Below, piece after piece: positions 1 through 64,000 of a stretch of DNA of 64,000 nucleotides (within the stretch, counting starts at the first letter, position 1; every line of letters starts with the position of its first letter). A program made the translations under genes and the position numbers. The DNA comes from Escherichia phage vB_EcoM_Skers. The notes beneath the pieces are model-generated. The model did not search any database. It was given only the letters and a program-made list of their open reading frames with translations, and was not told the origin of the DNA. Location of the stretch: sequence record MW748999.1. The stretch is one strand, 5' to 3'.

Positions 1-36
1 GTAATAAATAAAACGGGTACTATACGAGGACTTCTT

Positions 37-291
37 ATGACAGAAGACATTTTGTTAAAACTCTATGATCGTCTGGATAACGAATTAGCAACATTGCGGG
101 GTGAAGTTCTCTATTTGTCTAAATGCAATACAGATCTGCTTAAGCAGATTGCAGAAAGGGATGACCAAATAAAATCCCTTTCAGGTGCATTACGTGATCG
201 CGACAAGGCATTAGAGATTTTACAGCGTGTTACCAATAAGGAAGAATTAAAAGACTTCTTACATGGTTATGCTCATGCTATCGATCTATAA
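37..291 (+). CDS. hypothetical small coiled-coil protein (84 aa)
   Basis: ORF track; charged/leucine-rich heptad-like sequence; followed by hairpin terminator; no family recognised. Confidence 0.45.
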   Translation: MTEDILLKLYDRLDNELATLRGEVLYLSKCNTDLLKQIAERDDQIKSLSGALRDRDKALEILQRVTNKEELKDFLHGYAHAIDL

Positions 292-292
292 T

Positions 293-324
293 AAAAAAGC
301 CCGTCAATGACGGGCTTAATTTTA
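293..324. terminator. bidirectional rho-independent terminator between convergent genes
   Basis: A-run, 7-bp GC stem GCCCGTC/GACGGGC with 3-nt loop, T-run; lies between stop of + ORF 37..291 and stop of - ORF 322.. Confidence 0.6.
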
Positions 325-1350
325 ATATGTATCAGCTAATTTAATTATGTTATCAAGTTCCGTGATTGGTAAAGTTTCTGTGTATCCATCTTTCAACATG
401 GATTTATCAACAACGCCACAATGATAAGTTCTCTTTATTTCCTTTTCAAGTTCCCACGGAATCCTGCCATCAACACTTTGTTTGACGTAAACAAGTTTGT
501 GAACAAACTTAGATTTCTGCATATGTTGTTTCATTCTGGTTTCCGGTAATTCATTGGTTACACCAAACTTTATAAATTTATCATCTAACGTCTGGATATA
601 AAAATATCCCATCTCAGATGGACGATAGCCAGAAGAACTACATTTCGGACACCCTTTAGCATTTCTATTGAACGTACAATATCTTACAGAAAATTCTGCG
701 TCATGTTTTGTACATTTAAGTTTTATCCATGAATTTGCAGTACCTATCCATTCACCATCGACACCTATATATTCATACCCTAACTTTTTACATTTATCTT
801 CTATTCTAGATAGTGCATCTTCCACGGGAACGACATATTCCGTCTTAAATTGTTCAGCCGCACATTTCTTACAACCACATGTACCATGATTTTTAAAATC
901 AAAGAACTTTGTATTCTTCCAAATATGGTCATGTTTCTTGCATCTAAGAATCATCTTAGTAACTTGTGATTTCCAGCCACCAACAAATCCCAAAAATTCA
1001 TAATCAAGATCTTTACATTTTTCTTCAATGAATTTGGTTGCTTCCTCTTCTGTCATAACTCCCCTACATTGAGGGCAACCAACAATAACCTTTTTAGCAT
1101 AGAAACTATTACTGGAAACATCATAGACAGTTCCATGCTTATTGCATTGGATAACAGATCTAGTCAATTTTCCTTTCCATTCTCCAGAAAATCCTAAGAA
1201 TGTATGGTCGACAAGTTTACACCTTTCAATAACTTTATCCGCAAATTCTCTAGGAGATTTTGTTACCTTGTTTACTCTGTATTCTATTTTTTCCGGTTGA
1301 CGAAGATAATAAACGTGGGGATTGCTCCCCACGGAATTAATATTAAGCAT
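322..1350 (-). CDS. putative nuclease with three Cys/His zinc-ribbon repeats and C-terminal GIY-YIG/T5orf172-like domain (homing-endonuclease-like)
   Basis: ORF track 322..1452; probable start at internal Met (MLNINSV) overlapping stop of upstream gene; three repeats of FLGF-G-W...C-K-H...GCP-x-C; C-terminal GYFYIQ...KFGVTN...R...H pattern typical of GIY-YIG-like domains. Confidence 0.55.
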   Translation of the reverse strand: MLNINSVGSNPHVYYLRQPEKIEYRVNKVTKSPREFADKVIERCKLVDHTFLGFSGEWKGKLTRSVIQCNKHGTVYDVSSNSFYAKKVIVGCPQCRGVMTEEEATKFIEEKCKDLDYEFLGFVGGWKSQVTKMILRCKKHDHIWKNTKFFDFKNHGTCGCKKCAAEQFKTEYVVPVEDALSRIEDKCKKLGYEYIGVDGEWIGTANSWIKLKCTKHDAEFSVRYCTFNRNAKGCPKCSSSGYRPSEMGYFYIQTLDDKFIKFGVTNELPETRMKQHMQKSKFVHKLVYVKQSVDGRIPWELEKEIKRTYHCGVVDKSMLKDGYTETLPITELDNIIKLADTY

Positions 1351-2164
1351 CCTTCCACACCTTCCTTGCATCATAGTTTTTACCTTTAGAAACAAATTTA
1401 TATGTGTTAAGGTAGATAATATTGCTCCAGTCTTTCGGGCTAATCTCAACAAGTTTTGTTTTAATGTGTCCCGGTAGATATGCTTTGATCATGTGATCAC
1501 TTCCACGCATACCTTTTACATCGCTCCATTTGATTTTTAAGCGTGTTTTATTGCTCAAGGTAGGAGTAGATGCATATTGCTTTAAAAGTGCTTCCAGAAA
1601 CTGCTGACGGGCTTTAGGTGTTACATAGTGTAAGTTAAGACCCAGCATTACAGTATTACCCGCCTTTGTCTTAGAATCACCCAGACAAATGATCAGCGGG
1701 AAAACATCCCAATATGGCAAAGTGTCTTTATACTTCGCATCATACATAAAGGTATAGATTCGCCCTACTTGCGGTTTTACAATCTGGTGTCCCTTTATTC
1801 CCGCTTTTATTGTTTTAGTAAACCACTCCTGTGATTTTTCTTTAGGACGACTCTTTGATACAGCACGCATAGACGCACGAAAATCATTAATCATCATCAT
1901 TGCGCGTTGCTGCTTATTGAGACCCTTTGCACCTTTCCCTTTTAGTTTTTCAACTTCTAATGCTGTTTTAATTTCGCTGGCATAACGAGACATACTTTTA
2001 GTGAAAGTCGCATAGGCTATTCCCTTAGAATCTGCAAATGCTTTAGCTGTCATGCCTTTGGCTTTTGCTTTCGCAAATTCTACACCCAATTCGACCCACT
2101 GTTTAGACTTTCTTTTTTGGGGAGACGGCTTTTCGTCTTCTGTGATTATTTCAAATACGCTCAT
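1343..2164 (-). CDS. 2: gp2-like DNA end protector protein (assignment by size and position)
   Basis: 273 aa, basic; sits next to gp4-like and divergent from gene 53 as in T4; no direct motif check possible. Confidence 0.5.
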   Translation of the reverse strand: MSVFEIITEDEKPSPQKRKSKQWVELGVEFAKAKAKGMTAKAFADSKGIAYATFTKSMSRYASEIKTALEVEKLKGKGAKGLNKQQRAMMMINDFRASMRAVSKSRPKEKSQEWFTKTIKAGIKGHQIVKPQVGRIYTFMYDAKYKDTLPYWDVFPLIICLGDSKTKAGNTVMLGLNLHYVTPKARQQFLEALLKQYASTPTLSNKTRLKIKWSDVKGMRGSDHMIKAYLPGHIKTKLVEISPKDWSNIIYLNTYKFVSKGKNYDARKVWKDA

Positions 2165-2175
2165 AATATTATCCT

Positions 2176-2649
2176 CTATTTGTTAAGCCCTTTAAAGCCA
2201 AACACTTTCTTTAATGCATGTTCGGTGATGATCTTAAACTCCATGTTATGCTTTTGGCATAATTTCACGGCAGCTAACCATTTTTCAGTATTTTTTGTGT
2301 ATGTCCATACTTCATGCATATATCGTTGCTTTGTCTTCGCGGTCATTCTTTTTGGCTTTTCCGGTGGCCTTGTCTCTTTAGCTGGTTTAACTTCCCATAA
2401 ATGCTCCTTGCCATCATCAAACTTAACGTAAAAATCCATAAAGTATCTGTGTCTTTTTCCGTCTGTTGATGACTCATAAGGAATTACTACGGTCTCAGAT
2501 CCCCATTTTGCAACTCTAGGATTGCGGTCTAGCCACTGCATGATCCATCTTTCCCAGCTTGAACGGTATGTGATTTTACGTATATCCCCTTTATACTTTT
2601 CCTTATTCTCAGGAACATACTTGCCCTTATAAGTGTTAGATCCTCCCAT
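2176..2649 (-). CDS. 4: gp4-like head completion protein (assignment by size and position)
   Basis: 157 aa; divergently oriented immediately upstream of gene 53 as in T4. Confidence 0.45.
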   Translation of the reverse strand: MGGSNTYKGKYVPENKEKYKGDIRKITYRSSWERWIMQWLDRNPRVAKWGSETVVIPYESSTDGKRHRYFMDFYVKFDDGKEHLWEVKPAKETRPPEKPKRMTAKTKQRYMHEVWTYTKNTEKWLAAVKLCQKHNMEFKIITEHALKKVFGFKGLNK

Positions 2650-2663
2650 TTTAGCACCCTTTA

Positions 2664-2673
2664 TTATAAATAC
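2664..2673 (+). promoter_or_regulatory. T4-type late promoter TATAAATA upstream of gene 53
   Basis: exact TATAAATA about 35 nt upstream of the gene 53 start; coordinates approximate. Confidence 0.5.
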
Positions 2674-2704
2674 ATAATACTATTTATCAATTGAGGGTGA
2701 TAAA

Positions 2705-3259
2705 ATGCTCTTTTCTTTCTTCCCTGCCATTGAATACAACGGCAAGATGATTACTGACATTGTGCGCAATTACCGCGCATATTTCAACGCAATAATTTCT
2801 GATTATAACATACAAACATATTACATTCAAGGTAGTCCACGACCGGAACAAGTTGCATATGAAGTATACGGAAACCAACAACTTTATTGGATCTTGCTGA
2901 TGCTTAATGACGTATACGATCCGTTCCATGACTGGATCACCGATCAAGAGACAGCATATGAATCAGCCGAACAACGATATGCAAACGTAGGAGGAAATCA
3001 AGTATTATACCACGTTGATATTGACGGAAACAAGTATTGGAATCTTACCGAATATCCGAAAGGATCAAGCAATTGGTATGATAAAGGGGATATTCATCAC
3101 CGTTATTTGCAGTTTCAGGGTGCATTATCGGCAGTAGACACACTGGAAGATGCGATCCTCCGTAATGAGGAACGACGCAAGATCAAGATCATAGATCCTA
3201 CACAAATTAAACAATTTATTAACGCATTCATTCGAGAAATGGAAAAGGCTGATGTGTAA
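2705..3259 (+). CDS. 53: gp53 baseplate wedge protein
   Basis: 184 aa immediately upstream of gene 5; N-terminus MLFSFF..NYRAYFNAIISDYN resembles T4 gp53 as remembered. Confidence 0.7.
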   Translation: MLFSFFPAIEYNGKMITDIVRNYRAYFNAIISDYNIQTYYIQGSPRPEQVAYEVYGNQQLYWILLMLNDVYDPFHDWITDQETAYESAEQRYANVGGNQVLYHVDIDGNKYWNLTEYPKGSSNWYDKGDIHHRYLQFQGALSAVDTLEDAILRNEERRKIKIIDPTQIKQFINAFIREMEKADV

Positions 3260-3270
3260 GGTGATTAATT

Positions 3271-5070
3271 ATGCTAATGTTTAATAACTCCGTTAAATGG
3301 TTTACCGGAATTGTAGAAAACAGGGAAGACCCATTAATGCTGGGGCGTGTTCAGGTTAGGATTCATGGTATACATCCCTCGCTATCCGCACACGGTGACA
3401 TTCAAGGTCTTCCAACCGAAGATCTATTATGGATTACGCCAGTACAAGATATTACAAGCGCGGCGATCTCCGGTATAGGTCAAAGCCCTACTGGTATTGT
3501 TGAAGGTTCAATGGTATTTGGTTTGGCTTTAGATGAACGTTATTTAAACTGCGTTATTCTGGGTACTATTGCCGGACAATATACAGAGAAACCACTCACT
3601 ACAGAAGGTTTTTGCGACCCTTCTGGTGCATATCCTCGTTATATTGGTAATGATGTTAATATTCTTGCTCGTGGCGGTATTAACCCAGAAACCGGACAAA
3701 CAACAAAACCTGATAGTGTCTATATTCGAGATGAAAACACTGGAGTTGCAGTAAATCCAGACGACGAGCCATTAGACCAAATTCCGGTTGATGATAATCC
3801 TGATTTTACAATAGAAAAAATGCTGCGGGGCGATGAGGGGTATCGCGAGAAATGGTATCTTGATTCAGAAGGATATCCGACAATAGGCATCGGTCATTTG
3901 ATCATTTATAAGAAAACCAGTGATCTTGGTATTATCAATAATGAACTTTCTAAGCTGGTAGGGCGTGAAGTTACAAACGGAAGACTTACAGCCGAAGAAG
4001 TTAGTAAAGTATTTGCTGACGATATAGAAAAGACTCGTCGTGATATGCGCAAACATCCACGAATTGCACCTGTCTATAATAAATGTAATGCCTCACGTCG
4101 TATGGCATTAGAAAATATGGCGTTTCAAATGGGTGTTGGTGGATTGGGTAAATTTAAGAATAGTCTTGCTGCGATGTTAGCGGAAGAATGGAAACAAGCC
4201 TATGATGGATTACGTCAATCTGTATGGGCTAATCAAACTCCAGGACGGTCAAGCCGTGTTTCTAAAATTATTTTAACTGGTAACTTAGAATCATATGGCG
4301 TAATTGCTCCAAAGAAAGAGGAATCAATTTCTGATGATCCGCGAGCACGTTTGAGAAATGCCCGTATTGCTGCCTATAAGACGCAGAGAGCAGAAGAAGA
4401 CCCAGAAGCACCGTTTACCCCACAAGACACACGAATCATGTTTAAAGAGCCTAAGAGTTCGTATTCTGCAAGGTATCCATATAACCATGTATACGAGTCA
4501 GAGAGCGGTCATATTATCGAGATTGATGATACTCCGTCTCATGAGCGATATCATCGTAAACATCCTTCGGGTACATTTGAAGAAACCAGACCGGACGGAA
4601 CGAGGGTAGAAAAGATCGAAGGTGATGATTATCTGATCGTTAAACAAGGCCGGAAAGTAAACGTTAAGGGTAATTTGCAAGTTGTTGTTGAAGGTGACGC
4701 GCAAGTTTATTATATGGGTAATGTGATACAAACCGTTGATGGTAACGTCACTGAATTTATTCGTGGTAATGTTAATCAGACCGTTGAAGGTACTGCTAAC
4801 ATGCATGTTGTAGGTGATGTTATCGCACAGCTTGACGCTAATTTGACGGCTAATGTCAAGGGTAATGCTGAATTAATGATCGAGGGTAACACTACCGAAA
4901 CAATTAAAGGTAACTATGATTTAACCGTTGAGGGTAATTTTAATATGACCGTCAATGGCACTAAATCAGATCAGGTTAATGGTGACTGGTCCCGTAATTG
5001 TGGTGCAAGCGTTAAAGATATTGCATCTGGTACAGTTAAAATTGATGGTAGCCGTATTGATCTTGGGTGA
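3271..5070 (+). CDS. 5: gp5 baseplate hub subunit / tail-associated lysozyme (cell-puncturing device)
   Basis: 599 aa; N-terminal OB domain; central T4-lysozyme-like segment (DEGYREKWYLDSEGYPTIGIGHLI); C-terminal V-x-G-N octapeptide beta-helix repeats. Confidence 0.9.
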   Translation: MLMFNNSVKWFTGIVENREDPLMLGRVQVRIHGIHPSLSAHGDIQGLPTEDLLWITPVQDITSAAISGIGQSPTGIVEGSMVFGLALDERYLNCVILGTIAGQYTEKPLTTEGFCDPSGAYPRYIGNDVNILARGGINPETGQTTKPDSVYIRDENTGVAVNPDDEPLDQIPVDDNPDFTIEKMLRGDEGYREKWYLDSEGYPTIGIGHLIIYKKTSDLGIINNELSKLVGREVTNGRLTAEEVSKVFADDIEKTRRDMRKHPRIAPVYNKCNASRRMALENMAFQMGVGGLGKFKNSLAAMLAEEWKQAYDGLRQSVWANQTPGRSSRVSKIILTGNLESYGVIAPKKEESISDDPRARLRNARIAAYKTQRAEEDPEAPFTPQDTRIMFKEPKSSYSARYPYNHVYESESGHIIEIDDTPSHERYHRKHPSGTFEETRPDGTRVEKIEGDDYLIVKQGRKVNVKGNLQVVVEGDAQVYYMGNVIQTVDGNVTEFIRGNVNQTVEGTANMHVVGDVIAQLDANLTANVKGNAELMIEGNTTETIKGNYDLTVEGNFNMTVNGTKSDQVNGDWSRNCGASVKDIASGTVKIDGSRIDLG

Positions 5071-5078
5071 GGTAACTA

Positions 5079-5645
5079 ATGGTTGAAATTCTTCCGATGA
5101 GTTCAAAATTGGAGGATATCAGCGAGCGAGAAATCTTTGAGGTGGTGTTCTCTTATAAAGCAACGCCACCGGATGCAAATACCACATACACGATTAAAGA
5201 GTTTAAGATAAGCGAGTATCGCCCTAATAAGGGCGTTACCGTTGAAGAAACTAAAATATCTGGTGAGTATAGGGATAGTTTTTCGCTTGGCGCGGATTCT
5301 CTTAAATATATAACGAAAGATAGAATTAAAAAATCTGCCGGAAGTTTTGATGATTTACCAGATCCAACTACCGCAGATCTATATTATTTTAACGCTCCTA
5401 CACGTCTACAGGAGGTTTATACTTATAAAGTCACCCTAACCTATATCCAATCTGTTTCAGAGTCTTCTGGTGGTTCTGGTGAAGGAAATAGTGGTGGTTC
5501 CAATATCCGAGAGGGTGCTGGTGAAACTAATCCGCCTCCGGTAGTAACCGCACACACAATAGAGAAAGTTTATACTCAAACCGTTTTTGGAAATTGGGAT
5601 GTGTGGAGTAAACAGTTAAGAGATTATGTACATAGGGGTGTTTAA
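5079..5645 (+). CDS. gp5.1-like protein (by position)
   Basis: 188 aa ORF directly after gene 5; Gly/Ser-rich segment; no motif recognised. Confidence 0.45.
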   Translation: MVEILPMSSKLEDISEREIFEVVFSYKATPPDANTTYTIKEFKISEYRPNKGVTVEETKISGEYRDSFSLGADSLKYITKDRIKKSAGSFDDLPDPTTADLYYFNAPTRLQEVYTYKVTLTYIQSVSESSGGSGEGNSGGSNIREGAGETNPPPVVTAHTIEKVYTQTVFGNWDVWSKQLRDYVHRGV

Positions 5646-6452
5646 TGGCTGGCGGGTGTCGATGCCCCGCCGTCATAAATAGTTATATAATGATTTAATA
5701 TGAGGTGTTTTATGATTAAAGTGCATGACGATTTCAAAGAACTTTATAATGTATGCTCTGAACGTTTTTATTATGATGAAACGAGCGGAACAATTAGACG
5801 AAAATATGATTGTAAGAGCAATCATTATAAAGCGGGTGATGTAGTAGGATATAAAAGAAAACAAAAAAGAACAAATAGTGAAGATGATGTGTTCTATCTG
5901 TTTACTAAGATTGATGGAGTTTCTTATTCAATTCAACAAATTGTCTTCTTGCTTACCGAAGGGTATATACCCAATTGCATCGATCACATTAACAGAGACA
6001 CACTAGATAATCACCGTGAAAATCTTCGTGATGCATCGCGAAGCGGAAATGCTCGCAATAAATGCAAGGTATATAAAAATGGTTTCGCCTCTTCCGATTA
6101 CATTGGTGTGTCTAAGCGGGGTTCTGGATTTAGGTGTCGTATTAGAATAGACCATGTTATTGCATATGATGAAACGTTCGAAAATGAAACATCTGCTGCA
6201 TATGCATATAACGTAGAATGTATAAAATTAGGTGTCAGTGAATATACCAACTTTAATAAATTTGAAGACGAAGAATCTGTTAGGAAACTTTACGAAAAAG
6301 AGAAAGAAAATAAAGAGTTTCAAGAATATTGGAAGGGAACACATAAACAGGGTAAACGATGGGGTGCTAAAGTTAAGAGTGTGCGTTTGGGTACATTCGA
6401 AACAAGGGAAGAAGCTAGACTAGCTATAATTCGCTACAAAGAGGGGTTTTGA
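5646..6452 (+). mobile_element. free-standing homing-endonuclease insertion (hairpin plus HNH-AP2 endonuclease gene) between genes 5.1 and 5.4
   Basis: HNH endonuclease gene sits between two conserved baseplate genes, preceded by GGCGGG...CCCGCC hairpin and its own SD. Confidence 0.5.
5712..6452 (+). CDS. HNH homing endonuclease with AP2-type DNA-binding domains
   Basis: ORF track 5700..6452; start moved to second ATG, which has a GAGGTG SD; HNH motif [27 protein letters not shown]; two AP2-like segments ([15 protein letters not shown] and [19 protein letters not shown]). Confidence 0.8.
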
Positions 6453-6745
6453 TGGCTGGTTTATCATATGACAAAGCAAAAACTACTGGACATGGTAATT
6501 ACGGTCCGACAATAATTAATGCAACTCAATCTAAGGTATTTGTTGAGGGTATCCCTGTATTAGTCGAAGGAGACCCAATTACACCACATACAAAAACAAC
6601 AAAGCCTTATGATACACACGGGGGAACTACGGTCGCCAGTACCCCGAAAGTATTTGTTACCGGAAAGAAAGCAATTCAAATGGCAGATCGTATTAGCTGT
6701 GGCGATACCGTCGCTATGGCATCACCGAAGGTATTCATAAAATGA
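6449..6745 (+). CDS. 5.4: gp5.4 PAAR-repeat spike-tip protein
   Basis: 98 aa; PAAR-like repeats ([18 protein letters not shown] ... KVFVTGKK ... SPKVFIK); located between gene 5 region and gene 6. Confidence 0.8.
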
Positions 6746-8646
6746 CAAAGCAAAAGATTACACAAATTCCTGATATTTTTAATGCTGCTACATTCGATGA
6801 AATTAAAAGCGCATTAACAGACTGGATGAGAAACCAGGAAGAATTTAAAGATTTTGATTTTAATGGTGCTGGTATTAACGTATTGATGGACTTGCTCGCA
6901 TATAACACTCTGTATATTCAGCAATTCGCCAACGCCGCTCTATATGAATCTTTTATCAGAACGGCAATTAAGCGTAGTTCAGTTGTTCAAGCCGCGCAAG
7001 ATTTAGGATATTTGCCAGCAAGTAAAACTAGTGCATCGACTACAATTATGTTGCACGTATCCCATCCGCGAAATCCGGCAAGTATTCGAATCCCACGAGG
7101 AACTAAATTTATTGCAAGTGTGGATCGCCAGACGTCTTACCCGTTTGTGACTACAGAAGACGTTGTGAGTGTTTTAGGTTCAAATGGTTTATATACGCCT
7201 ATGCTTAAAGTCGCACAAGGTCGTATTGTTCGTACAGAAATGTTATTTGATCCGAAGAAACAAATTCTGATCCGTGATCCTGATATTGACCGCGCTCAGG
7301 TTAAATTGTGGGTAGATGGTGCTGAATGGAAAGACTGGACGCGAGAAAGCATTGTTAATGCAACTGGCGCTAGTAATATTTTCTATATGCGTGAAACCGT
7401 AGACGGCCATACAGAAATCTTCTTTGGTGAAGGTGAATCAACTTTATCTGCTGCTGGTGGGGCGCTGGAAGCAAATTATATTGGTGGGCTTAAGCCGTCA
7501 ACTGGTGCTAATATTGTTATCGAATATATCAGCACGAAGGGCGCGGAAGCAAACGGTTCAGTTAATTTTACATATGCGGATACCCTTGCATCTATCTCTA
7601 TTGTTAAAATTATTGAGAATCCGACAAATGATCGTGATTATGTCGGCGCAGATGGTGGTGGTGATCCTGAATCAATCGAACGTATCCGTGAACTTGCTCC
7701 GGTAATGCGTGAATCTCAGCGTCGTTGTGTTACTGCTTCCGACTATGAGGCTTTTGTGTCTAGCCGGTTTGGTAGTATTGTTCAGGCGGTACAATGTTTC
7801 ACCGACCGAGAAAAACCGGGTTATGCTTTTGTTGCGGTTAAGCCTAAATCTGGCTTGCGCTTGACAACTGTTCAAAAAGAAGATATGCGGGATTATCTGG
7901 CAAAATATAATCTTGCCCCTATCACTCCGAGCATCATTGACCCTAACTATCTGTATATTAAACAGAATATTAAAGTTTCCTATTCAATCAATGACTTGTC
8001 AGAATCAGAGCAGTGGTTGCGCGGTGCGGTTATTGATCAGATTGATGCATATTATACCGACGAAGTGGAAATTTTTAACCAGACCTTTAGTAAGTCTAAA
8101 ATGCTTGCGCGTATTGACAAAGCTGATGTATCTGTGATAGGTTCTAGTGCAGAAATCGAGATGGTGCGAGAGATCGACAACTTCTATAAAGCACCGATGG
8201 CTGGAATCAAGTTTTTAAACCAGTATAAGAGCGGAATCAAGTCTAGTTCGTTCAACTTCGAAAAGGACGGTAAACAATACCCGATCCATTATGTAAGTAC
8301 AGAAATGAAAAAAGAATCCGGTTTAGCTAAATTGCTGGTTGGACCTTTCCCTGTTGGTTCTGCAATCGCTTTACCGCACTATTCCGGCACTGATTTTGAT
8401 AAAGAGGTTATCGACGGTGCGGACCTATACTTTGAGGTTGGAGAGGTTCAGCATTATGAAGACCTTATTTCATGGGATCTGGGTAAACTGAATATCAATA
8501 GCGATCGCTTTACTGGTTCATATATTGAGTTGACAGCTAAACCGATTGCTGATAACATTTTTACTAAAGACGGTTCTTTGATCGTGTTTGAAAACGATCT
8601 CCGTCCTCAGTACACAACTATTAGTCTGGAGGCAATTGCTCAATGA
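6742..8646 (+). CDS. 6: gp6 baseplate wedge subunit
   Basis: 634 aa, size and position as T4 gp6; start overlaps gp5.4 stop. Confidence 0.85.
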
Positions 8647-11600
8647 TTAAAGCGCCTAGTGTAACTAGCTTGACAATAGAAAAATTGTCTGCTAATCAGG
8701 CGTATATCACATGGGATGACGTAGGCGAAAACTTCTTTTATTTTGTGGAGTTAGCCGAAACCAGAACACGAGACGGGGAGATCATCCCCGTCGATGAGTT
8801 AAGCTGGGTAAACCTGGGATATACTGCCGAACAAAACTGGTTTGAGGATAAAAACCTTTTTCCAGAATATTATTACAAGTTTCGTGTAGCAGTAGCCGCA
8901 GAAGGATTTGAACAAAGTAAATGGGTTGAAACAGAAGAGTTTCAGACATTTAAAACAAACGCATATAATTTTTCTATGATGCGAGAGTTCAACCTTGCAA
9001 ATGAGTTTATAAAGGAAAAATTTACATACGATAATCGAGAGTATGTCAAGTTTAATACCGACCTTATTCAAGCATCATTGATGAAGGAAGATTTTGTCTT
9101 TAGTCCTGAATATGCAAACATGACAAATATCTCAAACTACATTGTAGTTGATGAGAACTTTCATGAAATACAGGATCACATAGAAAAAGTTTGTACTGAT
9201 ATAAACCGCACTATGTTAGCGGAAATGAACGGTGTTTTGTACCTTTTCGAACGGTTCCAGCCGATCGTGAAAGTGTCAAATGATAAAGGTCAATCATGGA
9301 AAGCATACAAGGCTTTTAATGATCGTGTCGGCAATCCGGTTTCCCGTACATGCGTTTATCAGTCTAAGACTACTACTTACGTTTTAGGATATGACCGTAT
9401 CTTTTACGGACGACAAGCGAGCGATACTCGATGGAGCGCGGATGATGTTCGATTTAGTGATGATACGATCACTTTTGCAAAGGTTGGTGACGAAAACGAC
9501 TTAGGGTTTGACGTTGAGGTCTTTGGTGTATTTTCCAGATTAACAGGTGATACCACAAAATACGCCGAAGCTATGGCGTGCAGTGATGACTATTTGTGGG
9601 TTGGTGCTAAAGATGTTATTCGCCGGATTCGTCTTAAGAATACTCCAGTTGATACCGTACAGGGTTCGCCTACGTTTGGCGAAAAAATATTCGATCCTGA
9701 TGTTATCCGAGTAACAGGAAATGATAAAGCTGTCATTCAGAAAATGGATGTTATCGACGGTAAATTGCTTGTATTTGTTACGGGTGAAGTTAAACAGCGT
9801 TATCAAGATCCGACTAAACCTGAAAACGTTGTCCCATCAGACGATGCGGGTGTATACTTAATTGGGAGTGATGGCCTGTCTTTTCAGCGTGTATTTGGTA
9901 ATACTCCGCAAGAAAGAGAATATATTCAGCACGGATTTAGTAATATGTCAACAAACGGTGATGAGGTGTTCATAAGCCATTATAATCATCACTTCGAAAG
10001 CATTTTACCAGATCCAGAAACTGCCGCGAAATATGAATTGGGCGAAGCTGTAAAATATTCTCAGGAGCCAACTTATCTAACTGATAAGAAAATACATCAA
10101 ACTACTTTCAGAGCAAGTTATGATGATTTGCGTGTTTGGGAGTTAGGACCGCAAGCGTATTATAATGAGGCCGACTATACATGGATGCGTCGAAATGGTG
10201 TTCGTGTGTGGATCACAAATGATAATCGCCCGTTGGTTGTTTATCCAGAGGTTATCTATACTCAAGAAGTTGATACATCTGGCATTCTTGACCAAAATAG
10301 GGTTAACCGAGAAGTTTATGATAAAGGGACCGTGACCTGTTATCTTAACAATGTTAAATTTGAAGGATTCAAACAATATGCATCCGGTGTAATGTTCCAT
10401 AAAAACACAGGAGAGATCATAGGATTCTATCAATTTAACTATCGCGTTCGTGATCAGGTTGGTGTATATTGGAAACCTACAAATGTAGCATTTGTTGCTG
10501 AATTGCAAAATCAGGTTCGAGAGGTTCCCTGGGTTCCGGTTCACTACGATCGAGAGCAAGATCCAGATTTGCGGCCTTTACTGAATAAGATGACCCCTGA
10601 TAGCTTTTTACTTGAGAACGAAAATTTCAGAAAATTCTCTGAATATTATCTGCAATTCTTAAGCGATGGTTCAGGAACATATTATAATAAACTAAAAAAT
10701 CTGATTAAAAACAAATATCCACGCGAGAAAGATGCATATGAGTATCTTTGGTCAGAGATGAACAAACGAAACATCTATGCAGATAAAAACAAGCGAGATG
10801 CGGTAGTAAGATTCTTTGAATCCCGCAAATCAGATTTTTATTCCACTAAGGGCGTGGAGGCTTCTTATAAGTTCTTGTTTAAGTTACTTTATAATGAAGA
10901 TGTGGAAATTGAGGTTGAATCACAAGCCGGACTAGAGTATGATATTGTTGTTAGTTCAACGAACATTGACGAGGATATCGTAGGTCGCACGATTTATACT
11001 CCAACCGGACGGGCTAACGTGACGTATCTTGAAAGGGAATATGAAGGTGGTCGCCTACGCTGGCGAGTAACCATTCATAACCTGATCGGGCGGTTCGAAG
11101 AAGGACAAGTGATCAAATCAGAGAAAACAGCGTTTGAAGGGATGATCCTTGTTGGTGTACGTGGTAAAGAGTTGTTGAGTAGTTCAATCGACTATATCAA
11201 CCGCTCACGAAGCCAATACACCATGAAGATTAAAAGTGCATTGCCAGTTTCGCGCTATGCAAATGATGTAATGCGATTCGTTCATCCTGTCGGCTTTGGG
11301 TTTATCGGTGTTACCCTGCTTACGATGTTCATTAACAGCGGGTTGAGCATGAAGCACACCGAGACGATAATTCAATCTCTGAAAAATTATAAGTTTGACA
11401 GCGGATTTCCTAGCGTGTATCCTGATCGGGTGGCAGACCTTGACGTTGACGGAAACATTAAGAAAGACCCGCTTACCGGAAAAGCATTATATTTGACTTC
11501 ACCTTTAATCGGTGATGAATTTCCGGTTCCTCCTGAATATGATCAGGAGAACAGCGAATTGTTCCACGGACTTAAAGCAAGCGAACGAAGATTTGCAATG

Positions 11601-11729
11601 AGTCCACTGTTTGACCAGTCGGCGGTAACATTCTCTATGTTCCGTGAGCTTGTGGATAAACGGTTGAAGGATAATATAGGGAATCCACGCGATCCGAAGA
11701 ATCCGACACAGAGGAAAATTAATGGCTAA
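8643..11729 (+). CDS. 7: gp7 baseplate wedge initiator
   Basis: 1028 aa (T4 gp7 is about 1030 aa); between 6 and 8. Confidence 0.85.
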   Translation: MIKAPSVTSLTIEKLSANQAYITWDDVGENFFYFVELAETRTRDGEIIPVDELSWVNLGYTAEQNWFEDKNLFPEYYYKFRVAVAAEGFEQSKWVETEEFQTFKTNAYNFSMMREFNLANEFIKEKFTYDNREYVKFNTDLIQASLMKEDFVFSPEYANMTNISNYIVVDENFHEIQDHIEKVCTDINRTMLAEMNGVLYLFERFQPIVKVSNDKGQSWKAYKAFNDRVGNPVSRTCVYQSKTTTYVLGYDRIFYGRQASDTRWSADDVRFSDDTITFAKVGDENDLGFDVEVFGVFSRLTGDTTKYAEAMACSDDYLWVGAKDVIRRIRLKNTPVDTVQGSPTFGEKIFDPDVIRVTGNDKAVIQKMDVIDGKLLVFVTGEVKQRYQDPTKPENVVPSDDAGVYLIGSDGLSFQRVFGNTPQEREYIQHGFSNMSTNGDEVFISHYNHHFESILPDPETAAKYELGEAVKYSQEPTYLTDKKIHQTTFRASYDDLRVWELGPQAYYNEADYTWMRRNGVRVWITNDNRPLVVYPEVIYTQEVDTSGILDQNRVNREVYDKGTVTCYLNNVKFEGFKQYASGVMFHKNTGEIIGFYQFNYRVRDQVGVYWKPTNVAFVAELQNQVREVPWVPVHYDREQDPDLRPLLNKMTPDSFLLENENFRKFSEYYLQFLSDGSGTYYNKLKNLIKNKYPREKDAYEYLWSEMNKRNIYADKNKRDAVVRFFESRKSDFYSTKGVEASYKFLFKLLYNEDVEIEVESQAGLEYDIVVSSTNIDEDIVGRTIYTPTGRANVTYLEREYEGGRLRWRVTIHNLIGRFEEGQVIKSEKTAFEGMILVGVRGKELLSSSIDYINRSRSQYTMKIKSALPVSRYANDVMRFVHPVGFGFIGVTLLTMFINSGLSMKHTETIIQSLKNYKFDSGFPSVYPDRVADLDVDGNIKKDPLTGKALYLTSPLIGDEFPVPPEYDQENSELFHGLKASERRFAMSPLFDQSAVTFSMFRELVDKRLKDNIGNPRDPKNPTQRKING

Positions 11730-12717
11730 TGAAAATAGTGTGATCTATCGCTCAATCATTACTAGCAAATTCAGAACAGAAAAACTTCTGAACTTCTATA
11801 ATTCTGTAGGCGATGGGGCAAATCAAATTACAATTTATGGAACGTTTGGACGTTCGGAGCCGTGGTCAGAAAACGAAAAAGAGGTGGGCTTTGCCCCACC
11901 TTATCCGACCGATTCAACGGCTGGTGTTGTTGACATGTGGACCCATATGATGGGGGCGGTTAAGATTAACAAATCACTTCTTGATGCGGTTATCCCTCGT
12001 AAAGATTGGGGTGATACCGGACAGGATAACCCGCGCACGTTCTTTATCAATGACATTGTTGTCGTAAACTCAGCACCATATAACCGAACTGATGTTGGTA
12101 GCGGCTGGATGGTGTATCGCGTAACCGATGTTCCTGATCGCGGTTACTGCTCGATTTCAAGCATTGACGCTAAAGTAGAGTGTTTGAAGTTGGGCGGAAA
12201 GTGGACACCCACTCATGAATCAATTGCGCCACCTGTAGGAAAGGGCGATTCTATTGATATGGGTGACGGATATCGTTGGGAATATCTGTACACAATTCCA
12301 CCTGATGCGGCGATCAACCGTTGCACCAATGAACATATTGTTGTACCGTTCCCCGATGAACTGCGACAAGATCCGGCGCGTTGGGGCTATGACAATGTGA
12401 TCACCTGGTATAATGACTATAATCTGCTTTATCGGCTGAAAGTAGTAACTTTGCGTTTTCAGGCTTATATGGACTCTGCGCAATTCCCAACTACCGCGTT
12501 AGTGGGTAATACTGGTTTCCGTCAGTTAAGCATTATCCTTAACCCATTGGAAAAGAAAGCACGCCCTAGCGATCCAGACGTTAAAGCGGTTAAAGATAAG
12601 TACCGACCGCAAGACTTAGAGCCACACTCAGGCGAAATGATCTACATGGAAAACCGACAACCTATCGTTCGGTCATTAGATCAAACAGAACTTGTTTCTG
12701 TATTGTTTGAGTTCTAA
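11722..12717 (+). CDS. 8: gp8 baseplate wedge subunit
   Basis: 331 aa (T4 gp8 about 334 aa); follows gene 7 with overlap. Confidence 0.8.
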   Translation: MANENSVIYRSIITSKFRTEKLLNFYNSVGDGANQITIYGTFGRSEPWSENEKEVGFAPPYPTDSTAGVVDMWTHMMGAVKINKSLLDAVIPRKDWGDTGQDNPRTFFINDIVVVNSAPYNRTDVGSGWMVYRVTDVPDRGYCSISSIDAKVECLKLGGKWTPTHESIAPPVGKGDSIDMGDGYRWEYLYTIPPDAAINRCTNEHIVVPFPDELRQDPARWGYDNVITWYNDYNLLYRLKVVTLRFQAYMDSAQFPTTALVGNTGFRQLSIILNPLEKKARPSDPDVKAVKDKYRPQDLEPHSGEMIYMENRQPIVRSLDQTELVSVLFEF

Positions 12718-12730
12718 GTGTATGATTTTA

Positions 12731-12760
12731 AAAGCCAATTCGAGAGAGTTGGCTTTTTCC
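12731..12760 (+). terminator. rho-independent terminator after gene 8
   Basis: stem AAGCCAA/TTGGCTT followed by T-run. Confidence 0.6.
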
Positions 12761-12770
12761 ATTTTTGGTG

Positions 12771-12798
12771 TTGACAATCTTATTTGGTAAGGTATAAT
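12771..12798 (+). promoter_or_regulatory. sigma70-type promoter (TTGACA - 16/17 nt - TATAAT)
   Basis: perfect -35 and -10 hexamers read directly; AGGAGG-like SD (ACGGAGG) before ATG at 12828. Confidence 0.65.
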
Positions 12799-12827
12799 AC
12801 ACACATCTAAACAACGGAGGATAAATT

Positions 12828-13072
12828 ATGGCACGTCGTAAATTTACAGATAATTGTGAAGCAATTCAGGTATCCCCTTGCGGTTGGGATGTGATCGCGA
12901 ACGGTGAAAAGATCGGAGAGATCATCGATCATACTCATTCATCATTAGCCGATTACACCGATGAACTATGGGAGGGTATCAACTTCATGAATGACACTAA
13001 ACGATTCAAGACTATCGACGAAGCTATCTATTTTGTGTATAATCCAACTTTCGGTATGTGGGGAACTAGAAA

Positions 13073-13085
<13 letters not shown>
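12828..13085 (+). CDS. hypothetical protein (85 aa), early-promoter-driven
   Basis: ORF track; strong promoter and SD; no recognised family. Confidence 0.5.
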
Positions 13086-15226
<2,141 letters not shown>

Positions 15227-15256
15227 GATAATGCATAAAAAGATGAGGAAATTCTA

Positions 15257-17254
15257 ATGACTCTATTATCACCGGGTTTCGAAACGAAAGAAACTACTCT
15301 CTCCACTACCATTGTGCAATCTGCGACTGGTCGCGCGGCGCTGGTAGGTAAATTTCAATGGGGTCCAGCTTTCCAGATTGTTCAAGTAACTAATGAAGTT
15401 GAATTAGTTAATAAATTTGGTCAGCCGGATAATAACACCGCAGACTATTTCATGAGCGGGGCTAACTTCCTCCAGTATGGCAATGACCTGCGTGTTGTTC
15501 GTGTACTCAATAAAGAAAAAGCAAAAAACGCAACTGCCCTAGCTGGTAACGTAGAATTTAGTATTACCAACGAAGGTTCTAACTACAAAGTAGGCGATTC
15601 AATTAAAGTAAAATACAACCGTCAGGAAGTTGAAACCGCTGGCAAAGTAACCAAAGTAGATACAGAGGGTAAAATTAAAGGTATTTTCATCCCAACCGGG
15701 AAAATCATTGCTCTGGCTAAATCCGTTGGCGTTTATCCTAATCTTGGGAATTTCACTGTAGAAATCACTTCCGGTACTGGTAACTCAAATGCGGCAATTA
15801 CCATTTCTAAAATTGTTACTGATTCTGGTCTTCTCTTAACGGATCTGGAAACTTCCCGCGCCAATATCACCAATCAAGAATTTTTGACTAAGCTCAAAAA
15901 GTATGATATGCCAGCGGTAAGTGCAATCTATGCTGGTGAGATCGGCAACTCTCTGGAAGTTGAAATTCTGGCACGTAGCGCGTTCAGTGGCGCGGCAGCA
16001 CCTGAATTAACTAGGTATCCGTTCGGTGGAACTCGTGCCGCAGCACGCAACCTAATTCCATATGCACCGCAGAATGATAATCAATATGCGTTTATTGTTC
16101 GTCGAGATGGTGTTGTGGTAGAATCCTATGTACTGTCTACTCTGAAAGGGGATAAAGACGTATACGGTAATTCTATCTATATGGACGACTTCTTTGCTCG
16201 TGGTTCTAGCCAGTACATCTATGCAACCGCTCAGGGTTGGGTAAACGGTTTCAGTGGTATCATCTCTTTGGTTGGTGGTGTGTCTGCTAACGAAGCAACT
16301 TCTGGTGTTGGTGCTGATCCGTTCATTGGTGCGATGATGCAAGGTTGGGATCTGTTTGCTGAACGAGAATCTATTCACGTAAACCTGTTGATTGCTGGTG
16401 CATGTGCTGGCGAAGGTGATGCATTCTCTACTGTACAGAAACATGCTGTTTCCATCGGTGACGAGCGTCAGGATTGCTTAGTGATGGTTTCTCCTCCGCG
16501 TAGCACTGTTGTTAATATTCCGGTCACTACCGCAATCGATAATCTGATCGCATGGCGAGAAGGAAATAGCAATTATTCAGACAACAACATGAACATTAAT
16601 ACCACTTACGCGGTTATTGATGGTAACTACAAGTATCAGTATGACAAATACAACGATGTAAACCGTTGGGTTCCGTTGGCTGCTGATATTGCTGGCTTAT
16701 GTGCTCGAACTGATGTGGTATCTCAACCGTGGATGAGTCCGGCAGGTTATAACCGTGGTCAGATCATGAACGTGGTTAAACTGGCAATTGAGCCTCGCAA
16801 GGCGCACCGCGATCGTCTGTATCAGGCCGCAATTAACCCGGTAATCGGTGCTGGTGGTGAAGGGTTTATCCTAATGGGTGATAAAACCGCTACGACTGTT
16901 CCTAGCCCGTTTGACCGCATTAACGTTCGTCGTCTGTTTAACATGCTGAAAAAGAATATCGGCGATTCAAGCAAATACAAACTGTTTGAAAACAACGATA
17001 ACTTTACTCGCGCTTCCTTCCGTATGGAGGTTTCGCAATATCTCAGCACGATTCGCTCTCTGGGTGGCATTTATGACTTCCGAGTACAATGCGACACCAC
17101 GAACAACACGCCGGATGTAATTGATCGTAACGAATTTGTTGCTAGTATGTTCATCAAACCAGCAAAATCGATCAACTATATCATGCTCAATTTCACTGCT
17201 GTTGCAACTGGTGCTGATTTTGACGAAATTATCGGTCCAGCTAACCAGGCATAA
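15257..17254 (+). CDS. 18: gp18 tail sheath protein
   Basis: 665 aa (T4 gp18 659 aa); follows terminase and precedes tail tube. Confidence 0.9.
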   Translation: MTLLSPGFETKETTLSTTIVQSATGRAALVGKFQWGPAFQIVQVTNEVELVNKFGQPDNNTADYFMSGANFLQYGNDLRVVRVLNKEKAKNATALAGNVEFSITNEGSNYKVGDSIKVKYNRQEVETAGKVTKVDTEGKIKGIFIPTGKIIALAKSVGVYPNLGNFTVEITSGTGNSNAAITISKIVTDSGLLLTDLETSRANITNQEFLTKLKKYDMPAVSAIYAGEIGNSLEVEILARSAFSGAAAPELTRYPFGGTRAAARNLIPYAPQNDNQYAFIVRRDGVVVESYVLSTLKGDKDVYGNSIYMDDFFARGSSQYIYATAQGWVNGFSGIISLVGGVSANEATSGVGADPFIGAMMQGWDLFAERESIHVNLLIAGACAGEGDAFSTVQKHAVSIGDERQDCLVMVSPPRSTVVNIPVTTAIDNLIAWREGNSNYSDNNMNINTTYAVIDGNYKYQYDKYNDVNRWVPLAADIAGLCARTDVVSQPWMSPAGYNRGQIMNVVKLAIEPRKAHRDRLYQAAINPVIGAGGEGFILMGDKTATTVPSPFDRINVRRLFNMLKKNIGDSSKYKLFENNDNFTRASFRMEVSQYLSTIRSLGGIYDFRVQCDTTNNTPDVIDRNEFVASMFIKPAKSINYIMLNFTAVATGADFDEIIGPANQA

Positions 17255-17287
17255 TCAGTAAATTAGCATAGATTAAAAGTTAAATCA

Positions 17288-17310
17288 AGCGGGGATTTTC
17301 TCCCCGCTCT
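17288..17310 (+). terminator. GC-rich hairpin (GCGGGGA-TTTTC-TCCCCGC) after gene 18, terminator/attenuator-like
   Basis: 7-bp GC stem read directly; weak T-tract, so probably partial terminator or RNA-stability element. Confidence 0.45.
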
Positions 17311-17327
17311 ATTAAGGAATATCAATT

Positions 17328-17822
17328 ATGGCACTCGATTTGAATGATATTACACGCGGTTTCGAGTCTGGCGATTTTGCTCGTCCTAACCTGTTTGAAG
17401 TTGAGATCCCGTATCTGGGGCAAAACTTTAAGCTGATGTGTAAGGCTGCGACTGTCCCGGCTGCTACCGTAGAAAAAATTGCTGTAGGCTATCAAAACCG
17501 TAAAATTAACATCGCTGGCGACCGTGTATACGACGACTGGACCATCACTGTATTCAACGATGACGCACACAAGATCCGTGATGCTATCGTTGCATGGAGC
17601 GATCAGACACATGGCACAGGTTCGGCGATCACTGGTGCAACTCCTGCACAATATAAGAAACAAGCTATTGTTCGTCAACTTAACCGTAACACCGAATCAA
17701 CTAGCGAAAAAACATTGTACGGTATTTTCCCGACCAACGTTGGTGAAGTAACCCTCGATTGGGAACAAAACAACGAAGTTGAAACGTTTGAAGTTACTTT
17801 TGCTATCGATTGGGTAGAATAA
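17328..17822 (+). CDS. 19: gp19 tail tube protein
   Basis: 164 aa (T4 gp19 163 aa); position between sheath and portal. Confidence 0.9.
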   Translation: MALDLNDITRGFESGDFARPNLFEVEIPYLGQNFKLMCKAATVPAATVEKIAVGYQNRKINIAGDRVYDDWTITVFNDDAHKIRDAIVAWSDQTHGTGSAITGATPAQYKKQAIVRQLNRNTESTSEKTLYGIFPTNVGEVTLDWEQNNEVETFEVTFAIDWVE

Positions 17823-17834
17823 ATATATTATCAT

Positions 17835-17853
17835 GCGGGGAGAAGTTCCCCGC
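17835..17853 (+). terminator. GC-rich hairpin (GCGGGGA-GAAGT-TCCCCGC) after gene 19
   Basis: same stem sequence as the hairpin after gene 18; followed by TTAATTTCTCC. Confidence 0.45.
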
Positions 17854-17880
17854 TTAATTTCTCCCAATTCGAGGTGAATA

Positions 17881-19446
17881 ATGTTTAGTAGATTAAAAAT
17901 GCTTGCGCGTTGGGCTGATTTTGACAACGACAAATACGAAGAACAAATTAAAGATAAAGCAGAGTCTATCGCCGCACCTAAAAACAATGATGGTGCTACG
18001 GAAGTAGAAATTAACGATAATTCACCTGCTAGCTCGTGGAACTCTCTTACCCAGCAATTTTACAGCACCGACCAGAAAATCAGCACAACTAAGCAATTAG
18101 TTAACACATATCGCGGTTTGATGAATAACCATGAAGTCGAAAACGCTGTACAAAATATAGTTAACGATGCGATTGTATTTGAAGAAGGTTATGAAGTTGT
18201 TTCATTAAATCTTGAGGCGACTGGCTTTAGTGAATCTGTAAAAGAGCGCATTCATGAAGAATTTAAAGATCTTTTAAACACTATCCAGTTTGATAGGCGC
18301 GGTCAGGATATGTTCCGTCGCTGGTATGTCGATTCGCGTATTTTCTTCCATAAAATCATCGGCAAAAATCCAAAAGATGGTATCGTAGAATTACGCCAGC
18401 TTGACCCACGAAATCTTGAATATGTTCGCGAGATCATTACAGAAGACACACCGGAAGGTAAAATTTATAAAGCAACGAAAGAATATTTCATTTACACCGT
18501 AGGTAATAGCTCTTATTGCGCAGGTGGTCAAGTATTCTCTCCTAATAGTCGCGTTAAAATCCCGCGTAGTGCTATTACATACGCTCACAGCGGCTTGATG
18601 GATTGCGATGATAAATATATCATTGGTTATTTGCATCGGGCTGTTAAGCCAGCAAACCAGCTTAAACTGTTGGAAGACGCAATGGTCGTTTATCGTATCA
18701 CGCGTGCACCGGAACGCCGAGTGTTCTTTATTGATACCGGAAACATGAACAACCGCAAGGCTGCACAGCACATGAACTCAGTGGCACAGTCTTTTAAAAA
18801 CCGCGTTGTTTATGATGCATCGACTGGTAAACTTAAAAACCAGCAAGCAAATCTATCAATGACAGAGGACTACTGGTTACAGCGTCGAGATGGTAAAGCA
18901 ATCACCGACGTTACTACTTTACCCGGTGCATCCGGTATGAGTGATATCGATGATATTCGCTACTTTAACCGTAAATTGTATGAAGCGTTGCGTGTGCCAT
19001 TGTCACGCAGCAATCTCTCCGATGCTAATATGGTGATCGGTGGTGATGGTTCAGAAATTACTCGCGATGAGTTGGAATTTTCGAAATTCATTAGAACTCT
19101 GCAATCACAGTTTTCGGAAGTATTGCGCGATCCTCTGAAATATAATCTGATTCTCAAAAATGTAATTACGGAAGACGATTGGGATCGTGAAATAAATAAT
19201 ATCAAGGTGGTTTTCCATCGGGACTCTTACTATACAGAAGTTAAAGACGCGGAAATTTTAGAACGTCGAATCGGTCTAATCGAACGTATTACACCTTACA
19301 TTGGTAAATATTTCTCTAACCAGACAGTGATGCGTGACATTCTGAAATATACCGATGACCAGATGGACACCGAGAAGAAACAGATCGAAGAAGAAGCGAA
19401 CGATCCGCGCTTTAAACAAACTCCCGATGAAATAGAGGATTTTTAA
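17881..19446 (+). CDS. 20: gp20 portal vertex protein
   Basis: 521 aa (T4 gp20 524 aa); conserved position. Confidence 0.9.
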   Translation: MFSRLKMLARWADFDNDKYEEQIKDKAESIAAPKNNDGATEVEINDNSPASSWNSLTQQFYSTDQKISTTKQLVNTYRGLMNNHEVENAVQNIVNDAIVFEEGYEVVSLNLEATGFSESVKERIHEEFKDLLNTIQFDRRGQDMFRRWYVDSRIFFHKIIGKNPKDGIVELRQLDPRNLEYVREIITEDTPEGKIYKATKEYFIYTVGNSSYCAGGQVFSPNSRVKIPRSAITYAHSGLMDCDDKYIIGYLHRAVKPANQLKLLEDAMVVYRITRAPERRVFFIDTGNMNNRKAAQHMNSVAQSFKNRVVYDASTGKLKNQQANLSMTEDYWLQRRDGKAITDVTTLPGASGMSDIDDIRYFNRKLYEALRVPLSRSNLSDANMVIGGDGSEITRDELEFSKFIRTLQSQFSEVLRDPLKYNLILKNVITEDDWDREINNIKVVFHRDSYYTEVKDAEILERRIGLIERITPYIGKYFSNQTVMRDILKYTDDQMDTEKKQIEEEANDPRFKQTPDEIEDF

Positions 19447-19686
19447 ATGAAACAATTTATCGAAGCAATTAAAACTCGCGATCTAACGCTGATCGAAAAA
19501 GAATTTGATAAGATCATGGAGGCTAAAAAAGCCCAGATCATCGAATCCCAGCGTGTCGAAATCGCATCCAGTGTCATGATCGAAGGTGAAGAAGAAAAAG
19601 ACCGCGATGATGAAGATATGGATTATGAGGACGACGAAGACGAAGATCGCAAAGACGATAAAAAAGACAAAGAAGACGACGAATAA
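19447..19686 (+). CDS. 67: gp67 prohead core protein
   Basis: 79 aa with highly acidic C-terminus; position between 20 and 68. Confidence 0.65.
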   Translation: MKQFIEAIKTRDLTLIEKEFDKIMEAKKAQIIESQRVEIASSVMIEGEEEKDRDDEDMDYEDDEDEDRKDDKKDKEDDE

Positions 19687-19698
19687 TAGGAAGCCAAC

Positions 19699-20106
19699 AT
19701 GATTAAAGATTTTACTCCTAAAGCTGACTTAGAAACTTTTCTGCCGGAAGCACAGGAAAAATTGGACATGTTGGCTATGTTTGAGTCAGAAGAACTATTG
19801 AAAATCGTTGAAGGTATCTCCGAGGATGAGCCTGAACTGGCGGTAGCAATGCTGTCTATCATCGACGGAATTACTGTAAATGAAGCAATGGTTAAACATG
19901 TAAACGCACGCGGGGAAGTTGCACGTAAGAAAGATCGCAAAACCCGTGAGCGTAATGCTTACATGACTACTGGCCTAAGCAAAGCTAAACGCCGTCAAAT
20001 TGCCCGTCGTGCTGCAAAAACCAAACGTGCAAATCCATCTATCGAACGTCATGCGGAACGTAAGCGCAAAAAAGCAATGCGTAAACGTAAGGCGTTAGGA
20101 TTATAA
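19699..20106 (+). CDS. 68: gp68 prohead core protein
   Basis: 135 aa, basic C-terminus; position between 67 and 21. Confidence 0.65.
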   Translation: MIKDFTPKADLETFLPEAQEKLDMLAMFESEELLKIVEGISEDEPELAVAMLSIIDGITVNEAMVKHVNARGEVARKKDRKTRERNAYMTTGLSKAKRRQIARRAAKTKRANPSIERHAERKRKKAMRKRKALGL

Positions 20107-20117
20107 CAGGAAACAAC

Positions 20118-20813
20118 ATGGAAAAGAACGAATTACTGATCGAACAATGGGGCGTTCCTTGTGCTCGCGGTAGTTCGTCATTGCTTGAATCATTTGATGA
20201 TAAGGCTACAGGAAATCTCTATATTCAAGGGATTTTCCTGCAAGCCGAAACAGTAAACCGCAATAAACGCTGGTATCCTCGCAGTGTTCTAGAAAATGCG
20301 GTTACTAAATACATACATGAACAAGTTGAGACACATCAAGCTCTAGGCGAACTTAATCACCCAGCAAGAGCAATGCCAGATCCATCTAATGCTTGCATCA
20401 TAATTGAAAAATTATGGTGGGAAGGTAATAACGTGATGGGTAAAGCCCGTGTTATTGAAGGGGATAAAGGCGCAGGTGATAAACTTGCTGCACTGATTCG
20501 CGCTGGCTGGATTCCTGGCGTTTCATCCCGTGGATTGGGTCGTTTGAAAGACTCAGGTCGCGGATACAATATTGTACAGGAAGGTTTTGTGTTGACGGTT
20601 GGTGTTGATGTTGTATGGGGTCCGAGCGCACCGGATGCGTGGGTAACTCCGGTGGTTGAGTCAACGGATAGCGATTCTAGCGCGTCAGACGCACCAGAAA
20701 GCGATAAAACCGAAAAAGTGACTAACCCTACAGCCTCACAACAAAACATCGTAGAATCGAATAATAGCGCGTTTATGGCGCTCGCAGAAGCGTTATCTAA
20801 ACGCTATAAATAA
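20118..20813 (+). CDS. 21: gp21 prohead core scaffold / maturation protease
   Basis: 231 aa; strong similarity to T4 gp21 as remembered (GIFLQAE.VNRNKR.YP..LGELNHP..ARVIEGD.G.GDKLAA.IRAGWIPGVSSRGLG..VWGPSAPDAWVTP). Confidence 0.9.
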   Translation: MEKNELLIEQWGVPCARGSSSLLESFDDKATGNLYIQGIFLQAETVNRNKRWYPRSVLENAVTKYIHEQVETHQALGELNHPARAMPDPSNACIIIEKLWWEGNNVMGKARVIEGDKGAGDKLAALIRAGWIPGVSSRGLGRLKDSGRGYNIVQEGFVLTVGVDVVWGPSAPDAWVTPVVESTDSDSSASDAPESDKTEKVTNPTASQQNIVESNNSAFMALAEALSKRYK

Positions 20814-20844
20814 TAACGTCGTTATCAACAAGAAGGTTATAACC

Positions 20845-21639
20845 ATGCTTAAAGAAATGCTGCTCGAAGAAGCAAAACAGATCACCGTAGACGTTGCTCT
20901 CGATGACCTGTTTGAATCCGTCGAACTGTCGCCGGAAGTAAAAGAAAATTTTGGTACTATCTACGCTCAGGCGGTAAAAGCTAATGCTGTTGCTCTGGCA
21001 GAAAGCCACATTGAAAAAATCGCCGCTAAAGCCGATGAACTGGTAGAATCAAAGGTCGAAGAAGCACGCACCGAGATTGAAACCAAACTGTACGAAGATG
21101 CAGATAAATTCCTGAATCACTTAGGCGCTAAATGGCTGGCAGAAAATAAAGAAGCCGTTACCCGTAATATTAAAGCGGATCTGTGCGAATCCCTGATTGG
21201 TTCTCTGAAAGATGTTTTCGTTACTCACAATGTTGTAGTACCGGAAGAATCTGTAGACGTTGTTGCTGAACTTGACGAAGCACTCAAAGAAGAAAAAGAA
21301 AAAACCTCTGAACTCTTTGATGCCAAACTGCAACTTGAAAGCGAAATTCGTGGCATGAAGCGCGAACAAGCGATCAATGAAAGCACTCGTGATCTTTCCG
21401 ATACTCAGAAAGAAAAAGTAACCGCGCTGATTGAAGGACTGGAATATAGCGAAACTTTCGATAAGAAATTAACTGCAATTGTCGAAATGGTTGCTAAGAA
21501 AGAAGACAAACCAGCGAAGATTGAAGAATCACTAAATACTGATGCCGACAAGCTGAATGTTATTGCAGAAGCTGTTGAAGAATCAGAGAAAAAGGCAACT
21601 GTAGATTCCGGCGTATCCCGCTACCTGAATTTCATCTAA
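20845..21639 (+). CDS. 22: gp22 prohead core scaffold protein
   Basis: 264 aa, Glu/Lys-rich helical; position before major capsid gene. Confidence 0.75.
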   Translation: MLKEMLLEEAKQITVDVALDDLFESVELSPEVKENFGTIYAQAVKANAVALAESHIEKIAAKADELVESKVEEARTEIETKLYEDADKFLNHLGAKWLAENKEAVTRNIKADLCESLIGSLKDVFVTHNVVVPEESVDVVAELDEALKEEKEKTSELFDAKLQLESEIRGMKREQAINESTRDLSDTQKEKVTALIEGLEYSETFDKKLTAIVEMVAKKEDKPAKIEESLNTDADKLNVIAEAVEESEKKATVDSGVSRYLNFI

Positions 21640-21656
21640 TGTAATTCAAATCTACT

Positions 21657-21666
21657 TTATAAATAC
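21657..21666 (+). promoter_or_regulatory. T4-type late promoter TATAAATA upstream of gene 23
   Basis: exact TATAAATA about 35 nt upstream of gene 23 ATG; coordinates approximate. Confidence 0.6.
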
Positions 21667-21698
21667 TTTAGGTTAACAACAAACAAGGTTTAAAGAAC

Positions 21699-23285
21699 AT
21701 GAAAACTACCAAAGAACTGATGGAAAAATGGTCCCCGCTGCTGGAGAACGAAAAACTGCCGGAAATCGCAACTGCGTCTAAGCAGAAACTGGTTGCTAAA
21801 ATTCTGGAATCTCAGGAAGCGGATTTTGCTGTAGACCCGATCTATAAGGATGAAAAAGTTGTTGAAGCATTCGGTGGCTTTATCGCAGAAGCAGAAGTTG
21901 CTGGCGACCACGGTTATGATGCATCTCAGATCGCGGCTGGTCAGACTACTGGTGCAATCACCAACGTAGGTCCGGCTGTTATCGGTATGGTTCGCCGTGC
22001 TATCCCTAACCTGATCGCATTTGATATTTGTGGCGTTCAGCCGATGAGCACTCCGACCAGCCAGATCTTTGCAATCCGTTCTGTATACGGTCCAGATCCT
22101 CTGAAATCTGGTGCTCGTGAAGCATTCCATCCGATGTATGCACCTGATGCGTTCCATAGCTCTCTTGCTGCTAAAGGTGCATCTGTAGGTTCTCCGACCG
22201 GGACTCCGTTTGCTAAACTAACTATCAATACTCAGATTGAAGCAGGTGATATTGTACACCACACCTTCGCAGAAACTGGCATTGCATATCTGCAAAACGT
22301 TACCACTGGCGCAGTAACCCCGACCAAAGCTGGCAGCGAGTCAGATGATGAAGTTGTCATGAAGCTGATGGAAGAAGGTAAACTGGCTGAAATCGCTTTC
22401 GGTATGGCGACTTCCATTGCCGAAATTCAGGAAGGCTTTAACGGTTCCAGCAATAACCCGTGGGCTGAAATGTCAATGCGTATTGACAAACAGGTTGTTG
22501 AAGCGAAATCTCGCCAACTGAAAGCCCGTTACTCTATCGAAGTTGCGCAGGATCTGCGTGCTGTACACGGTATGGATGCTGACGCTGAACTGAATGCTAT
22601 CCTGGCTAACGAAGTTCTGCTGGAAATCAACCGTGAAATCGTTGACGTTATCAACTTTACCGCTCAGGTTGGTAAGACTGGTATGACTCAGACCGTTGGT
22701 TCTAAAGCTGGTGTATTTGACCTGCAAGACCCGATCGATACTCGCGGTGCTCGTTGGGCTGGTGAATCCTTCAAATCTCTGATCTACCAGATCGACAAAG
22801 AAGCTGCTGAAATCGCTCGTCAGACTGGTCGCGGTGCTGGTAACTTTGTTATCGCTTCCCGTAATGTTGTAAACATTCTGGCTTCTGCTGATCAGGGTAT
22901 CAGTCTTGCTATGCAGGGTGCTGCAAAAGGTCTGAATACCGACACCACTAAAGCTGTTTTCGCTGGTGTTCTGGCTGGTAAGTACAAAGTGTTCATCGAC
23001 CAGTATGCTCGTCAAGACTACTTCACCGTAGGTTACAAAGGCGACAACGAAATGGATGCTGGTATCTACTATGCTCCGTATGTTGCTCTGACTCCGCTGC
23101 GTGCAACTGATCCGCAGTCTTTCCACCCGGTTCTGGGCTTCAAGACTCGCTACGGCATCGGTATTAACCCGTTTGCAGACAGCAAATCCCAGGCACCGTC
23201 CGCTCGCATCACCTCCGGTATGTTGAGCAAAGACAGCGTAGGTAAAAACGCATACTTCCGTCGTGTATGGGTTAAAGGTTGCTAA
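21699..23285 (+). CDS. 23: gp23 major capsid protein
   Basis: 528 aa (T4 gp23 521 aa); typical gp23 segments (AIRSVYGPDP, YKVFIDQYARQDYFTVGYKGDNEMDAGIYYAPYVAL, RITSGMLSKD). Confidence 0.95.
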   Translation: MKTTKELMEKWSPLLENEKLPEIATASKQKLVAKILESQEADFAVDPIYKDEKVVEAFGGFIAEAEVAGDHGYDASQIAAGQTTGAITNVGPAVIGMVRRAIPNLIAFDICGVQPMSTPTSQIFAIRSVYGPDPLKSGAREAFHPMYAPDAFHSSLAAKGASVGSPTGTPFAKLTINTQIEAGDIVHHTFAETGIAYLQNVTTGAVTPTKAGSESDDEVVMKLMEEGKLAEIAFGMATSIAEIQEGFNGSSNNPWAEMSMRIDKQVVEAKSRQLKARYSIEVAQDLRAVHGMDADAELNAILANEVLLEINREIVDVINFTAQVGKTGMTQTVGSKAGVFDLQDPIDTRGARWAGESFKSLIYQIDKEAAEIARQTGRGAGNFVIASRNVVNILASADQGISLAMQGAAKGLNTDTTKAVFAGVLAGKYKVFIDQYARQDYFTVGYKGDNEMDAGIYYAPYVALTPLRATDPQSFHPVLGFKTRYGIGINPFADSKSQAPSARITSGMLSKDSVGKNAYFRRVWVKGC

Positions 23286-23369
23286 TATAAGCCATTCCTG
23301 AAAACTCCGGTCGGGTGCAATACCCGACTTATCATAAACCTTATGACAGTGTAAAGTGTTAATTCCAAA

Positions 23370-23400
23370 GGGAAGACTCGAAAGGGTCTTCCCTTTTTGC
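23370..23400 (+). terminator. strong rho-independent terminator after gene 23
   Basis: stem GGGAAGAC/GTCTTCCC with 7-nt loop followed by TTTTT; a second weaker hairpin lies about 50 nt upstream. Confidence 0.7.
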
Positions 23401-23413
23401 GTATTATAACCCG

Positions 23414-23423
23414 TTATAAATAA
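23414..23423 (+). promoter_or_regulatory. T4-type late promoter TATAAATA with no adjacent ORF
   Basis: exact TATAAATA directly after the gene 23 terminator; next plausible SD/ATG is about 360 nt downstream. Confidence 0.45.
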
Positions 23424-23782
23424 GGTTGCAAGCCTATATTCTATTGTGAGCGAAAATAGATACACACAACAAAGACAGGAAGATGCAGAACATCGGTGGG
23501 TTGCTAGCCTAAATCCGGTGGCTATGATATGTGATTTCTTTTGATGCTGGATTTATTAAAACACAACAAACAATTCCACCAATTTTCGTAGTAACTGCAT
23601 GGCAAAGGGACCAATGAATGAAATGAGCGTTCATGTTGATATTGGGTCGGATAGATTTGGTAGATATACAGATCTGATGTATGCCGACCTTGTTATGACA
23701 TTCCGGTGTGACGCTAGCGGTAATTTTTGGTTTTGGTACGCTGTTCCCTGAATTAACCCAAAATTCTCCATAAGGAGGAATG

Positions 23783-23935
23783 CATGAGTAAGAAAGAAAA
23801 CAGCTATGTTATGACTCGTAAGGAATACAACAAATTGATGTTAGCATTAGCTTATGCAATTATTCGTTCTGATCATGCAATTAATCTGGTAAACAAAGTT
23901 AACCGTAGCGTTGATAATGTTTCTAGGAAGAAGTA
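23783..23935 (+). CDS. hypothetical small protein (about 50 aa) between genes 23 and 24
   Basis: hand-translated (MSKKENSYVMTRKEYNKLMLALAYAIIRSDHAINLVNKVNRSVDNVSRKK); strong SD AAGGAGG 5 nt upstream; below ORF-track length cutoff. Confidence 0.35.
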
Positions 23936-23945
23936 AGTTTATTTT

Positions 23946-23973
23946 GGAATCCTTCGGATTCCTTTTTCTTTTT
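23946..23973 (+). terminator. rho-independent terminator upstream of gene 24
   Basis: stem GGAATCC/GGATTCC (loop TTCG) followed by TTTTTCTTTTT. Confidence 0.6.
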
Positions 23974-23983
23974 GTATAAATAT
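23974..23983 (+). promoter_or_regulatory. T4-type late promoter TATAAATA upstream of gene 24
   Basis: exact TATAAATA about 35 nt upstream of gene 24 ATG; coordinates approximate. Confidence 0.6.
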
Positions 23984-24018
23984 GATATATCCATTAAGCA
24001 AATACAGGATTCATAAAC

Positions 24019-25260
24019 ATGACTCATATTTTTACTGAACTGTTGCGGGAATCTACTTCCTCAGTAGCTAACCAGACAGCGCGACCGCAACTATTATCAT
24101 TAACTCGCGCGGTAAACAACCTGATTTTCTCTGATCTGGTAGCAATCCAGCCAACGGATCAACCAGTATCGGCATTGTACGGCCTACGTTATCTTAATCG
24201 TGATGGTCAGATGACTTTCCGAACTGCTGCGACCTACGGTGGCGCGGCTGGTGATCGCACAGAGATTGAAGAGTTTTCAAAAGAAAAATCTTATGACGAA
24301 GGCGCACTGTTCAAATCAGGCGATGTTGTATACGAAGTTGTGACCGCTGGTACAGTCGGTGAAGATGCCGAAACTCCAGAAGCTGCGATCTTTAAAGGCG
24401 TAATGACAAACAAAATTCGTTTCTATAGCGATTGTGCATCGGTAGAATACTTTGAAGATAAAAACACCGAAATTGCGTCTACCTCTATGCAGTTTGACAA
24501 GTGGCAAGTTAATGTAGGTTCTCGTAAACTGAAAACCTCGTTCACCACTGAATTAATGCAGGATCTTGAGGCAAGCCAAATCAACTCTGAAAACTCTGTA
24601 ATTGATCTTCTGGCTACTGTTGCTTCCGAAGAGATCAACAAAGATATTATTCAGAAGTTGATCACTGTATCATCTCGCTATAAAATTAAAGGGATCACCC
24701 CTGATGGCGTACTTTCTCTCGTTAGCGTTCAGGATGCACCAACACAAGCGCGTGAACTTTACCGCTATGCTTGCGAGATGAGCAATCAAATGTTGCGGAC
24801 TTCCTCCTTTGCTGGTACATACGTTTTGGCGTCTTCTCGCGTGGTTGGCCTCCTGCAATCTACCGGATGGATGGAAGAAACCGACAATGCTCTAAGCGAA
24901 GGTCGTCTACGTTGCGGTCTGGAAGTGTACGCAGACACGACAACACCTTTCGATTATATGCTCGTTGGTTGTAAGCACATGATCGGTGATATGGAGAGTG
25001 TAGGTTCTCTGTTCTACTCCCCATATACAGAAGCCGACGGCGCTGGCGCGTATAAGAGCGTAATTGACCCTAATAGCTTCCAGCATCATGTAGCTATTAT
25101 GAATCGTTATTCACTCTCTGTCAACCCATACACATCAAAAGTTGATCAGGAAGAACACCAGGTCATCAAGGGTGACGATTGGGGTAAAATGGCTGGACGT
25201 TCAGAAATGTCCTACATTTTAGGAATCGAACTGCCACCGCTTGAGATTGACAACGCTTAA
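24019..25260 (+). CDS. 24: gp24 head vertex protein
   Basis: 413 aa (T4 gp24 427 aa); gp23-like fold segments; position after gene 23. Confidence 0.9.
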   Translation: MTHIFTELLRESTSSVANQTARPQLLSLTRAVNNLIFSDLVAIQPTDQPVSALYGLRYLNRDGQMTFRTAATYGGAAGDRTEIEEFSKEKSYDEGALFKSGDVVYEVVTAGTVGEDAETPEAAIFKGVMTNKIRFYSDCASVEYFEDKNTEIASTSMQFDKWQVNVGSRKLKTSFTTELMQDLEASQINSENSVIDLLATVASEEINKDIIQKLITVSSRYKIKGITPDGVLSLVSVQDAPTQARELYRYACEMSNQMLRTSSFAGTYVLASSRVVGLLQSTGWMEETDNALSEGRLRCGLEVYADTTTPFDYMLVGCKHMIGDMESVGSLFYSPYTEADGAGAYKSVIDPNSFQHHVAIMNRYSLSVNPYTSKVDQEEHQVIKGDDWGKMAGRSEMSYILGIELPPLEIDNA

Positions 25261-25848
25261 CTAAATATCTAACCAAGACAAGTCAGATCCGCCCAAGATT
25301 TTTTCGACGGCGGATCTATTTTCTTGATGATATAAGTTAAAACATGGTATCCCATGTCTACGGGCAACATAAACAGCAATTCTAGTTCCTCCAGAAACGA
25401 TTCCATTAACTTCTTTCGCCCAGAATATCACACAATCTACAGGATCATCAAGTGTCTCACCTAAGACTTGAGCAACATTTCTAGAAAACAGATTTTGCAT
25501 GTATAACGGTATAGAACGAGGATTATCATAAACGTGTTCTAATTCATCCATCGCCAGATTTTTTTGTTCTAAGGTTTGCCATGCAATCACATCATGACCG
25601 TTATGCTTGTGGTCATAAAACTTCCAATTTGGAATGAAAATTTTTCTATAATCTGGATCGTAATACTTCATGAAAGCATTGTCCATACCGTAAGCCCCTC
25701 CAGAATGCGCTACAACGCGATTTTCTGACAATACCCTCCCAATGGTACTAGCCATTATCAAAATGTCGCTAGGCGCTTTTCTAGAGCCGATTAAAGCACA
25801 TCTACGAAGTTGTTTTACTCCAAATAGATCTTGTAACTGGTCAAACAT
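25261..25848 (-). CDS. DprA/Smf-like Rossmann-fold (SLOG superfamily) protein
   Basis: 195 aa; motif ALIGSRKAPSD...VVAHSGGAYGMDNAF resembles the DprA/LOG nucleotide-binding core (GSR-x-x-S ... SGGA-x-G-x-D); family assignment by motif only. Confidence 0.55.
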   Translation of the reverse strand: MFDQLQDLFGVKQLRRCALIGSRKAPSDILIMASTIGRVLSENRVVAHSGGAYGMDNAFMKYYDPDYRKIFIPNWKFYDHKHNGHDVIAWQTLEQKNLAMDELEHVYDNPRSIPLYMQNLFSRNVAQVLGETLDDPVDCVIFWAKEVNGIVSGGTRIAVYVARRHGIPCFNLYHQENRSAVEKILGGSDLSWLDI

Positions 25849-26002
25849 AATATTTCCTCCATAGAAAGCAATATCATACTACAAGTTAATAACAAATACA
25901 AGTATCCGCGTAGCGGAAGCGAGCACAGCGAGCAATAAAAACACTTCCAGTAATTGATTAATAAATGTTCGAAACAAATTTTTATTATTCTATAAGATAA
26001 GT

Positions 26003-26186
26003 CTTCGTTTTGATCATAATTTAATCATACATGTAAAAACTACACAAAAGGATATCGCTTCGCGAACTCCTACGGAGTATAACATTTGTGTTACAATATG
26101 TAGTGATTAATAATTAACCAAAGATACATTTTCTATGTTCTAAAGATCTTTCTTCGTTTTGATCATAATTTAATCAAACAGTATTA
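26003..26186. repeat. two copies of a 25-bp direct repeat (CTTCGTTTTGATCATAATTTAATCA) about 159 bp apart in a 410-bp intergenic region
   Basis: identical 25-mers at about 26003-26027 and 26162-26186, each followed by a CATGTAAA-containing segment; read directly. Confidence 0.6.
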
Positions 26187-26230
26187 ACATTGTGCACATG
26201 TAAACTAAAATTATGTTAATAACAGATACA

Positions 26231-26254
26231 AAAAAGCCGTCCCGAAGGACGGCT
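26231..26254 (-). terminator. rho-independent terminator after minus-strand gene 26263..26700
   Basis: minus-strand reading GCCGTCC-TTCG-GGACGGC followed by TTTTTTG. Confidence 0.7.
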
Positions 26255-26262
26255 AATGTTAA

Positions 26263-26700
26263 TTATTTGTTGATAACGATCTGATTTCGGCGAATGGTAA
26301 CATTACTCTTAGAGATGATCAGATCATCCGGCACTACGTTAGTTTTGTATGGCTGGAAGCGAACAAGCATCTGATTGCGTTTAGACCCTTCCTTAATCTT
26401 GATTTCCATCTGGATATTGTTGCCTACGTGAGCAACCGCAATTTCACCTTTATTCTCATAGACCCACTTGCTGGTAACGTCTCCAGCAAAAGCCTTAATA
26501 ACTTGCAATGCTTCGTCGTATGCGGTAGAGCTATGAACTTTCAGAAGGCCAGCCGTAGCAAGACGGGAGCAGGTGATCGCCGGAGATTGCCAAACATCAA
26601 CATTAATTTGCTCAATCAGAGTAACACCGCCTTGATCAACTGCTTTGAATGCTTCGAACATTGCCTTTTTCATTGCTACGTGGTTTTTACGGAATTTCAT
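26263..26700 (-). CDS. hypothetical protein (145 aa)
   Basis: ORF track; followed by a clear terminator; no family recognised. Confidence 0.5.
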   Translation of the reverse strand: MKFRKNHVAMKKAMFEAFKAVDQGGVTLIEQINVDVWQSPAITCSRLATAGLLKVHSSTAYDEALQVIKAFAGDVTSKWVYENKGEIAVAHVGNNIQMEIKIKEGSKRNQMLVRFQPYKTNVVPDDLIISKSNVTIRRNQIVINK

Positions 26701-26746
26701 AATTAGTCACCTCTATTGATTAGTTATTCAGAATATTAATTACAAA

Positions 26747-27022
26747 TCAGGACATTGCCCGTTTGAATGCGTCCATTATAACAGTGTTATTTGGCTTGTC
26801 AACACGTTTTTGAACTTTATTTTTAAATTTTTTGTTGATGTGGTGTTTACGATAAACAACCTTTTCACGGTTGGCGTAAGCCTCGCGTGCATCTTTTACC
26901 ATCAACCATGCCTTAGCCGCATCTTGTCCGCTGATCCCGCCAATCTTCTTAGCAATATCAACAAAATTAAGACCGTGGTCTTCGCGTAGCATGTAAACCC
27001 TTAACGCTGTTTTCTTGTCCAT
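26747..27022 (-). CDS. hypothetical basic protein with helix-turn-helix-like segment (about 91 aa)
   Basis: ORF track 26747..27130; start placed at internal Met (MDKKTALRV) forming a TGATG stop/start overlap with the upstream ORF; LNFVDIAKKIGGISGQDAAKAW resembles an HTH. Confidence 0.4.
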   Translation of the reverse strand: MDKKTALRVYMLREDHGLNFVDIAKKIGGISGQDAAKAWLMVKDAREAYANREKVVYRKHHINKKFKNKVQKRVDKPNNTVIMDAFKRAMS

Positions 27023-27219
27023 CACTTCGCCCCATTGACGATTAACAGGATAGTGATCAGTACCGGAAACTGGATCATGACAGTACCAATAAACCGGATA
27101 AACGCATTTTCTGACTTCCACACATGACATGCGACTAGCTGATAGACCATTGTTGCAACCAAAGCCAGAAAATACATCTCGATTGGTGCTTCTTTGATCA
27201 ATCGTACAATCTCATTCAT
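27022..27219 (-). CDS. hypothetical small membrane protein (65 aa)
   Basis: ORF track; hydrophobic stretches (YFLALVATMVYQLVA, VMIQFPVLITILLIV); GAGGTGA SD upstream. Confidence 0.4.
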   Translation of the reverse strand: MNEIVRLIKEAPIEMYFLALVATMVYQLVACHVWKSENAFIRFIGTVMIQFPVLITILLIVNGAK

Positions 27220-27375
27220 ACTTCACCTCATACATTCATAAACACAACAACGAATAGGACAGTAACAGTTATTAAAGCCATTTTCAACCCCATATTCATA
27301 ATATTTTCCTCATAAGGTAACGCCCTGTTGATGTGTGCCATTATAAGCCACTAAATCACACTGTCAAGCACTAAA

Positions 27376-27407
27376 AACAAAAAAGCCACCCCGAAGGATG
27401 GCTGATA
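27376..27407 (-). terminator. rho-independent terminator after hoc
   Basis: minus-strand reading GCCATCC-TTCG-GGGTGGC followed by TTTTTTGTTTTT. Confidence 0.7.
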
Positions 27408-27414
27408 GATTTCA

Positions 27415-28629
27415 TTAAGCAGGATGCGTTTCACGAATGCGTAGAACTCGCTCTAACGTATCTCGGTCCAGTTTATGTAACTCTTTGGAATGATACATGA
27501 AACCATTGCGAGATTCCATGCAAGTGCAATCACTATATTTTTCTTCCGCTGCCGCGATTGTCTCCAGATCTTTGGCGTACTTGCTGGTAGAATAAACTTC
27601 TCGGTCACGCCACTCTAACCCAGCCTCATTGAATTTAACAATCTCGTCAAATACCCACCATCCAATGTAGATAAATGAAGTTTTGCGCCACGGGATCGGG
27701 TGTACGTAACGAAACATTTTAACAACTTCCATTGAACATTTTCTACTTGTACTTGTTGCAACTTCTACTGTTTCATCTTCGATCTGTTGATATAGTTTAG
27801 CAACACACCAGAATTTGGCTGTGTCATCGTAAGTAGCACTCTCTTTGAACAGATGACCGTCTGGCATGATAGAAAATCCTTCCAGTGCTTCGCCGACCTC
27901 ACTACCGATTAGAGTCGGTGACATTTGCCCTTCGCGCTGCAAATACCAGTTATATTTGATCGTCAAATTAGGCATACCGCTAGAATCGCCTACAATGTCC
28001 TCTGACACAACATAATTAAGTAAGATCTCATTACCTAGTGCCACGGTCTTTGATTCCACCACATCCTGTTCTACGTTCATTGTTGCCAGCATGATTTTAG
28101 TCGATGCGCTAGCGGCTGAATCTTCCGACTCACCCCACACTTTTACAGTATACACGCCGTTTTTATCTGCTGTAAATTCTTGGATTGTAATGTCCTGTTT
28201 TGTGTCTATAACTTCTTCGCCCTTACTCCAACTATAATGTAGTTCATAGTCGTCTGCTGGAGTCTTCCCACCCGAAAATTTTACTGTTGCATGTAATTCT
28301 ACGTCTTTTTGTGATGATACGTAGAAATGCTGCGGTTCGGTGATATTTACGATTAATTCAGCTTCTTCCATGAGGAAAACGTCAGATTCTACTGATTCCA
28401 TCGTATCGGTATCTTGTACCGTTACTTTATAGCTACCCGCATTTTCACTTGTTGCACCTACTACAGATAGCGTAGCTGTGCTATTTTCATGTGGTTGGTC
28501 GTCTTTTGTCCATGTATATGTCAAATTGCTGGGTAATGGTTCGTCACCCGCTACAGTCGCCGTTAAGGTGAAACCATCTCCAGCAAGAAAGCATCTTTTG
28601 TCAGATTTAATTGATACTGTGAAAGCCAT
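27415..28629 (-). CDS. hoc: Hoc-like head outer capsid decoration protein with Ig-like domains
   Basis: 404 aa; tandem Ig-like segments (LTYTWTKDDQ..SENAGSYKVTV; YELHYSWSKGEE..KNGVYTVKVWG); position between gene 24 region and uvsW as in T4. Confidence 0.7.
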   Translation of the reverse strand: MAFTVSIKSDKRCFLAGDGFTLTATVAGDEPLPSNLTYTWTKDDQPHENSTATLSVVGATSENAGSYKVTVQDTDTMESVESDVFLMEEAELIVNITEPQHFYVSSQKDVELHATVKFSGGKTPADDYELHYSWSKGEEVIDTKQDITIQEFTADKNGVYTVKVWGESEDSAASASTKIMLATMNVEQDVVESKTVALGNEILLNYVVSEDIVGDSSGMPNLTIKYNWYLQREGQMSPTLIGSEVGEALEGFSIMPDGHLFKESATYDDTAKFWCVAKLYQQIEDETVEVATSTSRKCSMEVVKMFRYVHPIPWRKTSFIYIGWWVFDEIVKFNEAGLEWRDREVYSTSKYAKDLETIAAAEEKYSDCTCMESRNGFMYHSKELHKLDRDTLERVLRIRETHPA

Positions 28630-28893
28630 ATAAAGCCACTCCCATAGAAAATCCGAATTTAATTAATTGAAATAGTTGATTGCCATCAACCAGATAACCA
28701 TTGCGAGATTCCAATACATGAGTATTAGAATAGTGATGCAACGAGGCCGAAATAGTATCGATCACGTCTGGGTATTTGTTCTGTTTGATGTAATACATTG
28801 ATTTTGTTAGACATGTAGTATCCTCTTTTAATTGCATAACGGAACTACAATTAAAATTATAACAAATATTTCACAACTTTTATCACCCAAAAA

Positions 28894-29619
28894 TTACTTG
28901 AGTGTGTGGAATTGGCTATGTTTAGTCTCTCGCACCTTGACAGACCCATCGCGTTTGATATAATAGATCAGTGACTTGAGGGTGTCGTGTACATACGCGT
29001 GCGGGAAACGCTCTGGATACTTCTTCCAATCTGGAGTATTAACGATCCAGTCGAAAATCCACCACGGGCAGGAGTAGTAACCACGACCGCCACCGATCAA
29101 GCAAATGGTCGGACGGAAGCCAGTAAGATCGCAAAATGAATCAGTGTCATTTGCTGGGGAACGATGTTCTGCTTCGTCAGAGAAAATGTTTGCTACCGGA
29201 GATTCCACTTTAACTTCCTGTGCTTCTTCAACATCTGACTTAACTTCTTCGACCACTGGTTCAACTGCTGGAGATTCTTCTTTTGTTTCTTCAATGACGA
29301 TCTCAGGTTCTTTCATTGCTTCAACCAGAGACGGGTCAACTTCGTCGAATACCACTTTATCATCTGCGGTGTCTGCTGCCAGAATAAGATCGTTAATACC
29401 GGTTCCTTCTGCCGGAGTTTCTTCTTCCATTTCGGAAGCAAGTTTAGTTAATTCGGTTTCTACGAACTCGATCATGTTCTCTAGTGATAAAGTCTTTTTG
29501 ACCTTGATATCAAATTGTTTGGCATAATCAGCTAATTCTGTTTTAGCGGTTTTCTGTGCTTCTTTGTCGTCGGACGCCGCAATAGCGCGGAGTTCTTCGA
29601 AATATTCTTTATCAAACAT
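28894..29619 (-). CDS. hypothetical acidic protein at the T4 inh position
   Basis: 241 aa with acidic central region; located between hoc and uvsW where T4 has inh; similarity to Inh not verified. Confidence 0.45.
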   Translation of the reverse strand: MFDKEYFEELRAIAASDDKEAQKTAKTELADYAKQFDIKVKKTLSLENMIEFVETELTKLASEMEEETPAEGTGINDLILAADTADDKVVFDEVDPSLVEAMKEPEIVIEETKEESPAVEPVVEEVKSDVEEAQEVKVESPVANIFSDEAEHRSPANDTDSFCDLTGFRPTICLIGGGRGYYSCPWWIFDWIVNTPDWKKYPERFPHAYVHDTLKSLIYYIKRDGSVKVRETKHSQFHTLK

Positions 29620-29644
29620 GTTATTCTCCTGATTGGGGGTGTTT

Positions 29645-29654
29645 GTATAAATAT
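29645..29654 (+). promoter_or_regulatory. T4-type late promoter TATAAATA upstream of uvsW
   Basis: exact TATAAATA about 40 nt upstream of uvsW ATG; coordinates approximate. Confidence 0.55.
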
Positions 29655-29689
29655 TTGTATACTGTATTTATTGAGTGAGGCTATTCGCT

Positions 29690-31192
29690 ATGCAAGATAT
29701 TAAAATTCACTTTCTGAACTACTCCCATGTTCAAATTGAATGTAGCGATTCAATTTTATTAGAAATGCGAGATTATTTTAGTTTTGAAGTCGAGGGAGCG
29801 CGGTTTCAAAAAAGATTTAAGTATGGTGGATGGGATGGGCGTATTCGTCTTTTAGATTACAACGGAAAGCTGCCAATCGGCCTAACTAAAACTGTGGGAA
29901 TCTTCGCTAAAAATATGGGCTATAGCGTATGGGTAGATCCTCGCTTATTCGAAAAAGAACAAGTTACAGAAGAAGAAATTACAAAATGGTGTAATAACTT
30001 AGAATTATATTCCGGTGCTAACAGGATCACCCCGCATTGGTATCAATCAAAGGCCGTCTTTGAAGGTATTCATCATAAACGCCGCATGTTAGTTTTGCCT
30101 ACGTCCGCTGGTAAATCTGCGATTGCTTGTATGTTGTCTCGTTGGTACTTAGAGAACTACGAAGGGAAAGTGTTGATCATCGTTCCTACCACGTCGCTAG
30201 TGCTGCAAATGCGTGATGACTTTGTTGATTATCGCCAGTTTCCTTATGAAGCAATTCATACTATCATGAGCGGTACTAGTAAACACGTAGGTGATCGCCT
30301 GATCGTTGTTAGTACGTGGCAATCAGCATGTAAACAGCCTCGTGAGTGGTTCCAACAATTTGGGATGGTAATTGTTGATGAATGTCACAAAGCCACTGCT
30401 AAAAACCTGCTAAACATCGTTACTGATATGGATCATTGCCAATTTAAGATCGGCATGACTGGTTCCCCTCGTGACGGGAAAGCTAACATGATGCAGTATG
30501 TCGGGCTTTTCGGTGATATTTCTAAGATCGTGAGTATTGACCGCCTGATGGAAGAAGGGCAGGTGACAAAACTGAAAATTAACTGTCTTTTCCTTCGTTA
30601 TACCGATGAGGAATGTAGCGCGGTTAAGGGTAGAGAATATGCGGAAGAGATCAAGTATATTACGTCTAACCCACGACGTAATAAGTTTGCTTGTAATTTG
30701 GCGCTAAAACTCGCTAAGAAGGGCGAAAACGTATTCCTGATGTTCCGCAACACTAAGCACGGAAAACTTATGTATGATGCGTTACAGAAGGTACACGACA
30801 AGGTTTATTATATTGACGGTGGAGTTAAGACAGAAGAACGTGATGAATTTAAGAAAATGGCGGAGGGTGACACCGGGATCATTTGTGTTGCGTCTTATGG
30901 TGTGTTCTCTACTGGTGTTTCAATTAAGAATTTGCACCATGTTATTTTCGGTCATCCAGTGAAGGAATCAACTATCGTTCGTCAGAGTATCGGTCGTGCA
31001 TTGCGTAAACATGGTTCTAAGGATATTGCAACGGTCTGGGATCTTATAGATCATCTGGCGGTGAAGACAAAGAGCAAGAATGCTAAGAAACAGTTTAGTC
31101 ACCTTAATTATGCTCTTAAACATGCCCTTGAAAGAATAAAAATTTACAACACCGACCGATTCGAATATGTCACGAAAACCATCGAGATTTAA
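29690..31192 (+). CDS. uvsW: UvsW DNA/RNA helicase (SF2)
   Basis: track ORF 29675 starts at GTG; ATG at 29690 aligns with the T4 UvsW N-terminus (MDIKVHF); near-collinear similarity to T4 UvsW as remembered (PTSAGKS Walker A, DECH box, VASYGVFSTG.S.KNLHHV, GRALRKHGSK). Confidence 0.95.
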   Translation: MQDIKIHFLNYSHVQIECSDSILLEMRDYFSFEVEGARFQKRFKYGGWDGRIRLLDYNGKLPIGLTKTVGIFAKNMGYSVWVDPRLFEKEQVTEEEITKWCNNLELYSGANRITPHWYQSKAVFEGIHHKRRMLVLPTSAGKSAIACMLSRWYLENYEGKVLIIVPTTSLVLQMRDDFVDYRQFPYEAIHTIMSGTSKHVGDRLIVVSTWQSACKQPREWFQQFGMVIVDECHKATAKNLLNIVTDMDHCQFKIGMTGSPRDGKANMMQYVGLFGDISKIVSIDRLMEEGQVTKLKINCLFLRYTDEECSAVKGREYAEEIKYITSNPRRNKFACNLALKLAKKGENVFLMFRNTKHGKLMYDALQKVHDKVYYIDGGVKTEERDEFKKMAEGDTGIICVASYGVFSTGVSIKNLHHVIFGHPVKESTIVRQSIGRALRKHGSKDIATVWDLIDHLAVKTKSKNAKKQFSHLNYALKHALERIKIYNTDRFEYVTKTIEI

Positions 31193-31235
31193 TAAATAGG
31201 GGCTTTAATGCCCCTTTATTCTACGGAGATTAAAA

Positions 31236-31472
31236 ATGATTAGCTTTAAACGTTTTTTGGTTGAGGCCGCTATTGACGGTTTCATGCGTAAGATTTATTC
31301 TTGTAATACTATCGAGGGATTAAATGAACTTGAGGCATATTATGAGAAGCGCAAGAAAGAAACAGAATTGAAACCTGCTGATGATATTTCGATCCGTGAT
31401 GCCATCGCTGGACGCCGTAAGCAATTGGAAGCGGACAACGAGCCAGAAGATGAGCCGGAAGAGGATTTTTAA
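31236..31472 (+). CDS. uvsW.1: UvsW.1-like small acidic protein
   Basis: 78 aa immediately downstream of uvsW, acidic C-terminus. Confidence 0.65.
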   Translation: MISFKRFLVEAAIDGFMRKIYSCNTIEGLNELEAYYEKRKKETELKPADDISIRDAIAGRRKQLEADNEPEDEPEEDF

Positions 31473-31477
31473 GATAT

Positions 31478-31510
31478 AAAAAAGCCCCATCAATGATGGG
31501 GCAAAATAAA
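31478..31510. terminator. bidirectional hairpin terminator between convergent uvsW.1 and uvsY transcripts
   Basis: stem GCCCCATC/GATGGGGC flanked by A-run and T-run. Confidence 0.6.
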
Positions 31511-31535
31511 CCAATTAAAATCGGTTATCAACAAA

Positions 31536-31712
31536 TTACATTAACAGCATTGTTTGCTCTACGAGTTGTTCTTGTTCTTCGCCGTTCGCATCTTCACTAA
31601 TCGAACGTTCTGTTACTAGCTGTAAGCAGTAGCCAGTGTGAACAACGCCGTTTTCTGTCTGGACGGCTAACGCATCCTCGACAGGTTGTTTACAACAAAT
31701 ACAGATTTTCAT
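31536..31712 (-). CDS. hypothetical small Cys-rich protein (about 58 aa) downstream of uvsY
   Basis: hand-translated (MKICICCKQPVEDALAVQTENGVVHTGYCLQLV...); SD GCAGGAGG 6 nt upstream; position of T4 uvsY.-1. Confidence 0.35.
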   Translation of the reverse strand: MKICICCKQPVEDALAVQTENGVVHTGYCLQLVTERSISEDANGEEQEQLVEQTMLLM

Positions 31713-31732
31713 AAAATTCCTCCTGCATGTAT

Positions 31733-32140
31733 TTAGCGACCAGATTCAAGCATACGCAATTCTATAGCATTCTTGATCGCAAATCCACGAGATTTAACGA
31801 TATCAAGTGCGCGACCAGCGAAATCCATTACCATCTGGTAGTATGCAATTTTCGTATCAAGTGGTAAGATCTCGTCGTCTGCTGCCATGACAACTTTCAA
31901 TTCTGATTTCTCATACTCAGCGCGACACCAGTCATCACTACGGTTAGTGTAAAAGTCAAGACGATTTTTCATAGCCTTTTTCTTTTTAGCCTCAAGAGCA
32001 ATCGTCTCTCTTTTCGCCTCGCTGTAAATCCTTAACCACTTTGAGTATACTACCGGATTATTCAGCGCCTCCCATTGCAACTTAGTCGCATCGATCTTCA
32101 TGTCAGCTTCTAATTGTTCTTTCAAATCGTTTAGGTCCAT
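31733..32140 (-). CDS. uvsY: UvsY recombination mediator protein
   Basis: 135 aa; similarity to T4 UvsY as remembered (KLQ.EA.NN...YSKWL, KSRGFAIK). Confidence 0.9.
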   Translation of the reverse strand: MDLNDLKEQLEADMKIDATKLQWEALNNPVVYSKWLRIYSEAKRETIALEAKKKKAMKNRLDFYTNRSDDWCRAEYEKSELKVVMAADDEILPLDTKIAYYQMVMDFAGRALDIVKSRGFAIKNAIELRMLESGR

Positions 32141-32187
32141 AATATCCCCTTATTCACACTAAGACCTATATCATATCACACACAAAA

Positions 32188-32586
32188 TCACTTTGCAAGT
32201 CTTATGCGTAGTTGTTCAAGATCATCTGGGTTATCTATTACTGAAAAGTAGATTGATACTATGATTGAGTTATCGTCGTACTGCGGAGTTACTTCTACTG
32301 TCAGGTTTCGGACCCGTGGTTCATAGTTTCGGATCGCCTCATTGATGTTTTTTGATAAAGTGTCTACTGTCAGTGGGTTCATGTTCTCAAACAGTGATTT
32401 ATTGAGATCGCATCCAAACAGTGGATCAAATGGACGAGATCCCTTGCGAGTAGTCACGATCAGTAGAATAGAATCCTTAACCGCTTTAATCCCTATGTTC
32501 TTTTTAACGTCGTTATTCCACGATCTGGATATATTGAGATCCAAATCAGTATACATCTGATTAATAGTTGCCATGTTATACCTCAA
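32188..32586 (-). CDS. 25: gp25 baseplate wedge subunit (LysM-like sheath initiator)
   Basis: 132 aa (T4 gp25 132 aa); motif RPFDPLFGCDL; position next to gene 26. Confidence 0.85.
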   Translation of the reverse strand: MRYNMATINQMYTDLDLNISRSWNNDVKKNIGIKAVKDSILLIVTTRKGSRPFDPLFGCDLNKSLFENMNPLTVDTLSKNINEAIRNYEPRVRNLTVEVTPQYDDNSIIVSIYFSVIDNPDDLEQLRIRLAK

Positions 32587-33212
32587 AGAATTTTAAGGAA
32601 ACTGGATAGACCTGATAATGAATATACACCAGATTCCCCGCATTCGCACTTGATCGGTACTGCCAGCGTGATTTGATTTCTTGTTAGCTCGTCGATCACT
32701 TCTTCCACTTTATCCGTGGTAAGCATATCCAGCACGCGGTCAAAGTCCTGTGCGTTCAGGTCGTCTATATTGAATTGCTGATCGCCGATCACGATATATT
32801 CGATACATGCAATTACCATCTGCATAATATCAACATCTTCTGTAAATTTAGGTTGACGAAACTTGATTTTTACTTGTCCTAAGTCCAGAATATACGGTTC
32901 AACTTCTGGTATCTGTGTGCGTGAAACATCAAGAGAGTATACTTTCTCTTTATTGCATACACCACACACCCAAGTAGCATCAATTTTCATCTTATTGAGG
33001 CTGTGACACCATAAGAGAAGAAAAATATATTCTGCTTCGCATTTCTCTAGCTCTAATGCATTGATCCCCGTACATTCATGTATGATCTCTATAACAACCT
33101 CTGACAGCTTGCCAGTCTCTTTTGCTGCTACCAGTTTTTGAAATTCGCCGAAGGTGAAAGCACGGGCGTGTATCAACTTTTCGCCTAATTGGATCTTGAA
33201 AAAGTATTGCAT
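32583..33212 (-). CDS. 26: gp26 baseplate hub subunit
   Basis: 209 aa (T4 gp26 208 aa); divergent from gene 51 as in T4. Confidence 0.8.
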   Translation of the reverse strand: MQYFFKIQLGEKLIHARAFTFGEFQKLVAAKETGKLSEVVIEIIHECTGINALELEKCEAEYIFLLLWCHSLNKMKIDATWVCGVCNKEKVYSLDVSRTQIPEVEPYILDLGQVKIKFRQPKFTEDVDIMQMVIACIEYIVIGDQQFNIDDLNAQDFDRVLDMLTTDKVEEVIDELTRNQITLAVPIKCECGESGVYSLSGLSSFLKIL

Positions 33213-33253
33213 AATAAAACACCCTTTATAAACACATAGAATTATTTAGTATT

Positions 33254-33263
33254 TTATAAATAC
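33254..33263 (+). promoter_or_regulatory. T4-type late promoter TATAAATA upstream of gene 51
   Basis: exact TATAAATA about 20 nt upstream of gene 51 ATG; coordinates approximate. Confidence 0.55.
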
Positions 33264-33282
33264 CCGAAAGGGGGATTATACC

Positions 33283-34053
33283 ATGAATATTATCCGAATA
33301 AAACTACCGGAAGGTGTGCAGAGATTTAAACCATTCACGGTAAAAGATTATAGAGATTTCCTTCTGGTGTCAACTGAAATTAAGATGAATCCAGAAGAAG
33401 AACAAACGATTCTGGATGAGCTATTAGAAGAAATATATCCAGAAGTAGATCCGGCATTTCGTGAATATATTTTCCTGAATGTCTTTACTAGTTCAATCGG
33501 TAAAACTAAGATACCGCTTTGTTTTACTTGCCCGACTTGCAACAAAGAAAGAAAAATGTTGCTTAACTTACAGGTTGAAGCACTAAAACCAATCGTTCTA
33601 GAGGCCGCAGGGCTTAAAATAACTTTCCGGTATGTTAAACCATCAACCGACTATGCAAAAACGTTTCTGGATGCGATAGAGCGTGTATCTGATGGTATTA
33701 ATGATTATCTATGGACTGAATTACCGGAAGAAGTTAGAGAACAGGTTATCGATTCAATCTCATTTGCTGAATTTGAAGAAGTTGTTAAGCAGATGCACAC
33801 AATCAAGATCGAACAAAAGATATCTTGTTGTGAAAGTCATGACCTGAAATACATAGGTCTTCTTCCATTATTCAAATTGTTGTTGAATCCAGATGAGTTA
33901 TTCATCTTTTATCGAATAAACCATCTATTGGCAAAATCAAATTATTCTATCAGTGATCTTATGGATATGTTACCGATTGAGAGAAACATTGCACTGACAC
34001 TGGTCGAGAAAGACGTAAAAGAGGCAACTAATGCAAAGAACGGGGTTTCCTAA
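33283..34053 (+). CDS. 51: gp51 baseplate hub assembly catalyst
   Basis: 256 aa (T4 gp51 249 aa); position between 26 and 27. Confidence 0.7.
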   Translation: MNIIRIKLPEGVQRFKPFTVKDYRDFLLVSTEIKMNPEEEQTILDELLEEIYPEVDPAFREYIFLNVFTSSIGKTKIPLCFTCPTCNKERKMLLNLQVEALKPIVLEAAGLKITFRYVKPSTDYAKTFLDAIERVSDGINDYLWTELPEEVREQVIDSISFAEFEEVVKQMHTIKIEQKISCCESHDLKYIGLLPLFKLLLNPDELFIFYRINHLLAKSNYSISDLMDMLPIERNIALTLVEKDVKEATNAKNGVS

Positions 34054-35140
34054 TGTCTCAATAAAACTTTATCAGGATTATGAGGCATTTCTAAATCATC
34101 GCTTTATAGAGTTGGGTGCTACCTTTGTTACAATGACTCTGCGTGATTCGATTCGTGGGGTGAATGAAGGATTGTTGCAATTCTATGATAATAAGGCGAT
34201 GCATACAAAATTAAATGGGAGAGAGATCATTCAGATTTCGCTATCCACTGCTAATACAGATGAAGTGTTTAACCGAATCTATGGGATCTCTCATAGTAAT
34301 GTAACAATTGACCAAAAATCCGACAACATTTTAACATTCCAGTTAAAGAGCTATCACGAAACACTAAACCTTAAATTTTCTCGCTCATTAACAAATAACG
34401 CTGTTAATAACGTAACTAGCATGATTGATGCCATCTATAAGGAAGTTCCTTTATGGAAACCTACTATAAAGGGTGATAACGTTGTTATTCCTCGTTGTCC
34501 GTGGGTTAGTACCGTAAATGACTATATGGATTTTGTGAGGGCATACGGGCAAAGCGTAGAAACAGAGTCTTTCGTGTATTGCTGGGAAGATTTTGATGGT
34601 ATAACGATCGCTGGACACGATACATTATTAAAAAATGAGCCAATACCAGCTATAATCTGTGAGCCTAGACTCATGGGTCAATTTATTGATATGTCACCTA
34701 ATCTGATGGTTTTTAATTTCGAGTGGCAGACTAAGAGCAATGCTAAAGTCAAAAACTCGTTTAACAATGTGACATACACAGCTATTGATTTTGTTACTAA
34801 GCAGTATAATAAAATTGTTGTTGGTAATGGGGATAATATTGCACACTTTGCTCATGGTGGCGCTTATGGAGATTTAACTTATAAGAATGCGTTTTTGGAA
34901 GGTTCTAAACTTGCCACAATAGAACAATATGATTCGTATGCTACCGCCGTGTGTCACGGTAATTTTTCGTTGCGCCCCGGTATGGTTATTCGATTCTTTG
35001 ATGAGAAACAACAAGCACGCAATGATTTTATTGTTGACGAAGTTGTGCATGAAATTAGCCGAGAGCAATCATTAACTCACCTGTATATGATCGGTAACAG
35101 CGAAGAATTACAGGAAGTCAAATTTGAAGGTAAGATATAA
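34031..35140 (+). CDS. 27: gp27 baseplate hub subunit
   Basis: 369 aa (T4 gp27 391 aa); conserved position. Confidence 0.85.
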   Translation: MQRTGFPNVSIKLYQDYEAFLNHRFIELGATFVTMTLRDSIRGVNEGLLQFYDNKAMHTKLNGREIIQISLSTANTDEVFNRIYGISHSNVTIDQKSDNILTFQLKSYHETLNLKFSRSLTNNAVNNVTSMIDAIYKEVPLWKPTIKGDNVVIPRCPWVSTVNDYMDFVRAYGQSVETESFVYCWEDFDGITIAGHDTLLKNEPIPAIICEPRLMGQFIDMSPNLMVFNFEWQTKSNAKVKNSFNNVTYTAIDFVTKQYNKIVVGNGDNIAHFAHGGAYGDLTYKNAFLEGSKLATIEQYDSYATAVCHGNFSLRPGMVIRFFDEKQQARNDFIVDEVVHEISREQSLTHLYMIGNSEELQEVKFEGKI

Positions 35141-35658
35141 TGACAGAAACTAAACCTATGTTAAAATTTGTTGTTCCTGTAAAAAAATTAGAGATAAACG
35201 GGAAACATATTAAGATCCCAAAAATGGGGATTAAGCAACATCGATTATTAAAAGATGTTCGTAGCTGTGATGAAACATTAAAGATTCTTCTTGATTCAAT
35301 CTGTCCTGGGTTAAACGCTGCCGAGTCTGAATTGGTTATGCTTAACCTTTGTGCGTTTAATGGTAAGTGTCTGGAAGAAAAAGATGGTCTTAAGCTGTCT
35401 GATGTGTATATTTGTACAGAGACCGAATTTACTTTAAATGGTAAAGTCTTTAAATTTAAAAATCCAATGTATACTTCTGACCCCATTATCGATGACGCTG
35501 ATTTCTTGAGTCATCATTATCACGATCCTAGTGTAGACTTCCATGATTTCCCAGCTTTTATTATGGATTGGGCTACAGGATTAAGAAAAACTATTGCGCT
35601 GGATACGCCGGAAGGCACTATCTATGGTGGAATTAACATATTGGATCGCCTATCATGA
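35140..35658 (+). CDS. 28: gp28 baseplate hub distal subunit
   Basis: 172 aa (T4 gp28 177 aa); start overlaps gene 27 stop. Confidence 0.7.
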   Translation: MTETKPMLKFVVPVKKLEINGKHIKIPKMGIKQHRLLKDVRSCDETLKILLDSICPGLNAAESELVMLNLCAFNGKCLEEKDGLKLSDVYICTETEFTLNGKVFKFKNPMYTSDPIIDDADFLSHHYHDPSVDFHDFPAFIMDWATGLRKTIALDTPEGTIYGGINILDRLS

Positions 35659-37388
35659 ATGACGCATTAACATCATTTCGCGGGATGCGCAAGGAAGCGG
35701 AAGAAAATCCGATTGATAAACTTAACAAGTTAGATAAACTTGATTCTATTGATAATTTGCAAGCCGCTACCGAATTGGTGGCGGAGACAGTAGAACAAAA
35801 ATCTAATGAAGTTGTTGGTGCGGTAGAGGATAACACCGCAGCCAATGAATTGACGGCAGAGAATACCCAATCTACCGCTGGCAATACCCAAAAAACTTAT
35901 GAAGAATTGCAAAAACTCAATAATTTCTCTTCTCAGATGAATGAGAAATTACGTGGTTTTGGTGTTATGATGGAACGTAGATTTGGTGTTGTCAGTAAAA
36001 TGGCTAGCGGTATTGGTGCGATTGAAGAAGCACTGAAAAAACCTGAACAACCGCAAACAATGCCATCACCTCAGCCAGTTTTGCCTACTGTACCGGAACA
36101 GCCTAATAATGACAACTATCAAGGTCTTCCAAAGAAAAAACCAGATGTTGAGGAACGGAAGAAAAAGAACGCCGCAGATAAGCGCAATGCGGATTCTATG
36201 GAAAATCTTCTTAAAGTTGTTCGTGGAGGATTTAAAGAAACCATAGGTATCTCTAATAAGGTCTTAGGGATGTTATTTAAGATCACCTTGACCGCTATGG
36301 CAGAAGCCGCAAAATGGGGCGCTATTTTGATGGGTATTGTTTTTGCCATCGACACCCTTATGATTCATTTCAGATATTGGAGTGATTTATTCGAAACAAA
36401 ATTCGATGAATTTATGGATAAGGCCGGAGAATGGGCTGGACCAATTAGTGATATTCTAACAACTATTCGTCAAGTTCGAGATTATTGGTCTAAAGGTGAA
36501 TATGGAGAATTAATTAAATCTCTTGTTATGGGTATTGGTGATGCATTCTATAAAACCTTTATCCAACTTGATCGAATTATCACTACTGGTATTGCTAAAA
36601 TTCTTCGCATGATCCCTGGTATGGGTGATTATGCCGATAAGTTAGAATATGGTGCTTTAAAATCTGCTGTCGCTCAAGGCTATACGCCAAATGAAAGAGA
36701 ACTCGAATTAATGGATAAGGTCGAGTCTGAACACGAAGAGGACAAATACGGGGAGCGTACTGGCTGGACCGGAAAAGCCCGTGATATTGGTGAGGCTATC
36801 GGTGACTCCATTAAAGATAAAGTTAACGAGGGTCTTGTTAGTCTGGGCTGGAGAGATCAAAAGGATGTTGACGCAGAGAAGCGACAAGAAGAATTAAAAC
36901 GCGGGGAATATGAGTCTGTTTCTGCTGAACAGCGATCTGCTAGTCGTAAACTTAGAATTAAAAGCGAGGGCGCGATCAATAATATTAATGAAGTTATGGA
37001 GAACTTGAGCGGTGACTATGACAAAGAAAAAATTGGAGAGTTGAAAAAGGATATTGATGTTTACCGTGAGCAAGTTCAAGATCCTACATTAGTTGAAAGT
37101 GATCGTTCTCAGTTAGAGCGTCTTATTGAAAAATTTGATGAGATGTATGCTGATAAAACTAAGGGTGTGGTTCCAGCTAAATCTGTTCCGGCAACTGAAA
37201 CGGAAACAGCAAAACAAGCGGAACGTACTGAACAAATGCAGAAACAAGCTGCAATCCAGCAACAAACGACAAATCAGACCTCAAACGTAAATAATACACA
37301 AATTGTAACAAACAATAGAACTATTAAACAGGGTGCACCAACAACTAGAATTGATGCACCAGGTACAATTAATATGGGGAACTTTTAA
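35655..37388 (+). CDS. 29: gp29 baseplate hub / tail length determinator (tape-measure-like)
   Basis: 577 aa (T4 gp29 590 aa); long helical protein with hydrophobic central segment. Confidence 0.85.
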   Translation: MNDALTSFRGMRKEAEENPIDKLNKLDKLDSIDNLQAATELVAETVEQKSNEVVGAVEDNTAANELTAENTQSTAGNTQKTYEELQKLNNFSSQMNEKLRGFGVMMERRFGVVSKMASGIGAIEEALKKPEQPQTMPSPQPVLPTVPEQPNNDNYQGLPKKKPDVEERKKKNAADKRNADSMENLLKVVRGGFKETIGISNKVLGMLFKITLTAMAEAAKWGAILMGIVFAIDTLMIHFRYWSDLFETKFDEFMDKAGEWAGPISDILTTIRQVRDYWSKGEYGELIKSLVMGIGDAFYKTFIQLDRIITTGIAKILRMIPGMGDYADKLEYGALKSAVAQGYTPNERELELMDKVESEHEEDKYGERTGWTGKARDIGEAIGDSIKDKVNEGLVSLGWRDQKDVDAEKRQEELKRGEYESVSAEQRSASRKLRIKSEGAINNINEVMENLSGDYDKEKIGELKKDIDVYREQVQDPTLVESDRSQLERLIEKFDEMYADKTKGVVPAKSVPATETETAKQAERTEQMQKQAAIQQQTTNQTSNVNNTQIVTNNRTIKQGAPTTRIDAPGTINMGNF

Positions 37389-38446
37389 TGAAAATTAGTG
37401 TTATCAATGATGCCGTTGATAGCTTTAAAGCGGGGGTTAAAACCTCCGCTGGTTTTACCTCAAAAAATAAAGGGAAAACATTAACCGCTCAATTCCCCGC
37501 TGAACGTGCTAGCGGTAATGATGCTAGCGGTTATTATATCAACGACTTATATAATAATGGTCTGTTATTCACTGCATACGATTACACATCTCGTACTACT
37601 GGATCGTTGCGTGATTTCAGGAAAAAGAAAAATGTTGCTAGCGGTTTTGGTGGTAGCGTTAATATCGCTGGTTTTGATTTAAATTTGGGTGGGAGAAATG
37701 CTGCATTTGACCGAGAGGCAATTGCTAATATTCTTCTTCCTCGTAGTCAATCTGACGTTGACGCTGCCAGCCATAAGTTTAATGATGTTGGTGAATCTGT
37801 TATTTCTCGCGGCGGTGGTACTTTAGGCGGTGCTCTTTCTAATATGGCATCTACGGCCGTTTTTGGTGGTATCGAAAGTATTACTGGTGGATACCTTGCC
37901 GATCACGGTGAACAGATTTATAATACTGCGCGAAGCATGTATGCGGGTGCTGACGCACGAACGAAAAACTACGTATGGCATCTAACCCCACGTAGTATTG
38001 AAGACCTTCGCAATATTCTGATCATATACGAAACGTTTTTAGAGTTGTCTTATGGTTCTAGTGGTATTTCCAGCACCGCAAAAGAATTAAAAGCGGAAGT
38101 TGATGCGTGGTATAAAAATACACTATTGAGCAAATCCACTCCAGCCGAGGCAAAGAGAAATGATACGCTGTTTGAAGGGATCACCGATTTTCTATCAAAC
38201 GTAATTACTGTATCTAACCCGACAATATGGATGATATCTAACTTCGGTAAGCGTACATCGTTTGAAGGGCGTAGCGATGCATTTGGTCCCGCTCAGATCT
38301 CAAGTGTACGTCTGGACAAGTCGCCTGATGGTAAGTTTAATGGCCTTGCTATTTCTCCTAACTTGCCGAGTACCTTTGTTCTGGAAGTATCATTTAGAGA
38401 GATCTTGACACTTTCCCGTGGTACTATATTTGGGAGTGCGGCATAA
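37388..38446 (+). CDS. 48: gp48 baseplate tail-tube cap
   Basis: 352 aa (T4 gp48 364 aa); conserved position. Confidence 0.85.
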   Translation: MKISVINDAVDSFKAGVKTSAGFTSKNKGKTLTAQFPAERASGNDASGYYINDLYNNGLLFTAYDYTSRTTGSLRDFRKKKNVASGFGGSVNIAGFDLNLGGRNAAFDREAIANILLPRSQSDVDAASHKFNDVGESVISRGGGTLGGALSNMASTAVFGGIESITGGYLADHGEQIYNTARSMYAGADARTKNYVWHLTPRSIEDLRNILIIYETFLELSYGSSGISSTAKELKAEVDAWYKNTLLSKSTPAEAKRNDTLFEGITDFLSNVITVSNPTIWMISNFGKRTSFEGRSDAFGPAQISSVRLDKSPDGKFNGLAISPNLPSTFVLEVSFREILTLSRGTIFGSAA

Positions 38447-39378
38447 TGTTTGATTTAAATGACTTTAACGAACAAGCCGCTAACCTTGACTTTCAGCGAT
38501 CGAACTTATTCAGTGTGGCATTTGCCACCACTCCAAGTAATAAGACACAAGCGATCCTAGAAAGTATGGGCGGTGCGGTATATGATATTATACCAAATGC
38601 ATTAAATGACTATTTCGGGATTACTCGTGGTGATTATACTGACGCATTAACAAATCTTGCTGTACAGGGTGTTAGGCGTGCTGTTGATTCATCCGGTGTC
38701 AAAAAGTATCTTTTAGGTGCAATGTCATCCCGCGTAGTTCAATCTCTTCTGGGGCAATTTGATGTTGGTACATATGCGCTTGACTGGTTCAATATGGCAT
38801 ATAAGACAAGCGGTCTTCTGGTGTATGCTGTTAAGGTTCCAGAAAACAGATTGAATTATGAAATGGACCGTAACCACAATGCGCCGAACATTCGAATTAC
38901 CGGACGTGATTTTGATCCGCTTGTATTGAGCTTTAGAATGGACTCTAGCGCATCAAACTATAGAGCAATGCAGGATTGGGTTAACTCAGTAGAAGACCCC
39001 GTTACAGGGCTTCGTGCGCTTCCTGTTGACGTTGAAGCAGATATTCAGGTCAACTTACATAACCGAATGGGAGTTCCTCACACGATCATGATGTTTAATG
39101 GTTGTGTTCCTGTTGGTGTGAGTGCACCGGAATTAAACTATGAAAACAACAACGAAATCACAACATTCGATGTTACTTTCGCATATCGTTCTATGCAAAC
39201 TGGTGCTGTAGGAGAGCAAGCCGCGCGAGAATGGATTGAGGATAAGGCAATAAACGCAATAACAAACACTTTCGGCAATAATTTACTTGATAGTGGGTTA
39301 TCTGCTGCTGGTAATGCTTTATCGCGTCTAAATGGCGTTGGTGGGCGTGTGGTGAATACTGTCACTAACTGGTTCTGA
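38446..39378 (+). CDS. 54: gp54 baseplate tail-tube initiator
   Basis: 310 aa (T4 gp54 320 aa); tube-like C-terminal domain. Confidence 0.85.
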   Translation: MFDLNDFNEQAANLDFQRSNLFSVAFATTPSNKTQAILESMGGAVYDIIPNALNDYFGITRGDYTDALTNLAVQGVRRAVDSSGVKKYLLGAMSSRVVQSLLGQFDVGTYALDWFNMAYKTSGLLVYAVKVPENRLNYEMDRNHNAPNIRITGRDFDPLVLSFRMDSSASNYRAMQDWVNSVEDPVTGLRALPVDVEADIQVNLHNRMGVPHTIMMFNGCVPVGVSAPELNYENNNEITTFDVTFAYRSMQTGAVGEQAAREWIEDKAINAITNTFGNNLLDSGLSAAGNALSRLNGVGGRVVNTVTNWF

Positions 39379-39385
39379 TAAGCGA

Positions 39386-39416
39386 AAGGCGGGGATTATC
39401 CCCCGCCTTTTTATTT
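39386..39416 (+). terminator. strong rho-independent terminator after gene 54
   Basis: stem GGCGGGGAT/ATCCCCCGCC followed by TTTTTATTTT. Confidence 0.75.
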
Positions 39417-39899
39417 TGCTAAATCATTGCAATATTTTAGTGCCTTAGTTTGAAATTCTGCGCTGTTAAGTTCTTCATAACGGTCATAATCACCGTTTAA
39501 TGCTGCCTTTCTTGCTTCTTGCTCTATCTGCATGTCAGACATGATAATACAGCGATCCCGTGCTTTCATCTTCTCAAGTTGTATAGACTCTTCTTTCTGT
39601 TTGCGCAATTCTTCTTGACGCTTCTTTTCTTCTCGTGCTTTCTCTTCCCGCGCTTCTTTGATTGCATCCTTGAACATCTGCGTTTGTGGTGCTAAACCAA
39701 CTTTAACGCGATCCACGTCTCGACGTTCCATTTTAGAAATAAAGCATGATTCGATCTGACCATCACTTGCATATGCTGCTTTACATTCACGAAGCAAGAA
39801 AACCGGATCTGATTTAGCCTTCATCATAGCTTCCATGTTAGCACAACCATTAAGCATAGCCACTAAAGCCGCAAGACCAATTAGTTTAATCATTTTCAT
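39411..39899 (-). CDS. putative lipoprotein (162 aa) with signal peptide and lipobox
   Basis: N-terminus MKMIKLIGLAALVAMLNGC (lipobox L-N-G-C); Lys/Glu-rich helical middle; start overlaps stop of the upstream ADP-ribosyltransferase gene. Confidence 0.55.
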   Translation of the reverse strand: MKMIKLIGLAALVAMLNGCANMEAMMKAKSDPVFLLRECKAAYASDGQIESCFISKMERRDVDRVKVGLAPQTQMFKDAIKEAREEKAREEKKRQEELRKQKEESIQLEKMKARDRCIIMSDMQIEQEARKAALNGDYDRYEELNSAEFQTKALKYCNDLAK

Positions 39900-40720
39900 T
39901 TAGTCACCTCACCGAAAATTGTAAATTGTCTACGATTCTCATCGCCGAAAGATTCTACTACGTCGTTTACCTTGACGCAAGTCCCGCGCGGTAAAATTAC
40001 TTCACATTCGCAAGGATTCCATGCAATCGACCCAACAACAAAACCTTTATGATCTTTTACGTCAATTACCCATGATACATTACAAGAATGTTGCATCTTT
40101 CCGGTCATCGATTCATATCGATTCTCACAATAAAGGCTAGTGCTATTTGAAAGCCAGCCTCCAAAGATGATTGGTGTCATGCTGGTTGATACAAAGTTTT
40201 TAAAGGTAAATTCCTTATCTTCAATAATACGCTCTATTGTTTGAATGTCAAGATGTTGACCACGATAAAGAGTACCGTTTAACTTTTCGGTTTTATCCAT
40301 GACGCAATCCATCAAATCAACAATTTCGGATATCTCGTCGGTCATGTCTTCTTCCCCTAAGAGAGCACCATTTACCCATTCGTATTGTTCAGACACATAA
40401 TCACAGATTGCATTATATTCTGCTGGGGTTATGTTGTTATGTTTGTAATGTTTGAATACATTATCTCCAAAATCTTCGGAGTGTACTTCATACATCACAT
40501 TAATGATTTTCTTGATAAATCCATAATCTTGTGTCTCACGCTCAAGGAAGCGGATAACCTTCACATAATCATCAAAGTTAATCTGATCACTGATCATCTC
40601 AGTGATCATGTAACCATTAATCCCCTCAATGTCATATGTTTCGATGTAATTATCCATACGTTCCATCATTGATTCGCGTGATTCTTCTGAAAGACGAAAA
40701 TCCTGTAATTTCTTGAACAT
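39896..40720 (-). CDS. second ADP-ribosyltransferase (Alt/Mod-like paralog, 274 aa)
   Basis: R-S-E triad in order: TLYRGQ (Arg), FVSTSM (STS), CECEVILPRG (catalytic Glu), matching the same motifs in the adjacent full-length Alt. Confidence 0.7.
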   Translation of the reverse strand: MFKKLQDFRLSEESRESMMERMDNYIETYDIEGINGYMITEMISDQINFDDYVKVIRFLERETQDYGFIKKIINVMYEVHSEDFGDNVFKHYKHNNITPAEYNAICDYVSEQYEWVNGALLGEEDMTDEISEIVDLMDCVMDKTEKLNGTLYRGQHLDIQTIERIIEDKEFTFKNFVSTSMTPIIFGGWLSNSTSLYCENRYESMTGKMQHSCNVSWVIDVKDHKGFVVGSIAWNPCECEVILPRGTCVKVNDVVESFGDENRRQFTIFGEVTK

Positions 40721-40797
40721 TTTAAACCTCCCATATAACAGAAAACGGGGCTAGTATAAAACTAGTCCCCGTTTGAGTCAACCATTATTTCTTAAAA
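40721..40797 (-). promoter_or_regulatory. early promoter with embedded terminator hairpin (PeSL-like cassette) between alt and the ART paralog
   Basis: minus-strand reading TTGACT - 17 nt - TATACT; the spacer/-10 region forms hairpin CGGGGACTAGT/ACTAGCCCCG followed by TTTTCTG; GGGAGG SD before ATG. Confidence 0.6.
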
Positions 40798-42849
40798 TTA
40801 CATTTTAAATTTATCTGGCATTGCGTCTACAGATACCAGATCAGCGATAAGCTGACGTAGAGTTGCCTTATCTGCTTTCTTACGTTCGGTTTTAGCTTCG
40901 GTAATAAAGCTGGAGAAAGACAGGTCAGAAGCAGGTTTAATAACACCTTCACGGATGAATGCATCACCGTCAGCGATCATCTCGCCAGATTCTTGTAATG
41001 CTGCCAGTTCATTTTTGTTCATAATATGTGCCTCAATGTAATAAGTTTCTTGTGAATCCGTCGATGCCGTAGCACGAGTTACCGTATCAAAGGATAGCAC
41101 AACACCGCGAGGAAGTAAAATCTCGCATTCTTTGTAAGCAAATGCTTTGTTACCTACTGGCAATACAGGGATGTTTTCCGCGCCAGCAATGGAGAAAGCA
41201 ACATTAGCGCCACCTTCACCGCGAGAGCCAGCCATAGAATCAACACCAGCAACGGCACTAGCCACGTTTGCATTCCAGCCGCCAAAAATGTTAGGTGCAA
41301 GGGAAGTGCTCACATAGTTTTTAAAGTAAAACGCTTTTTGCTTACGTGCAGTTTCCCACATTTGCGAACGGAAGTCCATACCACGATACAGAATAGTACC
41401 CGGATCAAGTTTAACGCCATAGTTAGAGAAGGCATTATCCAGTGCATCGCACATCTTGACCAATTCTTCTGGATCTGCGATGCCGTCAAACTCTTCCAGC
41501 TTACGGTCGGTTAGGAAGTTGTTCATATTGATGTATGCTGCATCGGCATATTCGCTCAACACAAAACCTTCCGCGCCCGGCAGATCAAGATCAATATCTG
41601 CCATCATTTCACCCATGTTGCTAGCAATTGCTTCAAACATACCGGAAGCAACATTACGTAGGGCATCGGTTTTAATCTGTGTGATGTGACTACGCAACAT
41701 TTCAGCTTTTACATCTGCTGGCATAGACTGGTCTACTCGATCCATTGCTATGGCAGTGATCTTGTTTTCGAATACGTCCTCGCTCATGATTTCTTTTAAG
41801 CGTTTGATTGATGCTGCGATAACTTCCGCAGACAACGGATCATATTGATCCTGAACTTTTACCAGTTCGCTTACTGCGTATTTTGCATCGGCTTCGCTTT
41901 CAAAAATAGTACGCATGAAACCATAGCGAGTGATAATATCACTTGTCCAGTCATTCAGAGAACGAGCGGTTGAACGTTCTAAGGCTTGACGATCAATCAG
42001 AGTATTAAACTGTTTCTTAGGTTCTGCTTCGGTGATATCTTCTTCCGGTTTAAGATTAATTTTTTCTGGATGATTCACATAGTCGCTGTTATAGGTCGCT
42101 TGAGTTTTCAGCATTTCTTCTTTAGTCAAACGAGATTTAGCCGCTACGCGTTGTTCTGCTTCCGCGTTTCGTTCTTCTTCTGACACAAGACTAGCCGCAT
42201 ATGCCTCATCTTTAGTCAGAGATTCACCAGTAGCCTTAGATACCCAGCGATCACCTAAATCACTTTCTACTTTAGTGAACAAGGATTCATCAAGTTTAAT
42301 CCCTTTAATCTTATCAATCGCCATCCCGCGACGCTTGACAACAACTAAAGCGATCTTTTTGCTGGTCATTACTTCCTGCTGGAATACTTCAAACTTCGGT
42401 GTACGACGCACCAAACGCTCTATAACGCGCTTAACCAGTTCGGTCTTACCCTTCATACGGGATACGTTAAAACGGAACATAACAGCGTCTAATTGCGCTT
42501 TACGGGCTGTTTCCATAACCACATCAAAAGCACTTGCCATAACTGCAATCGGGTTATCGCCTAGACCATTTTTAAGCTGTACAATACGACCGCTTTTGTT
42601 CATTTCGCACAGTACAACATGTGCGGTCTTGTCACCCATACGAATGATTTTAGGTGTTTTGTTGGTGAAGTTACAAAGACGGACAATCACATCTTTATCG
42701 CGTGTCTGTACTGCAAAAAGCTGTTTAGGATTCTGCTTAGGCTTTAAGCACTGTACCGGAGCAATACTGCCAAAGTTTTCTTCCTCTTCCGTCAACAGCC
42801 ATTTCTCGAAAGATTCAATCATTAGATCGTCGATTTCTAAGTTAAACAT
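40798..42849 (-). CDS. alt: Alt ADP-ribosyltransferase (injected head protein)
   Basis: 683 aa (T4 Alt 682 aa); C-terminal ART motifs ILYRGM, YVSTSL, KECEILLPRG; located after gene 54 as in T4. Confidence 0.85.
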   Translation of the reverse strand: MFNLEIDDLMIESFEKWLLTEEEENFGSIAPVQCLKPKQNPKQLFAVQTRDKDVIVRLCNFTNKTPKIIRMGDKTAHVVLCEMNKSGRIVQLKNGLGDNPIAVMASAFDVVMETARKAQLDAVMFRFNVSRMKGKTELVKRVIERLVRRTPKFEVFQQEVMTSKKIALVVVKRRGMAIDKIKGIKLDESLFTKVESDLGDRWVSKATGESLTKDEAYAASLVSEEERNAEAEQRVAAKSRLTKEEMLKTQATYNSDYVNHPEKINLKPEEDITEAEPKKQFNTLIDRQALERSTARSLNDWTSDIITRYGFMRTIFESEADAKYAVSELVKVQDQYDPLSAEVIAASIKRLKEIMSEDVFENKITAIAMDRVDQSMPADVKAEMLRSHITQIKTDALRNVASGMFEAIASNMGEMMADIDLDLPGAEGFVLSEYADAAYINMNNFLTDRKLEEFDGIADPEELVKMCDALDNAFSNYGVKLDPGTILYRGMDFRSQMWETARKQKAFYFKNYVSTSLAPNIFGGWNANVASAVAGVDSMAGSRGEGGANVAFSIAGAENIPVLPVGNKAFAYKECEILLPRGVVLSFDTVTRATASTDSQETYYIEAHIMNKNELAALQESGEMIADGDAFIREGVIKPASDLSFSSFITEAKTERKKADKATLRQLIADLVSVDAMPDKFKM

Positions 42850-42884
42850 TTTATATCCTCTAGTTGATAACCTATAAACCTATA

Positions 42885-42910
42885 TTTATGAAAAAGGGGC
42901 TTAACGCCCC
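42885..42910 (-). terminator. rho-independent terminator upstream of alt (ends the early small-gene transcripts)
   Basis: minus-strand reading GGGGCGTTAAGCCCC followed by TTTTTC; a CATAAATA late-promoter-like octamer lies just downstream. Confidence 0.65.
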
Positions 42911-42915
42911 ATTTA

Positions 42916-43128
42916 TTATAATGCACCATCGAGCAATTGCTCTAAGGTGTATCCTGAATAGTCTTTTTCAATCAGGATATATTTTCCTACTCGTTTAATA
43001 CAACCACGCATTTCAACGTATTCTGCGTAGTTGATGGTACGAGTTGTTCCATCTTCCAGTAATGCAGTACCGATTTCGTTAATGCGGTCATAAGTTACGT
43101 CGGTAATGATGATTTCGATGTTAGCCAT
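42916..43128 (-). CDS. hypothetical protein (70 aa)
   Basis: ORF track; preceded by PeSL-like promoter cassette. Confidence 0.5.
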   Translation of the reverse strand: MANIEIIITDVTYDRINEIGTALLEDGTTRTINYAEYVEMRGCIKRVGKYILIEKDYSGYTLEQLLDGAL

Positions 43129-43199
43129 TTGATACTCCTTAGTAGTTCGTTTCGGTATGGGTGTATTATGATATACACCCTCTGTTATGTCAACAACTT
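43129..43199 (-). promoter_or_regulatory. PeSL-like early promoter cassette
   Basis: minus-strand TTGACA - 17 nt - CATAAT; hairpin GGGTGTAT/ATACACCC around -10; leader ends AAGGAGTATCAA-ATG. Confidence 0.6.
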
Positions 43200-43379
43200 T
43201 TAGAACATTTTTGAAATTAATTCTGCTTTGATTTCGCAGAGAACATCTAAAGATTTCTCGTCACCTGCTTTTGCGGCTTCTGCTTGCATTTTTGAAATGG
43301 CTTCAATGTCAGTGCAATTATAAGCCGCTTGAACTTTAGCGATTGCGATGATTGCCGATTCGATGGTTAAGTGTTTCAT
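43200..43379 (-). CDS. hypothetical small protein (about 59 aa)
   Basis: hand-translated (MKHLTIESAIIAIAKVQAAYNCTDIEAISKMQ...); flanked by PeSL cassettes on both sides; below track cutoff. Confidence 0.4.
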   Translation of the reverse strand: MKHLTIESAIIAIAKVQAAYNCTDIEAISKMQAEAAKAGDEKSLDVLCEIKAELISKMF

Positions 43380-43447
43380 GTTTGATTCTCCTTTCGTTTC
43401 GGTATGTGTGTATTATAGGGGATCGATGATCCCCTGTCAACAACTTT
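43380..43447 (-). promoter_or_regulatory. PeSL-like early promoter cassette
   Basis: minus-strand TTGACA - GGGGATCATCGATCCCC (palindromic 17-nt spacer) - TATAAT; leader ...GGAGAATCAAAC-ATG. Confidence 0.65.
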
Positions 43448-44002
43448 TTAGTTATTTTTTAATTGCTCATCTTGCAATAGGGCAATCACATGCTGGCGAT
43501 GCTCTTCCGATTGAGGCACACCGAAAAAGTTTGTTTTGTAGAAATACTCTAATCGGTCTTCTCGTGTGCTCTCTTCCATCATGATCGCTGGTAGTCCGAG
43601 ATTTCGGAAACGTCGCTTTTCTGCTGGAGTAAAATCACTGTAATACAACATAGAATCATCATTACCAGCAATGCTAAACTCATCCTTCATAAAGGAGAAT
43701 ATTGCGTTTAAACGCTGTTTACCGTCCACGATTTCGATCTCATAGCGAGAGCCATCATCAATCTTAGCCATTGCGATAGCACCAACCGGAAAATCATTAA
43801 TAAGGTTTTCGATAAACATACGTTTGTTTTCTGTGTCCCATACTAAAGGACGCTGATAATCTGGGTTCATGTTGATATAGCCATCTTCTAACCATGCATC
43901 ATAAACAGAGATGACAAAGTTTTTAGTATTGGTATAGTAACGGCGTTTAGGCGTTAAACGGTTCATGTTATAGTCTCCTGAATGGATCATCACGTAAATC
44001 AA
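43448..44002 (-). CDS. DUF262 / ParB-Srx-superfamily protein (DGxQR motif)
   Basis: motifs PDYQRPLVWDTENKRMFIENLINDFPVG and IVDGKQRLNAI match the DUF262/ParB-like N-terminal domain pattern; true start may be an internal Met near 43966. Confidence 0.6.
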   Translation of the reverse strand: MIYVMIHSGDYNMNRLTPKRRYYTNTKNFVISVYDAWLEDGYINMNPDYQRPLVWDTENKRMFIENLINDFPVGAIAMAKIDDGSRYEIEIVDGKQRLNAIFSFMKDEFSIAGNDDSMLYYSDFTPAEKRRFRNLGLPAIMMEESTREDRLEYFYKTNFFGVPQSEEHRQHVIALLQDEQLKNN

Positions 44003-44300
44003 TATCTTTTAAGAACTCCTCCCATGAATGGCGGATATTGTTCTTAATTCTCCAGATAAGAGCAGGGATTGAACGCTCTCCCATCTGGAAGTATGGATCA
44101 TATGATCCATATGCCCAATATGCTACTACAATTCCACAATCAGCGCAATAATATTCTATTTCACTTGCTGGCGACCAAAGTCCATCAATATGATCGGTGA
44201 TCTTGCTTTCGATGTTATGGCTATGACAATCAGGGCAACGGATGCAATGACCTTGTTTATCGTAATTTGACGTTAGAGAATACTTAAACAATCTCATCAT
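43968..44300 (-). CDS. hypothetical zinc-ribbon protein (110 aa)
   Basis: two CxxC pairs (CIRCPDC ... CADCG); co-oriented and overlapping neighbours. Confidence 0.5.
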   Translation of the reverse strand: MMRLFKYSLTSNYDKQGHCIRCPDCHSHNIESKITDHIDGLWSPASEIEYYCADCGIVVAYWAYGSYDPYFQMGERSIPALIWRIKNNIRHSWEEFLKDIDLRDDPFRRL

Positions 44301-45013
44301 AGATCCTTATTTGCTTCAAATACTGCCTTTGCGAATCCTCGCGGGGTAAGTGACCTTATAGTCTTTGTTTTCGTTCCTTTCCCGCCTAGCTTAGAATGCT
44401 GTTTACTGTACCCTTTATTAATCTGCAAAGGTTTCTTTTCTGGCATTATAAAGCCTTGTCCGGTCCATAAGCAAGTCTTTTTCGGGTACATATCACGGGC
44501 GGCAATATACTCAGGAAACGTAGGATGCTTATCATCTTCCGGCAAATAACCGCCATATTCCCACGGATGGAACATATAATCAGGCTTACGCCACATGCTA
44601 GAGATAACGCTTACAGGATTCTCTATCATGTAGGGAACTCCTAGCCATTCACCCAAATACGCGGTTATTTTGGCTGCCCTTACATCATGAACTTGAATCA
44701 ATGGTCCTTGTTCTCGTTTCTTTCGTTCAAAGTGCGCAGCGCCACTAACAGCTAAATTGGTGCACGGTGGGAATGCAAAGATAATATCCGGTTTCCCCCA
44801 TTCAAGGTCCATTGCTCTTTCCAGCCAGTTCAAATCAATCCAGGTGTTTACATAGGTAATGTTTGGATGTTCAAATCGGGTATTATACTTTTTGTATGTG
44901 CCGTGGTCGGCGTCATCCGCATTAAAGCAGACTACCTTATGACCTGCTTTAGCCCATTCTAGCCCCATTATCCCCGATCCGTCAAAGTTGCAGAATATTA
45001 ATTTTTGTTTCAT
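44297..45013 (-). CDS. truncated DNA C5-cytosine methyltransferase-like protein (238 aa; motifs I, IV, VI only)
   Basis: FCNFDGSG (motif I F-x-G-x-G-like), FPPCTNLAVSGA (motif IV Pro-Cys), MIENP (motif VI ENV-like); no recognisable target-recognition domain or motifs VIII-X. Confidence 0.55.
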   Translation of the reverse strand: MKQKLIFCNFDGSGIMGLEWAKAGHKVVCFNADDADHGTYKKYNTRFEHPNITYVNTWIDLNWLERAMDLEWGKPDIIFAFPPCTNLAVSGAAHFERKKREQGPLIQVHDVRAAKITAYLGEWLGVPYMIENPVSVISSMWRKPDYMFHPWEYGGYLPEDDKHPTFPEYIAARDMYPKKTCLWTGQGFIMPEKKPLQINKGYSKQHSKLGGKGTKTKTIRSLTPRGFAKAVFEANKDL

Positions 45014-45255
45014 ATACGCCCCTTTAATCCAACACAGATTTTAGAAGGTTCTTTGCCGTGCCACATTAAGTAAAGTCCGTTAATGCGGCCTTGTTTTGTA
45101 TATGATTCTTTTCTGATCTTCTTATAGTGTCGTGCTTCCTCAACCGATTGTTTAGAATACCAATCATAAAGGAAGAGGCACAAAGGCCAACCATTAGCGG
45201 CCTTAATGCAGTTATTAAGAAATTCCTTATTGCGTTTAATTAATTTTCTTTTCAC
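45010..45255 (-). CDS. hypothetical basic protein (81 aa)
   Basis: ORF track; start overlaps upstream gene stop. Confidence 0.45.
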   Translation of the reverse strand: MKRKLIKRNKEFLNNCIKAANGWPLCLFLYDWYSKQSVEEARHYKKIRKESYTKQGRINGLYLMWHGKEPSKICVGLKGRI

Positions 45256-45503
45256 GCTGCCCCCATTGGTTTGATAGTAACAGAATCTAAAAGACCTTTG
45301 TTAGCCAGTTCGCGGCAAGTTTTCAGATCCGCAACTTCCCAGCCAGCCGCAATCAGGTTATCAATGAGGCTGTTAGCAACTTCTTCGCTCATGAAAGAGC
45401 ACTGTTTGCCGATGGTGTAGCGTACACGCTGTAATTTCAGTTTACGGAAGCCTTTAACGTTCAGGTCTTTAGCGATTTTCTTTGCGGTTTCGATGTTAGC
45501 CAT
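45252..45503 (-). CDS. hypothetical protein (83 aa), first gene of a five-gene operon
   Basis: ORF track; directly downstream of a PeSL-like promoter cassette. Confidence 0.5.
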   Translation of the reverse strand: MANIETAKKIAKDLNVKGFRKLKLQRVRYTIGKQCSFMSEEVANSLIDNLIAAGWEVADLKTCRELANKGLLDSVTIKPMGAA

Positions 45504-45586
45504 TGTTTGATTCTCCTAAGTGGTATCTCGTCTTGATGGTTGTATTGTAGGGGAGTTATCCTCCCCTGTCAACACTTTTTATAAAA
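45504..45586 (-). promoter_or_regulatory. PeSL-like early promoter cassette
   Basis: minus-strand TTGACA - GGGGAGGATAACTCCCC (palindromic spacer) - TACAAT; leader ...TAGGAGAATCAAACA-ATG. Confidence 0.6.
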
Positions 45587-45754
45587 TCATTTGTTAATTT
45601 CTGGTGCGTTGCTAGGATAGTAACCTTCTTTAACTCCGAGGTATTTCGCAACCATCCCTACAATCTTCTGTGCTACTACAATGTCAAATTTCAGATAATC
45701 TTCGCCGTGGGTTTCAATGATATATGCTTCACATGCTGCTTTCGTCTCGAACAT
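45587..45754 (-). CDS. hypothetical small protein, copy A of duplicated 55-aa gene (MFETKAACEAY...)
   Basis: ORF track 45587..45802, start placed at internal Met directly after the PeSL leader; about 85 percent identical at protein level to hand-translated copy B. Confidence 0.55.
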   Translation of the reverse strand: MFETKAACEAYIIETHGEDYLKFDIVVAQKIVGMVAKYLGVKEGYYPSNAPEINK

Positions 45755-45829
45755 TTTGATTCTCCTATATCTCGTTGGTATGTGTGTAGTATAGGGGATC
45801 ACCGATCCCCGTCAACAACTTTTTTAAAA
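45755..45829 (-). promoter_or_regulatory. PeSL-like early promoter cassette
   Basis: minus-strand TTGACG - GGGATCGGTGATCCCC - TATACT; leader ACACACATACCAACGAGATATAGGAGAATCAAA-ATG. Confidence 0.65.
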
Positions 45830-46111
45830 TTATTCGTGATTAGTTTCGATGTTGTGCATTTTGCACCAGTTCAGCCAATCGCCCAGATCCTGATAGTTGA
45901 TGCTTTTATCTGCTGCCATCGTTTTTGTCTTGATACCCATATGTGCGTTATGAGTAAGCATTTTTACAGTGAACTCGATTTTATCGCCTTTAGCTTTAAC
46001 ATCAACCAGTTTGGTCCACTGGCTACCAGCGCCGCGAATGTTCATACCAACGATGTTTCCGATGTATGCTTCTTTGTTTTTCAGGATTTCGGTTGCTTTG
46101 ATGAATTTCAT
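45830..46111 (-). CDS. hypothetical protein (93 aa)
   Basis: ORF track; PeSL cassette immediately upstream. Confidence 0.5.
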   Translation of the reverse strand: MKFIKATEILKNKEAYIGNIVGMNIRGAGSQWTKLVDVKAKGDKIEFTVKMLTHNAHMGIKTKTMAADKSINYQDLGDWLNWCKMHNIETNHE

Positions 46112-46183
46112 TGTTTGATTCTCCAGTTCGTTTCGGTATGGGTGTATTATGCTATGTTCTTACTTTGGTGTCAACAACTTTTT
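46112..46183 (-). promoter_or_regulatory. PeSL-like early promoter cassette
   Basis: minus-strand TTGACA followed by spacer and CATAAT; leader CACCCATACCGAAACGAACTGGAGAATCAAACA-ATG. Confidence 0.6.
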
Positions 46184-46453
46184 TTAGATATTTTCAGAAA
46201 TAAATTTTAAAACTTGACGTAAATGTTTCTCATCTTTGATAGTCGCCGGAAGTTCTTCTTTTACTTCCTGTGCAAGATAGATATTTCCGTTCCAAGTGAA
46301 AGATCCGTCTTCGTTTACGCGATAGCTGAACATCCACTCGCAATCATTTTCGATTTCATATACACACAGAAGGGTGTAATCGTTAAAGCTATTGATTTCA
46401 AGGTCGAAGCCGTGGCGTTTTGCAAAGTTGGTAGTGGTTTTAGTCAGTGCCAT
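46184..46453 (-). CDS. hypothetical protein (89 aa)
   Basis: ORF track; PeSL cassette immediately upstream. Confidence 0.5.
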   Translation of the reverse strand: MALTKTTTNFAKRHGFDLEINSFNDYTLLCVYEIENDCEWMFSYRVNEDGSFTWNGNIYLAQEVKEELPATIKDEKHLRQVLKFISENI

Positions 46454-46530
46454 TGTTTGATTCTCCTAAGTGGTATCTCGTTTCGATGTGTGTATTATGC
46501 TATAGGCGTGATCTGGTGTCAACAACTTTT
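46454..46530 (-). promoter_or_regulatory. PeSL-like early promoter cassette
   Basis: minus-strand TTGACA - 17 nt - CATAAT; leader ...CGAAACGAGATACCACTTAGGAGAATCAAACA-ATG. Confidence 0.6.
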
Positions 46531-46546
46531 TTAATTTTTTGGAAAT

Positions 46547-46571
46547 AAAAAAAGCCGACACTAAGGTCGGC
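46547..46571 (-). terminator. rho-independent terminator after gene 46580..46891
   Basis: minus-strand GCCGAC-CTTAGT-GTCGGC followed by TTTTTTT. Confidence 0.7.
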
Positions 46572-46579
46572 TAATAAAA

Positions 46580-46891
46580 TCATTTAGACAAATAATCATT
46601 CTGTGCAATCCGGTCAGCATGTTCCGGCGTTACGTCAATTGCAATCACTTTAACGCGCGCTTTCTTGACTGAATTTTCTCGTAGCCAGTGCGTGTGAGCG
46701 TGCACATTTTTATATTTTGATGCTGATGCGGTTTCAAAGGTACGGATCGGACCAGGGTAATCAGCGTAAAGGATCTCTAGGTCATCGGTGATGTAAAAAT
46801 ATACATCATAATTACTGTTCTCTAGTTTAAGCAGAGACTTTCGGAACATTGGGAGATTTTCGCGGGTAAATTCAAAGATATTATCTTTCAT
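46580..46891 (-). CDS. H-x-H-W family small protein, member 1 (103 aa)
   Basis: shares YDVYFYITDDLEI and HAHTHW...VKVIAIDVTPEHAD motifs with five other ORFs in this region. Confidence 0.6.
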   Translation of the reverse strand: MKDNIFEFTRENLPMFRKSLLKLENSNYDVYFYITDDLEILYADYPGPIRTFETASASKYKNVHAHTHWLRENSVKKARVKVIAIDVTPEHADRIAQNDYLSK

Positions 46892-46923
46892 AGTATTATC
46901 CTCAATAGTTGGATGAAAAGGGG

Positions 46924-46946
46924 CGTTAACGCCCCCATATATTAAA
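46924..46946 (-). terminator. hairpin terminator overlapping the stop of gene 46942..47229
   Basis: minus-strand GGGGGCGTTAACGCCCC followed by TTTTCAT. Confidence 0.55.
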
Positions 46947-47229
46947 ACAGTCCTTCCTGTACACCGTAGTAGAGTTCATCGCTGATAATTTCATTAATGC
47001 GACGGTGTGCATATTCCTGATTTGCGAAGTTATCAGCAAGTTCTACTTTAGTTTCGCCGTCATGAGTCCATTTAGTGATAACTTTACCATCTGCAAATTT
47101 GAAGTTGAACTCTTTAGCTACCGCATCGCGTACCAGACGTGCAAACTTATTGTTGCGGATTGCATTGTCGGTTTCGTGTGCAGCGTGAGCGAATTTGTTA
47201 ACTTTCAGGGTGATAGTAATGTATGCCAT
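46942..47229 (-). CDS. hypothetical protein (95 aa)
   Basis: ORF track; PeSL cassette immediately upstream. Confidence 0.5.
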   Translation of the reverse strand: MAYITITLKVNKFAHAAHETDNAIRNNKFARLVRDAVAKEFNFKFADGKVITKWTHDGETKVELADNFANQEYAHRRINEIISDELYYGVQEGLF

Positions 47230-47310
47230 AATTTGATTCTCCTAGTTAGAAAGTGTATCTCGTTTCGATGGGTGTATTATGCTATACACCCGATCTTATG
47301 TCAACACTTT
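47230..47310 (-). promoter_or_regulatory. PeSL-like early promoter cassette
   Basis: minus-strand TTGACA - 17 nt - CATAAT, hairpin GGGTGTATAGCATAATACACCC enclosing the -10; leader ...CTAACTAGGAGAATCAAATT-ATG. Confidence 0.6.
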
Positions 47311-47589
47311 TTATAAAATAATTTTTTGATATTTTTCTATGATGTTCGTGTAAGTCACATCAACCGCTAGCACCGTTGCTTCGAATCCACCGTTTAGCCA
47401 ATGGCTATGATCATGATCGTGAAAGAAACCTAGACCAGTACGAAGACCTTCTTTATATTCTGCGCGTACATTCAGTTTGTCGTCGATAAACAGATAAAAC
47501 CATGAATTTTTACTAGGATTGATGATACAACCTTTCAGATTAGGGAGAATATCACGACTAAGAATAAACTTATCACCTACTTTGAACAT
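47311..47589 (-). CDS. H-x-H-W family small protein, member 2 (92 aa)
   Basis: motifs WFYLFIDDKLNV and HDHDHSHW...ATVLAVDVT. Confidence 0.6.
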   Translation of the reverse strand: MFKVGDKFILSRDILPNLKGCIINPSKNSWFYLFIDDKLNVRAEYKEGLRTGLGFFHDHDHSHWLNGGFEATVLAVDVTYTNIIEKYQKIIL

Positions 47590-47603
47590 AATATTTTCCT
47601 CAC

Positions 47604-47912
47604 TTATAAAGTTTGACCGTTGTTTTTCGCATAATGCTTAATGCGTGCTTGATCTGCTTCCGCTGGTGATAGATTCCATGCAACCACTACAACTTCTGAC
47701 GCATCATGATCATTATCACTTACCCAATGATTATGATTCATACAATTGTTTGCTATCGCGTGAGTAAATGATCTCATTACCGGAGACGTATAATCATAGT
47801 AACGGATTTTCAGATTTTCATCAACGTACAAGTAGATCGTATACGGCTTATATTCAGTAACCAGTAACAGACAGTTACGCAATTCTGGGAAAATCTTTTT
47901 AGTTAATTTCAT
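47604..47912 (-). CDS. H-x-H-W family small protein, member 3 (about 102 aa)
   Basis: ORF track 47604..47993; start placed at internal Met (MKLTKK) just after the upstream stop; motifs YTIYLYVDENLKI and MNHNHW...VVVVAWNLSPAEAD. Confidence 0.55.
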   Translation of the reverse strand: MKLTKKIFPELRNCLLLVTEYKPYTIYLYVDENLKIRYYDYTSPVMRSFTHAIANNCMNHNHWVSDNDHDASEVVVVAWNLSPAEADQARIKHYAKNNGQTL

Positions 47913-47913
47913 T

Positions 47914-48123
47914 TTATAATCCTCGGTCGCGGCTATAGTACACTGTACGCCATACAATTTCATGTTTCGTGTCGCTCCAGCACACGATCTCATTTACTCT
48001 TAAATCTTTGTTATCAACAAAAGATGAACATTGTGACGCTTCTTTCATCATTTTATCTGCTGTTTTCTCATCAAATACAGCACAGATTTCTTTATACACT
48101 CGATAATCTTTAAACTTGCTCAT
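47914..48123 (-). CDS. hypothetical small protein, MSKFKDY paralog 1 (about 69 aa)
   Basis: ORF track 47914..48135 with start at internal Met; N-terminus MSKFKDYRVYKEI...ADKMMKEASQCSSF parallels the adjacent paralog. Confidence 0.5.
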   Translation of the reverse strand: MSKFKDYRVYKEICAVFDEKTADKMMKEASQCSSFVDNKDLRVNEIVCWSDTKHEIVWRTVYYSRDRGL

Positions 48124-48125
48124 AA

Positions 48126-48335
48126 TTAACACCAATCAAGAGTTTTTGAAAACACATCTATCCATTGTTGAGTATATGCGGTTTCTTTCCATGACACAAT
48201 ACCAGTCGAATAATGGTTTTTGTTTCCAGAAAAGGACGGGCATTTTGATGCATCTTCCATCATCTTTTCGGCGAACTCTGGTGCGTATACTCGCAGGATC
48301 TGTTGATATGCTTTATAGTCTTTAAATTTGCTCAT
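48126..48335 (-). CDS. hypothetical small protein, MSKFKDY paralog 2 (69 aa)
   Basis: MSKFKDYKAYQQI...AEKMMEDASKCPSF; tandem with paralog 1. Confidence 0.5.
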   Translation of the reverse strand: MSKFKDYKAYQQILRVYAPEFAEKMMEDASKCPSFSGNKNHYSTGIVSWKETAYTQQWIDVFSKTLDWC

Positions 48336-48600
48336 AATCGTTAACTACCTTATCAGCTTCTTTTATTGTTTTTACATCAACTGCGATAATCCGTAAAGGT
48401 TCGTCGAAGGTCCACCAGTGGTCATGAATATCAGCTTGTGATTTATCACCAAAGGAATCACGAATATCATTTTTACATTTATAGCTAATGTGACCTTCAT
48501 AGTCAACATAAAGGTAATTATCGAAAATCGGCGTTTTTAAGATCATACCGAAAAATCTTTCTTTGTGTGTCTTATCCAGTGTTGCAGTAATTCGCATCAT
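48322..48600 (-). CDS. H-x-H-W family small protein, member 4 (92 aa)
   Basis: motifs NYLYVDYEGHI and HDHWW...RIIAVDVKTIKEAD. Confidence 0.6.
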   Translation of the reverse strand: MMRITATLDKTHKERFFGMILKTPIFDNYLYVDYEGHISYKCKNDIRDSFGDKSQADIHDHWWTFDEPLRIIAVDVKTIKEADKVVNDYEQI

Positions 48601-48612
48601 AATATATTCCTC

Positions 48613-48792
48613 TTAGAAAGGGATGGTCATTTCTTGAGCTTGTACATTCTCGTTAGGATTAAACTTCATCCAACCGATATTGTCTACCAGCATATGCACA
48701 TTTTTATCATATCCTACGTGAGTAGTCAACACTAAATGTGCTTTACCTTCAACGATGATTTCCATGTACTTCTGAACTTCGATAGCTTTCAT
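48613..48792 (-). CDS. hypothetical small protein (about 59 aa)
   Basis: hand-translated (MKAIEVQKYMEIIVEGKAHLVLTTHVGYDKNVHMLVDNIGWMKF...); directly downstream of a PeSL leader; below track cutoff. Confidence 0.4.
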   Translation of the reverse strand: MKAIEVQKYMEIIVEGKAHLVLTTHVGYDKNVHMLVDNIGWMKFNPNENVQAQEMTIPF

Positions 48793-48857
48793 TTTTGATT
48801 CTCCGTTTGTTGTCTTGATGGGAGTATATTACTACTCCCTTTAATCATTGTCAACTA
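48793..48857 (-). promoter_or_regulatory. PeSL-like early promoter cassette
   Basis: minus-strand TTGACA - 17 nt - TAATAT, hairpin GGGAGTAGTAATATACTCCC over -10; leader ...CAAACGGAGAATCAAAA-ATG. Confidence 0.6.
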
Positions 48858-49025
48858 TTATTTGTTAATTTCCGGTGCGTTGCTCGGATAGTAACCTTCT
48901 TTAACACCCAGATATTTCGCAACCATTCCGGTGATCTTCTGTGCTACTACGATATCGAATTTCAGGTAGTCTTCACCGTGGTTTGCTACAATGTATGCTT
49001 CGCATTCTGCTTTAGTCTGGAACAT
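48858..49025 (-). CDS. hypothetical small protein, copy B of duplicated 55-aa gene (MFQTKAECEAY...)
   Basis: hand-translated; protein about 85 percent identical to copy A at 45587..45754; below track cutoff. Confidence 0.5.
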   Translation of the reverse strand: MFQTKAECEAYIVANHGEDYLKFDIVVAQKITGMVAKYLGVKEGYYPSNAPEINK

Positions 49026-49096
49026 TTTTGATTCTCCTATATCTCGTTGGTATGTGTGTAGTATAGGGGATCACCGATCCCCTGTCAACAACTTTT
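49026..49096 (-). promoter_or_regulatory. PeSL-like early promoter cassette (near-identical to the one at 45755..45829)
   Basis: minus-strand TTGACA - GGGGATCGGTGATCCCC - TATACT; leader identical to the cassette upstream of copy A. Confidence 0.65.
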
Positions 49097-49399
49097 TTAT
49101 TCTTCGTCTTTATCTTTATATGCGTATTTCATAAATTTGTCTGCTACTTCATCGGCATGTTCCGATTCTACGTCGGATTCGAGAACAATAGCAAGATCGG
49201 TTTCGTCGTTTCCGTCATACCAATGATTATGGGTATCGTTTTCTTCGATATAGAATGAGTCATTTGGAGTTGGACGACAATATACATCTAAATTCTCATC
49301 GATGTAAAAGATCCAATCTTCGTAAAGAATAACCGTATTAGCCAGATTTTTATTGCCTTCAACGAAAGGTTCAGCTACAAATAGCTTAGTTTGTTCCAT
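49097..49399 (-). CDS. H-x-H-W family small protein, member 5 (about 100 aa)
   Basis: ORF track 49097..49456 with start at internal Met (MEQTKLF); motifs WIFYIDENLDV and THNHW...LAIVLESDVESEHAD. Confidence 0.55.
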   Translation of the reverse strand: MEQTKLFVAEPFVEGNKNLANTVILYEDWIFYIDENLDVYCRPTPNDSFYIEENDTHNHWYDGNDETDLAIVLESDVESEHADEVADKFMKYAYKDKDEE

Positions 49400-49415
49400 A
49401 ATATTTTCCTCAAAA

Positions 49416-49607
49416 TTATACAGCTTCGTAAACTTCCCAATGTTCAGCGCCAGCACGCTTAACGAAAAGGTTTTCTTTGATGTTATTCATAAACGTCTGG
49501 ATGGATTTAATGCGGTTGGAAGGTTTCCAGTCTTCGTTGGAATTGCGTCGATACATCATAACATTACCAGATCGCTTATATTCAGCAACCATTTTAAGAC
49601 CACACAT
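49416..49607 (-). CDS. hypothetical basic protein (63 aa)
   Basis: ORF track; own promoter-like element upstream. Confidence 0.45.
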   Translation of the reverse strand: MCGLKMVAEYKRSGNVMMYRRNSNEDWKPSNRIKSIQTFMNNIKENLFVKRAGAEHWEVYEAV

Positions 49608-49685
49608 AATATTATCCTCAATTTGTGGGAGAGTATTACCCTCCCGATTATTGTTATACTACATTACGCAAAATGGCGTGTCAAT
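49608..49685 (-). promoter_or_regulatory. sigma70-like promoter with 5'-leader stem-loop
   Basis: minus-strand TTGACA - 17 nt - TAGTAT overlapping the 3' end of the upstream gene, then hairpin GGGAG...CTCCC and GAGGATAATATT-ATG. Confidence 0.5.
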
Positions 49686-49966
49686 GCTTCTTTTGCTGTT
49701 CCGCTAAGATTCTCGATCTCTCCTGGCATAACATCAACCGCCAGAACTTCTACAACATCCTCTGATCCTAACCAGTGAGTATGACCTTTGTAGAACTTGA
49801 TATCCCATTTATCGCTATCGCTAGCCCACCACACATCACCGTCGATAAAGTTGATGTAAAGCACACTACGACACATTGAATTAATTACTTTCAATACTGC
49901 GCCTTTCATATCTTCCACGGTATGGTCTTCCATTTTGAAGACCTCACCTACCTGAACTTTTGCCAT
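49664..49966 (-). CDS. H-x-H-W family small protein, member 6 (100 aa)
   Basis: motifs VLYINFIDGDV and GHTHW...VVEVLAVDVMPGE. Confidence 0.55.
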   Translation of the reverse strand: MAKVQVGEVFKMEDHTVEDMKGAVLKVINSMCRSVLYINFIDGDVWWASDSDKWDIKFYKGHTHWLGSEDVVEVLAVDVMPGEIENLSGTAKEALTRHFA

Positions 49967-49983
49967 TTAGTCACCTCTCTTTA

Positions 49984-50163
49984 TTACATAACAATCACGC
50001 CAGCCGTTGAAAGTTGATGTTTCAACTGAGCATTTTCTGCTACTGTCAAATCAATGATTTCTTGTGACGCTGCAATCATATAGCCATTGGTGATATTGTT
50101 TTTCATCAGTTCAATGGTTTCTTCGTTGTAGCGGATTTTAGCGATGATTTCGTTGAAGTTCAT
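49984..50163 (-). CDS. hypothetical small protein (about 59 aa)
   Basis: ORF track 49984..50229 with start at internal Met (MNFNEI) directly after the PeSL leader. Confidence 0.45.
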   Translation of the reverse strand: MNFNEIIAKIRYNEETIELMKNNITNGYMIAASQEIIDLTVAENAQLKHQLSTAGVIVM

Positions 50164-50239
50164 GTTTGATTCTCCTAGTTCGTTTCGGTATGTGTGTAGT
50201 ATAGGGGATCGGTGATCCCCTGTCAACAACTTTTTTGAA
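50164..50239 (-). promoter_or_regulatory. PeSL-like early promoter cassette
   Basis: minus-strand TTGACA - GGGGATCACCGATCCCC - TATACT; leader ACACACATACCGAAACGAACTAGGAGAATCAAAC-ATG. Confidence 0.65.
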
Positions 50240-50716
50240 TTATTTTTCTTGATGCTCGCGCTCGTACTTTTCGAAATAAAATTCTACTGGCTGGTCGTGG
50301 ATTGACAGTAAGCCAAAGCGTTTAGCCGCTCGCAATCCCATATTGCGCTGAATGTACTTCTGGAAGTTCTCGCGTATACACTTACGCCAGTATTCTAAGC
50401 CCATACAGCTTTTATAAAGATTGCATTGCACACATGCCGGATTCATGTTATCAAGTATATCATGCTCCGGTTTATGCATTCCTACAACCTTATACTTCCA
50501 CGATCCATCATCATTACGGGCAATTCGTCCATTTTCATCATAGACTACCTTTGAGCGTCGCAATACTGGTTTGATGTGGTCTGCGTGCCAGCGATCCCCT
50601 AGTTCCTCGCCACAATAGGCACAACGTCCACCATATTTCATTTTCAGGATCTGGCGTTGCTCTTTCTTTGACAATTTTTTAGGTTTAGGGGCTTTCGCCC
50701 CTTCATTATCACACAT
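50240..50716 (-). CDS. HNH endonuclease (free-standing, homing-endonuclease-like)
   Basis: 158 aa; HNH core GRCAYCGEEL...WHADHIKPV...NMNPACVQCN (Cys pair, His-x-Asp-His, Asn, Cys pair); start overlaps DNA ligase stop. Confidence 0.75.
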   Translation of the reverse strand: MCDNEGAKAPKPKKLSKKEQRQILKMKYGGRCAYCGEELGDRWHADHIKPVLRRSKVVYDENGRIARNDDGSWKYKVVGMHKPEHDILDNMNPACVQCNLYKSCMGLEYWRKCIRENFQKYIQRNMGLRAAKRFGLLSIHDQPVEFYFEKYEREHQEK

Positions 50717-52208
50717 CGAATACCTCTTTTACTGTATTTGCAGTGGTCTTGTCGTAGCGAATACGTTTGATGATCGGGAGAAATAAAGAGAACTCTGGTT
50801 CATCTTCTTTACGTGATTTGCTGCGGATATACCCGTTGCATGTCATCTCAATGACTTTTCCAATCAGGTTATGACGGTCAGCCCATAACATTTCTCGGTC
50901 AAGTTCATTTCTACGATCGAACGGAATCACACGTTCAATACCATCATCTTTTTCGGTTGTAGTGTCGGTCAATCCCGATCCGGTGTTGGTCATCATTCGT
51001 CCGCACGCACTACGGACAGTAAAACCGCCTACCTTATTAGGATCTTTACTATGCGGATATACATCAACAATTTCCGCGTCGAAGTCAATCACTTCTTTAA
51101 ATTTAACCTGATCTTTACTACGGCGATCTTCAAATACACCATGTAAATTTTTAAGGATAATACCTTCTAAGCCCATGTTTACATAGCGATGATATACTTC
51201 GCGAGCTTCATCTATATTGTTAACTACAGTGTTTTCGATTATCTGAACACGAGGATCGTTAAGTTCTTCAACAATCTGTTTTAGTTCTTCGAATCGATCT
51301 TTATATTGCTTCGTTGCTTTCTCGTTTCCGTAATACACATCACGGTCGATAACATCCCAGACAGTGTAAACAATACATTGGGCTTCTTCTTTTGGAATAG
51401 TTCCTTTCAGTGATTTGTTGAGGATACCATTTCCGGTCTGACGATCTGCAACAACGGATTCTTTTACTGCTTCCGCTACTGGCGTTAATGGCATTTCCTC
51501 TTCTTCAAATATCCATGACAGAGTACCATCATAAACGCTTTCAACGAAGTTCTGCGCTGGTGTTTGCGAAAGGGTAGGCATATATACCAATTCCCCATCT
51601 AGAACAATTCCACGGCCTCGTAGACGCTCTAAAACAGCAAACAAATCATCCAGCCCCTGATAGGTATTACCTGAACGGGTATAGATTGCTAATGTTTCCC
51701 CGTCAATATCAGCCATCCCACGAGCGCCATCGCTTTTAAGTTGTGCATACGCCGGATACTTGATATTAGCAATAGTCTTATCAGAACATGACGATGCAAG
51801 GTGGCACGGTTGCTGAGGGATCAGTTTCTTCCATACCTTGTTTGCAGTGGTAGCGGAACAACCGCATTCCAGATCACGATTCAGGACCATCATTGCAACT
51901 TTAGCATCATCTTCTGACAAGCAAGTCAGAGTATCGGTAACTAGCTGTAATGCTGCATTACCAGTTACTTGACGCGTGGCAAGTTTATTTTTAAAGACCT
52001 GTAATGCACCGGATAAAGACAATACAGACGAATAACGCGATGGTTTATCGTATTTCTTTACGCCAAACGTAACCTGTTTGCAATATGCCAGATAAAAACA
52101 TTCTTTCAGTGTTTCATTGCTTGCAGATTCTTTCAGGATCTTTTCTTTCAGCGATGTTTTGTCTGTTGCTGCAAGCTGGTTAATGATATTAAGAATTGAC
52201 ATTTTCAC
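50709..52208 (-). CDS. 30: gp30 ATP-dependent DNA ligase
   Basis: 499 aa (T4 ligase 487 aa); motif I lysine in AQLKSDGARG (KxDG); located after alt region as in T4. Confidence 0.9.
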   Translation of the reverse strand: MKMSILNIINQLAATDKTSLKEKILKESASNETLKECFYLAYCKQVTFGVKKYDKPSRYSSVLSLSGALQVFKNKLATRQVTGNAALQLVTDTLTCLSEDDAKVAMMVLNRDLECGCSATTANKVWKKLIPQQPCHLASSCSDKTIANIKYPAYAQLKSDGARGMADIDGETLAIYTRSGNTYQGLDDLFAVLERLRGRGIVLDGELVYMPTLSQTPAQNFVESVYDGTLSWIFEEEEMPLTPVAEAVKESVVADRQTGNGILNKSLKGTIPKEEAQCIVYTVWDVIDRDVYYGNEKATKQYKDRFEELKQIVEELNDPRVQIIENTVVNNIDEAREVYHRYVNMGLEGIILKNLHGVFEDRRSKDQVKFKEVIDFDAEIVDVYPHSKDPNKVGGFTVRSACGRMMTNTGSGLTDTTTEKDDGIERVIPFDRRNELDREMLWADRHNLIGKVIEMTCNGYIRSKSRKEDEPEFSLFLPIIKRIRYDKTTANTVKEVFDV

Positions 52209-52668
52209 CTCGTTTTGTTAAACGTTCACGAATATCATTGAGGATACTACAAAATTCCGATTCAGTCAATATAGTCTTTAACGGATCAGTTCCACCTATG
52301 CTATGTCGCAATTTCTTATTTCCGGTCGCGAGTAATGCTTTACAAAATTCTGGGTTATTCCGTGCCATCGTAACAAATGCCAGATGTACCAGTCTGTAAT
52401 AATGCTCACTCATTCGATGAATCGGGCGACCCTGAAAATATAACATGTGATTCTCAATCTTTTCAGTTCTTCCGGTTCTTTTTGCTTTGCCACCGTGCAT
52501 CAAAAAGATTTCTCTTTGTCTCTGAGGGTTCTTAAATCTTAGCCCCTGTAAAAATCCTTCTGTGCTGTTAATATCGCAACCAAATAGACGGAATGGTCTT
52601 TTATTGAAATTACTCAATTCACCCGATGGATAAGGTCCACCCGCATAGATATCAATTTCAGAAGTCAT
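52189..52668 (-). CDS. NADAR (YbiA/DUF1768) domain protein
   Basis: 159 aa; patterns ELSNF...PF, NSTEGFLQGLRF and KALLATG parallel E. coli YbiA segments (DFSNF, PTSEHYFQAQKF, ALLLAT) as remembered. Confidence 0.6.
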   Translation of the reverse strand: MTSEIDIYAGGPYPSGELSNFNKRPFRLFGCDINSTEGFLQGLRFKNPQRQREIFLMHGGKAKRTGRTEKIENHMLYFQGRPIHRMSEHYYRLVHLAFVTMARNNPEFCKALLATGNKKLRHSIGGTDPLKTILTESEFCSILNDIRERLTKRGENVNS

Positions 52669-52822
52669 TGAAACTAATCTCGCTAATCAGAGAGAACGGA
52701 TCATAATCGTCATTAGGAATATCGATAGTAATCGAATGAGGATTTACCCATACACCAAACTGGTCTTCTTCGGTGAATACTTCGGTATGGATTTCGTGGA
52801 TGTTTACATTCATAGTTTTCAT
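52658..52822 (-). CDS. hypothetical small acidic protein (about 54 aa)
   Basis: hand-translated (MKTMNVNIHEIHTEVFTEEDQFGVWVNPHS...); SD AAGGAA upstream; 3' end overlaps NADAR gene start; below track cutoff. Confidence 0.3.
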   Translation of the reverse strand: MKTMNVNIHEIHTEVFTEEDQFGVWVNPHSITIDIPNDDYDPFSLISEISFNDF

Positions 52823-52861
52823 AATAAAATTCCTTAATAATCAATAACTTACAAAATCATA

Positions 52862-52893
52862 TAGCCAAAATATAGGCGGGATTATTTCCCGCC
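52862..52893 (-). terminator. rho-independent terminator after gene 31
   Basis: minus-strand GGCGGGAAATAATCCCGCC followed by TATATTTTGG. Confidence 0.6.
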
Positions 52894-52904
52894 GTTTAAA
52901 ATCA

Positions 52905-53228
52905 TTAACCGTAAACTACCACAATATTCTGTTTGTGCGTTACAGTCCATTTCAGGTCGATCTCTTCTTCCTTCTTAACGCCGTTAATAACGTCTGGATG
53001 AGGAACTTTATTCATCTTTCCATGTGGCAGTAGAACAGTTTTACCCAGCAATTCTTTATCTACCGTTTCACCAATATCAATAATCTTACCTACCAGCGGA
53101 ATCTCGCCCATAGTGCGCTTTTGCTCAATAATGATCCCCATAGAGCTTTTTACTTCGGTCCCTGCGCTTTCTGCTTTAGCTTCGATAATTACATAATCAC
53201 CAAGTGCTTTAGGAGTTTTAACGGTCAT
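52905..53228 (-). CDS. 31: gp31 head assembly co-chaperonin (GroES-like)
   Basis: 107 aa (T4 gp31 111 aa); GroES-like pattern (YVIIEAKAESAG, KVPHPDV parallel to T4 NVPHPFV). Confidence 0.75.
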   Translation of the reverse strand: MTVKTPKALGDYVIIEAKAESAGTEVKSSMGIIIEQKRTMGEIPLVGKIIDIGETVDKELLGKTVLLPHGKMNKVPHPDVINGVKKEEEIDLKWTVTHKQNIVVVYG

Positions 53229-53270
53229 AATTTTTATTACCTCTTCAAATCAATACAGTTTAATGATGAA

Positions 53271-53591
53271 TTATTTATAAATTTCGACGATCTGCGCTGG
53301 AGTCAGCCCGTCTACATTAATCAGACTATCAAGCCCAAAACTACGGAAACCTTCAACTGCAATTTCATATACTGGCAAAGATGTTTCTGATTCTTTACGC
53401 GGTTTTTCAACATTAGGAACTAACCACTTTTCGTATGTTTCAAACGGCATCAGTGCCGGATCTCGCGTGGCGAACATCTCACGGACAGTACCATCTTTCT
53501 TAGTAAACTGTAAAGAGTGAGTACCTACAGCAAGCATTTTCTTTAGTGCTTCACGAAGTGCGATATTATCAATTTGTTCAGTCATTATCAA
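53271..53591 (-). CDS. hypothetical protein (106 aa)
   Basis: ORF track; overlaps cd stop; no family recognised. Confidence 0.5.
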   Translation of the reverse strand: MIMTEQIDNIALREALKKMLAVGTHSLQFTKKDGTVREMFATRDPALMPFETYEKWLVPNVEKPRKESETSLPVYEIAVEGFRSFGLDSLINVDGLTPAQIVEIYK

Positions 53592-54084
53592 TACCCTTCA
53601 AATCAGTCAATAATGCTTTTGGAATACGCGTAACCGTAATGTCGGCTTTATCCAAAATATCAGCCCAATCACGCCCACCATTTCGGTCGTATGTATCGCA
53701 ATAGTATAGATGTTTAATACCACTGTTTGCAATTGCTTTAGCGCAATCTGGACACGGTGAAGCAGTACACCACATACTAGCGCCTTCAATCGATACACCG
53801 CTACGGGCAGCAAACAAAATAGCATTTAATTCAGCGTGGATCTCGTTTTTCTGTGACCATGCACTATGTTCTGGTCGTTTTTCTGGGATCATTTTACCGT
53901 CACCATCCAGCCAACCGCTTTTATGTGCATGACAGCTACAATTTACTTGCCCTGCTGGAGTGCCATTAAATCCAGTAGAAATGATTCGCCCGTCTTTTTC
54001 AATTAGTGCGCCTACCTTCCACGAAACACATTTAGAGTTCTTTGCGATTAGATAGGCGATCTGCATGTAAGTTTGTGACAACAT
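53578..54084 (-). CDS. cd: dCMP deaminase
   Basis: 168 aa; cytidine/deoxycytidylate deaminase zinc motifs HAELNAI and PCPDCAKAI. Confidence 0.9.
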   Translation of the reverse strand: MLSQTYMQIAYLIAKNSKCVSWKVGALIEKDGRIISTGFNGTPAGQVNCSCHAHKSGWLDGDGKMIPEKRPEHSAWSQKNEIHAELNAILFAARSGVSIEGASMWCTASPCPDCAKAIANSGIKHLYYCDTYDRNGGRDWADILDKADITVTRIPKALLTDLKGIDND

Positions 54085-54105
54085 AATATAATCCTCACAT
54101 ATTAA

Positions 54106-54309
54106 TTAACCGTATACGCGAAAGTATTCTACTGATCCGTCGCTATATTGTTTTACATTGAATGTATTCACGCCATGATCATTGCTCATAATGACATACA
54201 CACTGCGACGCTCATCACTAAACGGGTTAACTGGTGCTGGTTCAATTTCAACATTAAAACCACGTTTAGCAAGTGCTTCGCCTAATTGCTTGAGTTTATC
54301 GGTAAACAT
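54106..54309 (-). CDS. hypothetical small protein (67 aa)
   Basis: ORF track; between cd and pseT. Confidence 0.45.
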   Translation of the reverse strand: MFTDKLKQLGEALAKRGFNVEIEPAPVNPFSDERRSVYVIMSNDHGVNTFNVKQYSDGSVEYFRVYG

Positions 54310-55187
54310 TAAAAGTCTCCGTAGTTAACCTGAAAACATTCTACACCAATTGAGCGGTACATGTCAACCACTTGATCACGGTCATCTACTGCCAAAACAA
54401 CATGATATCGCGGTGCAATTTCAGAGAAGAAAATCTCTTTCTTTACTTCATGATCAGGACGACGATCATTAGTTTCACGTTGAAAGTGATCACTAGGTTC
54501 AATACCCTGTTCACGCAACCATTGCAGAGTATCTTCTTCGCAAACATCCTCACGCCCTGAGCATGTAATGATACGATAGCCATTATCACGATACAGTTTA
54601 AGCATTTCGACCACTTGCTGACGTGGTTTATCTTCTTTGACCTTTGTCCAGTCAAACGGATGACGACCGCCCTTATCCGCTAATGTTCCATCAATATCAA
54701 AGATCACTGCCTTTGGCAGCATAGTATTCGGTTTGTATACTTCTTGACCCATATATTCCTGCATCAGATAAAATTGGTTACGCAAATGAGAAAGTGGAAT
54801 TGCTTTCTCGCCGCGATAGAAATTACGTTTCTTTAGTGTCTCAAACGGTTCATTGAACACTTGTTCAGTATACACCGCGTTAAATTCTTTTGCAAGTTCT
54901 TTGTAGAATACACGATGTTTTTCTTTCAGGTTGGTATCAGAGATAATGATACTCAATCCGCGTGATAGAGTCTCGCGAGCAATCATTCTCTGAATAGACT
55001 CTACCAGCTTTTCCTTTTCCTTAGTATATTTGTATTTCAAAAGTGAGTCAACACCAAACAACATAAGACGAAGGTCATCACGATTCACATTACGATAATT
55101 ACTAAACCTTTTACATGTTTCCATAGCCCATGTAGTTTTACCGGACCCAGAACAACCAACGGTTAAAATCACTTCACATTTCGGCAT
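54309..55187 (-). CDS. pseT: polynucleotide 5'-kinase / 3'-phosphatase
   Basis: track ORF 54309..55208; start at internal Met (MPKCEVIL) with GAAGGAG SD; kinase P-loop GCSGSGKTT and HAD phosphatase motif VIFDIDGTLADKG. Confidence 0.9.
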   Translation of the reverse strand: MPKCEVILTVGCSGSGKTTWAMETCKRFSNYRNVNRDDLRLMLFGVDSLLKYKYTKEKEKLVESIQRMIARETLSRGLSIIISDTNLKEKHRVFYKELAKEFNAVYTEQVFNEPFETLKKRNFYRGEKAIPLSHLRNQFYLMQEYMGQEVYKPNTMLPKAVIFDIDGTLADKGGRHPFDWTKVKEDKPRQQVVEMLKLYRDNGYRIITCSGREDVCEEDTLQWLREQGIEPSDHFQRETNDRRPDHEVKKEIFFSEIAPRYHVVLAVDDRDQVVDMYRSIGVECFQVNYGDF

Positions 55188-55639
55188 TATTTCTCCTTCG
55201 GTTTGCACCGTTCCTCATTAAGTTCTTTTCGATAATAACACATGATCAACTTACTTTCAAGTGTATATCTCTTAATATCCGCAAGCCAGACTCTGAATTT
55301 TTGGGAGTCCTCCCACGACATAGAAACTCTAGGTTTACCGTCTATTGTATCCACTTTCAGGTCAATGTCAACTTTTTCTATTGGTGCTGGTAGTGGAGGA
55401 TGTAATTTCGGTTCCTGTGAATAATGGTCCATTGTACACGAAGAAAGAGCAAATACAATAGGTACAGCGCAGACATGGATTATGGCGGTCTGAAAATTCT
55501 TATGTGCTTTCTTAAACATCCAGTGTATCACGAAAATTGAAAACACCATCAGGATAATAATGCTTGCACCTATCCCCAGATAATCAACAAGATTAAAATT
55601 GTTTATCTGCTCTTGCGTAGACAATATTTCTATGCTCAT
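55187..55639 (-). CDS. hypothetical membrane protein (150 aa)
   Basis: TM segment LGIGASIIILMVFSIFVIHWMF; second hydrophobic segment ending in Cys. Confidence 0.5.
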   Translation of the reverse strand: MSIEILSTQEQINNFNLVDYLGIGASIIILMVFSIFVIHWMFKKAHKNFQTAIIHVCAVPIVFALSSCTMDHYSQEPKLHPPLPAPIEKVDIDLKVDTIDGKPRVSMSWEDSQKFRVWLADIKRYTLESKLIMCYYRKELNEERCKPKEK

Positions 55640-55959
55640 TTAGTCGCCTCCTTTAATTCTTCGGTAAACTCCTTAAATGAATCATTAAGCTGTTTCTCTA
55701 CCAACTTGGGTTTTTGTGCTACTACATAGCCTCGTGTAGCGTCTTTCATTGCTTTGTTTTGTTCTTCTGCAAACTTAGTTCTTATTCCGTACATCTCCTT
55801 TTGTAGTGAGTCTACGACCTTCATCTTTTCATCTGTCTTTTTCTTATATTCTGTAAATTCCTGATTCAGTCGATCTACCTCTTTTTTATTTTCCCACCAC
55901 ATATTGCCACCCACCCCCAGCAATACAGATATGATAACAATGTATATCAGCTTTGACAT
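55636..55959 (-). CDS. hypothetical membrane-anchored coiled-coil protein (about 107 aa)
   Basis: track ORF 55636..56010; start at internal Met (MSKLIYIVIISVLL) preceded by GGGGGTAAT SD and located after the rnlA terminator. Confidence 0.5.
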   Translation of the reverse strand: MSKLIYIVIISVLLGVGGNMWWENKKEVDRLNQEFTEYKKKTDEKMKVVDSLQKEMYGIRTKFAEEQNKAMKDATRGYVVAQKPKLVEKQLNDSFKEFTEELKEATK

Positions 55960-55969
55960 ATTACCCCCA

Positions 55970-55997
55970 ACGACAAAAGGCGGGGAACTAGCCCCGC
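55970..55997 (-). terminator. rho-independent terminator after rnlA
   Basis: minus-strand GCGGGG-CTAGTT-CCCCGC followed by CTTTTGTCG. Confidence 0.6.
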
Positions 55998-56003
55998 TTA
56001 TTA

Positions 56004-57173
56004 TTACCAATCAATCTTATCAGCCGGAATAAGTTTCTTATAATTCCGTAGATAGTAAGTTTTCATTGAATCCATAATACGGTCATAATCAAGACCATCA
56101 AATGCAATCATCAGACACATGAAAATATATGCTTGTGCATCACCGTGTTTACGTGATTCGATAGTCGCATTTGATGCATATGTCTTTCTGTCTTCTCCCG
56201 CGTGTGCGTTATAAAATTCTGTTGCTGTCGTGAAGGCATTGCGAAGAATAGACCTGAATGCTTCCTCGAATAGCTCGATTCGTTCCATTGCTTCCGGTTC
56301 GCCTTCATATGCAGCACGCAAATCATCGGTTTCGCTTTCTACGACATAGTAGATCAGGTTATTAGGAAACATCGATGTGTTTTTAATGTTGTGCACACCA
56401 ATATACCATTCACTCTTCACTTTGAACATTTGACCGTCTTTAGTGCGGGCAACAATTCCTTCGATACCTTCTGCGATCCTAACTTCATCAAGAATATTGC
56501 TAAAACGCGCTGAATCAACCTGTAACGCATTTACCAGATGAGGACGTAGGATTGCGTCAGCAAATAGCATTTGATGCGGTACGTACTCTCCTGTGACGTT
56601 ATGGCGTACATTCAGAAGTGTTAGCGACGGTTCAGAATATTCTACAACAATTCGGTTGCTGGGTGCTGTATATTCAAAGTTGAAAGTATAATCAGACCCA
56701 ATATCAGCAATCTTAGCGCGTAGATCCGCATACTTCTCTGAATACAGAAGACCGTTTGCTCTCTCTGCCTGGCTTGAGTACAAGGCCGCTTTAGACTTCA
56801 ACTGAACATAGCCGTTATCAATGTATGTGCTTACTAGACTACCGTCCATTTTGTCCATGACCATTTCCACATCTTCCGGCTTAAAGCGAGCGCGATCATT
56901 CTCGCCCAAATTAAAAAACTTCTCCATAGGACGAGATGCGATGCGGACCGGACGACCTTTATCGTCAATTTCAAACATGATCCCGCGACACTCTAACGCA
57001 TCTGGTTTATTCCACATTTCCGGTTTGCTCAAGTACAGATAGCTAAAAATGCGCATACGGGTTTGCATCGCCGTAATTTCATCTTTGTAATAGAACGTAT
57101 CAGATCCGTCACATAGTGCCATCAGATTTTTGAACAATGCTAAAACTTTTTTGTTGTTTTCTTTTGTTGACAT
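56004..57173 (-). CDS. rnlA: RNA ligase 1
   Basis: 389 aa (T4 Rnl1 374 aa); long similarity to T4 Rnl1 as remembered (LFKNLMALC, PDALECRGIMFE, PVRIASRPMEKFFNL, KMDGSLVSTY, ILLNVR.N.TGEY, IEGIVA..KDG..FK.KS.WY, GEDRKTYA, FLKNYKK). Confidence 0.9.
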   Translation of the reverse strand: MSTKENNKKVLALFKNLMALCDGSDTFYYKDEITAMQTRMRIFSYLYLSKPEMWNKPDALECRGIMFEIDDKGRPVRIASRPMEKFFNLGENDRARFKPEDVEMVMDKMDGSLVSTYIDNGYVQLKSKAALYSSQAERANGLLYSEKYADLRAKIADIGSDYTFNFEYTAPSNRIVVEYSEPSLTLLNVRHNVTGEYVPHQMLFADAILRPHLVNALQVDSARFSNILDEVRIAEGIEGIVARTKDGQMFKVKSEWYIGVHNIKNTSMFPNNLIYYVVESETDDLRAAYEGEPEAMERIELFEEAFRSILRNAFTTATEFYNAHAGEDRKTYASNATIESRKHGDAQAYIFMCLMIAFDGLDYDRIMDSMKTYYLRNYKKLIPADKIDW

Positions 57174-57570
57174 AATTTGTGTTCCATTCTGGTTTAAATT
57201 TGGTGATCAAAACAGGTTCTTCGATATCGGCAGTGCTTATAATATCTTTACCCGTTGGATTCTCAATATATAACTCAAAGCACTGGCGGTAATAGAATGT
57301 TACTGTCTTCCCTTCCTCTAGCGCCTTATGAATATTCTTACTCTTGCGAGTATCCGCCGTTGGTGTCTGTCTGTTAATGCTAGTCCGGTAATAATTGATC
57401 CGCTTTCTGAGATTAACAGTCTGACCAATATATACCAGTTCATCATCAACCACAATAGCGTAAAGAACATTTAAACGGTTCTTCTGAGGCGGTAGAATCA
57501 CATCACCATCTTTACACTCTAAACATGAATATTTAACGAATCCATAGTTTTCTATTAGCTCATTAATCAT
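57109..57570 (-). CDS. denA: endonuclease II (GIY-YIG family)
   Basis: 153 aa; GIY-YIG core VLYAIVVDDELVYIGQTVNLRKRINYYRTS matches T4 EndoII as remembered; 3' end overlaps rnlA start by about 65 nt. Confidence 0.75.
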   Translation of the reverse strand: MINELIENYGFVKYSCLECKDGDVILPPQKNRLNVLYAIVVDDELVYIGQTVNLRKRINYYRTSINRQTPTADTRKSKNIHKALEEGKTVTFYYRQCFELYIENPTGKDIISTADIEEPVLITKFKPEWNTNYVNKRKQQKSFSIVQKSDGTM

Positions 57571-57589
57571 TATCCTTTCCTCACGTCAC

Positions 57590-57613
57590 AACAAAGGCGG
57601 GATTTCTCCCGCC
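57590..57613 (-). terminator. rho-independent terminator upstream of denA
   Basis: minus-strand GGCGGGAGAAATCCCGCC followed by TTTGTTGTG. Confidence 0.6.
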
Positions 57614-57620
57614 CACCTTA

Positions 57621-58019
57621 TTAACTTTCCAGAATATCGCGAGCTTCGTTACGCTCCTTGATGATTTTCAGGACAAATTCCAGTTTTTCTTTGTTCAGTG
57701 TTCCGTTTTCCATTGCTTCTTTGACGGTAAACACTCCGCCACCTTGCCCGTATACAGTGACAGTGATTTCACCTAACATCGTGGTATGAAAACCGCCAAT
57801 TTTCGGTGATTCGAAAGAAACAATTACCTCGCGGACATTATTACCGTCGTTGATTTCTGAGAGGGTAATGTCGTTTTTGTAGGCGGTTGCTTTAACCATA
57901 CGGATCAGCATAGTCTGATCTGGGGAGATGGTCATTTTGTCCATTGCATGTTGCAATGCAGCGTAACCGAAAACTTTAACGAAGTCCAGAACGTCTTTGC
58001 GAGTTTGAAATTTAATCAT
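57621..58019 (-). CDS. hypothetical protein (132 aa)
   Basis: ORF track; PeSL cassette immediately upstream. Confidence 0.5.
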   Translation of the reverse strand: MIKFQTRKDVLDFVKVFGYAALQHAMDKMTISPDQTMLIRMVKATAYKNDITLSEINDGNNVREVIVSFESPKIGGFHTTMLGEITVTVYGQGGGVFTVKEAMENGTLNKEKLEFVLKIIKERNEARDILES

Positions 58020-58089
58020 CTTGATACTCCTTAGTAAGTTAGTTTCGTTTCGATGGGGGTATATTACTACCCCCGTTTCATGCTGTCAA
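58020..58089 (-). promoter_or_regulatory. PeSL-like early promoter cassette
   Basis: minus-strand TTGACA - 17 nt - TAATAT with hairpin GGGGGTAGTAATATACCCCC over -10; leader ...AACTTACTAAGGAGTATCAAG-ATG. Confidence 0.6.
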
Positions 58090-58308
58090 CTACTTTTTAA
58101 TGACAAGTTCGAATTTTGCTACCTTGCGTCCTCGTTTATTGAAAGCAACCCACGGACGGTTTTCAATGTAGAACAATTCTTCACCAATAATGAATACTGG
58201 CTGATTGTAAAGGCGACCCATCAGGTCACGCTGGCGAATGGTAGTAGATTCGTATACTTCTCCTACTACAAAGTGTTTGCTGATAGAGTCGGTGCAAGTA
58301 AATTTCAT
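58090..58308 (-). CDS. hypothetical small protein (72 aa)
   Basis: ORF track; shares FVVGEVYE segment with the ORF at 60713..60880 (FVVGDVYEA); PeSL upstream. Confidence 0.5.
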   Translation of the reverse strand: MKFTCTDSISKHFVVGEVYESTTIRQRDLMGRLYNQPVFIIGEELFYIENRPWVAFNKRGRKVAKFELVIKK

Positions 58309-58377
58309 TTTGATTCTCCTTTGTTTCGTTTCGATGGGGGTATATTACTACCCCCGTTATTCAGTGTCAACTACTTT
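58309..58377 (-). promoter_or_regulatory. PeSL-like early promoter cassette
   Basis: minus-strand TTGACA - spacer - TAATAT with hairpin GGGGGTAGTAATATACCCCC; leader ...CGAAACAAAGGAGAATCAAA-ATG. Confidence 0.6.
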
Positions 58378-58596
58378 TTACTTGTTGTATTCATTCCACC
58401 ATTGAGTGAGCTTATCAATTATTTTTGTGTTTCTATCCAACTTATCCCACCGTTTTCGAGGGTTTATCAACCGGAATAGGTAAGGTGTACTTGTTAAGTG
58501 GACTCGGTCAATATAGTGATTGATGTACTGTTTTTCGATTCTAAGTTTCATCTTTTTACGATGAAAATATGCAATGACTTGTTCTTCTGTTTCCAT
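58378..58596 (-). CDS. hypothetical small basic protein (72 aa)
   Basis: ORF track; PeSL-like promoter upstream. Confidence 0.5.
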   Translation of the reverse strand: METEEQVIAYFHRKKMKLRIEKQYINHYIDRVHLTSTPYLFRLINPRKRWDKLDRNTKIIDKLTQWWNEYNK

Positions 58597-58659
58597 ATGT
58601 TCCTCCGTTTCGATGTGCGTATTATGCTATGGCAAGATCCGATTATCAACACCCAATAA
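58597..58659 (-). promoter_or_regulatory. sigma70 early promoter (PeSL-like, no strong hairpin)
   Basis: minus-strand TTGATA - 17 nt - CATAAT; leader CGCACATCGAAACGGAGGAACAT-ATG. Confidence 0.55.
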
Positions 58660-58684
58660 CAAAAAAGTCGCCACTATGGGCGAC
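58660..58684 (-). terminator. rho-independent terminator after the HAD-like gene
   Basis: minus-strand GTCGCC-CATAGT-GGCGAC followed by TTTTTTGTT. Confidence 0.7.
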
Positions 58685-58696
58685 TTTGAACAAACA

Positions 58697-59173
58697 TTAA
58701 TCATGACCGTGATTTGCAATATCCGCTCGCGTCTTATCTTTGTGATTTCCTACGTCAAAGACACGATAACCATTTTCACGCAAAACTTTAATCACTTCTG
58801 GGTTATCCTCAAAGACTCCGACAACTTCATCTTTATCAAAGGATTTAATTACCTCTAATTTGATGTGATAATCTTTACGGGAATCGGTACGGCCTCTCAT
58901 AAAGATTTTATCAAAACACACCCCGTTAGAAATTAACCAATCAATTGTTTCCATGTAAGCATGTGAACTTCGTCCGGTGAGGATGTAAATCAAATGCCCG
59001 TTGTCGGAAAGAGCATTAATAACACGAATTACATCGTAAATGGGGGAATCTCCCCCACATGCCTTGTTATATTCGATCCATGACTCGACTTTATCAAGAT
59101 TTTCGGTTGGCATCTTTGCTAGTCGATGTGTTGGATCTGTGATCGTAAAATCTAAATCGACAAAATATATCAT
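58697..59173 (-). CDS. HAD-superfamily phosphatase-like protein
   Basis: 158 aa; HAD motif I FVDLDFTIT (D-x-D-x-T), ILTGRS, and C-terminal FEDNPE; follows nrdB. Confidence 0.6.
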   Translation of the reverse strand: MIYFVDLDFTITDPTHRLAKMPTENLDKVESWIEYNKACGGDSPIYDVIRVINALSDNGHLIYILTGRSSHAYMETIDWLISNGVCFDKIFMRGRTDSRKDYHIKLEVIKSFDKDEVVGVFEDNPEVIKVLRENGYRVFDVGNHKDKTRADIANHGHD

Positions 59174-60357
59174 AGATATTTACCGAATCGGTTGTAGTCA
59201 TCGTCTGTTAAATCGGTATTAACCTGAGACACCAGATACATAATCTCTACTTCTTGCGCCGCGTTTTGAACTTCGTCAGAGTTTAACCACTTACGCATCC
59301 ACGGTAACGGATGACGACGAACACTAAACGGGCTTTTCAGTCCGACAGCACGCATACGGGAATCTGCCAGGTATTCTACATAGGTTTTCAGAATTTCCGG
59401 TGACAGGTTAGGAATTGCCCCCATTGCGAATAGGTGGTCTACCCATTCTTTTTCTTGCTCGACAACATCCAGAAAGATTTTCGTTGCTTCGCCTTCAAGT
59501 TCTTCCGCAATCTGTTTCCACTCATCACCATCACCCCCCGTTTGCCATTGACGAATAATGTATTGTGTGCCTTTTAAATGAAGTTGTTCATCACGCGCAA
59601 TAAATTTCATGATCTTCGCGTTACCTTCCAGTAAACCACGTTCGGCAAAGCTGAAAGTACATGCAAAGGACACATAAAAACGGATTGCTTCCAGTGCATT
59701 GACGCAGTGTGCACACAGATAAATCGAAGCCATCAGATCTCGTTTTGTATCTTCAAAAAATCTTCTTGCATCATCTAATTCTGTCTGATCGTCTCGTTCT
59801 TCCCAATAGTGGTGGAGAACTTCTTCTTCCCAATAGCGGAGATCTTCTTTTGCATTCTCATACTTACGAATCCAATAAAGAACATCATCATAATATTTCC
59901 CGATAGATTCCGCTCGCTTCATGATAGCAGGGTTATCGATGATCTGGTCGAACTCACTAGCCGGATCAATGAAACAGTTACGCATAATGTGTGTATAGCT
60001 TCGGCTATGAATCGTTTCGCTGAATGTCCATGTTTGCAACCATGTATCGAGAGTTGGATCAGATACAATTGGACCAAATGCTGCGGACGGTGCGCGACCT
60101 TGAATAGAATCAAGTAATGTCTGATACTTCAAGTTTTCGGTAAAGAAACGCTTTTCAACGTCACCCATATTAAGATATTGTATGCGGTCGGTTGCAAGTG
60201 AAATCTCTTCGGGACGCCAGAAAAATGACAATTGCTTTTCGATCAGTTCTTCAAATACTTGATGACGCTGAATATCATAGCGAGCGATACCCAACCCACT
60301 ACCCAGAAACATCGGTTCGTTCATAATATCAACATGTTCGCGGTTAAATACGCTCAT
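59170..60357 (-). CDS. nrdB: ribonucleotide reductase class Ia small subunit
   Basis: 395 aa (T4 NrdB 388 aa); di-iron/tyrosyl radical protein pattern; continuous ORF with no sign of an intron. Confidence 0.95.
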   Translation of the reverse strand: MSVFNREHVDIMNEPMFLGSGLGIARYDIQRHQVFEELIEKQLSFFWRPEEISLATDRIQYLNMGDVEKRFFTENLKYQTLLDSIQGRAPSAAFGPIVSDPTLDTWLQTWTFSETIHSRSYTHIMRNCFIDPASEFDQIIDNPAIMKRAESIGKYYDDVLYWIRKYENAKEDLRYWEEEVLHHYWEERDDQTELDDARRFFEDTKRDLMASIYLCAHCVNALEAIRFYVSFACTFSFAERGLLEGNAKIMKFIARDEQLHLKGTQYIIRQWQTGGDGDEWKQIAEELEGEATKIFLDVVEQEKEWVDHLFAMGAIPNLSPEILKTYVEYLADSRMRAVGLKSPFSVRRHPLPWMRKWLNSDEVQNAAQEVEIMYLVSQVNTDLTDDDYNRFGKYL

Positions 60358-60372
60358 TAATTCACCTCACTA

Positions 60373-60540
60373 TCACTTTTTAACACAAAAGAACTTAGTA
60401 TTTCTGTTTATTTCGTTATCCTGTTGCAATTCCTGCACGGCTTCAAAACAGCTTTGATGTGATGAAAACTCCACGCTGGTAACAGTTCCTTTATTATATG
60501 ATCCTACGCTAACGGAAAGCAATAACCATAATGTAGCCAT
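60373..60540 (-). CDS. hypothetical small protein with hydrophobic N-terminus, tandem paralog 2 (about 55 aa)
   Basis: hand-translated (MATLWLLLSVSVGSYNKGTVTSVEFSSHQSCFEAV...FFCVKK); TAATG-coupled to upstream paralog; GAGGTGA SD of nrdB follows; below track cutoff. Confidence 0.4.
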   Translation of the reverse strand: MATLWLLLSVSVGSYNKGTVTSVEFSSHQSCFEAVQELQQDNEINRNTKFFCVKK

Positions 60541-60713
60541 TAGTTCACCTTTTGTTTTTCAACGCAATATAGATTCATAAAGCGTTTATTGTCTTCACGG
60601 ATAATCTCGCGAGCTTTAACGCAATCCTGCTTTGTTGCAAACTCAATGCTTGACATATTTCCGTAATTATACATTGAATTGCTTATTGCAATCAATAACC
60701 ATACAGTAGCCAT
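60540..60713 (-). CDS. hypothetical small protein with hydrophobic N-terminus, tandem paralog 1 (about 57 aa)
   Basis: hand-translated (MATVWLLIAISNSMYNYGNMSSIEFATKQDCVKAR...LYCVEK); TAATG overlap with stop of ORF 60713..60943. Confidence 0.4.
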   Translation of the reverse strand: MATVWLLIAISNSMYNYGNMSSIEFATKQDCVKAREIIREDNKRFMNLYCVEKQKVN

Positions 60714-60880
60714 TATCCTACAACCTCAAAACATTTATCATCGGGAAGAATAGCCCATTCTACGCCGTATTCATCCTCAACGTAGTAGCAAGTCCCATCA
60801 TATCGAGCCTCATATACATCACCGACAACAAAGCTATCAGCTAGCTCAAAATCTACAGCAACACATTTTAATTTGGTCAT
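60713..60880 (-). CDS. hypothetical small acidic protein (about 55 aa)
   Basis: track ORF 60713..60943 with start at internal Met (MTKLKCVAVDF) right after PeSL leader. Confidence 0.5.
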   Translation of the reverse strand: MTKLKCVAVDFELADSFVVGDVYEARYDGTCYYVEDEYGVEWAILPDDKCFEVVG

Positions 60881-60948
60881 AATAAAATCCTCACTTGTTT
60901 TTGATGGTTGTATTATAGCGGGGATTTCTCCCCGCGTCAACACTTATT
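60881..60948 (-). promoter_or_regulatory. PeSL-like early promoter cassette
   Basis: minus-strand TTGACG - CGGGGAGAAATCCCCGC (palindromic 17-nt spacer) - TATAAT; leader ...AAGTGAGGATTTTATT-ATG; spacer hairpin is nearly the same sequence as the hairpin after gene 18. Confidence 0.65.
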
Positions 60949-63192
60949 TTACAGCTTGCAAGATGAGCACTCGCTAGCGTCTTCCGTACCATCTGCACCG
61001 TCGCGAACGTTCGCATAATACAGGGTTTTCAGACCGTAATGTTGAGCGAACAACATATCATCTAACACATCAGCAATATCGACTTTACCAGTCTTATAAG
61101 TGCTTGGATCATAGGATGTATTGGAACTAATCGCCTGATCTACAAACTTCTGCATGATCGCTGCCAGTGTCAGATAGGGCTTGTTACCTTTCTTGATCAG
61201 TGTCCAAAGCAGGTCAATAACATCAGCATTATTCTCTACGTTCGGAATAACCTGATTAAATTGCCCTTCTTTCGATCCTTTAACCGATACAATCCCGCGA
61301 GGCGGTTCAATACCGTTTGTGCTGTTAGATACCTGAGAAGACGACTCACAAGGCATCAGAGCCGAAAGCGTACTATTACGAATGCCATATTTTTTCAGGT
61401 CTTCGCGCAGTTCTTCCCAATCCATCTCATACACAGGATCAACCAGTTCATCTACTGTCTTTTTGTACCAGTCGATAGGCAGTTCACCGCGTCCATAACG
61501 TGTTTCGTGCATCAGTTCGCAAGCACCCTTCTCTTTAGCCAGTTGCACACTAGCCTTAATCAGAGCATATTGCAAGCGTTCAAACGTTTTATGCGTAAAC
61601 TCGTTAGCGTCTTCATATGTGAAGAAATTATCCGCTAGATATGACGCAAAGTTAGTAACACCAACACCCAGAGAGCGACGTTTTTTGGCTGTCAGAGCTT
61701 GTTCTACAGGATAATCCTGATAATCTAACAGGTTGTCAAGTGCACGCACCATAACCATAGCAATGCGTTCTACTTCTTCCATGTTTTCGATATCGAAATT
61801 ACCTAAAACATATGCTGCCAAAGTACATAGGCTGATCTCTGAATCATCACGCCCCATCGGTTTAGTAGGCAGAGCAATTTCACAACACAGGTTAGATTGT
61901 TTAATTGGTGCTACATTACGAATAAACGCCCCGTGATTGTTCATGTTGTCTGTGAATGTTGGGTAGATTCGACCAGTGTTAAAACGTTCAATTGCCACCG
62001 CTAAAAACAGGTCTTCGGCTTTAACACGAGTTTTACGAACACTCGGATCTTTTTCCAGTTTTTCGTAAAGCTGGCGGAAACCTTCCTCATCTCGGAAGTA
62101 CAGATCCCACAACAAGCCACCTGCAACATCTGGACTAAACAGAGTAATGTAATCCCGTTTAAGGAATCGCTCTACCATCAGGTTATTAATCTGTACGCCG
62201 TAGTCAAGATGGCGAATGCGGTTATCTTCCACGCCCTTATTGTTCTTTAACACAATCAGACTTTCAAACTCTAAATGCCACATTGGGTAATAGAGAGTCG
62301 CCGCCCCGCCACGAATACCGCCTTGTGAGCATGACTTAACGGCAGTCTGAAAATGTTTCCAGAATGGGATAACGCCAGTATGACGAACTTCACCATGCCC
62401 GATCTTAGATCCTTCCGCGCGAATCATGCCAGCGTTGATACCGATACCAGCACGCTTGCTAATATACTTGATGATTGCATTTGCTGTTTCGTTGATGCCC
62501 TGCAATGAGTCATCACTTTCAATCACCACACACGAACTAAATTGTCGTGTTGGAGTACGCACACCCGCCATAATCGGAGTAGGCAGAGAGATTTGCTTAT
62601 TCGCAACAGCATTATAAAAATCAATCACATGTTCAAGTCGATTTTCTGTCTCTTCTTGATGCAAACACATACCAATCAGCATATACGCAAATTGCGGTGT
62701 TTCGATGATTTTCTTAGTGCTGCGATCCTGAACAAGATATTTCTCTTTTAACTGCATCGCACCAGCATAGGTCATTTTAAAATCAAGTTTATGGTCGATG
62801 AATTTCTCCAGATATTCCACTTCTTCACGGGAATATTTTTGCAGAATTTCGCGATCATATTTTCCGGTTGCAATATTACGCTCAATATGGCTATAAAAAT
62901 CAATAGGTTGGAATTGACCGTATACTGATTTACGAAGCGCGAACATTGCAAGGTTACTTGCTACATATTGATAATCAGGCGTTTCTACAGTAATGTTATC
63001 TGCGGCGACCTTAATCAATACTTTCTGGATATCATTGGTAGACATACCTTCTGTCAGAAGTGGTTCAACCATATCAAACAATTCATATGGATCAACGTTA
63101 TGACCTTCGGCTGCCGCTTCCAGAATTTTCATTACTTTTTCTTTTTCAAACGGAACAGTCAGACCGGAAGACTTAACAACATTTTTAATCAT
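60949..63192 (-). CDS. nrdA: ribonucleotide reductase class Ia large subunit
   Basis: 747 aa (T4 NrdA 754 aa); N-terminal ATP-cone, active-site segment SNLCCEIALP; continuous ORF. Confidence 0.95.
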   Translation of the reverse strand: MIKNVVKSSGLTVPFEKEKVMKILEAAAEGHNVDPYELFDMVEPLLTEGMSTNDIQKVLIKVAADNITVETPDYQYVASNLAMFALRKSVYGQFQPIDFYSHIERNIATGKYDREILQKYSREEVEYLEKFIDHKLDFKMTYAGAMQLKEKYLVQDRSTKKIIETPQFAYMLIGMCLHQEETENRLEHVIDFYNAVANKQISLPTPIMAGVRTPTRQFSSCVVIESDDSLQGINETANAIIKYISKRAGIGINAGMIRAEGSKIGHGEVRHTGVIPFWKHFQTAVKSCSQGGIRGGAATLYYPMWHLEFESLIVLKNNKGVEDNRIRHLDYGVQINNLMVERFLKRDYITLFSPDVAGGLLWDLYFRDEEGFRQLYEKLEKDPSVRKTRVKAEDLFLAVAIERFNTGRIYPTFTDNMNNHGAFIRNVAPIKQSNLCCEIALPTKPMGRDDSEISLCTLAAYVLGNFDIENMEEVERIAMVMVRALDNLLDYQDYPVEQALTAKKRRSLGVGVTNFASYLADNFFTYEDANEFTHKTFERLQYALIKASVQLAKEKGACELMHETRYGRGELPIDWYKKTVDELVDPVYEMDWEELREDLKKYGIRNSTLSALMPCESSSQVSNSTNGIEPPRGIVSVKGSKEGQFNQVIPNVENNADVIDLLWTLIKKGNKPYLTLAAIMQKFVDQAISSNTSYDPSTYKTGKVDIADVLDDMLFAQHYGLKTLYYANVRDGADGTEDASECSSCKL

Positions 63193-63239
63193 ATTACCTC
63201 ACTTCATATTTTAGCAGGAACAAGTTTATCCTCCATATT

Positions 63240-63256
63240 GGGGGCTTTCGCCCCCT
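63240..63256. other. GC hairpin (GGGGGC-TTTC-GCCCCC) in the td-nrdA intergenic spacer
   Basis: read directly; on the coding (minus) strand it is not followed by a U-run, so more likely an RNA processing/stability element than a terminator. Confidence 0.4.
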
Positions 63257-63261
63257 TTTGT

Positions 63262-64000
63262 TTATACTGCCATTTGAGCGGTGATTGCTGGATGGCTTTG
63301 ATAGTTGTGAATTTTAAAGTCTTTCGGAGTCTTTGTCAATACCTCATCTAAAGACTTAAATTCCGGCAACTCAATTGTTGGTTTATCAAACGGAACACGG
63401 CTTAACTGTTCCATAACTTGATCAAAATGGTTTTTGTAAATGTGGCAATCCCCACACTGATAAACCAGTTCGCCAACTTCTAACCCGCAAATCTTCGCGA
63501 TGATATGCGTTAACAGTGCATAGCTCGCTACGTTGAACGGATTCCCTAAAAAGAGATCATTCGAACGCATGAAAAATAAACAACTCAATTTGTTGTCGTT
63601 GGAAACATAAAACTGTACCATCGGATGACATACACCTAACACAGCATTATGCGTTTCCTGTACGTTCCATGAATCAATGATAATACGACGACTATACGGA
63701 TCATTCTTGATCATGTCAATAACTTTTTGTAACTGGTCTTCCCAAATCTTCGGGCGATAGACATATTCTTCATCGTCTTTAGTGCTTGATGTGTCTACGT
63801 CCATACTAGCAAAGATCGTGGTATCTGGTGCTAAAATATCCCCACCCAGATAATCACTATCAAGCAGATAACCGAAATAACCATCATCTACCCATTCCTG
63901 GAATCCCCACAAGCAATATGCATCATTAACAAAATTAGATTGAGTCTTCCAGTGATCGGCTACTAAGAATTGATTATATTCAGAATCAAACTCTTCATAA
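63262..64000 (-). CDS. td: thymidylate synthase (3' portion; gene continues beyond the window edge)
   Basis: TS-family motifs DPYSRRIIIDSWN, LGVCHPMVQFYV (catalytic Cys), MRSNDLFLGNPFNVASYALL, C-terminus KDFKIHNYQSHPAITAQMAV like T4 Td (KDFVLNNYVSHPPIKGKMAV); the TTG start in the track is an artefact, the frame stays open to position 64000; carries an insertion of about 40 aa relative to T4/E. coli TS. Confidence 0.85.
   Translation of the reverse strand, partial: YEEFDSEYNQFLVADHWKTQSNFVNDAYCLWGFQEWVDDGYFGYLLDSDYLGGDILAPDTTIFASMDVDTSSTKDDEEYVYRPKIWEDQLQKVIDMIKNDPYSRRIIIDSWNVQETHNAVLGVCHPMVQFYVSNDNKLSCLFFMRSNDLFLGNPFNVASYALLTHIIAKICGLEVGELVYQCGDCHIYKNHFDQVMEQLSRVPFDKPTIELPEFKSLDEVLTKTPKDFKIHNYQSHPAITAQMAV

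Follow-up and report, generated by a model that had tools for sequence, protein, structure and literature searches.

The 64,000-nucleotide window analysed here, which derives from a Krischvirus (a coliphage of the RB49/JSE/phi1 type), encodes between gene 24 and hoc a single-domain protein that belongs to a large phage family of DprA-like SLOG proteins. The identity and fold of this protein, the conservation of its motifs, the fusions of its relatives and its synteny are established by the comparisons described below. Our preferred explanation, which we hold tentatively and with somewhat less than even confidence, is that the SLOG protein assists nucleic-acid repair or counter-defence as an accessory factor that clamps a nucleotide. 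The gene had already been annotated and its family surveyed computationally, and the novelty of the observation is therefore low. The family is nevertheless present in approximately 1350 sequenced phage genomes, including those of therapy-type coliphages and of Klebsiella, Pseudomonas and Acinetobacter phages, and it carries the name ‘recombination mediator’ without experimental support. RB49 and JSE grow on Escherichia coli K-12, which makes them handy test systems.

A DprA-clade SLOG protein between gene 24 and hoc

The first-pass annotation, made from the sequence alone, placed a DprA/SLOG-like Rossmann-fold protein at positions 25261 to 25848, between gene 24 and hoc. Both the open reading frame (ORF) and its flanking genes were confirmed. 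The coding sequence of 195 codons lies on the minus strand and begins with an ATG (25848-25846), and a strong Shine-Dalgarno sequence, GGAGG (25856-25860, minus strand), can be read 7 nt 5ʹ of this start. Gene 24 (24019-25260, plus strand) is convergent, with the two stop codons abutting directly; its product matches the Pfam Gp23 family (E = 6e-88) and is annotated in JSE as the capsid vertex protein. The hoc gene occupies 27415-28629 (minus strand). Over a 2.3-kb stretch around the SLOG gene, which is covered by 58 Krischvirus records, the window is 99.2% identical to JSE, where the corresponding protein (YP_002922241) bears the RefSeq name ‘DprA-like DNA recombination-mediator protein’ and the gene order is gene 24, YP_002922241, a 145-aa ORF, a 24.3-like gene and hoc. 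At the equivalent position T4 holds rnlB, 24.2 and 24.3 and no SLOG gene, and therefore the earlier impression that T4 has no counterpart there was correct. No match to the SLOG family was found within the 60 kb of T4 examined. In the window, a search for rnlB detected neither a remnant in the gap upstream of the SLOG gene nor a copy elsewhere.

Several features of the surrounding genes deserve mention in their own right. The 145-aa ORF (26263-26700, minus strand) matches PHROG 15652 and no Pfam family, and is syntenic with ORFs of 142-155 aa at two metagenomic loci (L038 and L039) and in Morganella phage vB_Mm5 (L040). The DUF2774 (24.3-like) ORF (26747-27130, minus strand) encodes 127 aa when read from its first ATG, versus the 91 aa annotated in JSE. 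Between 20 and 31 kb, the canonical late promoter TATAAATA is absent from the minus strand, despite the presence there of hoc and inh (27415-29619, minus strand); all five sites in this interval (20805, 21658, 23415, 23975 and 29646) are on the plus strand. Finally, an inverted repeat whose 9-bp arms, AGATCCGCC/GGCGGATCT, match perfectly can be read at 25285-25317 (plus strand), together with a loop of 15 nt and a tail rich in T. It lies 25 nt past the gene 24 stop, inside the last 20 codons of the SLOG coding sequence, and is likely the terminator of the late gene 24 transcript, as predicted from its sequence.

The two motifs on which the original fold proposal rested are present in the protein (IGSRKAPSD, residues 20-28; SGGAYGMDNAF, residues 49-59), and the resemblance extends well beyond chance. 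A profile search returned a full-length match to PHROG 768, a phage DprA-like SLOG family, with residues 15-187 aligned to positions 4-181 of the 191-position profile (E = 9.6e-61). Structure prediction likewise supported the proposal: the AF2 model (pLDDT 87, pTM 0.85) consists of one alpha/beta domain with a DprA-type Rossmann fold, in agreement with Foldseek, and its C-terminal tail is poorly modelled. In a PDB search with the family profile, matches were significant for DprA chains only (E about 1e-5) and covered only the first 60 residues, and in a relaxed profile alignment the domain and E. coli Smf are in register throughout.

Relatives of the protein were detected by tblastn in 1356 of 50,697 phage records, in a list headed by phages of Klebsiella, Pseudomonas, Escherichia, Aeromonas, Vibrio and Acinetobacter. 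An exhaustive profile search (E ≤ 1e-3) yielded 4319 representatives of 50% identity clusters, nearly all of them stand-alone proteins of ~180 aa. The family is rare in bacteria, with 24 loci among 185,579 species genomes in a two-pattern scan that used one genome per species and patterns derived from a 12-sequence alignment. The neighbourhoods of two metagenomic homologs contain small unknown ORFs only. A full-text literature search found no experiment on any member of the family.

Conservation was measured on 100 diverse members, among which mean column identity is 28%. Invariant or near-invariant residues comprise G21, S22, R23, P26, S49, G50, G51, A52, G54, D56, P73, R123, N124, Q127, G130, G153, G154, T155, A158, A162 and N171. 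The window protein carries all of the family-invariant positions (G21, G50, D56, R123, G153, G154 and T155) and all 13 near-invariant ones. In the DprA of Helicobacter pylori (HpDprA), one base (thymine) of single-stranded DNA (ssDNA) is held in a small conserved pocket, and the motifs G-S/T/A-R and F/L/Y-x-x-R-N/D have been proposed as diagnostic ssDNA motifs (Wang et al., PMC3950713). Both motifs occur in the window protein, which retains a DprA-type pocket made up of G21-S-R23, S49-G-G-A-x-G-x-D56, L120-x-x-R123-N124 and G153-G154-T155. The first motif, G21-S22-R23, aligns to G-T-R of HpDprA (Gly50-Arg52), with G21 invariant and S22 and R23 each conserved in at least 90% of the 100 members. 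The second, L120-F-S-R123-N124, falls in a predicted helix (residues 115-129) and aligns to F-P-R-R-N of Smf (HpDprA Phe140-Asn144); its R123 is invariant and its N124 is found in 96% of members. G154 aligns with the HpDprA base contact Gly164, and Y173, which is not conserved in the family, with the dimer-interface residue Pro183. Two further invariant polar residues, Q127 and N171, are absent from DprA.

An assignment to canonical DprA was nonetheless rejected. Residues 14-60 alone match PF02481, where 23.0 bits fall short of the 29.6 required, and TIGR00732 gives 15.2 against a threshold of 191.15, so that both scores fall below the curated thresholds; moreover, the single-domain protein has neither a SAM domain nor the C-terminal DML1/winged-helix domains. 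Its predicted charge also differs, with a pI of 6.4 and a net charge of -2 (family range, pI 4.4 to 9.95) versus a pI of 9.9 for the DprA domain of Smf, and conserved basic residues are limited to the pocket. We regard the family as the closest sister of bacterial DprA, though not as canonical DprA, and the window protein is best classed as a DprA-clade SLOG domain rather than a DprA orthologue.

An upstream region with tandem repeats

The region upstream of the SLOG gene had been noted for its length, put at 410 bp, and for its direct repeats. It measures 414 bp (25849-26262), is the longest ORF-free stretch of the window and has a GC content of 30% versus 40% overall, and the tandem duplication is real. 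Read along the sense strand, it presents a terminator, two tandem units, a leader block with a hairpin, and the Shine-Dalgarno sequence. The strong intrinsic terminator (26235-26254, minus strand), which has an 8-bp GC-rich stem, a TTCG loop and a T6 tail, ends the upstream 145-aa ORF and is predicted to insulate the SLOG gene, which would form a transcription unit of its own. Similar hairpins of the form AAAAAAGCC....GGCT are found at 26235-26254, 27377-27406 and 46548-46575, and their 86% identity over ~30 nt suggests a putative terminator cassette that is reused.

The proximal repeat unit (25955-26031, minus strand) contains the core TGATTAAATTATGATCAAA, with two 7-bp half-sites 11 bp apart, followed after 17 nt by the -10-like hexamer TAGAAT (25992-25987). 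The distal unit (26104-26180, minus strand) lies 149 nt upstream and has an identical core and a degenerate -10-like hexamer. The duplication has a unit of ~78 nt, a period of 149 nt and an exact 26-nt core, for which the number of matches expected by chance is zero. The same layout is shared with the two metagenomic relatives at L038 and L039, whose SLOG proteins are 57% and 50% identical to that of the window. Their units (3662-3706 and 3802-3846 in L038; 3732-3795 and 3857-3920 in L039) have periods of 140 and 125 nt, respectively. All six units share as their conserved core the bipartite direct repeat TGrTTAAw-N3-TGAwCAAA, again with two 7-bp half-sites 11 bp apart. The second half-site contains GATC in five of the six, and the element can also be written TGATYAA-N4-TGATCAA with an 11-bp period. 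A -10-like hexamer follows the core by 15-17 nt and is a perfect TATAAT in the two relatives. Closer to the gene, a leader hairpin (CCGC-N3-GCGG with a T-rich tail; 25905-25917, minus strand) lies in a leader block that is kept in L038 and L039, and is possibly an attenuator.

Taken together, the repeats look like two tandem, factor-dependent putative promoters, under an activator or a repressor, that would be specific to the SLOG gene. The bipartite element was found nowhere else in the window, and the idea that its core marks a general promoter class was rejected for this reason. On the sense strand of the gap there is no consensus -35 element, no late promoter and no strong sigma70 match, and the best promoter candidates all have fewer than 9 of 12 consensus matches. 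The arrangement can be compared with the PeSL cassettes of RB49 and phi1, in which a stem-loop terminator leads into an AT-rich stretch and a sigma70 promoter of consensus sequence, a set repeated around the genome (PMC2839356). The terminator and AT-rich tract are present here, no promoter on the sense strand reaches 9 of 12 matches, and within the window the repeat core is unique to the SLOG locus. Searches for other elements in the region gave little: an Rfam scan of 25200-26800 returned sub-threshold noise only (Ysr49, at 25 bits versus 95, and TarB), folding of the 386-nt leader gave no signal of RNA structure (z = -0.7 sense, -1.8 antisense), and the small ORFs in the gap are unconvincing, at 32 aa or fewer.

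Domain fusions and gene pairings

Among the best 150 of the 4319 representatives, three proteins (P0046, P0123 and P0152) carry a NADAR domain N-terminal to the SLOG domain, one (P0137) joins the SLOG domain to DUF4326, and another (P0138) joins it to a complete RecJ exonuclease. Two polyvalent metagenomic proteins of ~1480 aa (P0017 and P0019) combine the SLOG domain with a YAcAr SLOG domain, an LDcluster4 SLOG domain and NADAR; about 500 residues of these proteins carry no domain assignment. At the bacterial loci, fusions to DUF4326 (L018, L023 and L024), to a PD-(D/E)XK nuclease (L022) and to a weak Macro match (L032) were observed, and separate NADAR or DUF4326 genes lie near the SLOG gene in L018, L028, L034 and L035. 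No recombinase was present among the fusions recovered.

NADAR domains strip ADP-ribose from guanine in DNA, and the T4 member gp30.3 (AdfN) neutralises DarTG1 (PMC11543638, PMC11825919). The window encodes a gp30.3/AdfN-type NADAR protein (52189-52668, minus strand; Pfam Phage_30_3, E = 1e-38) directly upstream of the DNA ligase gene (50709-52208), so that in this phage SLOG and NADAR, which are joined in single proteins elsewhere, are the products of separate genes.

A second association involves RNA ligase 2 (Rnl2). In Jiaodavirus (L002, 3000-4555) and in vB_Mm5 (L040, 2956-4588), the SLOG gene overlaps the stop codon of the RNA ligase 2 gene, and it overlaps an RNA ligase gene in the same way in five more T4-like phages sampled from the tblastn list. 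In Slopekvirus (L007, 1446-3564), a homing-endonuclease gene alone separates the RNA ligase 2 gene from the SLOG gene that follows it. In vB_Mm5, 30.3 (NADAR) and the gene for DNA ligase (L040, 6482-7454) lie 1.9 kb downstream of the pair and share its orientation. We found no description of the Rnl2-SLOG pairing in the portions of the literature available to our search. The link is not obligatory, since Krischvirus has no rnlB beside its SLOG gene. Genes for NAMPT and NMNAT lie near the SLOG gene in Slopekvirus and in phage Moby.

Possible functions and comparison with known systems

If the SLOG protein is a nucleotide-clamping accessory factor, its pocket would hold a single nucleotide within a single-stranded nucleic acid, or a nucleotide adduct borne by that nucleic acid, much as HpDprA holds a thymine. 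Its part in nucleic-acid repair and counter-defence would then be one of recognition, protection or targeting, and it would work alongside the enzymes to which it is fused or translationally coupled in other genomes, namely NADAR (AdfN type), DUF4326, Macro, RecJ, PD-(D/E)XK nuclease and RNA ligase 2. The gene would form its own transcription unit, behind a terminator and expressed from the two tandem, locus-specific promoter-like repeats. The ligand, the time at which the gene is expressed and its pairing with gp30.3 are all inferred. A nucleic-acid-bound nucleotide is favoured because of the closest relatives of the protein, its DprA pocket, the links to nucleases and a ligase, and the DNA-directed activity of NADAR. 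Several features count against this model or fit another equally well. Confinement of the basic residues to the pocket and an acidic pI suit a site for a small ligand at least as well as an extended surface for binding DNA, and the extra residues Q127 and N171 hint that the ligand is more specific or that the protein is catalytic. The polyvalent proteins that join several SLOG domains to NADAR read more like devices for small-molecule processing, and the non-conserved Tyr at the position of DprA Pro183 also weighs against it.

A more specific version of this explanation is rather improbable in our estimation. In this version, members of the family would recognise nucleotides that are damaged or ADP-ribosylated, on phage DNA or RNA in single-stranded form, and would work with the AdfN/gp30.3 NADAR hydrolase (elsewhere with Rnl2 or DNA ligase). 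If true, the family would constitute a new and widespread phage counter-defence and repair module against DNA-modifying or DNA-cutting immunity of the DarTG or Avs3 kind, expressed under a dedicated tandem operator-promoter. More broadly, given its fusions to NADAR, DUF4326 and nucleases, the family could plausibly supply a missing partner in the resistance of phages to DNA ADP-ribosylation or nuclease-type defences.

The main rival explanation, to which we give somewhat less confidence, is that the protein sponges, senses or cleaves the glycosidic bond of a soluble signal or metabolite derived from ADP-ribose (cADPR isomers, ADPR or AMP), and together with NADAR, Macro and DUF4326 blunts NAD+-based defences. 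In their 2022 survey of SLOG domains in viruses, Iyer, Burroughs, Anantharaman and Aravind predicted such processing of soluble ADP-ribose signals (PMC9503650). The mildly acidic pI, the varied charge of the family with basic conservation in the pocket alone, the invariant Q127 and N171, the multi-SLOG polyvalent proteins, and the proximity of NAMPT and NMNAT genes in two genera all agree with it. A further parallel is ORF83, which is said to have been reported by Gao et al. 2022. It is a phage protein annotated as DprA/Smf with experimentally demonstrated anti-Avs3 activity, and a preprint that discusses it predicts AMP binding (bioRxiv 10.1101/2025.06.06.658234). However, the relatives of ORF83 among giant-virus SLOG proteins resemble the window protein only remotely in structure. 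Each conserved pocket residue has a counterpart in DprA, the RecJ and PD-(D/E)XK fusions and the coupling to RNA ligase 2 suggest nucleic acids, and NADAR acts on DNA-linked ADP-ribose. A LOG-type hydrolase mechanism in particular is unlikely because, in the PF03641 motif alignment, the LOG sequence PGGxGTxxE corresponds to V-S-G-G-T155-R-I-A158, so that the catalytic Glu is replaced by Ala158 (Ala in 95% of members). With no Pfam LOG or YpsA match at E ≤ 1, assignment to the LOG enzymes was rejected.

The name given to the JSE protein implies instead a true DprA-like recombination mediator that binds ssDNA as a dimer and loads phage UvsX or host RecA, a role that we regard as very unlikely here. 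The DprA fold and ssDNA motifs are in its favour, as is the dependence of T4-type replication on recombination, and DprA/Smf copies of jumbo phages have been suggested to be extra ssDNA-binding proteins (PMC7824862). Yet the protein scores below both curated DprA thresholds, is without the SAM and winged-helix domains, and does not conserve the dimer-interface position. The family, moreover, is patchily distributed, none of its recovered fusions is to a recombinase, and T4, in 60 kb of which no member was seen, recombines well without one. Extremely unlikely, finally, is the proposal that the protein mimics the antitoxin of ShosTA or PsyrTA, replacing ShosA or PsyrA and keeping the toxin silent. 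PADLOC does report ShosA and PsyrA matches (21 and 18 bits), but these span only ~46 residues of the shared Rossmann N-terminus. No PRTase toxin adjoins the SLOG gene, whose neighbours are gp24 and the 145-aa ORF, and the ShosA/PsyrA assignment was rejected on these two grounds. The functions of ShosA and DprA depend on RecA contacts. ShosA requires a SAM domain, the formation of dimers and binding to RecA (PMC12961424), none of which is evident in the window protein, and it does not bind ShosT directly.

The SLOG protein can be set against the systems that it most resembles. From bacterial DprA/Smf (PF02481; structures 4LJK/4LJR, 3UQZ and 3MAJ), it differs in being a single 195-aa domain below the family thresholds, with a segment of its own between strand 3 and the RN helix and with the invariant Q127 and N171. 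It is also acidic where DprA is basic, is carried by phages and seldom found in bacterial chromosomes, and does not demonstrably retain the dimer and RecA-contact residues. With ShosA and PsyrA it shares the DprA-type Rossmann domain, and ShosA binds ssDNA through an equivalent positively charged groove; ShosA, however, is a dimeric, RecA-binding protein of ~320 aa with a SAM domain and a PRTase toxin partner. The LOG and PpnN-type phosphoribohydrolases belong to the same superfamily and share the glycine-rich nucleotide loop and the GGT-type phosphate loop, whereas the YpsA-like and ThsA-type SLOG sensors gave neither a profile match nor a close structural match to the protein.

ORF83, compared through its description and its giant-virus relatives, is probably a neighbouring family and not the same one. 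Both are small SLOG proteins of phages with an R-N...T pocket, and ORF83, too, has relatives in which DUF4326 is fused. Its spacing from R89/N90 to T112 is ~9 residues shorter, however, the DUF4326 fusions of its relatives are C-terminal rather than N-terminal, and its Marseilleviridae relatives align to the AF2 model of the window protein with a TM score of 0.43, against ~0.75 for true family members. In the literature searched, ORF83 was the only phage protein annotated as DprA/Smf for which an experimentally supported counter-defence role was found. The family also corresponds to the viral SLOG domains surveyed in 2022, for which ADP-ribose-related fusions had already been recorded (PMC9503650). 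As in that survey, the family resides in medium-sized and large caudoviruses, usually as a stand-alone protein, and the recurrent fusions to NADAR, Macro and DUF4326, together with sporadic fusions to nucleases, are reproduced here.

Follow-up and report, generated by a model that had tools for sequence, protein, structure and literature searches.

In the upstream activating region of the E. coli stable-RNA promoter rrnB P1, Fis sites are found at -71, -102 and -143, and in the Fis recombinational enhancers of the Hin, Gin and Cin systems paired Fis sites, 48 bp apart, act together with a serine invertase. Among small DNA structures, d(GCGNAGC) mini-hairpins with GNA triloops have reportedly been characterised by Hirao, Yoshizawa and co-workers, and such hairpins are known mostly as DNA-level curiosities of ssDNA phage origins and elsewhere. 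The transcription control of T4-type phages is usually described in terms of phage factors (Alt/Mod, AsiA/MotA, gp33/55) and of promoter strength, and the T4 MotA middle promoters carry the element (a/t)(a/t)(a/t)TGCTTtA about 12 bp upstream of the -10. Phage RB49 has no MotA orthologue, no middle promoters and no middle-promoter motifs (PMC1524935), and the timing and tuning of early genes in RB49-like phages, which lack the MotA middle mode, are poorly understood. The same phage group carries the promoter-early stem-loop cassettes (PeSLs) of RB49 and phi1, a genome-wide set of roughly 50 members in which intergenic AT-rich DNA, sigma-70-like elements and stem-loops follow a terminator, and between whose copies recombination occurs (Arbiol et al. 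2010, PMC2839356; Comeau et al. 2014, PMC4122927).

Here we analyse a repeat-bearing noncoding spacer of Escherichia phage vB_EcoM_Skers, which lies in a stretch of 64,000 nucleotides of record MW748999.1 (hereafter the window). The spacer is like the rrnB P1 Fis region in that several 15-bp matches to the pattern GNNYAWWWWWTRNNC are clustered in a stretch of about 250 bp of AT-rich sequence that precedes a sigma-70 promoter, but all four spacer sites are strict matches, against one of the three rrnB sites. It further differs from rrnB P1 in belonging to a lytic T4-type phage and not to a host gene, in having no site near -71, in the separation of its duplicated units by hairpins, and in that its sites are predicted. 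Paired predicted Fis sites at a fixed distance on a short segment of a phage or mobile element also recall the Hin, Gin and Cin enhancers; however, neighbouring sites are here separated by 56 or 93 bp, and the surroundings contain no invertase gene. Like the T4 MotA middle promoters, the candidate sites would be regulatory elements that a phage places before early or middle genes, but the repeat contains no Mot box TGCTT. A MotA/AsiA-type binder, which the preliminary description of this locus had put forward, is therefore unlikely, since the box is absent from both strands of the 26-mer and RB49 is without a MotA orthologue (PMC1524935).

With the PeSLs, the locus shares the phage group, the AT-rich intergenic setting with sigma-70-like elements and stem-loops after a terminator, recombination between copies, and the stability of the stem-loops (here 26077-26067, 26065-26055 and 25917-25905). 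It is unlike them in that the units of this phage lack the signature of TTGACA, G-C stem and TATAAT, in that no ORF with a Shine-Dalgarno sequence directly follows the units, only the proximal promoter preceding the DprA-like gene, and in forming a private two-copy family instead of a genome-wide set. The PeSL paper makes no mention of ORF164/165, direct repeats or tandem copies.

The locus and its repeat units

The region 25200-26800 matches 58 Krischvirus genomes (RB49, Phi1, JSE, GEC-3S and others), T4-type coliphages of the Straboviridae, at 95-99% identity. All genes around the spacer lie on the minus strand (Table 1). The spacer upstream of the DprA-like ORF is 414 bp of noncoding DNA (25849-26262), close to the 410 bp given in the preliminary description, which had rightly called it an AT-rich intergenic region bounded by a terminator: its AT content is 70% against a window mean of 60%, and the hairpin of the terminator forms its upstream edge. 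The terminator is also annotated in GEC-3S and G37-3, and in RB49 by TransTerm. Beyond it, annotations contain almost no feature of the spacer, apart from small ORFs called by a few automatic pipelines. A conserved "empty" spacer of 330-570 bp is left blank in current annotations.

Table 1 Features of the spacer and neighbouring genes, in window coordinates
Feature	Position	Strand	Description
Hoc-like gene		-	first listed in the local gene order, before the gp24.3-like ORF
gp24.3-like DUF2774 ORF	26747-27130	-	
145-aa ORFan	26263-26700	-	upstream neighbour of the spacer
Intrinsic terminator of the 145-aa ORF	26235-26254	-	stem GCCGTCC/GGACGGC, loop TTCG, then T-run
Unit A	26091-26188	-	upstream copy of the ~100-bp direct repeat; gapped self-alignment, homologues across lineages
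Exact 26-bp core, copy A	26151-26176	-	self-comparison
Candidate site 1A	26161-26175	n/a	Fis-type 15-mer GATCATAATTTAATC; strict match to GNNYAWWWWWTRNNC; inside core A
Candidate site 2A	26105-26119	n/a	Fis-type 15-mer GATTAATAATTAACC; strict match; diverged half of unit A
Extended -10-like element	26076-26084	-	TGTTATACT, at the start of the central segment; TGTTAAAAT in L006 and L042
Central segment	26051-26077	-	two mini-hairpins, CTCC-GTA-GGAG (26077-26067) and TCGC-GAA-GCGA (26065-26055)
Unit B	25945-26040	-	downstream copy of the ~100-bp direct repeat; gapped self-alignment, homologues across lineages
Exact 26-bp core, copy B	26002-26027	-	self-comparison
Candidate site 1B	26012-26026	n/a	Fis-type 15-mer GATCATAATTTAATC; strict match; inside core B
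Candidate site 2B	25956-25970	n/a	Fis-type 15-mer GATTAATAAATGTTC; strict match; unit B
Proximal hairpin	25905-25917	-	TCCGC-TAC-GCGGA, just upstream of the -35 element
Proximal sigma-70-like promoter of the DprA-like gene	25873-25901	-	TTGTAT-17-TATGAT
DprA-like ORF	25261-25848	-	ATG at 25848, preceded by Shine-Dalgarno GGAGG

The 145-aa protein encoded upstream of the spacer belongs to PHROG 15652, of unknown function, and is confined to Krischvirus-like phages. A Pfam search with it gave no match. A single-sequence AF2 model was poor, whereas a model from 10 sequences was good (pLDDT 81), with helices followed by a small beta-sheet; it had no fold match in the PDB at E < 0.7 and no obvious HTH, which leaves a guess by eye that the neighbour is a winged-helix regulator unsupported. 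Two smaller observations concern the surrounding genes. If an upstream ATG is taken as its start, the gp24.3-like DUF2774 ORF has 127 aa, while most annotations give 91 aa (276 nt); a predicted RB49 early promoter, Pe:98401, falls within this extension (about 26766-26815 of the window), and the shorter gene is therefore favoured. The terminators after the 145-aa ORF (26228-26257) and after the Hoc-like gene (27377-27406) are 30-mers of 87% identity, which read ACAAAAAAGCC..CCGAAGG..GGCT and have TTCG in the loop on the transcribed strand, and thus form a repeated terminator module.

The 25-mer CTTCGTTTTGATCATAATTTAATCA occurs exactly at 26003-26027 and 26152-26176 of the plus strand, and these are its two copies in the window, as had been described; in gene sense it reads TGATTAAATTATGATCAAAACGAAG. 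There is no further copy in the window with up to 3 mismatches, and none of 100 shuffles matched at 3 mismatches. Full exact identity extends over 26 bp (26002-26027 and 26151-26176; TGATTAAATTATGATCAAAACGAAGA in gene sense) and similarity over 38 bp at 89%. The distance of about 159 bp reported for the pair has to be corrected to 149 bp from start to start. The stretch CATGTAAA does follow each copy (26030-26037 and 26197-26204), though not at equal distance, owing to 18 extra nucleotides in copy A; when this indel is allowed, the shared TTTACATGT, which is the same feature, is aligned.

The 25-mers are the best-kept cores of two noncoding units of ~100 bp, which stand in direct orientation on either side of a short hairpin-bearing centre. 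The gapped alignment of 26188-26091 with 26040-25945 scores 86, against 28.7 +/- 5.1 for shuffles, and the part of the unit downstream of the core is similar by itself (P = 0.013). The earlier suggestion that the 25-mers mark the ends of a small duplicated element was thus wrong in detail, as they are conserved cores and not termini. The 64-kb window holds no third copy of the unit, and the four matched places per genome that were returned by the 58-genome search are self-hits and the terminator.

No conserved ORF was found in the spacer, and neither unit is followed by one. Tiny ORFs starting at ATGATC in the core (MIKTKKDL* and MIKTKTYLIE*) were considered as coding and rejected: none is preceded by a Shine-Dalgarno sequence, and the relatives L006, L037 and L040 lack them or carry different ones. 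The conserved central block also stands in different frames in the window and in L006, which together with the missing conservation of the tiny ORFs removes a peptide reading and does not touch an RNA reading.

Conservation and concerted evolution of the units

Comparison with related genomes, which the preliminary description had proposed as a check, showed that the repeat is retained. The full spacer with both copies is present in all 58 Krischvirus genomes of the database, at 94.7-99.3% identity, and two units occur in five of six diverged lineages. When 18 of the more divergent Krischvirus genomes were aligned, 7-11% of the columns varied in most segments of the spacer between 25849 and 26176, as compared with 20-24% at the third codon positions of the two flanking minus-strand genes, which argues that most of the spacer is under constraint. 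The region is not simply cold, because two hypervariable patches (26028-26044 and 26177-26234) reach 41-53% variable columns in the same 18 genomes.

The diverged lineages are metagenomic. L006 is an IMG/VR contig that was found through its DprA-like protein and whose 145-aa protein is 92% identical to that of the window; L036, L042, L037, L038/L039 and L040 were found through homologues of the 145-aa protein, with 56-89% identity. A metagenome scan with the 145-aa protein gave two close relatives, and the protein-database route was far more productive. IMG/VR scans with short words of the spacer returned mostly chance matches in unrelated high-GC phages for TTCGCGAAGCGATATC, and one unrelated temperate-phage locus, at chance level, for TGATTAAAWTATGATCAAA. 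Gene order and a noncoding spacer are kept in all six lineages, across 56-92% identity of the 145-aa protein; its length is 326-575 bp in the lineages with a complete spacer on the contig, and the contigs of L037 and L042 end within it. The two units are spaced 125-170 bp apart: 97 nt at 91% identity and 170 bp apart in L006, 86 nt at 86% and 140 bp in L038, 49 nt at 98% and 125 bp in L040, 15 and 14 nt and 147 bp in L036, and two units of 77% identity in L042. L037 has a single unit, and its junction coincides with the microhomology GTTTTTA, which suggests that a unit was lost or gained there by a microhomology-mediated event; the same 7-bp word brackets unit B in the window (26040-26034 and 25942-25936; L037 locus 2948-3233).

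These data also bear on whether the repeat could be left over, without function, from a local duplication. T4-type phages are recombination-proficient and readily give rise to direct repeats, yet this one is kept in 58 of 58 genomes and varies less than synonymous sites, its two-unit layout persists where the neighbouring protein is only 56% identical, and a perfect run of 26 bp amid the diverged remainder of the unit is unexpected under uniform decay. We consider a mere leftover very improbable.

The best match of each unit is the other unit of the same genome (77-88% identity, against 33-77% between genomes), and the units therefore evolve in concert, by gene conversion or by recurrent re-duplication. 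As a noncoding repeat pair of a phage genome that evolves in this way, the locus is a clean, small example. In L036 and L040 the stretch over which the two units agree longest falls elsewhere within the unit, a shift for which patchy gene conversion accounts no less well than constraint on one element; the perfect 26-mer of the window may be as much a recent conversion tract as a sign of constraint.

Candidate Fis-type sites

The pattern GNNYAWWWWWTRNNC is the characterised high-affinity sequence of E. coli Fis (PMC3302801). Its strict matches number six in the 64 kb of the window, and four of these lie in the spacer, two of them inside the repeat cores; the core 15 bp, GATTAAATTATGATC, fits it exactly and agrees with the Fis consensus GNTYAAAWTTTRANC at 14 of 15 positions. 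The four candidate sites are centred at 26168, 26112, 26019 and 25963. Of the three readings offered by the preliminary description, a pair of regulatory protein-binding sites thus appears to be the best supported one, corrected to four predicted sites with the pattern of host Fis.

The motif enrichment is strong. Dinucleotide shuffles of the spacer give 0.048 expected matches, none of 20,000 reached four, and one 149-bp unit has two sites against 0.015 expected. When seven lineages were pooled, there were 25 matches in 2,847 bp of spacer (0.41 expected) and 5 in 94,763 bp of flanks, although the 25 include duplicates within a genome and related lineages, so that the independent events are well below this number. 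By lineage, strict matches per spacer are 6 in L006 (of 7 in the 10.7-kb contig), 6 in L038 (of 8 in the 5.5-kb locus), 4 in L042, 2 each in L036 and L037, and 1 in L040. Eight control patterns of equal information content were run. The seven with G/C, Y/R or A/T swapped or with 14- or 16-bp spacing had 0-3 matches in the spacers. The eighth, which was enriched, asks for Y at -5 together with R at +5; the sites comply with it through their T at -5 and their A at +5, both of which belong to the fuller Fis consensus. The enrichment is therefore specific to the polarity and spacing of the consensus, and AT-rich dyads alone are insufficient for it; since the consensus was recognised after the sequence had been seen, these controls lessen that bias and do not remove it. 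As a positive control, the strict pattern was run on 50 kb of E. coli K-12 around rrnB and gave one match, centred at -143 of rrnB P1, which we take to be Fis site III. IHF and DnaA boxes, looked for by eye, gave no match.

The way in which the sites vary is also consistent with the pattern. Within the four 15-mers there are seven variable columns among the 18 aligned genomes, of which five fall at N positions, one changes W to W and one breaks the pattern; the chance of at least six pattern-preserving changes out of seven is estimated at roughly 0.025. Site 2B shows no variation in the 18 Krischvirus sequences, and homologues of site 2A are kept in L006, L036, L037, L038 and L042. Site 1 has G-7, A-3 and C+7 invariant in all 13 aligned units and is identical between window and L038 at 18 of 19 positions over TGATTAAAWTATGATCAAA, where the adjacent protein is 56% identical; it is degraded to 13-14 of 15 in L036, L042 and L037, and L040 retains one strict match. 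Many differences separate the sites of the window from those of L006 and L038, yet G-7, Y-4, A-3, T+3, R+4, C+7 and the AT centre are kept.

A separate observation is that phages G2248 and PHB13 have lost the GATC (a Dam or DpnII-type site) from the two repeat cores; the substitutions differ but hit one and the same position of the repeat (26013 and 26162 of the window). This is an N position of the 15-mer, and the Fis pattern is intact in their copy B; their copy A also carries T>C at 26166, which breaks the pattern.

The 15-mers might instead be operators for a phage-encoded DNA-binding protein, possibly from among the conserved neighbouring ORFs, with the likeness to Fis sites being only a resemblance. 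The synteny of the 145-aa ORF, the spacer and the DprA-like gene in all lineages would suit such a protein, as would near-perfect palindromes such as GATTAAT-T-ATTAATC in L038, which are expected for a dimeric binder. However, no candidate was found; the 145-aa protein has neither a Pfam match, a PDB fold match nor an obvious HTH. Moreover, the sites are fixed at -7, -4 and -3 but free to vary at -6 and -5, as Fis sites are, and do not show a contiguous half-site. This alternative is, in our opinion, improbable.

Promoters and a possible control region of the DprA-like gene

Downstream of unit B follow a conserved block, GCTCGCTnTGCTCGC, then the proximal hairpin, and then a modest sigma-70 promoter. 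This proximal promoter is conserved, as TTGTTT-17-TATGAT in L006, TTGTTT-17-TATAAT in L036 and TTGATT-17-TATAGT in L038. The candidate sites lie at about -97, -153, -246 and -302 of its start, positions that are approximate since the start is predicted, and in the window, L006, L036 and L038 site 2B is centred between -94 and -101 relative to the predicted start of this promoter. In L006, an insertion of ~148 nt (2270-2420) stands between the proximal promoter and the start codon of the DprA-like gene; it contains repeated CTAAAATC and GTTTTAG words and could be a structured leader or another small cassette.

Within either unit of this phage, no sigma-70 match reaches 9 of 12; the best score 7.5-8 of 12, with TTAGAA (unit A) and TATAGA (unit B) as the -10 equivalents. 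The published HMM of RB49 early promoters places none in the spacer, the nearest being at 98401 (about 26815 of the window), upstream of the 145-aa ORF. These results speak against tandem promoters in this phage, another of the earlier readings, whereas its relatives L006 and L040 do carry good ones. The L006 units contain TTGACA-17-TGTAAT twice, overlapping site 2, with an ACAC/GTGT stem in the spacer; the L040 unit has TTGAAC-17-TATAAT inside a hairpin, and L038 and L037 have ATGATC-17-TATAAT and TTCATC-17-TATAAT, respectively, the -35 overlapping site 1 in these three lineages. Because the promoter position shifts among lineages, promoter elements seem to come and go around motifs that stay.

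The main rival explanation is that the units are two tandem PeSL-type early promoter/stem-loop cassettes with no dedicated binding protein, in which the core would be the UP-element and -35 of an (A/T)TGA(T/A)C-17-TATAAT-like sigma-70 promoter, and the pair would add strength or be left over from cassette shuffling. The good promoters in the units of L006, L040, L038 and L037 fit this explanation, as does the missing unit B of L037 with its junction at GTTTTTA, and PeSLs are known recombination substrates in RB49 and phi1 (PMC2839356). Nevertheless, we regard it as unlikely. In this phage no unit-internal match attains the 9 of 12 level and the RB49 HMM is silent in the spacer; the units bear little resemblance to the canonical PeSLs of the window, with their A-rich tract, TTGACA, GGGG..CCCC stem and TATAAT; the unit has neither another copy in the window nor an ORF behind it; the promoter moves between lineages while the 15-mers stay; and the polarity-specific enrichment of the pattern is not explained by AT-richness alone.

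Our tentative preference is that the spacer holds a host-factor (Fis-type) site array in the upstream control region of the DprA-like gene, Fis being named here from its consensus. Two AT-rich dyads of 15 bp per unit agree with the high-affinity consensus of Fis, one of the two lying inside the core, and host Fis, or a protein of the same specificity, would bind and bend the spacer DNA. The bound protein may then modulate, and most likely activate, weak downstream sigma-70-type promoters, probably the proximal TTGTAT-17-TATGAT with sites at about -97 and -153, and possibly the central extended -10 element; the small GNA-loop hairpins would act as attenuators between the modules, and gene conversion would keep the two units alike. 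A fuller version of this proposal, which we hold to be rather doubtful, is that a strictly lytic T4-type phage has a duplicated, conversion-maintained, rrn-like Fis upstream activating region, and that only hosts which grow fast and are rich in Fis would allow it to turn on the DprA-like early gene, or else some DNA transaction at the locus, for example the firing of an origin. If true, this would be direct sensing of the growth state through a host nucleoid protein, in a phage group without the MotA middle mode, and a conserved consensus Fis array would point to direct use of a host growth-phase protein. A literature search on Fis in T4-type phages found none, and one on Krischvirus transcriptomics found nothing relevant.

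On the plus strand, a sigma-70 match of 10 of 12 (TTAACA-16-TAAAAT, 26184-26211) points away from the DprA-like gene and runs antisense toward the 145-aa ORF. It was rejected as a promoter, since its -35 needs the C at 26188, where each of the 17 other aligned genomes has T, and since the match lies in a hypervariable patch.

Hairpins of the spacer

The central mini-hairpins take the forms CC-GTA/GAA-GG and GC-GAA-GC. The second one (26065-26055) is part of the block TTCGCGAAGCGATATC (26066-26051), and L006 and L042 have this block unchanged. The stem of this hairpin co-varies, from TCGC/GCGA in the window to GTTGC/GCAAC in L036, ATGC/GCAT in L037 and TGC/GCA in L038, and in a six-lineage alignment of the central hairpins 95% of cells are paired and three pairs are changed on both sides, a score that 4 of 500 shuffles equalled or exceeded. 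The proximal hairpin reads TCGGC-GTA-GCCGA in L006, with a compensatory change at the third pair.

One or two short noncoding transcripts, or a structured leader, could run from the units to the central and proximal hairpins, with the repeat being part of the RNA. The compensatory changes in the conserved central hairpins, the extended -10 element before them and the T-runs behind them in L006 and L037, which make them terminator-like, are what such an RNA would predict. On the other hand, an Rfam search of the window gave no match at the gathering score, only weak terminator-like ones of 14.8-22.4 bits against the 47-80 bits required, a tRNA search found none, and the folding energy of the spacer RNA is ordinary (z = -0.7 sense and -1.8 antisense). 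We judge the RNA alternative quite improbable.

The hairpins can also be viewed as DNA. The central GCGAAGC and the proximal GCGTAGC are exactly of the d(GCGNAGC) form, although both may simply be RNA attenuators. An element that acts at the DNA level, for instance an origin of replication or a hot spot of recombination, would make use of bent AT-rich DNA, repeated sites and stable d(GCGNAGC)-type mini-hairpins. The AT-rich region with its repeated sites and promoter-like elements agrees with it, as do the recurrence of GCGAAGC/GCGTAGC-type hairpins and the switching of the GNA loop between strands among lineages, which suits a DNA-level role. This support is, however, purely circumstantial, and the T4 origins oriF and oriG consist of a middle promoter and an unwinding element, not of repeats, which counts against it; we think such an element highly improbable. 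The d(GCGNAGC) form itself is found in the window (26055-26065 and 25905-25917) and in the spacers of L006, L036, L037, L038, L040 and L042, as GCGAAGC in the centre and as GCGTAGC or GCGCAGC at the proximal hairpin, where the GNA loop is on the gene-sense strand in L006 and L040 and on the antisense strand in the window, L036 and L038.

Follow-up and report, generated by a model that had tools for sequence, protein, structure and literature searches.

A stand-alone Alt-type ADP-ribosyltransferase gene and a hypervariable lipoprotein gene between alt and gp54 in RB49-like phages

The window analysed here is a stretch of 64,000 nucleotides of the Escherichia phage vB_EcoM_Skers genome (MW748999.1) and is ~98% identical to RB49, Phi1 and GEC-3S. 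At the locus under study, the full-length alt gene is followed on the minus strand by a short ADP-ribosyltransferase (ART) gene and a lipoprotein gene, which faces the convergent gp54 (Table 1). All 58 isolate genomes share this order, and so do all metagenomic relatives that were found. A phage GmrSD_N/DUF262 gene lies near the short ART. Upstream of alt, an ATAAATA heptamer resembles a late-promoter core, and the first position of RB49 late promoters may be A or T (PMC1524935). Since 7-mers are common in AT-rich DNA, this heptamer is only suggestive as a late promoter of alt.

Table 1. Coordinates of the genes and sequence elements at the locus.
Feature	Position	Strand	Description
Late-promoter-like core ATAAATA (suggestive)	42883..42889	-	33 nt 5' of the alt ATG, directly after the terminator at 42896..42910
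alt	40798..42849	-	683 aa; N-terminal Alt-specific region and C-terminal ART domain; neighbour upstream of the short ART
Stop codon TAA	40798..40800	-	Upstream stop of the promoter-hairpin (PeSL) cassette
AT-rich stretch	40782..40797	-	Part of the PeSL cassette layout
PeSL cassette	40743..40781	-	Between alt and the short ART
-35 hexamer TTGACT	40776..40781	-	From the promoter scan
-10 hexamer TATACT	40753..40758	-	17-nt spacer from the -35 hexamer
Stem-loop	40743..40774	-	AAACGGGG-A-CTAGT / ACTAG-CCCCGTTT, then a T-rich tract
Shine-Dalgarno GGGAGG	40727..40732	-	6 nt 5' of the ART start codon; read from the sequence
Short Alt-type ART gene (RB49ORF183c)	39896..40720	-	274 aa; helical N-terminal part, residues 1-142; catalytic core, residues 146-272
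R153 codon	40262..40264	-	In LYRGQ
STS motif	40181..40189	-	S178-T179-S180
E-x-E motif	40001..40009	-	E238-C-E240, within CECEV
ATGA overlap	39896..39899	-	ART stop TGA and lipoprotein ATG
Hypervariable lipoprotein gene	39411..39899	-	162 aa; PHROG 16112
Signal peptide and lipobox	39843..39899	-	Lipobox L16-N-G-C19
Bidirectional intrinsic terminator	39384..39411		Between the lipoprotein gene and convergent gp54
gp54, baseplate tail-tube initiator	38446..39378	+	Convergent late gene bounding the locus; from annotations

In a Pfam profile search, residues 82-266 of the short ART matched PF03496 (ADPrib_exo_Tox) with an E-value of 4e-16 and a score of 59.4 bits, against a curated cut-off of 23.4 bits, and the protein matched PHROG 15144 'ADP-ribosyltransferase' with an E-value of 5e-198. 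NCBIfam gave no match for any of the three locus proteins. The first-pass annotation had ascribed a complete R-S-E triad to this stand-alone second ART, and R153, the STS motif and the E-x-E motif are all intact. The assignment also withstood careful alignment, as Y108, R153, S178, E238 and E240 form the sole invariant columns among 61 Alt-type sequences. The E-x-E motif is the signature of arginine-specific R-S-E ARTs (C2/iota/Vis-type enzymes), and from this motif only the short ART is predicted to be arginine-specific.

The AlphaFold (AF2) model of the short ART has a pLDDT of 93.7 and a pTM of 0.90. In Foldseek, it matched the Vis toxin, the C3 exoenzymes, Certhrax, CDTa and iota-Ia with E-values of 5e-11 to 1e-9, among them Vis (4xzk, E 4.8e-11) and C3bot2 (1r45, E 8.6e-11). 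These bacterial C2/C3-like toxins share the fold and the catalytic motifs (TM to the target ~0.6), whereas the sequence identity is only 15-20%. In contrast to them, the short ART bears an extra N-terminal helical extension, which it has in common with Alt, and lacks a secretion or translocation component, and it would act inside the phage's own host cell. No signal peptide was found in the short ART.

The short ART is present in 58 Krischvirus genomes with at least 96.7% identity, and no frameshifts or stop codons were found in it among these 58 genomes. It is under strong purifying selection (dN/dS 0.01-0.08), and its length is kept at 264-288 aa in all lineages. Between lineages, however, it diverges fast, with 31-48% identity where gp48 retains 78-82%. 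The gene is real and its product is probably active, but both are ordinary for RB49-like phages.

The neighbouring Alt matched PHROG 802 (E 2e-179) and PF03496 (E 3e-9), and its homologues on related contigs carry PF26846 together with PF03496. In BLASTP, the short ART aligned with this Alt at 37% identity over 109 aa (E 1e-16); with residues 413-593 of T4 Alt, it shares 31% identity over 181 aa (E 1e-23). It also matched PHROG 802 (E 2e-45), and its residues 8-268 correspond to positions 330-602 of the Alt profile. As the first-pass annotation had claimed, the Alt N-terminal region (PF26846 Tevenvirinae_ADPRT, ~330 aa) is absent from the short ART, and in precomputed Pfam assignments its orthologues have PF03496 alone, as compared to PF26846 and PF03496 in the neighbouring Alt. 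That description of the truncation was incomplete, however, since the C-terminal tail of Alt (~75 aa, ending P-x-KF-x) is missing too. The short ART corresponds to the catalytic module of Alt (~residues 330-600), retained as a separate gene. T4 Alt (Alt/VIP2 family, R-S-E clade) lies at the same locus and has a homologous catalytic module with the same R, S-T-S and E-x-E motifs, while the short ART is unlike T4 Alt in possessing its own sigma-70 promoter and, presumably, in not being packaged.

The gene is not new to the literature. RB49ORF183c was already called a paralogous duplication of the adjacent alt in 2006 (PMC1524935), and it and its orthologues in Phi1, JSE, GEC-3S and W115 are the same gene, lying between alt and gp54 throughout and 96.7-99.6% identical in amino acid sequence. 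The novelty that the first-pass annotation had seen in this gene does not hold, given the 2006 report, the annotation as ADP-ribosyltransferase in the RefSeq records of RB49, Phi1, JSE and GEC-3S and in PHROG 15144, and a published promoter element (PMC2839356). Publications and databases already cover the short ART together with its promoter cassette, and current understanding is unchanged; a search of the literature on Krischvirus ARTs or lipoproteins found nothing functional.

In alignments, the short ART is 23-25% identical to its own neighbour Alt and is no closer to it than to other Alts. The duplication is therefore old, a recent tandem duplication of the adjacent alt is rejected, and full-length alt is a distant paralogue of the short ART. 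In T4, the annotation of alt.-1/alt.-2 traces them to an old duplication of the 5' portion of alt. The related locus L025 contains a split second alt copy, composed of a 273-aa N-terminal ORF and a 415-aa ART ORF, and fDHCT2 has three alt genes in tandem.

T4 serves as the model for ADP-ribosylation by viruses; it injects one enzyme, Alt, and makes two more early in infection, ModA and ModB. The target of ModA is R265 of the RNA polymerase (RNAP) alpha subunit, and ModB has RNAylation activity. In outline, the short ART would work like ModA and ModB, as a small (200-270 aa) stand-alone R-S-E ART that is produced after infection and not injected. The locus differs, and BLASTP detected no significant similarity of the short ART to T4 ModA (E 0.41) or T4 ModB (E 1.2). 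Moreover, RB49 has a separate 167-aa modB-like gene, RB49p014, downstream of srd, which is nearer to T4 ModB (E 8e-11) than to ModA (E 2e-6). Given the BLASTP result and this separate gene in the position downstream of srd, the short ART is not a ModA/ModB orthologue.

Between alt and the short ART, a promoter and a stem-loop are interleaved, as had been claimed for an early-type promoter and the terminator hairpin that follows alt. The hairpin folds at -20.6 kcal/mol (z -4.1), spans the promoter spacer and overlaps the -10 hexamer; transcription would start near 40746, within the 3' arm of the hairpin. The succession of a TAA stop codon, an AT-rich stretch, TTGACT-17-TATACT, a GGGG..CCCC stem, GGGAGG and ATG is the layout of a PeSL (promoter-early stem-loop). 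The GEC-3S record annotates the same promoter. Promoter-like matches are not enriched in the region (12 found, 10.0 +/- 3.2 expected), and the promoter is supported by conservation instead of motif enrichment: relatives with proteins only 41-48% identical retain the -35 and -10 hexamers and the stem, either without change or with compensation. Across 6 loci, pairing holds for 96% of the stem cells, with compensatory changes at 2 pairs, and this conservation supports the predicted PeSL function. In locus L028, a stem of different sequence occupies the same place. The late-promoter motif TATAAATA does not occur on the minus strand within the locus, and a late promoter for the short ART was rejected accordingly. 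From the motif of its promoter, the short ART is predicted to be expressed early.

The PeSL element type was defined in RB49/phi1 by Arbiol et al. 2010 (PMC2839356), and PeSLs in RB49/phi1 and other T4-like phages were also treated by Comeau et al. 2014 (PMC4122927). Other PeSLs of phi1/RB49 are strong sigma-70 promoters and terminators, as established by reporter fusions (PMC2839356). The present element shares with PeSLs the AT-rich stretch with an upstream stop codon, the consensus-like hexamers, the GGGG...CCCC stem-loop, the Shine-Dalgarno sequence and the ATG, and belongs to the commonest described subclass, in which the stem-loop lies between -35 and -10 and overlaps -10 (PMC2839356). 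It differs from the published PeSLs by its place at the border of a conserved locus and by its own conservation from lineage to lineage. Nor does it serve as a boundary for the lipoprotein swaps described below, which break in the signal-peptide coding region and at the downstream terminator.

The stop codon of the short ART overlaps the start codon of the lipoprotein gene by 4 nt, in agreement with the first-pass annotation, and a Shine-Dalgarno sequence for the lipoprotein, GAGGTG, lies inside the 3' end of the ART gene. The same 4-nt overlap is present in the related loci L005-L008, L012, L017-L020, L022 and L028. The adjacency is kept even in an uncultured sister lineage (L028/L029), despite identities of only ~31% for the ART and ~24% for the lipoprotein. 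In a hand count, 12 of 90 adjacent RB49 gene pairs (~13%) had a 4-nt overlap, and 34% had an overlap of any kind. The terminator beyond the lipoprotein gene has an 11-bp stem with 7 GC pairs (-19.2 kcal/mol, z -3.4) and is annotated on both strands in GEC-3S.

The lipoprotein begins with MKMIKLIGLAALVAMLNGC, and its signal can be divided as MKMIK-LIGLAALVAM-LNGC. The Asn at -2 is atypical with regard to the lipobox [LVI][ASTVI][GAS]C; other alleles have the canonical L-T-G-C, and G18 and C19 are invariant in 23 sequences. Homologues are annotated as 'putative lipoprotein' (by the W115 authors, via LipoP) and 'Lipoprotein' (UniProt, KFS-EC). Under the Lol rule of E. coli, an Asp at +2 causes inner-membrane retention. 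No allele has Asp there; the residues found at +2 are Ala, Thr, Val and Ser, and the lipoprotein is predicted to be sorted to the outer membrane. The mature part is all-helical in an AF2 model with a pLDDT of 84, carries conserved C39, C52, C117 and C157 and a G-[DN]-Y motif, and is probably disulfide-bonded.

No match beyond its own family was found for the lipoprotein in Pfam, NCBIfam, the PDB sequence profile search or the PDB and BFVD folds. The family comprises 48 clusters among 5.8 billion and turned up in this slot only. Alt.-3, the T4 protein encoded in the corresponding slot, was rejected as a homologue, since the two do not align and Alt.-3 has no signal peptide. By analogy, Llp of T5 and Cor of T1/phi80 are likewise small phage lipoproteins with an early promoter that are very variable between related phages. 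However, no sequence or fold similarity of the lipoprotein to Llp or Cor was detected, and its gene is not adjacent to a receptor-binding gene. A receptor-masking model was examined through the gp38 adhesin alleles and rejected, as the lipoprotein alleles showed no association with them: between the two types of gp38, the divergent alleles are distributed 3 to 4 and the common ones ~10 to 10.

In the related loci L008, L021 and L022, Alt, the short ART and gp54 retain 96-100% identity, but the lipoproteins only 27-38%. The DNA identity breaks directly 3' of the lipobox Cys codon, and the dS of the lipoprotein gene follows that of gp54/gp48, not that of the ART and Alt, with a recombination junction between the short ART and lipoprotein genes. 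The deep divergence of the lipoprotein comes from allele exchange, its dS matching the gp54 side. Positive selection was rejected, with no gene-wide excess of replacements (dN/dS 0.10-0.39). The Skers lipoprotein joins an 'LNGC' signal peptide to a type-A mature part, a combination found in none of the 58 isolates, among which the best identity is 96.3%. The hypervariable lipoprotein slot is the one mildly new point at this locus.

Taken together, we consider it likely that the short ART is a functional, arginine-specific, early and non-packaged Alt-type ART, and that the lipoprotein is co-transcribed with it and functionally separate. In the mechanism we propose, the PeSL hairpin would stop the transcripts arriving from alt, while a transcript from the PeSL promoter would be unable to form the stem, because it starts inside the 3' arm of the hairpin, and would read through the ART and lipoprotein genes to the bidirectional terminator before gp54. 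The short ART would be made in the cytoplasm right after infection from this sigma-70 promoter. Packaging of the short ART seems unlikely; since both the N-terminal ~330 aa and the C-terminal tail of Alt are missing from it, we infer that it is not loaded into the head. With NAD+ as substrate, the enzyme would modify cytoplasmic proteins of the host, and its likeliest targets may be those of Alt, ModA and ModB, namely the RNAP alpha subunit and translation factors. As Krischviruses have one Mod-type gene and T4 has two, the short ART may fill the missing early ART role. Given its fast divergence between lineages, however, it could have a target other than those of the T4 enzymes. The lipoprotein, in turn, would be exported and lipid-anchored, and its exchangeable slot fits an envelope-conflict role, such as superinfection exclusion.

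A bolder reading, which we think unlikely, takes the operon of PeSL, ART and lipoprotein as a two-compartment host-conflict module, in which the ART has a target distinct from RNAP alpha and the lipoprotein is an exchangeable envelope factor. If this were true, the ART target would be lineage-specific, such as a defence or toxin protein, and the lipoproteins would be a new exclusion or counter-defence family with alleles swapped between co-infecting Krischviruses.

There is also a small chance that the short ART is a counter-defence enzyme, inactivating a host immunity or toxin protein instead of reprogramming transcription or translation. Such activity is reported for Alt, acting on MazF, and for AcrIF11, acting on Cas8f. 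The short ART combines fast divergence between lineages with strong purifying selection inside Krischvirus, a pattern that host-conflict genes typically show, and its setting would suit such a role, with an early cassette, a hypervariable neighbour gene and the nearby GmrSD_N/DUF262 gene. One paper describes phage ARTs as conflict proteins that evolve fast (PMC9503650), and ART-type anti-CRISPRs are known (PMC12421852). On the other hand, the nearest characterised relatives, Alt and, functionally, ModA/ModB, mainly hit RNA polymerase and the translation apparatus, and near-invariance within Krischvirus is more in keeping with a housekeeping target that is itself conserved than with a defence target that varies.

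We regard it as improbable that the ART and the lipoprotein work as a single unit, in which the lipoprotein would serve the ART as partner, target, localiser or immunity factor, or both would jointly attack or protect a host system associated with the envelope. Because the adjacency and the 4-nt overlap are kept in every relative examined, a functional link between the two may exist: the gene order is constant in the 58 isolates and all metagenomic relatives seen, the overlap persists even in L028/L029 despite the low identities there, and the lipoprotein family was found in this slot only. However, these co-occurrences are not phylogenetically independent, since all cases belong to one phage lineage, gene order is strongly conserved in T4-like phages generally (PMC1524935), and overlaps are routine in the RB49 genome. 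Furthermore, the two products act in different compartments, as the lipoprotein is exported whereas the ART, devoid of a signal peptide, depends on NAD+ from the cytoplasm. An interacting pair should co-vary, yet ~30%-identical lipoprotein alleles stand beside 96-100% identical ARTs, and the recombination junction falls between both genes. The first-pass annotation had taken the pairing as a possible pointer to a target other than RNAP, an argument that the routine overlaps, the separate compartments and the independent recombination of the lipoprotein undercut. That the short ART is a decaying remnant of an alt duplication with no enzymatic role, as in T4 alt.-1/alt.-2 or the split copy of L025, is most improbable: although alt is a locus that readily duplicates and fragments (T4 alt.-1/alt.-2, L025, fDHCT2), the dN/dS of 0.01-0.08, the invariant catalytic residues, the confident model of a complete ART fold, the conserved length, and a promoter and Shine-Dalgarno sequence of its own that are conserved across deep divergence all argue against decay.

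On the preferred reading of a functional early Alt-type ART, RB49-like phages also total three ARTs, as T4 does, and reach this number by another route, with Alt, one Mod-type gene and a catalytic-only Alt paralogue. If the short ART takes the ModA role, this would be a non-orthologous replacement inside one enzyme superfamily, and the short ART would also be a handy small Alt-type enzyme for biochemistry. The lipoprotein slot, with no fewer than three deeply divergent allele classes among therapeutic-type coliphages that are nearly identical elsewhere, may help to determine how phages interact with each other or with the host at the envelope.

The predicted product of the short ART, the 274-aa ADP-ribosyltransferase ORF, matches both Pfam PF03496 (ADPrib_exo_Tox; 59.4 bits, cut-off 23.4 bits) and, end to end, the 'ADP-ribosyltransferase' family PHROG 15144 (E 5e-198). 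The complete R-S-E triad ascribed to it in the first-pass annotation was located at LYRGQ (R153), STS (S178–S180) and CECEV (E238 and E240). In an alignment of 61 Alt-type sequences, taken from a 1.84-billion-protein representative library, the catalytic residues are retained, and Y108, R153, S178, E238 and E240 are the only invariant columns. The AlphaFold2 model built from this alignment is confident (pLDDT 93.7, pTM 0.90); the PDB entries it matches best are those of the arginine-specific Vis toxin, C3 exoenzymes, Certhrax, CDTa and iota-Ia (E 5e-11 to 1e-9).

Alignments identify the short ART as a paralogue of Alt, not a Mod enzyme. It aligns by BLASTP with residues 413–593 of T4 Alt (E 1e-23) and with the neighbouring Alt (E 1e-16), while positions 330–602 of the Alt profile PHROG 802 align to its residues 8–268. 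The N-terminal region of Alt (~330 aa; PF26846 in related Alts) is missing, as had been claimed, and so is the C-terminal tail of ~75 aa. Its identity to its own neighbour Alt (23–25%) is no higher than that to other Alts, and the split between the two is therefore old. Orthology to ModA or ModB, the small early ARTs of T4, can be dismissed, given the lack of significant alignment to either T4 protein (E 0.41 and 1.2, respectively) and the separate modB-like gene in RB49. This modB-annotated gene (167 aa) lies downstream of srd. The single Mod-type ART of RB49 (L016, the RB49 genome, 8917..9420) sits where T4 has the modA–modB pair, and resembles T4 ModB (E 8e-11) more than ModA (E 2e-6). With this separate gene, the Krischviruses possess three ARTs, as T4 does, but in another combination: Alt, one Mod-type enzyme and one short Alt-type enzyme.

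By megablast, 58 phage records, all Krischvirus (RB49, Phi1, JSE, GEC-3S, W115 and others), match positions 39300–42900 of the window full-length at 95–99% identity. The short ART is present in all 58 isolates at 96.7% identity or more, and its dN/dS against three relatives is 0.01–0.08; the gene is clearly maintained. Between lineages it diverges fast: identity falls to 41–48% in metagenomic relatives, against 74–82% for their gp48 and gp54, and to ~31% in an uncultured lineage (L028/L029) with gp48 at 78%. The latter, a Krischvirus-related lineage represented by two metagenomic contigs of 168–169 kb (locus at 2958..6301; gp54 72% identical) and by none of 50,697 isolate phage records, likewise has Alt followed by a short ART (264 aa) and a lipoprotein homologue (169 aa), the last two again overlapping by 4 nt, and a hairpin of different sequence embedded in the promoter. 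The short ART is real and was correctly described, yet it is already annotated and in the literature: RefSeq labels it 'ADP-ribosyltransferase' in RB49, Phi1, JSE, GEC-3S, ECD7 and KFS-EC, and Nolan et al. 2006 listed RB49ORF183c, 44RRORF188c and T4 alt.-1/alt.-2 as paralogues arisen by duplication of the neighbouring alt (PMC1524935). Duplication is a general tendency of the alt locus, which in other T-even phages both expands and decays: fDHCT2 (L023, 1201..7461) carries three full-length alt genes in tandem and Citrobacter phage Ursula (L024, 3433..7682) two, the second copy in a Tequatrovirus-like contig (L025, 4183..6248) is broken into two ORFs, of 273 aa (N-terminal) and 415 aa (ART), and T4 retains remnants of a duplication of the alt 5' end.

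Features of the alt–lipoprotein locus (window coordinates)
Feature	Position	Strand	Remarks
Bidirectional terminator	39384..39411	both	predicted; proposed end of the ART–lipoprotein transcript
Lipoprotein ORF	39411..39899	-	162 aa; begins MKMIKLIGLAALVAMLNGC; PHROG 16112, no assigned function
ATGA overlap, ART stop/lipoprotein start	39896..39899	-	read from sequence
Short ART ORF	39896..40720	-	274 aa, intact
Hairpin	40743..40774	-	-20.6 kcal/mol, z -4.1; fills the spacer, overlaps the -10 hexamer
Short ART promoter, TTGACT-17-TATACT	40781..40753	-	predicted; independently annotated by the GEC-3S authors
Candidate late promoter core, ATAAATA	42883..42889	-	33 nt before the alt ATG
Terminator upstream of alt, GGGGC..GCCCC and T-run	42896..42910	-	followed directly by ATAAATA

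The promoter with a hairpin as its spacer, noticed in the first-pass annotation, was recovered, in agreement with the GEC-3S annotation. RB49 and phi1 are known to contain 'promoter-early stem-loops' (PeSLs; Arbiol et al. 2010, PMC2839356). These intergenic cassettes combine an AT-rich region that includes the upstream stop codon, a strong promoter of the sigma-70 type, a stem-loop (typically GGGG...CCCC, mostly between -35 and -10 or overlapping -10), a Shine-Dalgarno sequence and a start codon; reporter fusions in that study showed promoter and terminator activity. In its sequence, the element at 40743..40800 agrees with every part of this description. Across six loci, it is conserved well beyond the coding sequences: both promoter hexamers and the stem either do not vary or vary in a compensated manner, 96% of the stem cells pair, as compared to 33–55% with the partner columns slid, and two stem pairs have changed on both sides (C-G to A-U and U-A to C-G). 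As the six loci represent only about three independent lineages, this covariation is supportive, not conclusive. In L028, an unrelated stem sequence occupies the same place, between TTGACA and TAGAAT (-22.9 kcal/mol, z -4.9). With the -10 ending at 40753, the predicted transcription start lies near 40746, within the 3' arm, so that an early transcript would lack the 5' arm and could not form the terminator hairpin. Transcripts coming from alt would carry the whole hairpin and stop. The ATAAATA upstream of alt resembles the RB49 late promoter core, a weak hint at late synthesis of the packaged Alt, in contrast to the short ART with its sigma-70 promoter.

A second PeSL-like unit (43159..43193, - strand; TTGACA-17-CATAAT, 11 of 12 consensus positions), with its -10 within a GGGTGTAT/ATACACCC hairpin, precedes a 70-aa ORF (42916..43128). 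Just upstream of the alt locus, in the early region, 43448..44002 (-) encodes a phage protein with a GmrSD_N/DUF262 domain (PF03235, E 6e-20), which forms the N-terminal part in a type IV restriction enzyme family; in related genomes the annotated protein is shorter, at 172 aa. A 238-aa ORF (44297..45013, -) contains FAFPPCTNLAVSGA, resembling motif IV of DNA C5-cytosine methyltransferases, and has no Pfam match at E <= 0.01.

The + strand carries gp29-gp48-gp54 in the T4-type order, and alt, the short ART and the lipoprotein gene lie on the - strand, convergent on the gp54 side. Both the gene for the predicted lipoprotein, with its lipobox and with homologues so named by other authors, and the overlap of its start with the ART stop proved to be as first described. 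The pairing had further been taken as a functional hint. Adjacency and the 4-nt overlap do persist across all relatives, even in L028/L029, with identities of ~31% for the ART and ~24% for the lipoprotein. However, a hand count over the first 50 kb of RB49 gave 31 overlaps among 90 adjacent gene pairs, 12 of which measure exactly 4 nt; the gene order of T4-like phages is generally conserved (PMC1524935), and all occurrences are confined to one lineage. The compartments also differ, the ART being cytoplasmic by sequence and the lipoprotein predicted to be exported, and the evolution of one gene is separable from that of the other. A true functional link is thus quite improbable; compact operon organisation is the simplest explanation, and we conclude that the genes are most likely co-transcribed neighbours, not a functional pair.

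After infection, host sigma-70 RNA polymerase would initiate at the PeSL promoter, and the transcript would yield the short ART and then, via coupled or SD-driven initiation, the lipoprotein, before ending at the bidirectional terminator. The short ART would remain cytoplasmic and ADP-ribosylate arginines of host proteins. RNAP alpha and translation factors are the target class suggested by the E-x-E motif and by descent from Alt, and a ModA-like role is plausible because the second Mod gene is absent; a role against host defence is a reasonable alternative. The lipoprotein would be exported, lipidated and, as its +2 residue is never Asp, presumably sorted to the outer membrane, where it probably engages in envelope-level conflict, such as superinfection exclusion, the least supported step of the scheme.

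The lipoprotein family is very small (48 clusters among 5.8 billion proteins), and all members with examined context occupy the same slot after the short ART. All retain the lipobox Gly-Cys, four more cysteines (C39, C52, C117 and C157) and a G-[DN]-Y motif. Helices alone make up the AF2 model (pLDDT 84), one of them long and central (residues 73–134), and Pfam, PDB and BFVD searches revealed no sequence or fold resemblance outside the family.

Sequence comparisons mark the lipoprotein gene as an allele-replacement hotspot. The encoded protein is 91–96% identical to that of the window in 50 of the 58 isolates, and only 28–33% identical in the other eight, while their adjacent ART is at 97–99.6%. 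Comparison with related genomes (L005-L008, L012, L020-L022) distinguished at least three deeply divergent mature-domain classes (27–38% identity) between flanks 96–100% identical; in L008, L021 and L022, the lipoprotein is 30–35% identical with flanking genes at 96–100%. DNA identity is kept across the signal-peptide codons and collapses directly after the lipobox Cys codon. The signal-peptide variants (LNGC or LTGC) are reassorted with the mature-domain classes, and the combination in the window, LNGC with a type-A mature part, is absent from the 58 isolates (best match 96.3% identity). Against L017, dS is 1.04 for the lipoprotein and 0.80–0.93 for gp54/gp48, as compared to 0.21–0.24 for ART/Alt (0.12–0.23 against L019), which places a recombination junction between ART and lipoprotein. 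Gene-wide dN/dS (0.10–0.39) does not indicate positive selection. Receptor masking was rejected, as allele class and gp38 adhesin type are not associated: the divergent alleles are found both with the RB49-type gp38 (AV108, PTE-Eco09 and Whisky) and with another type (JK32, 011D4, E26 and PHB13). Experimental follow-up is warranted for one feature alone, the hypervariable lipoprotein slot.
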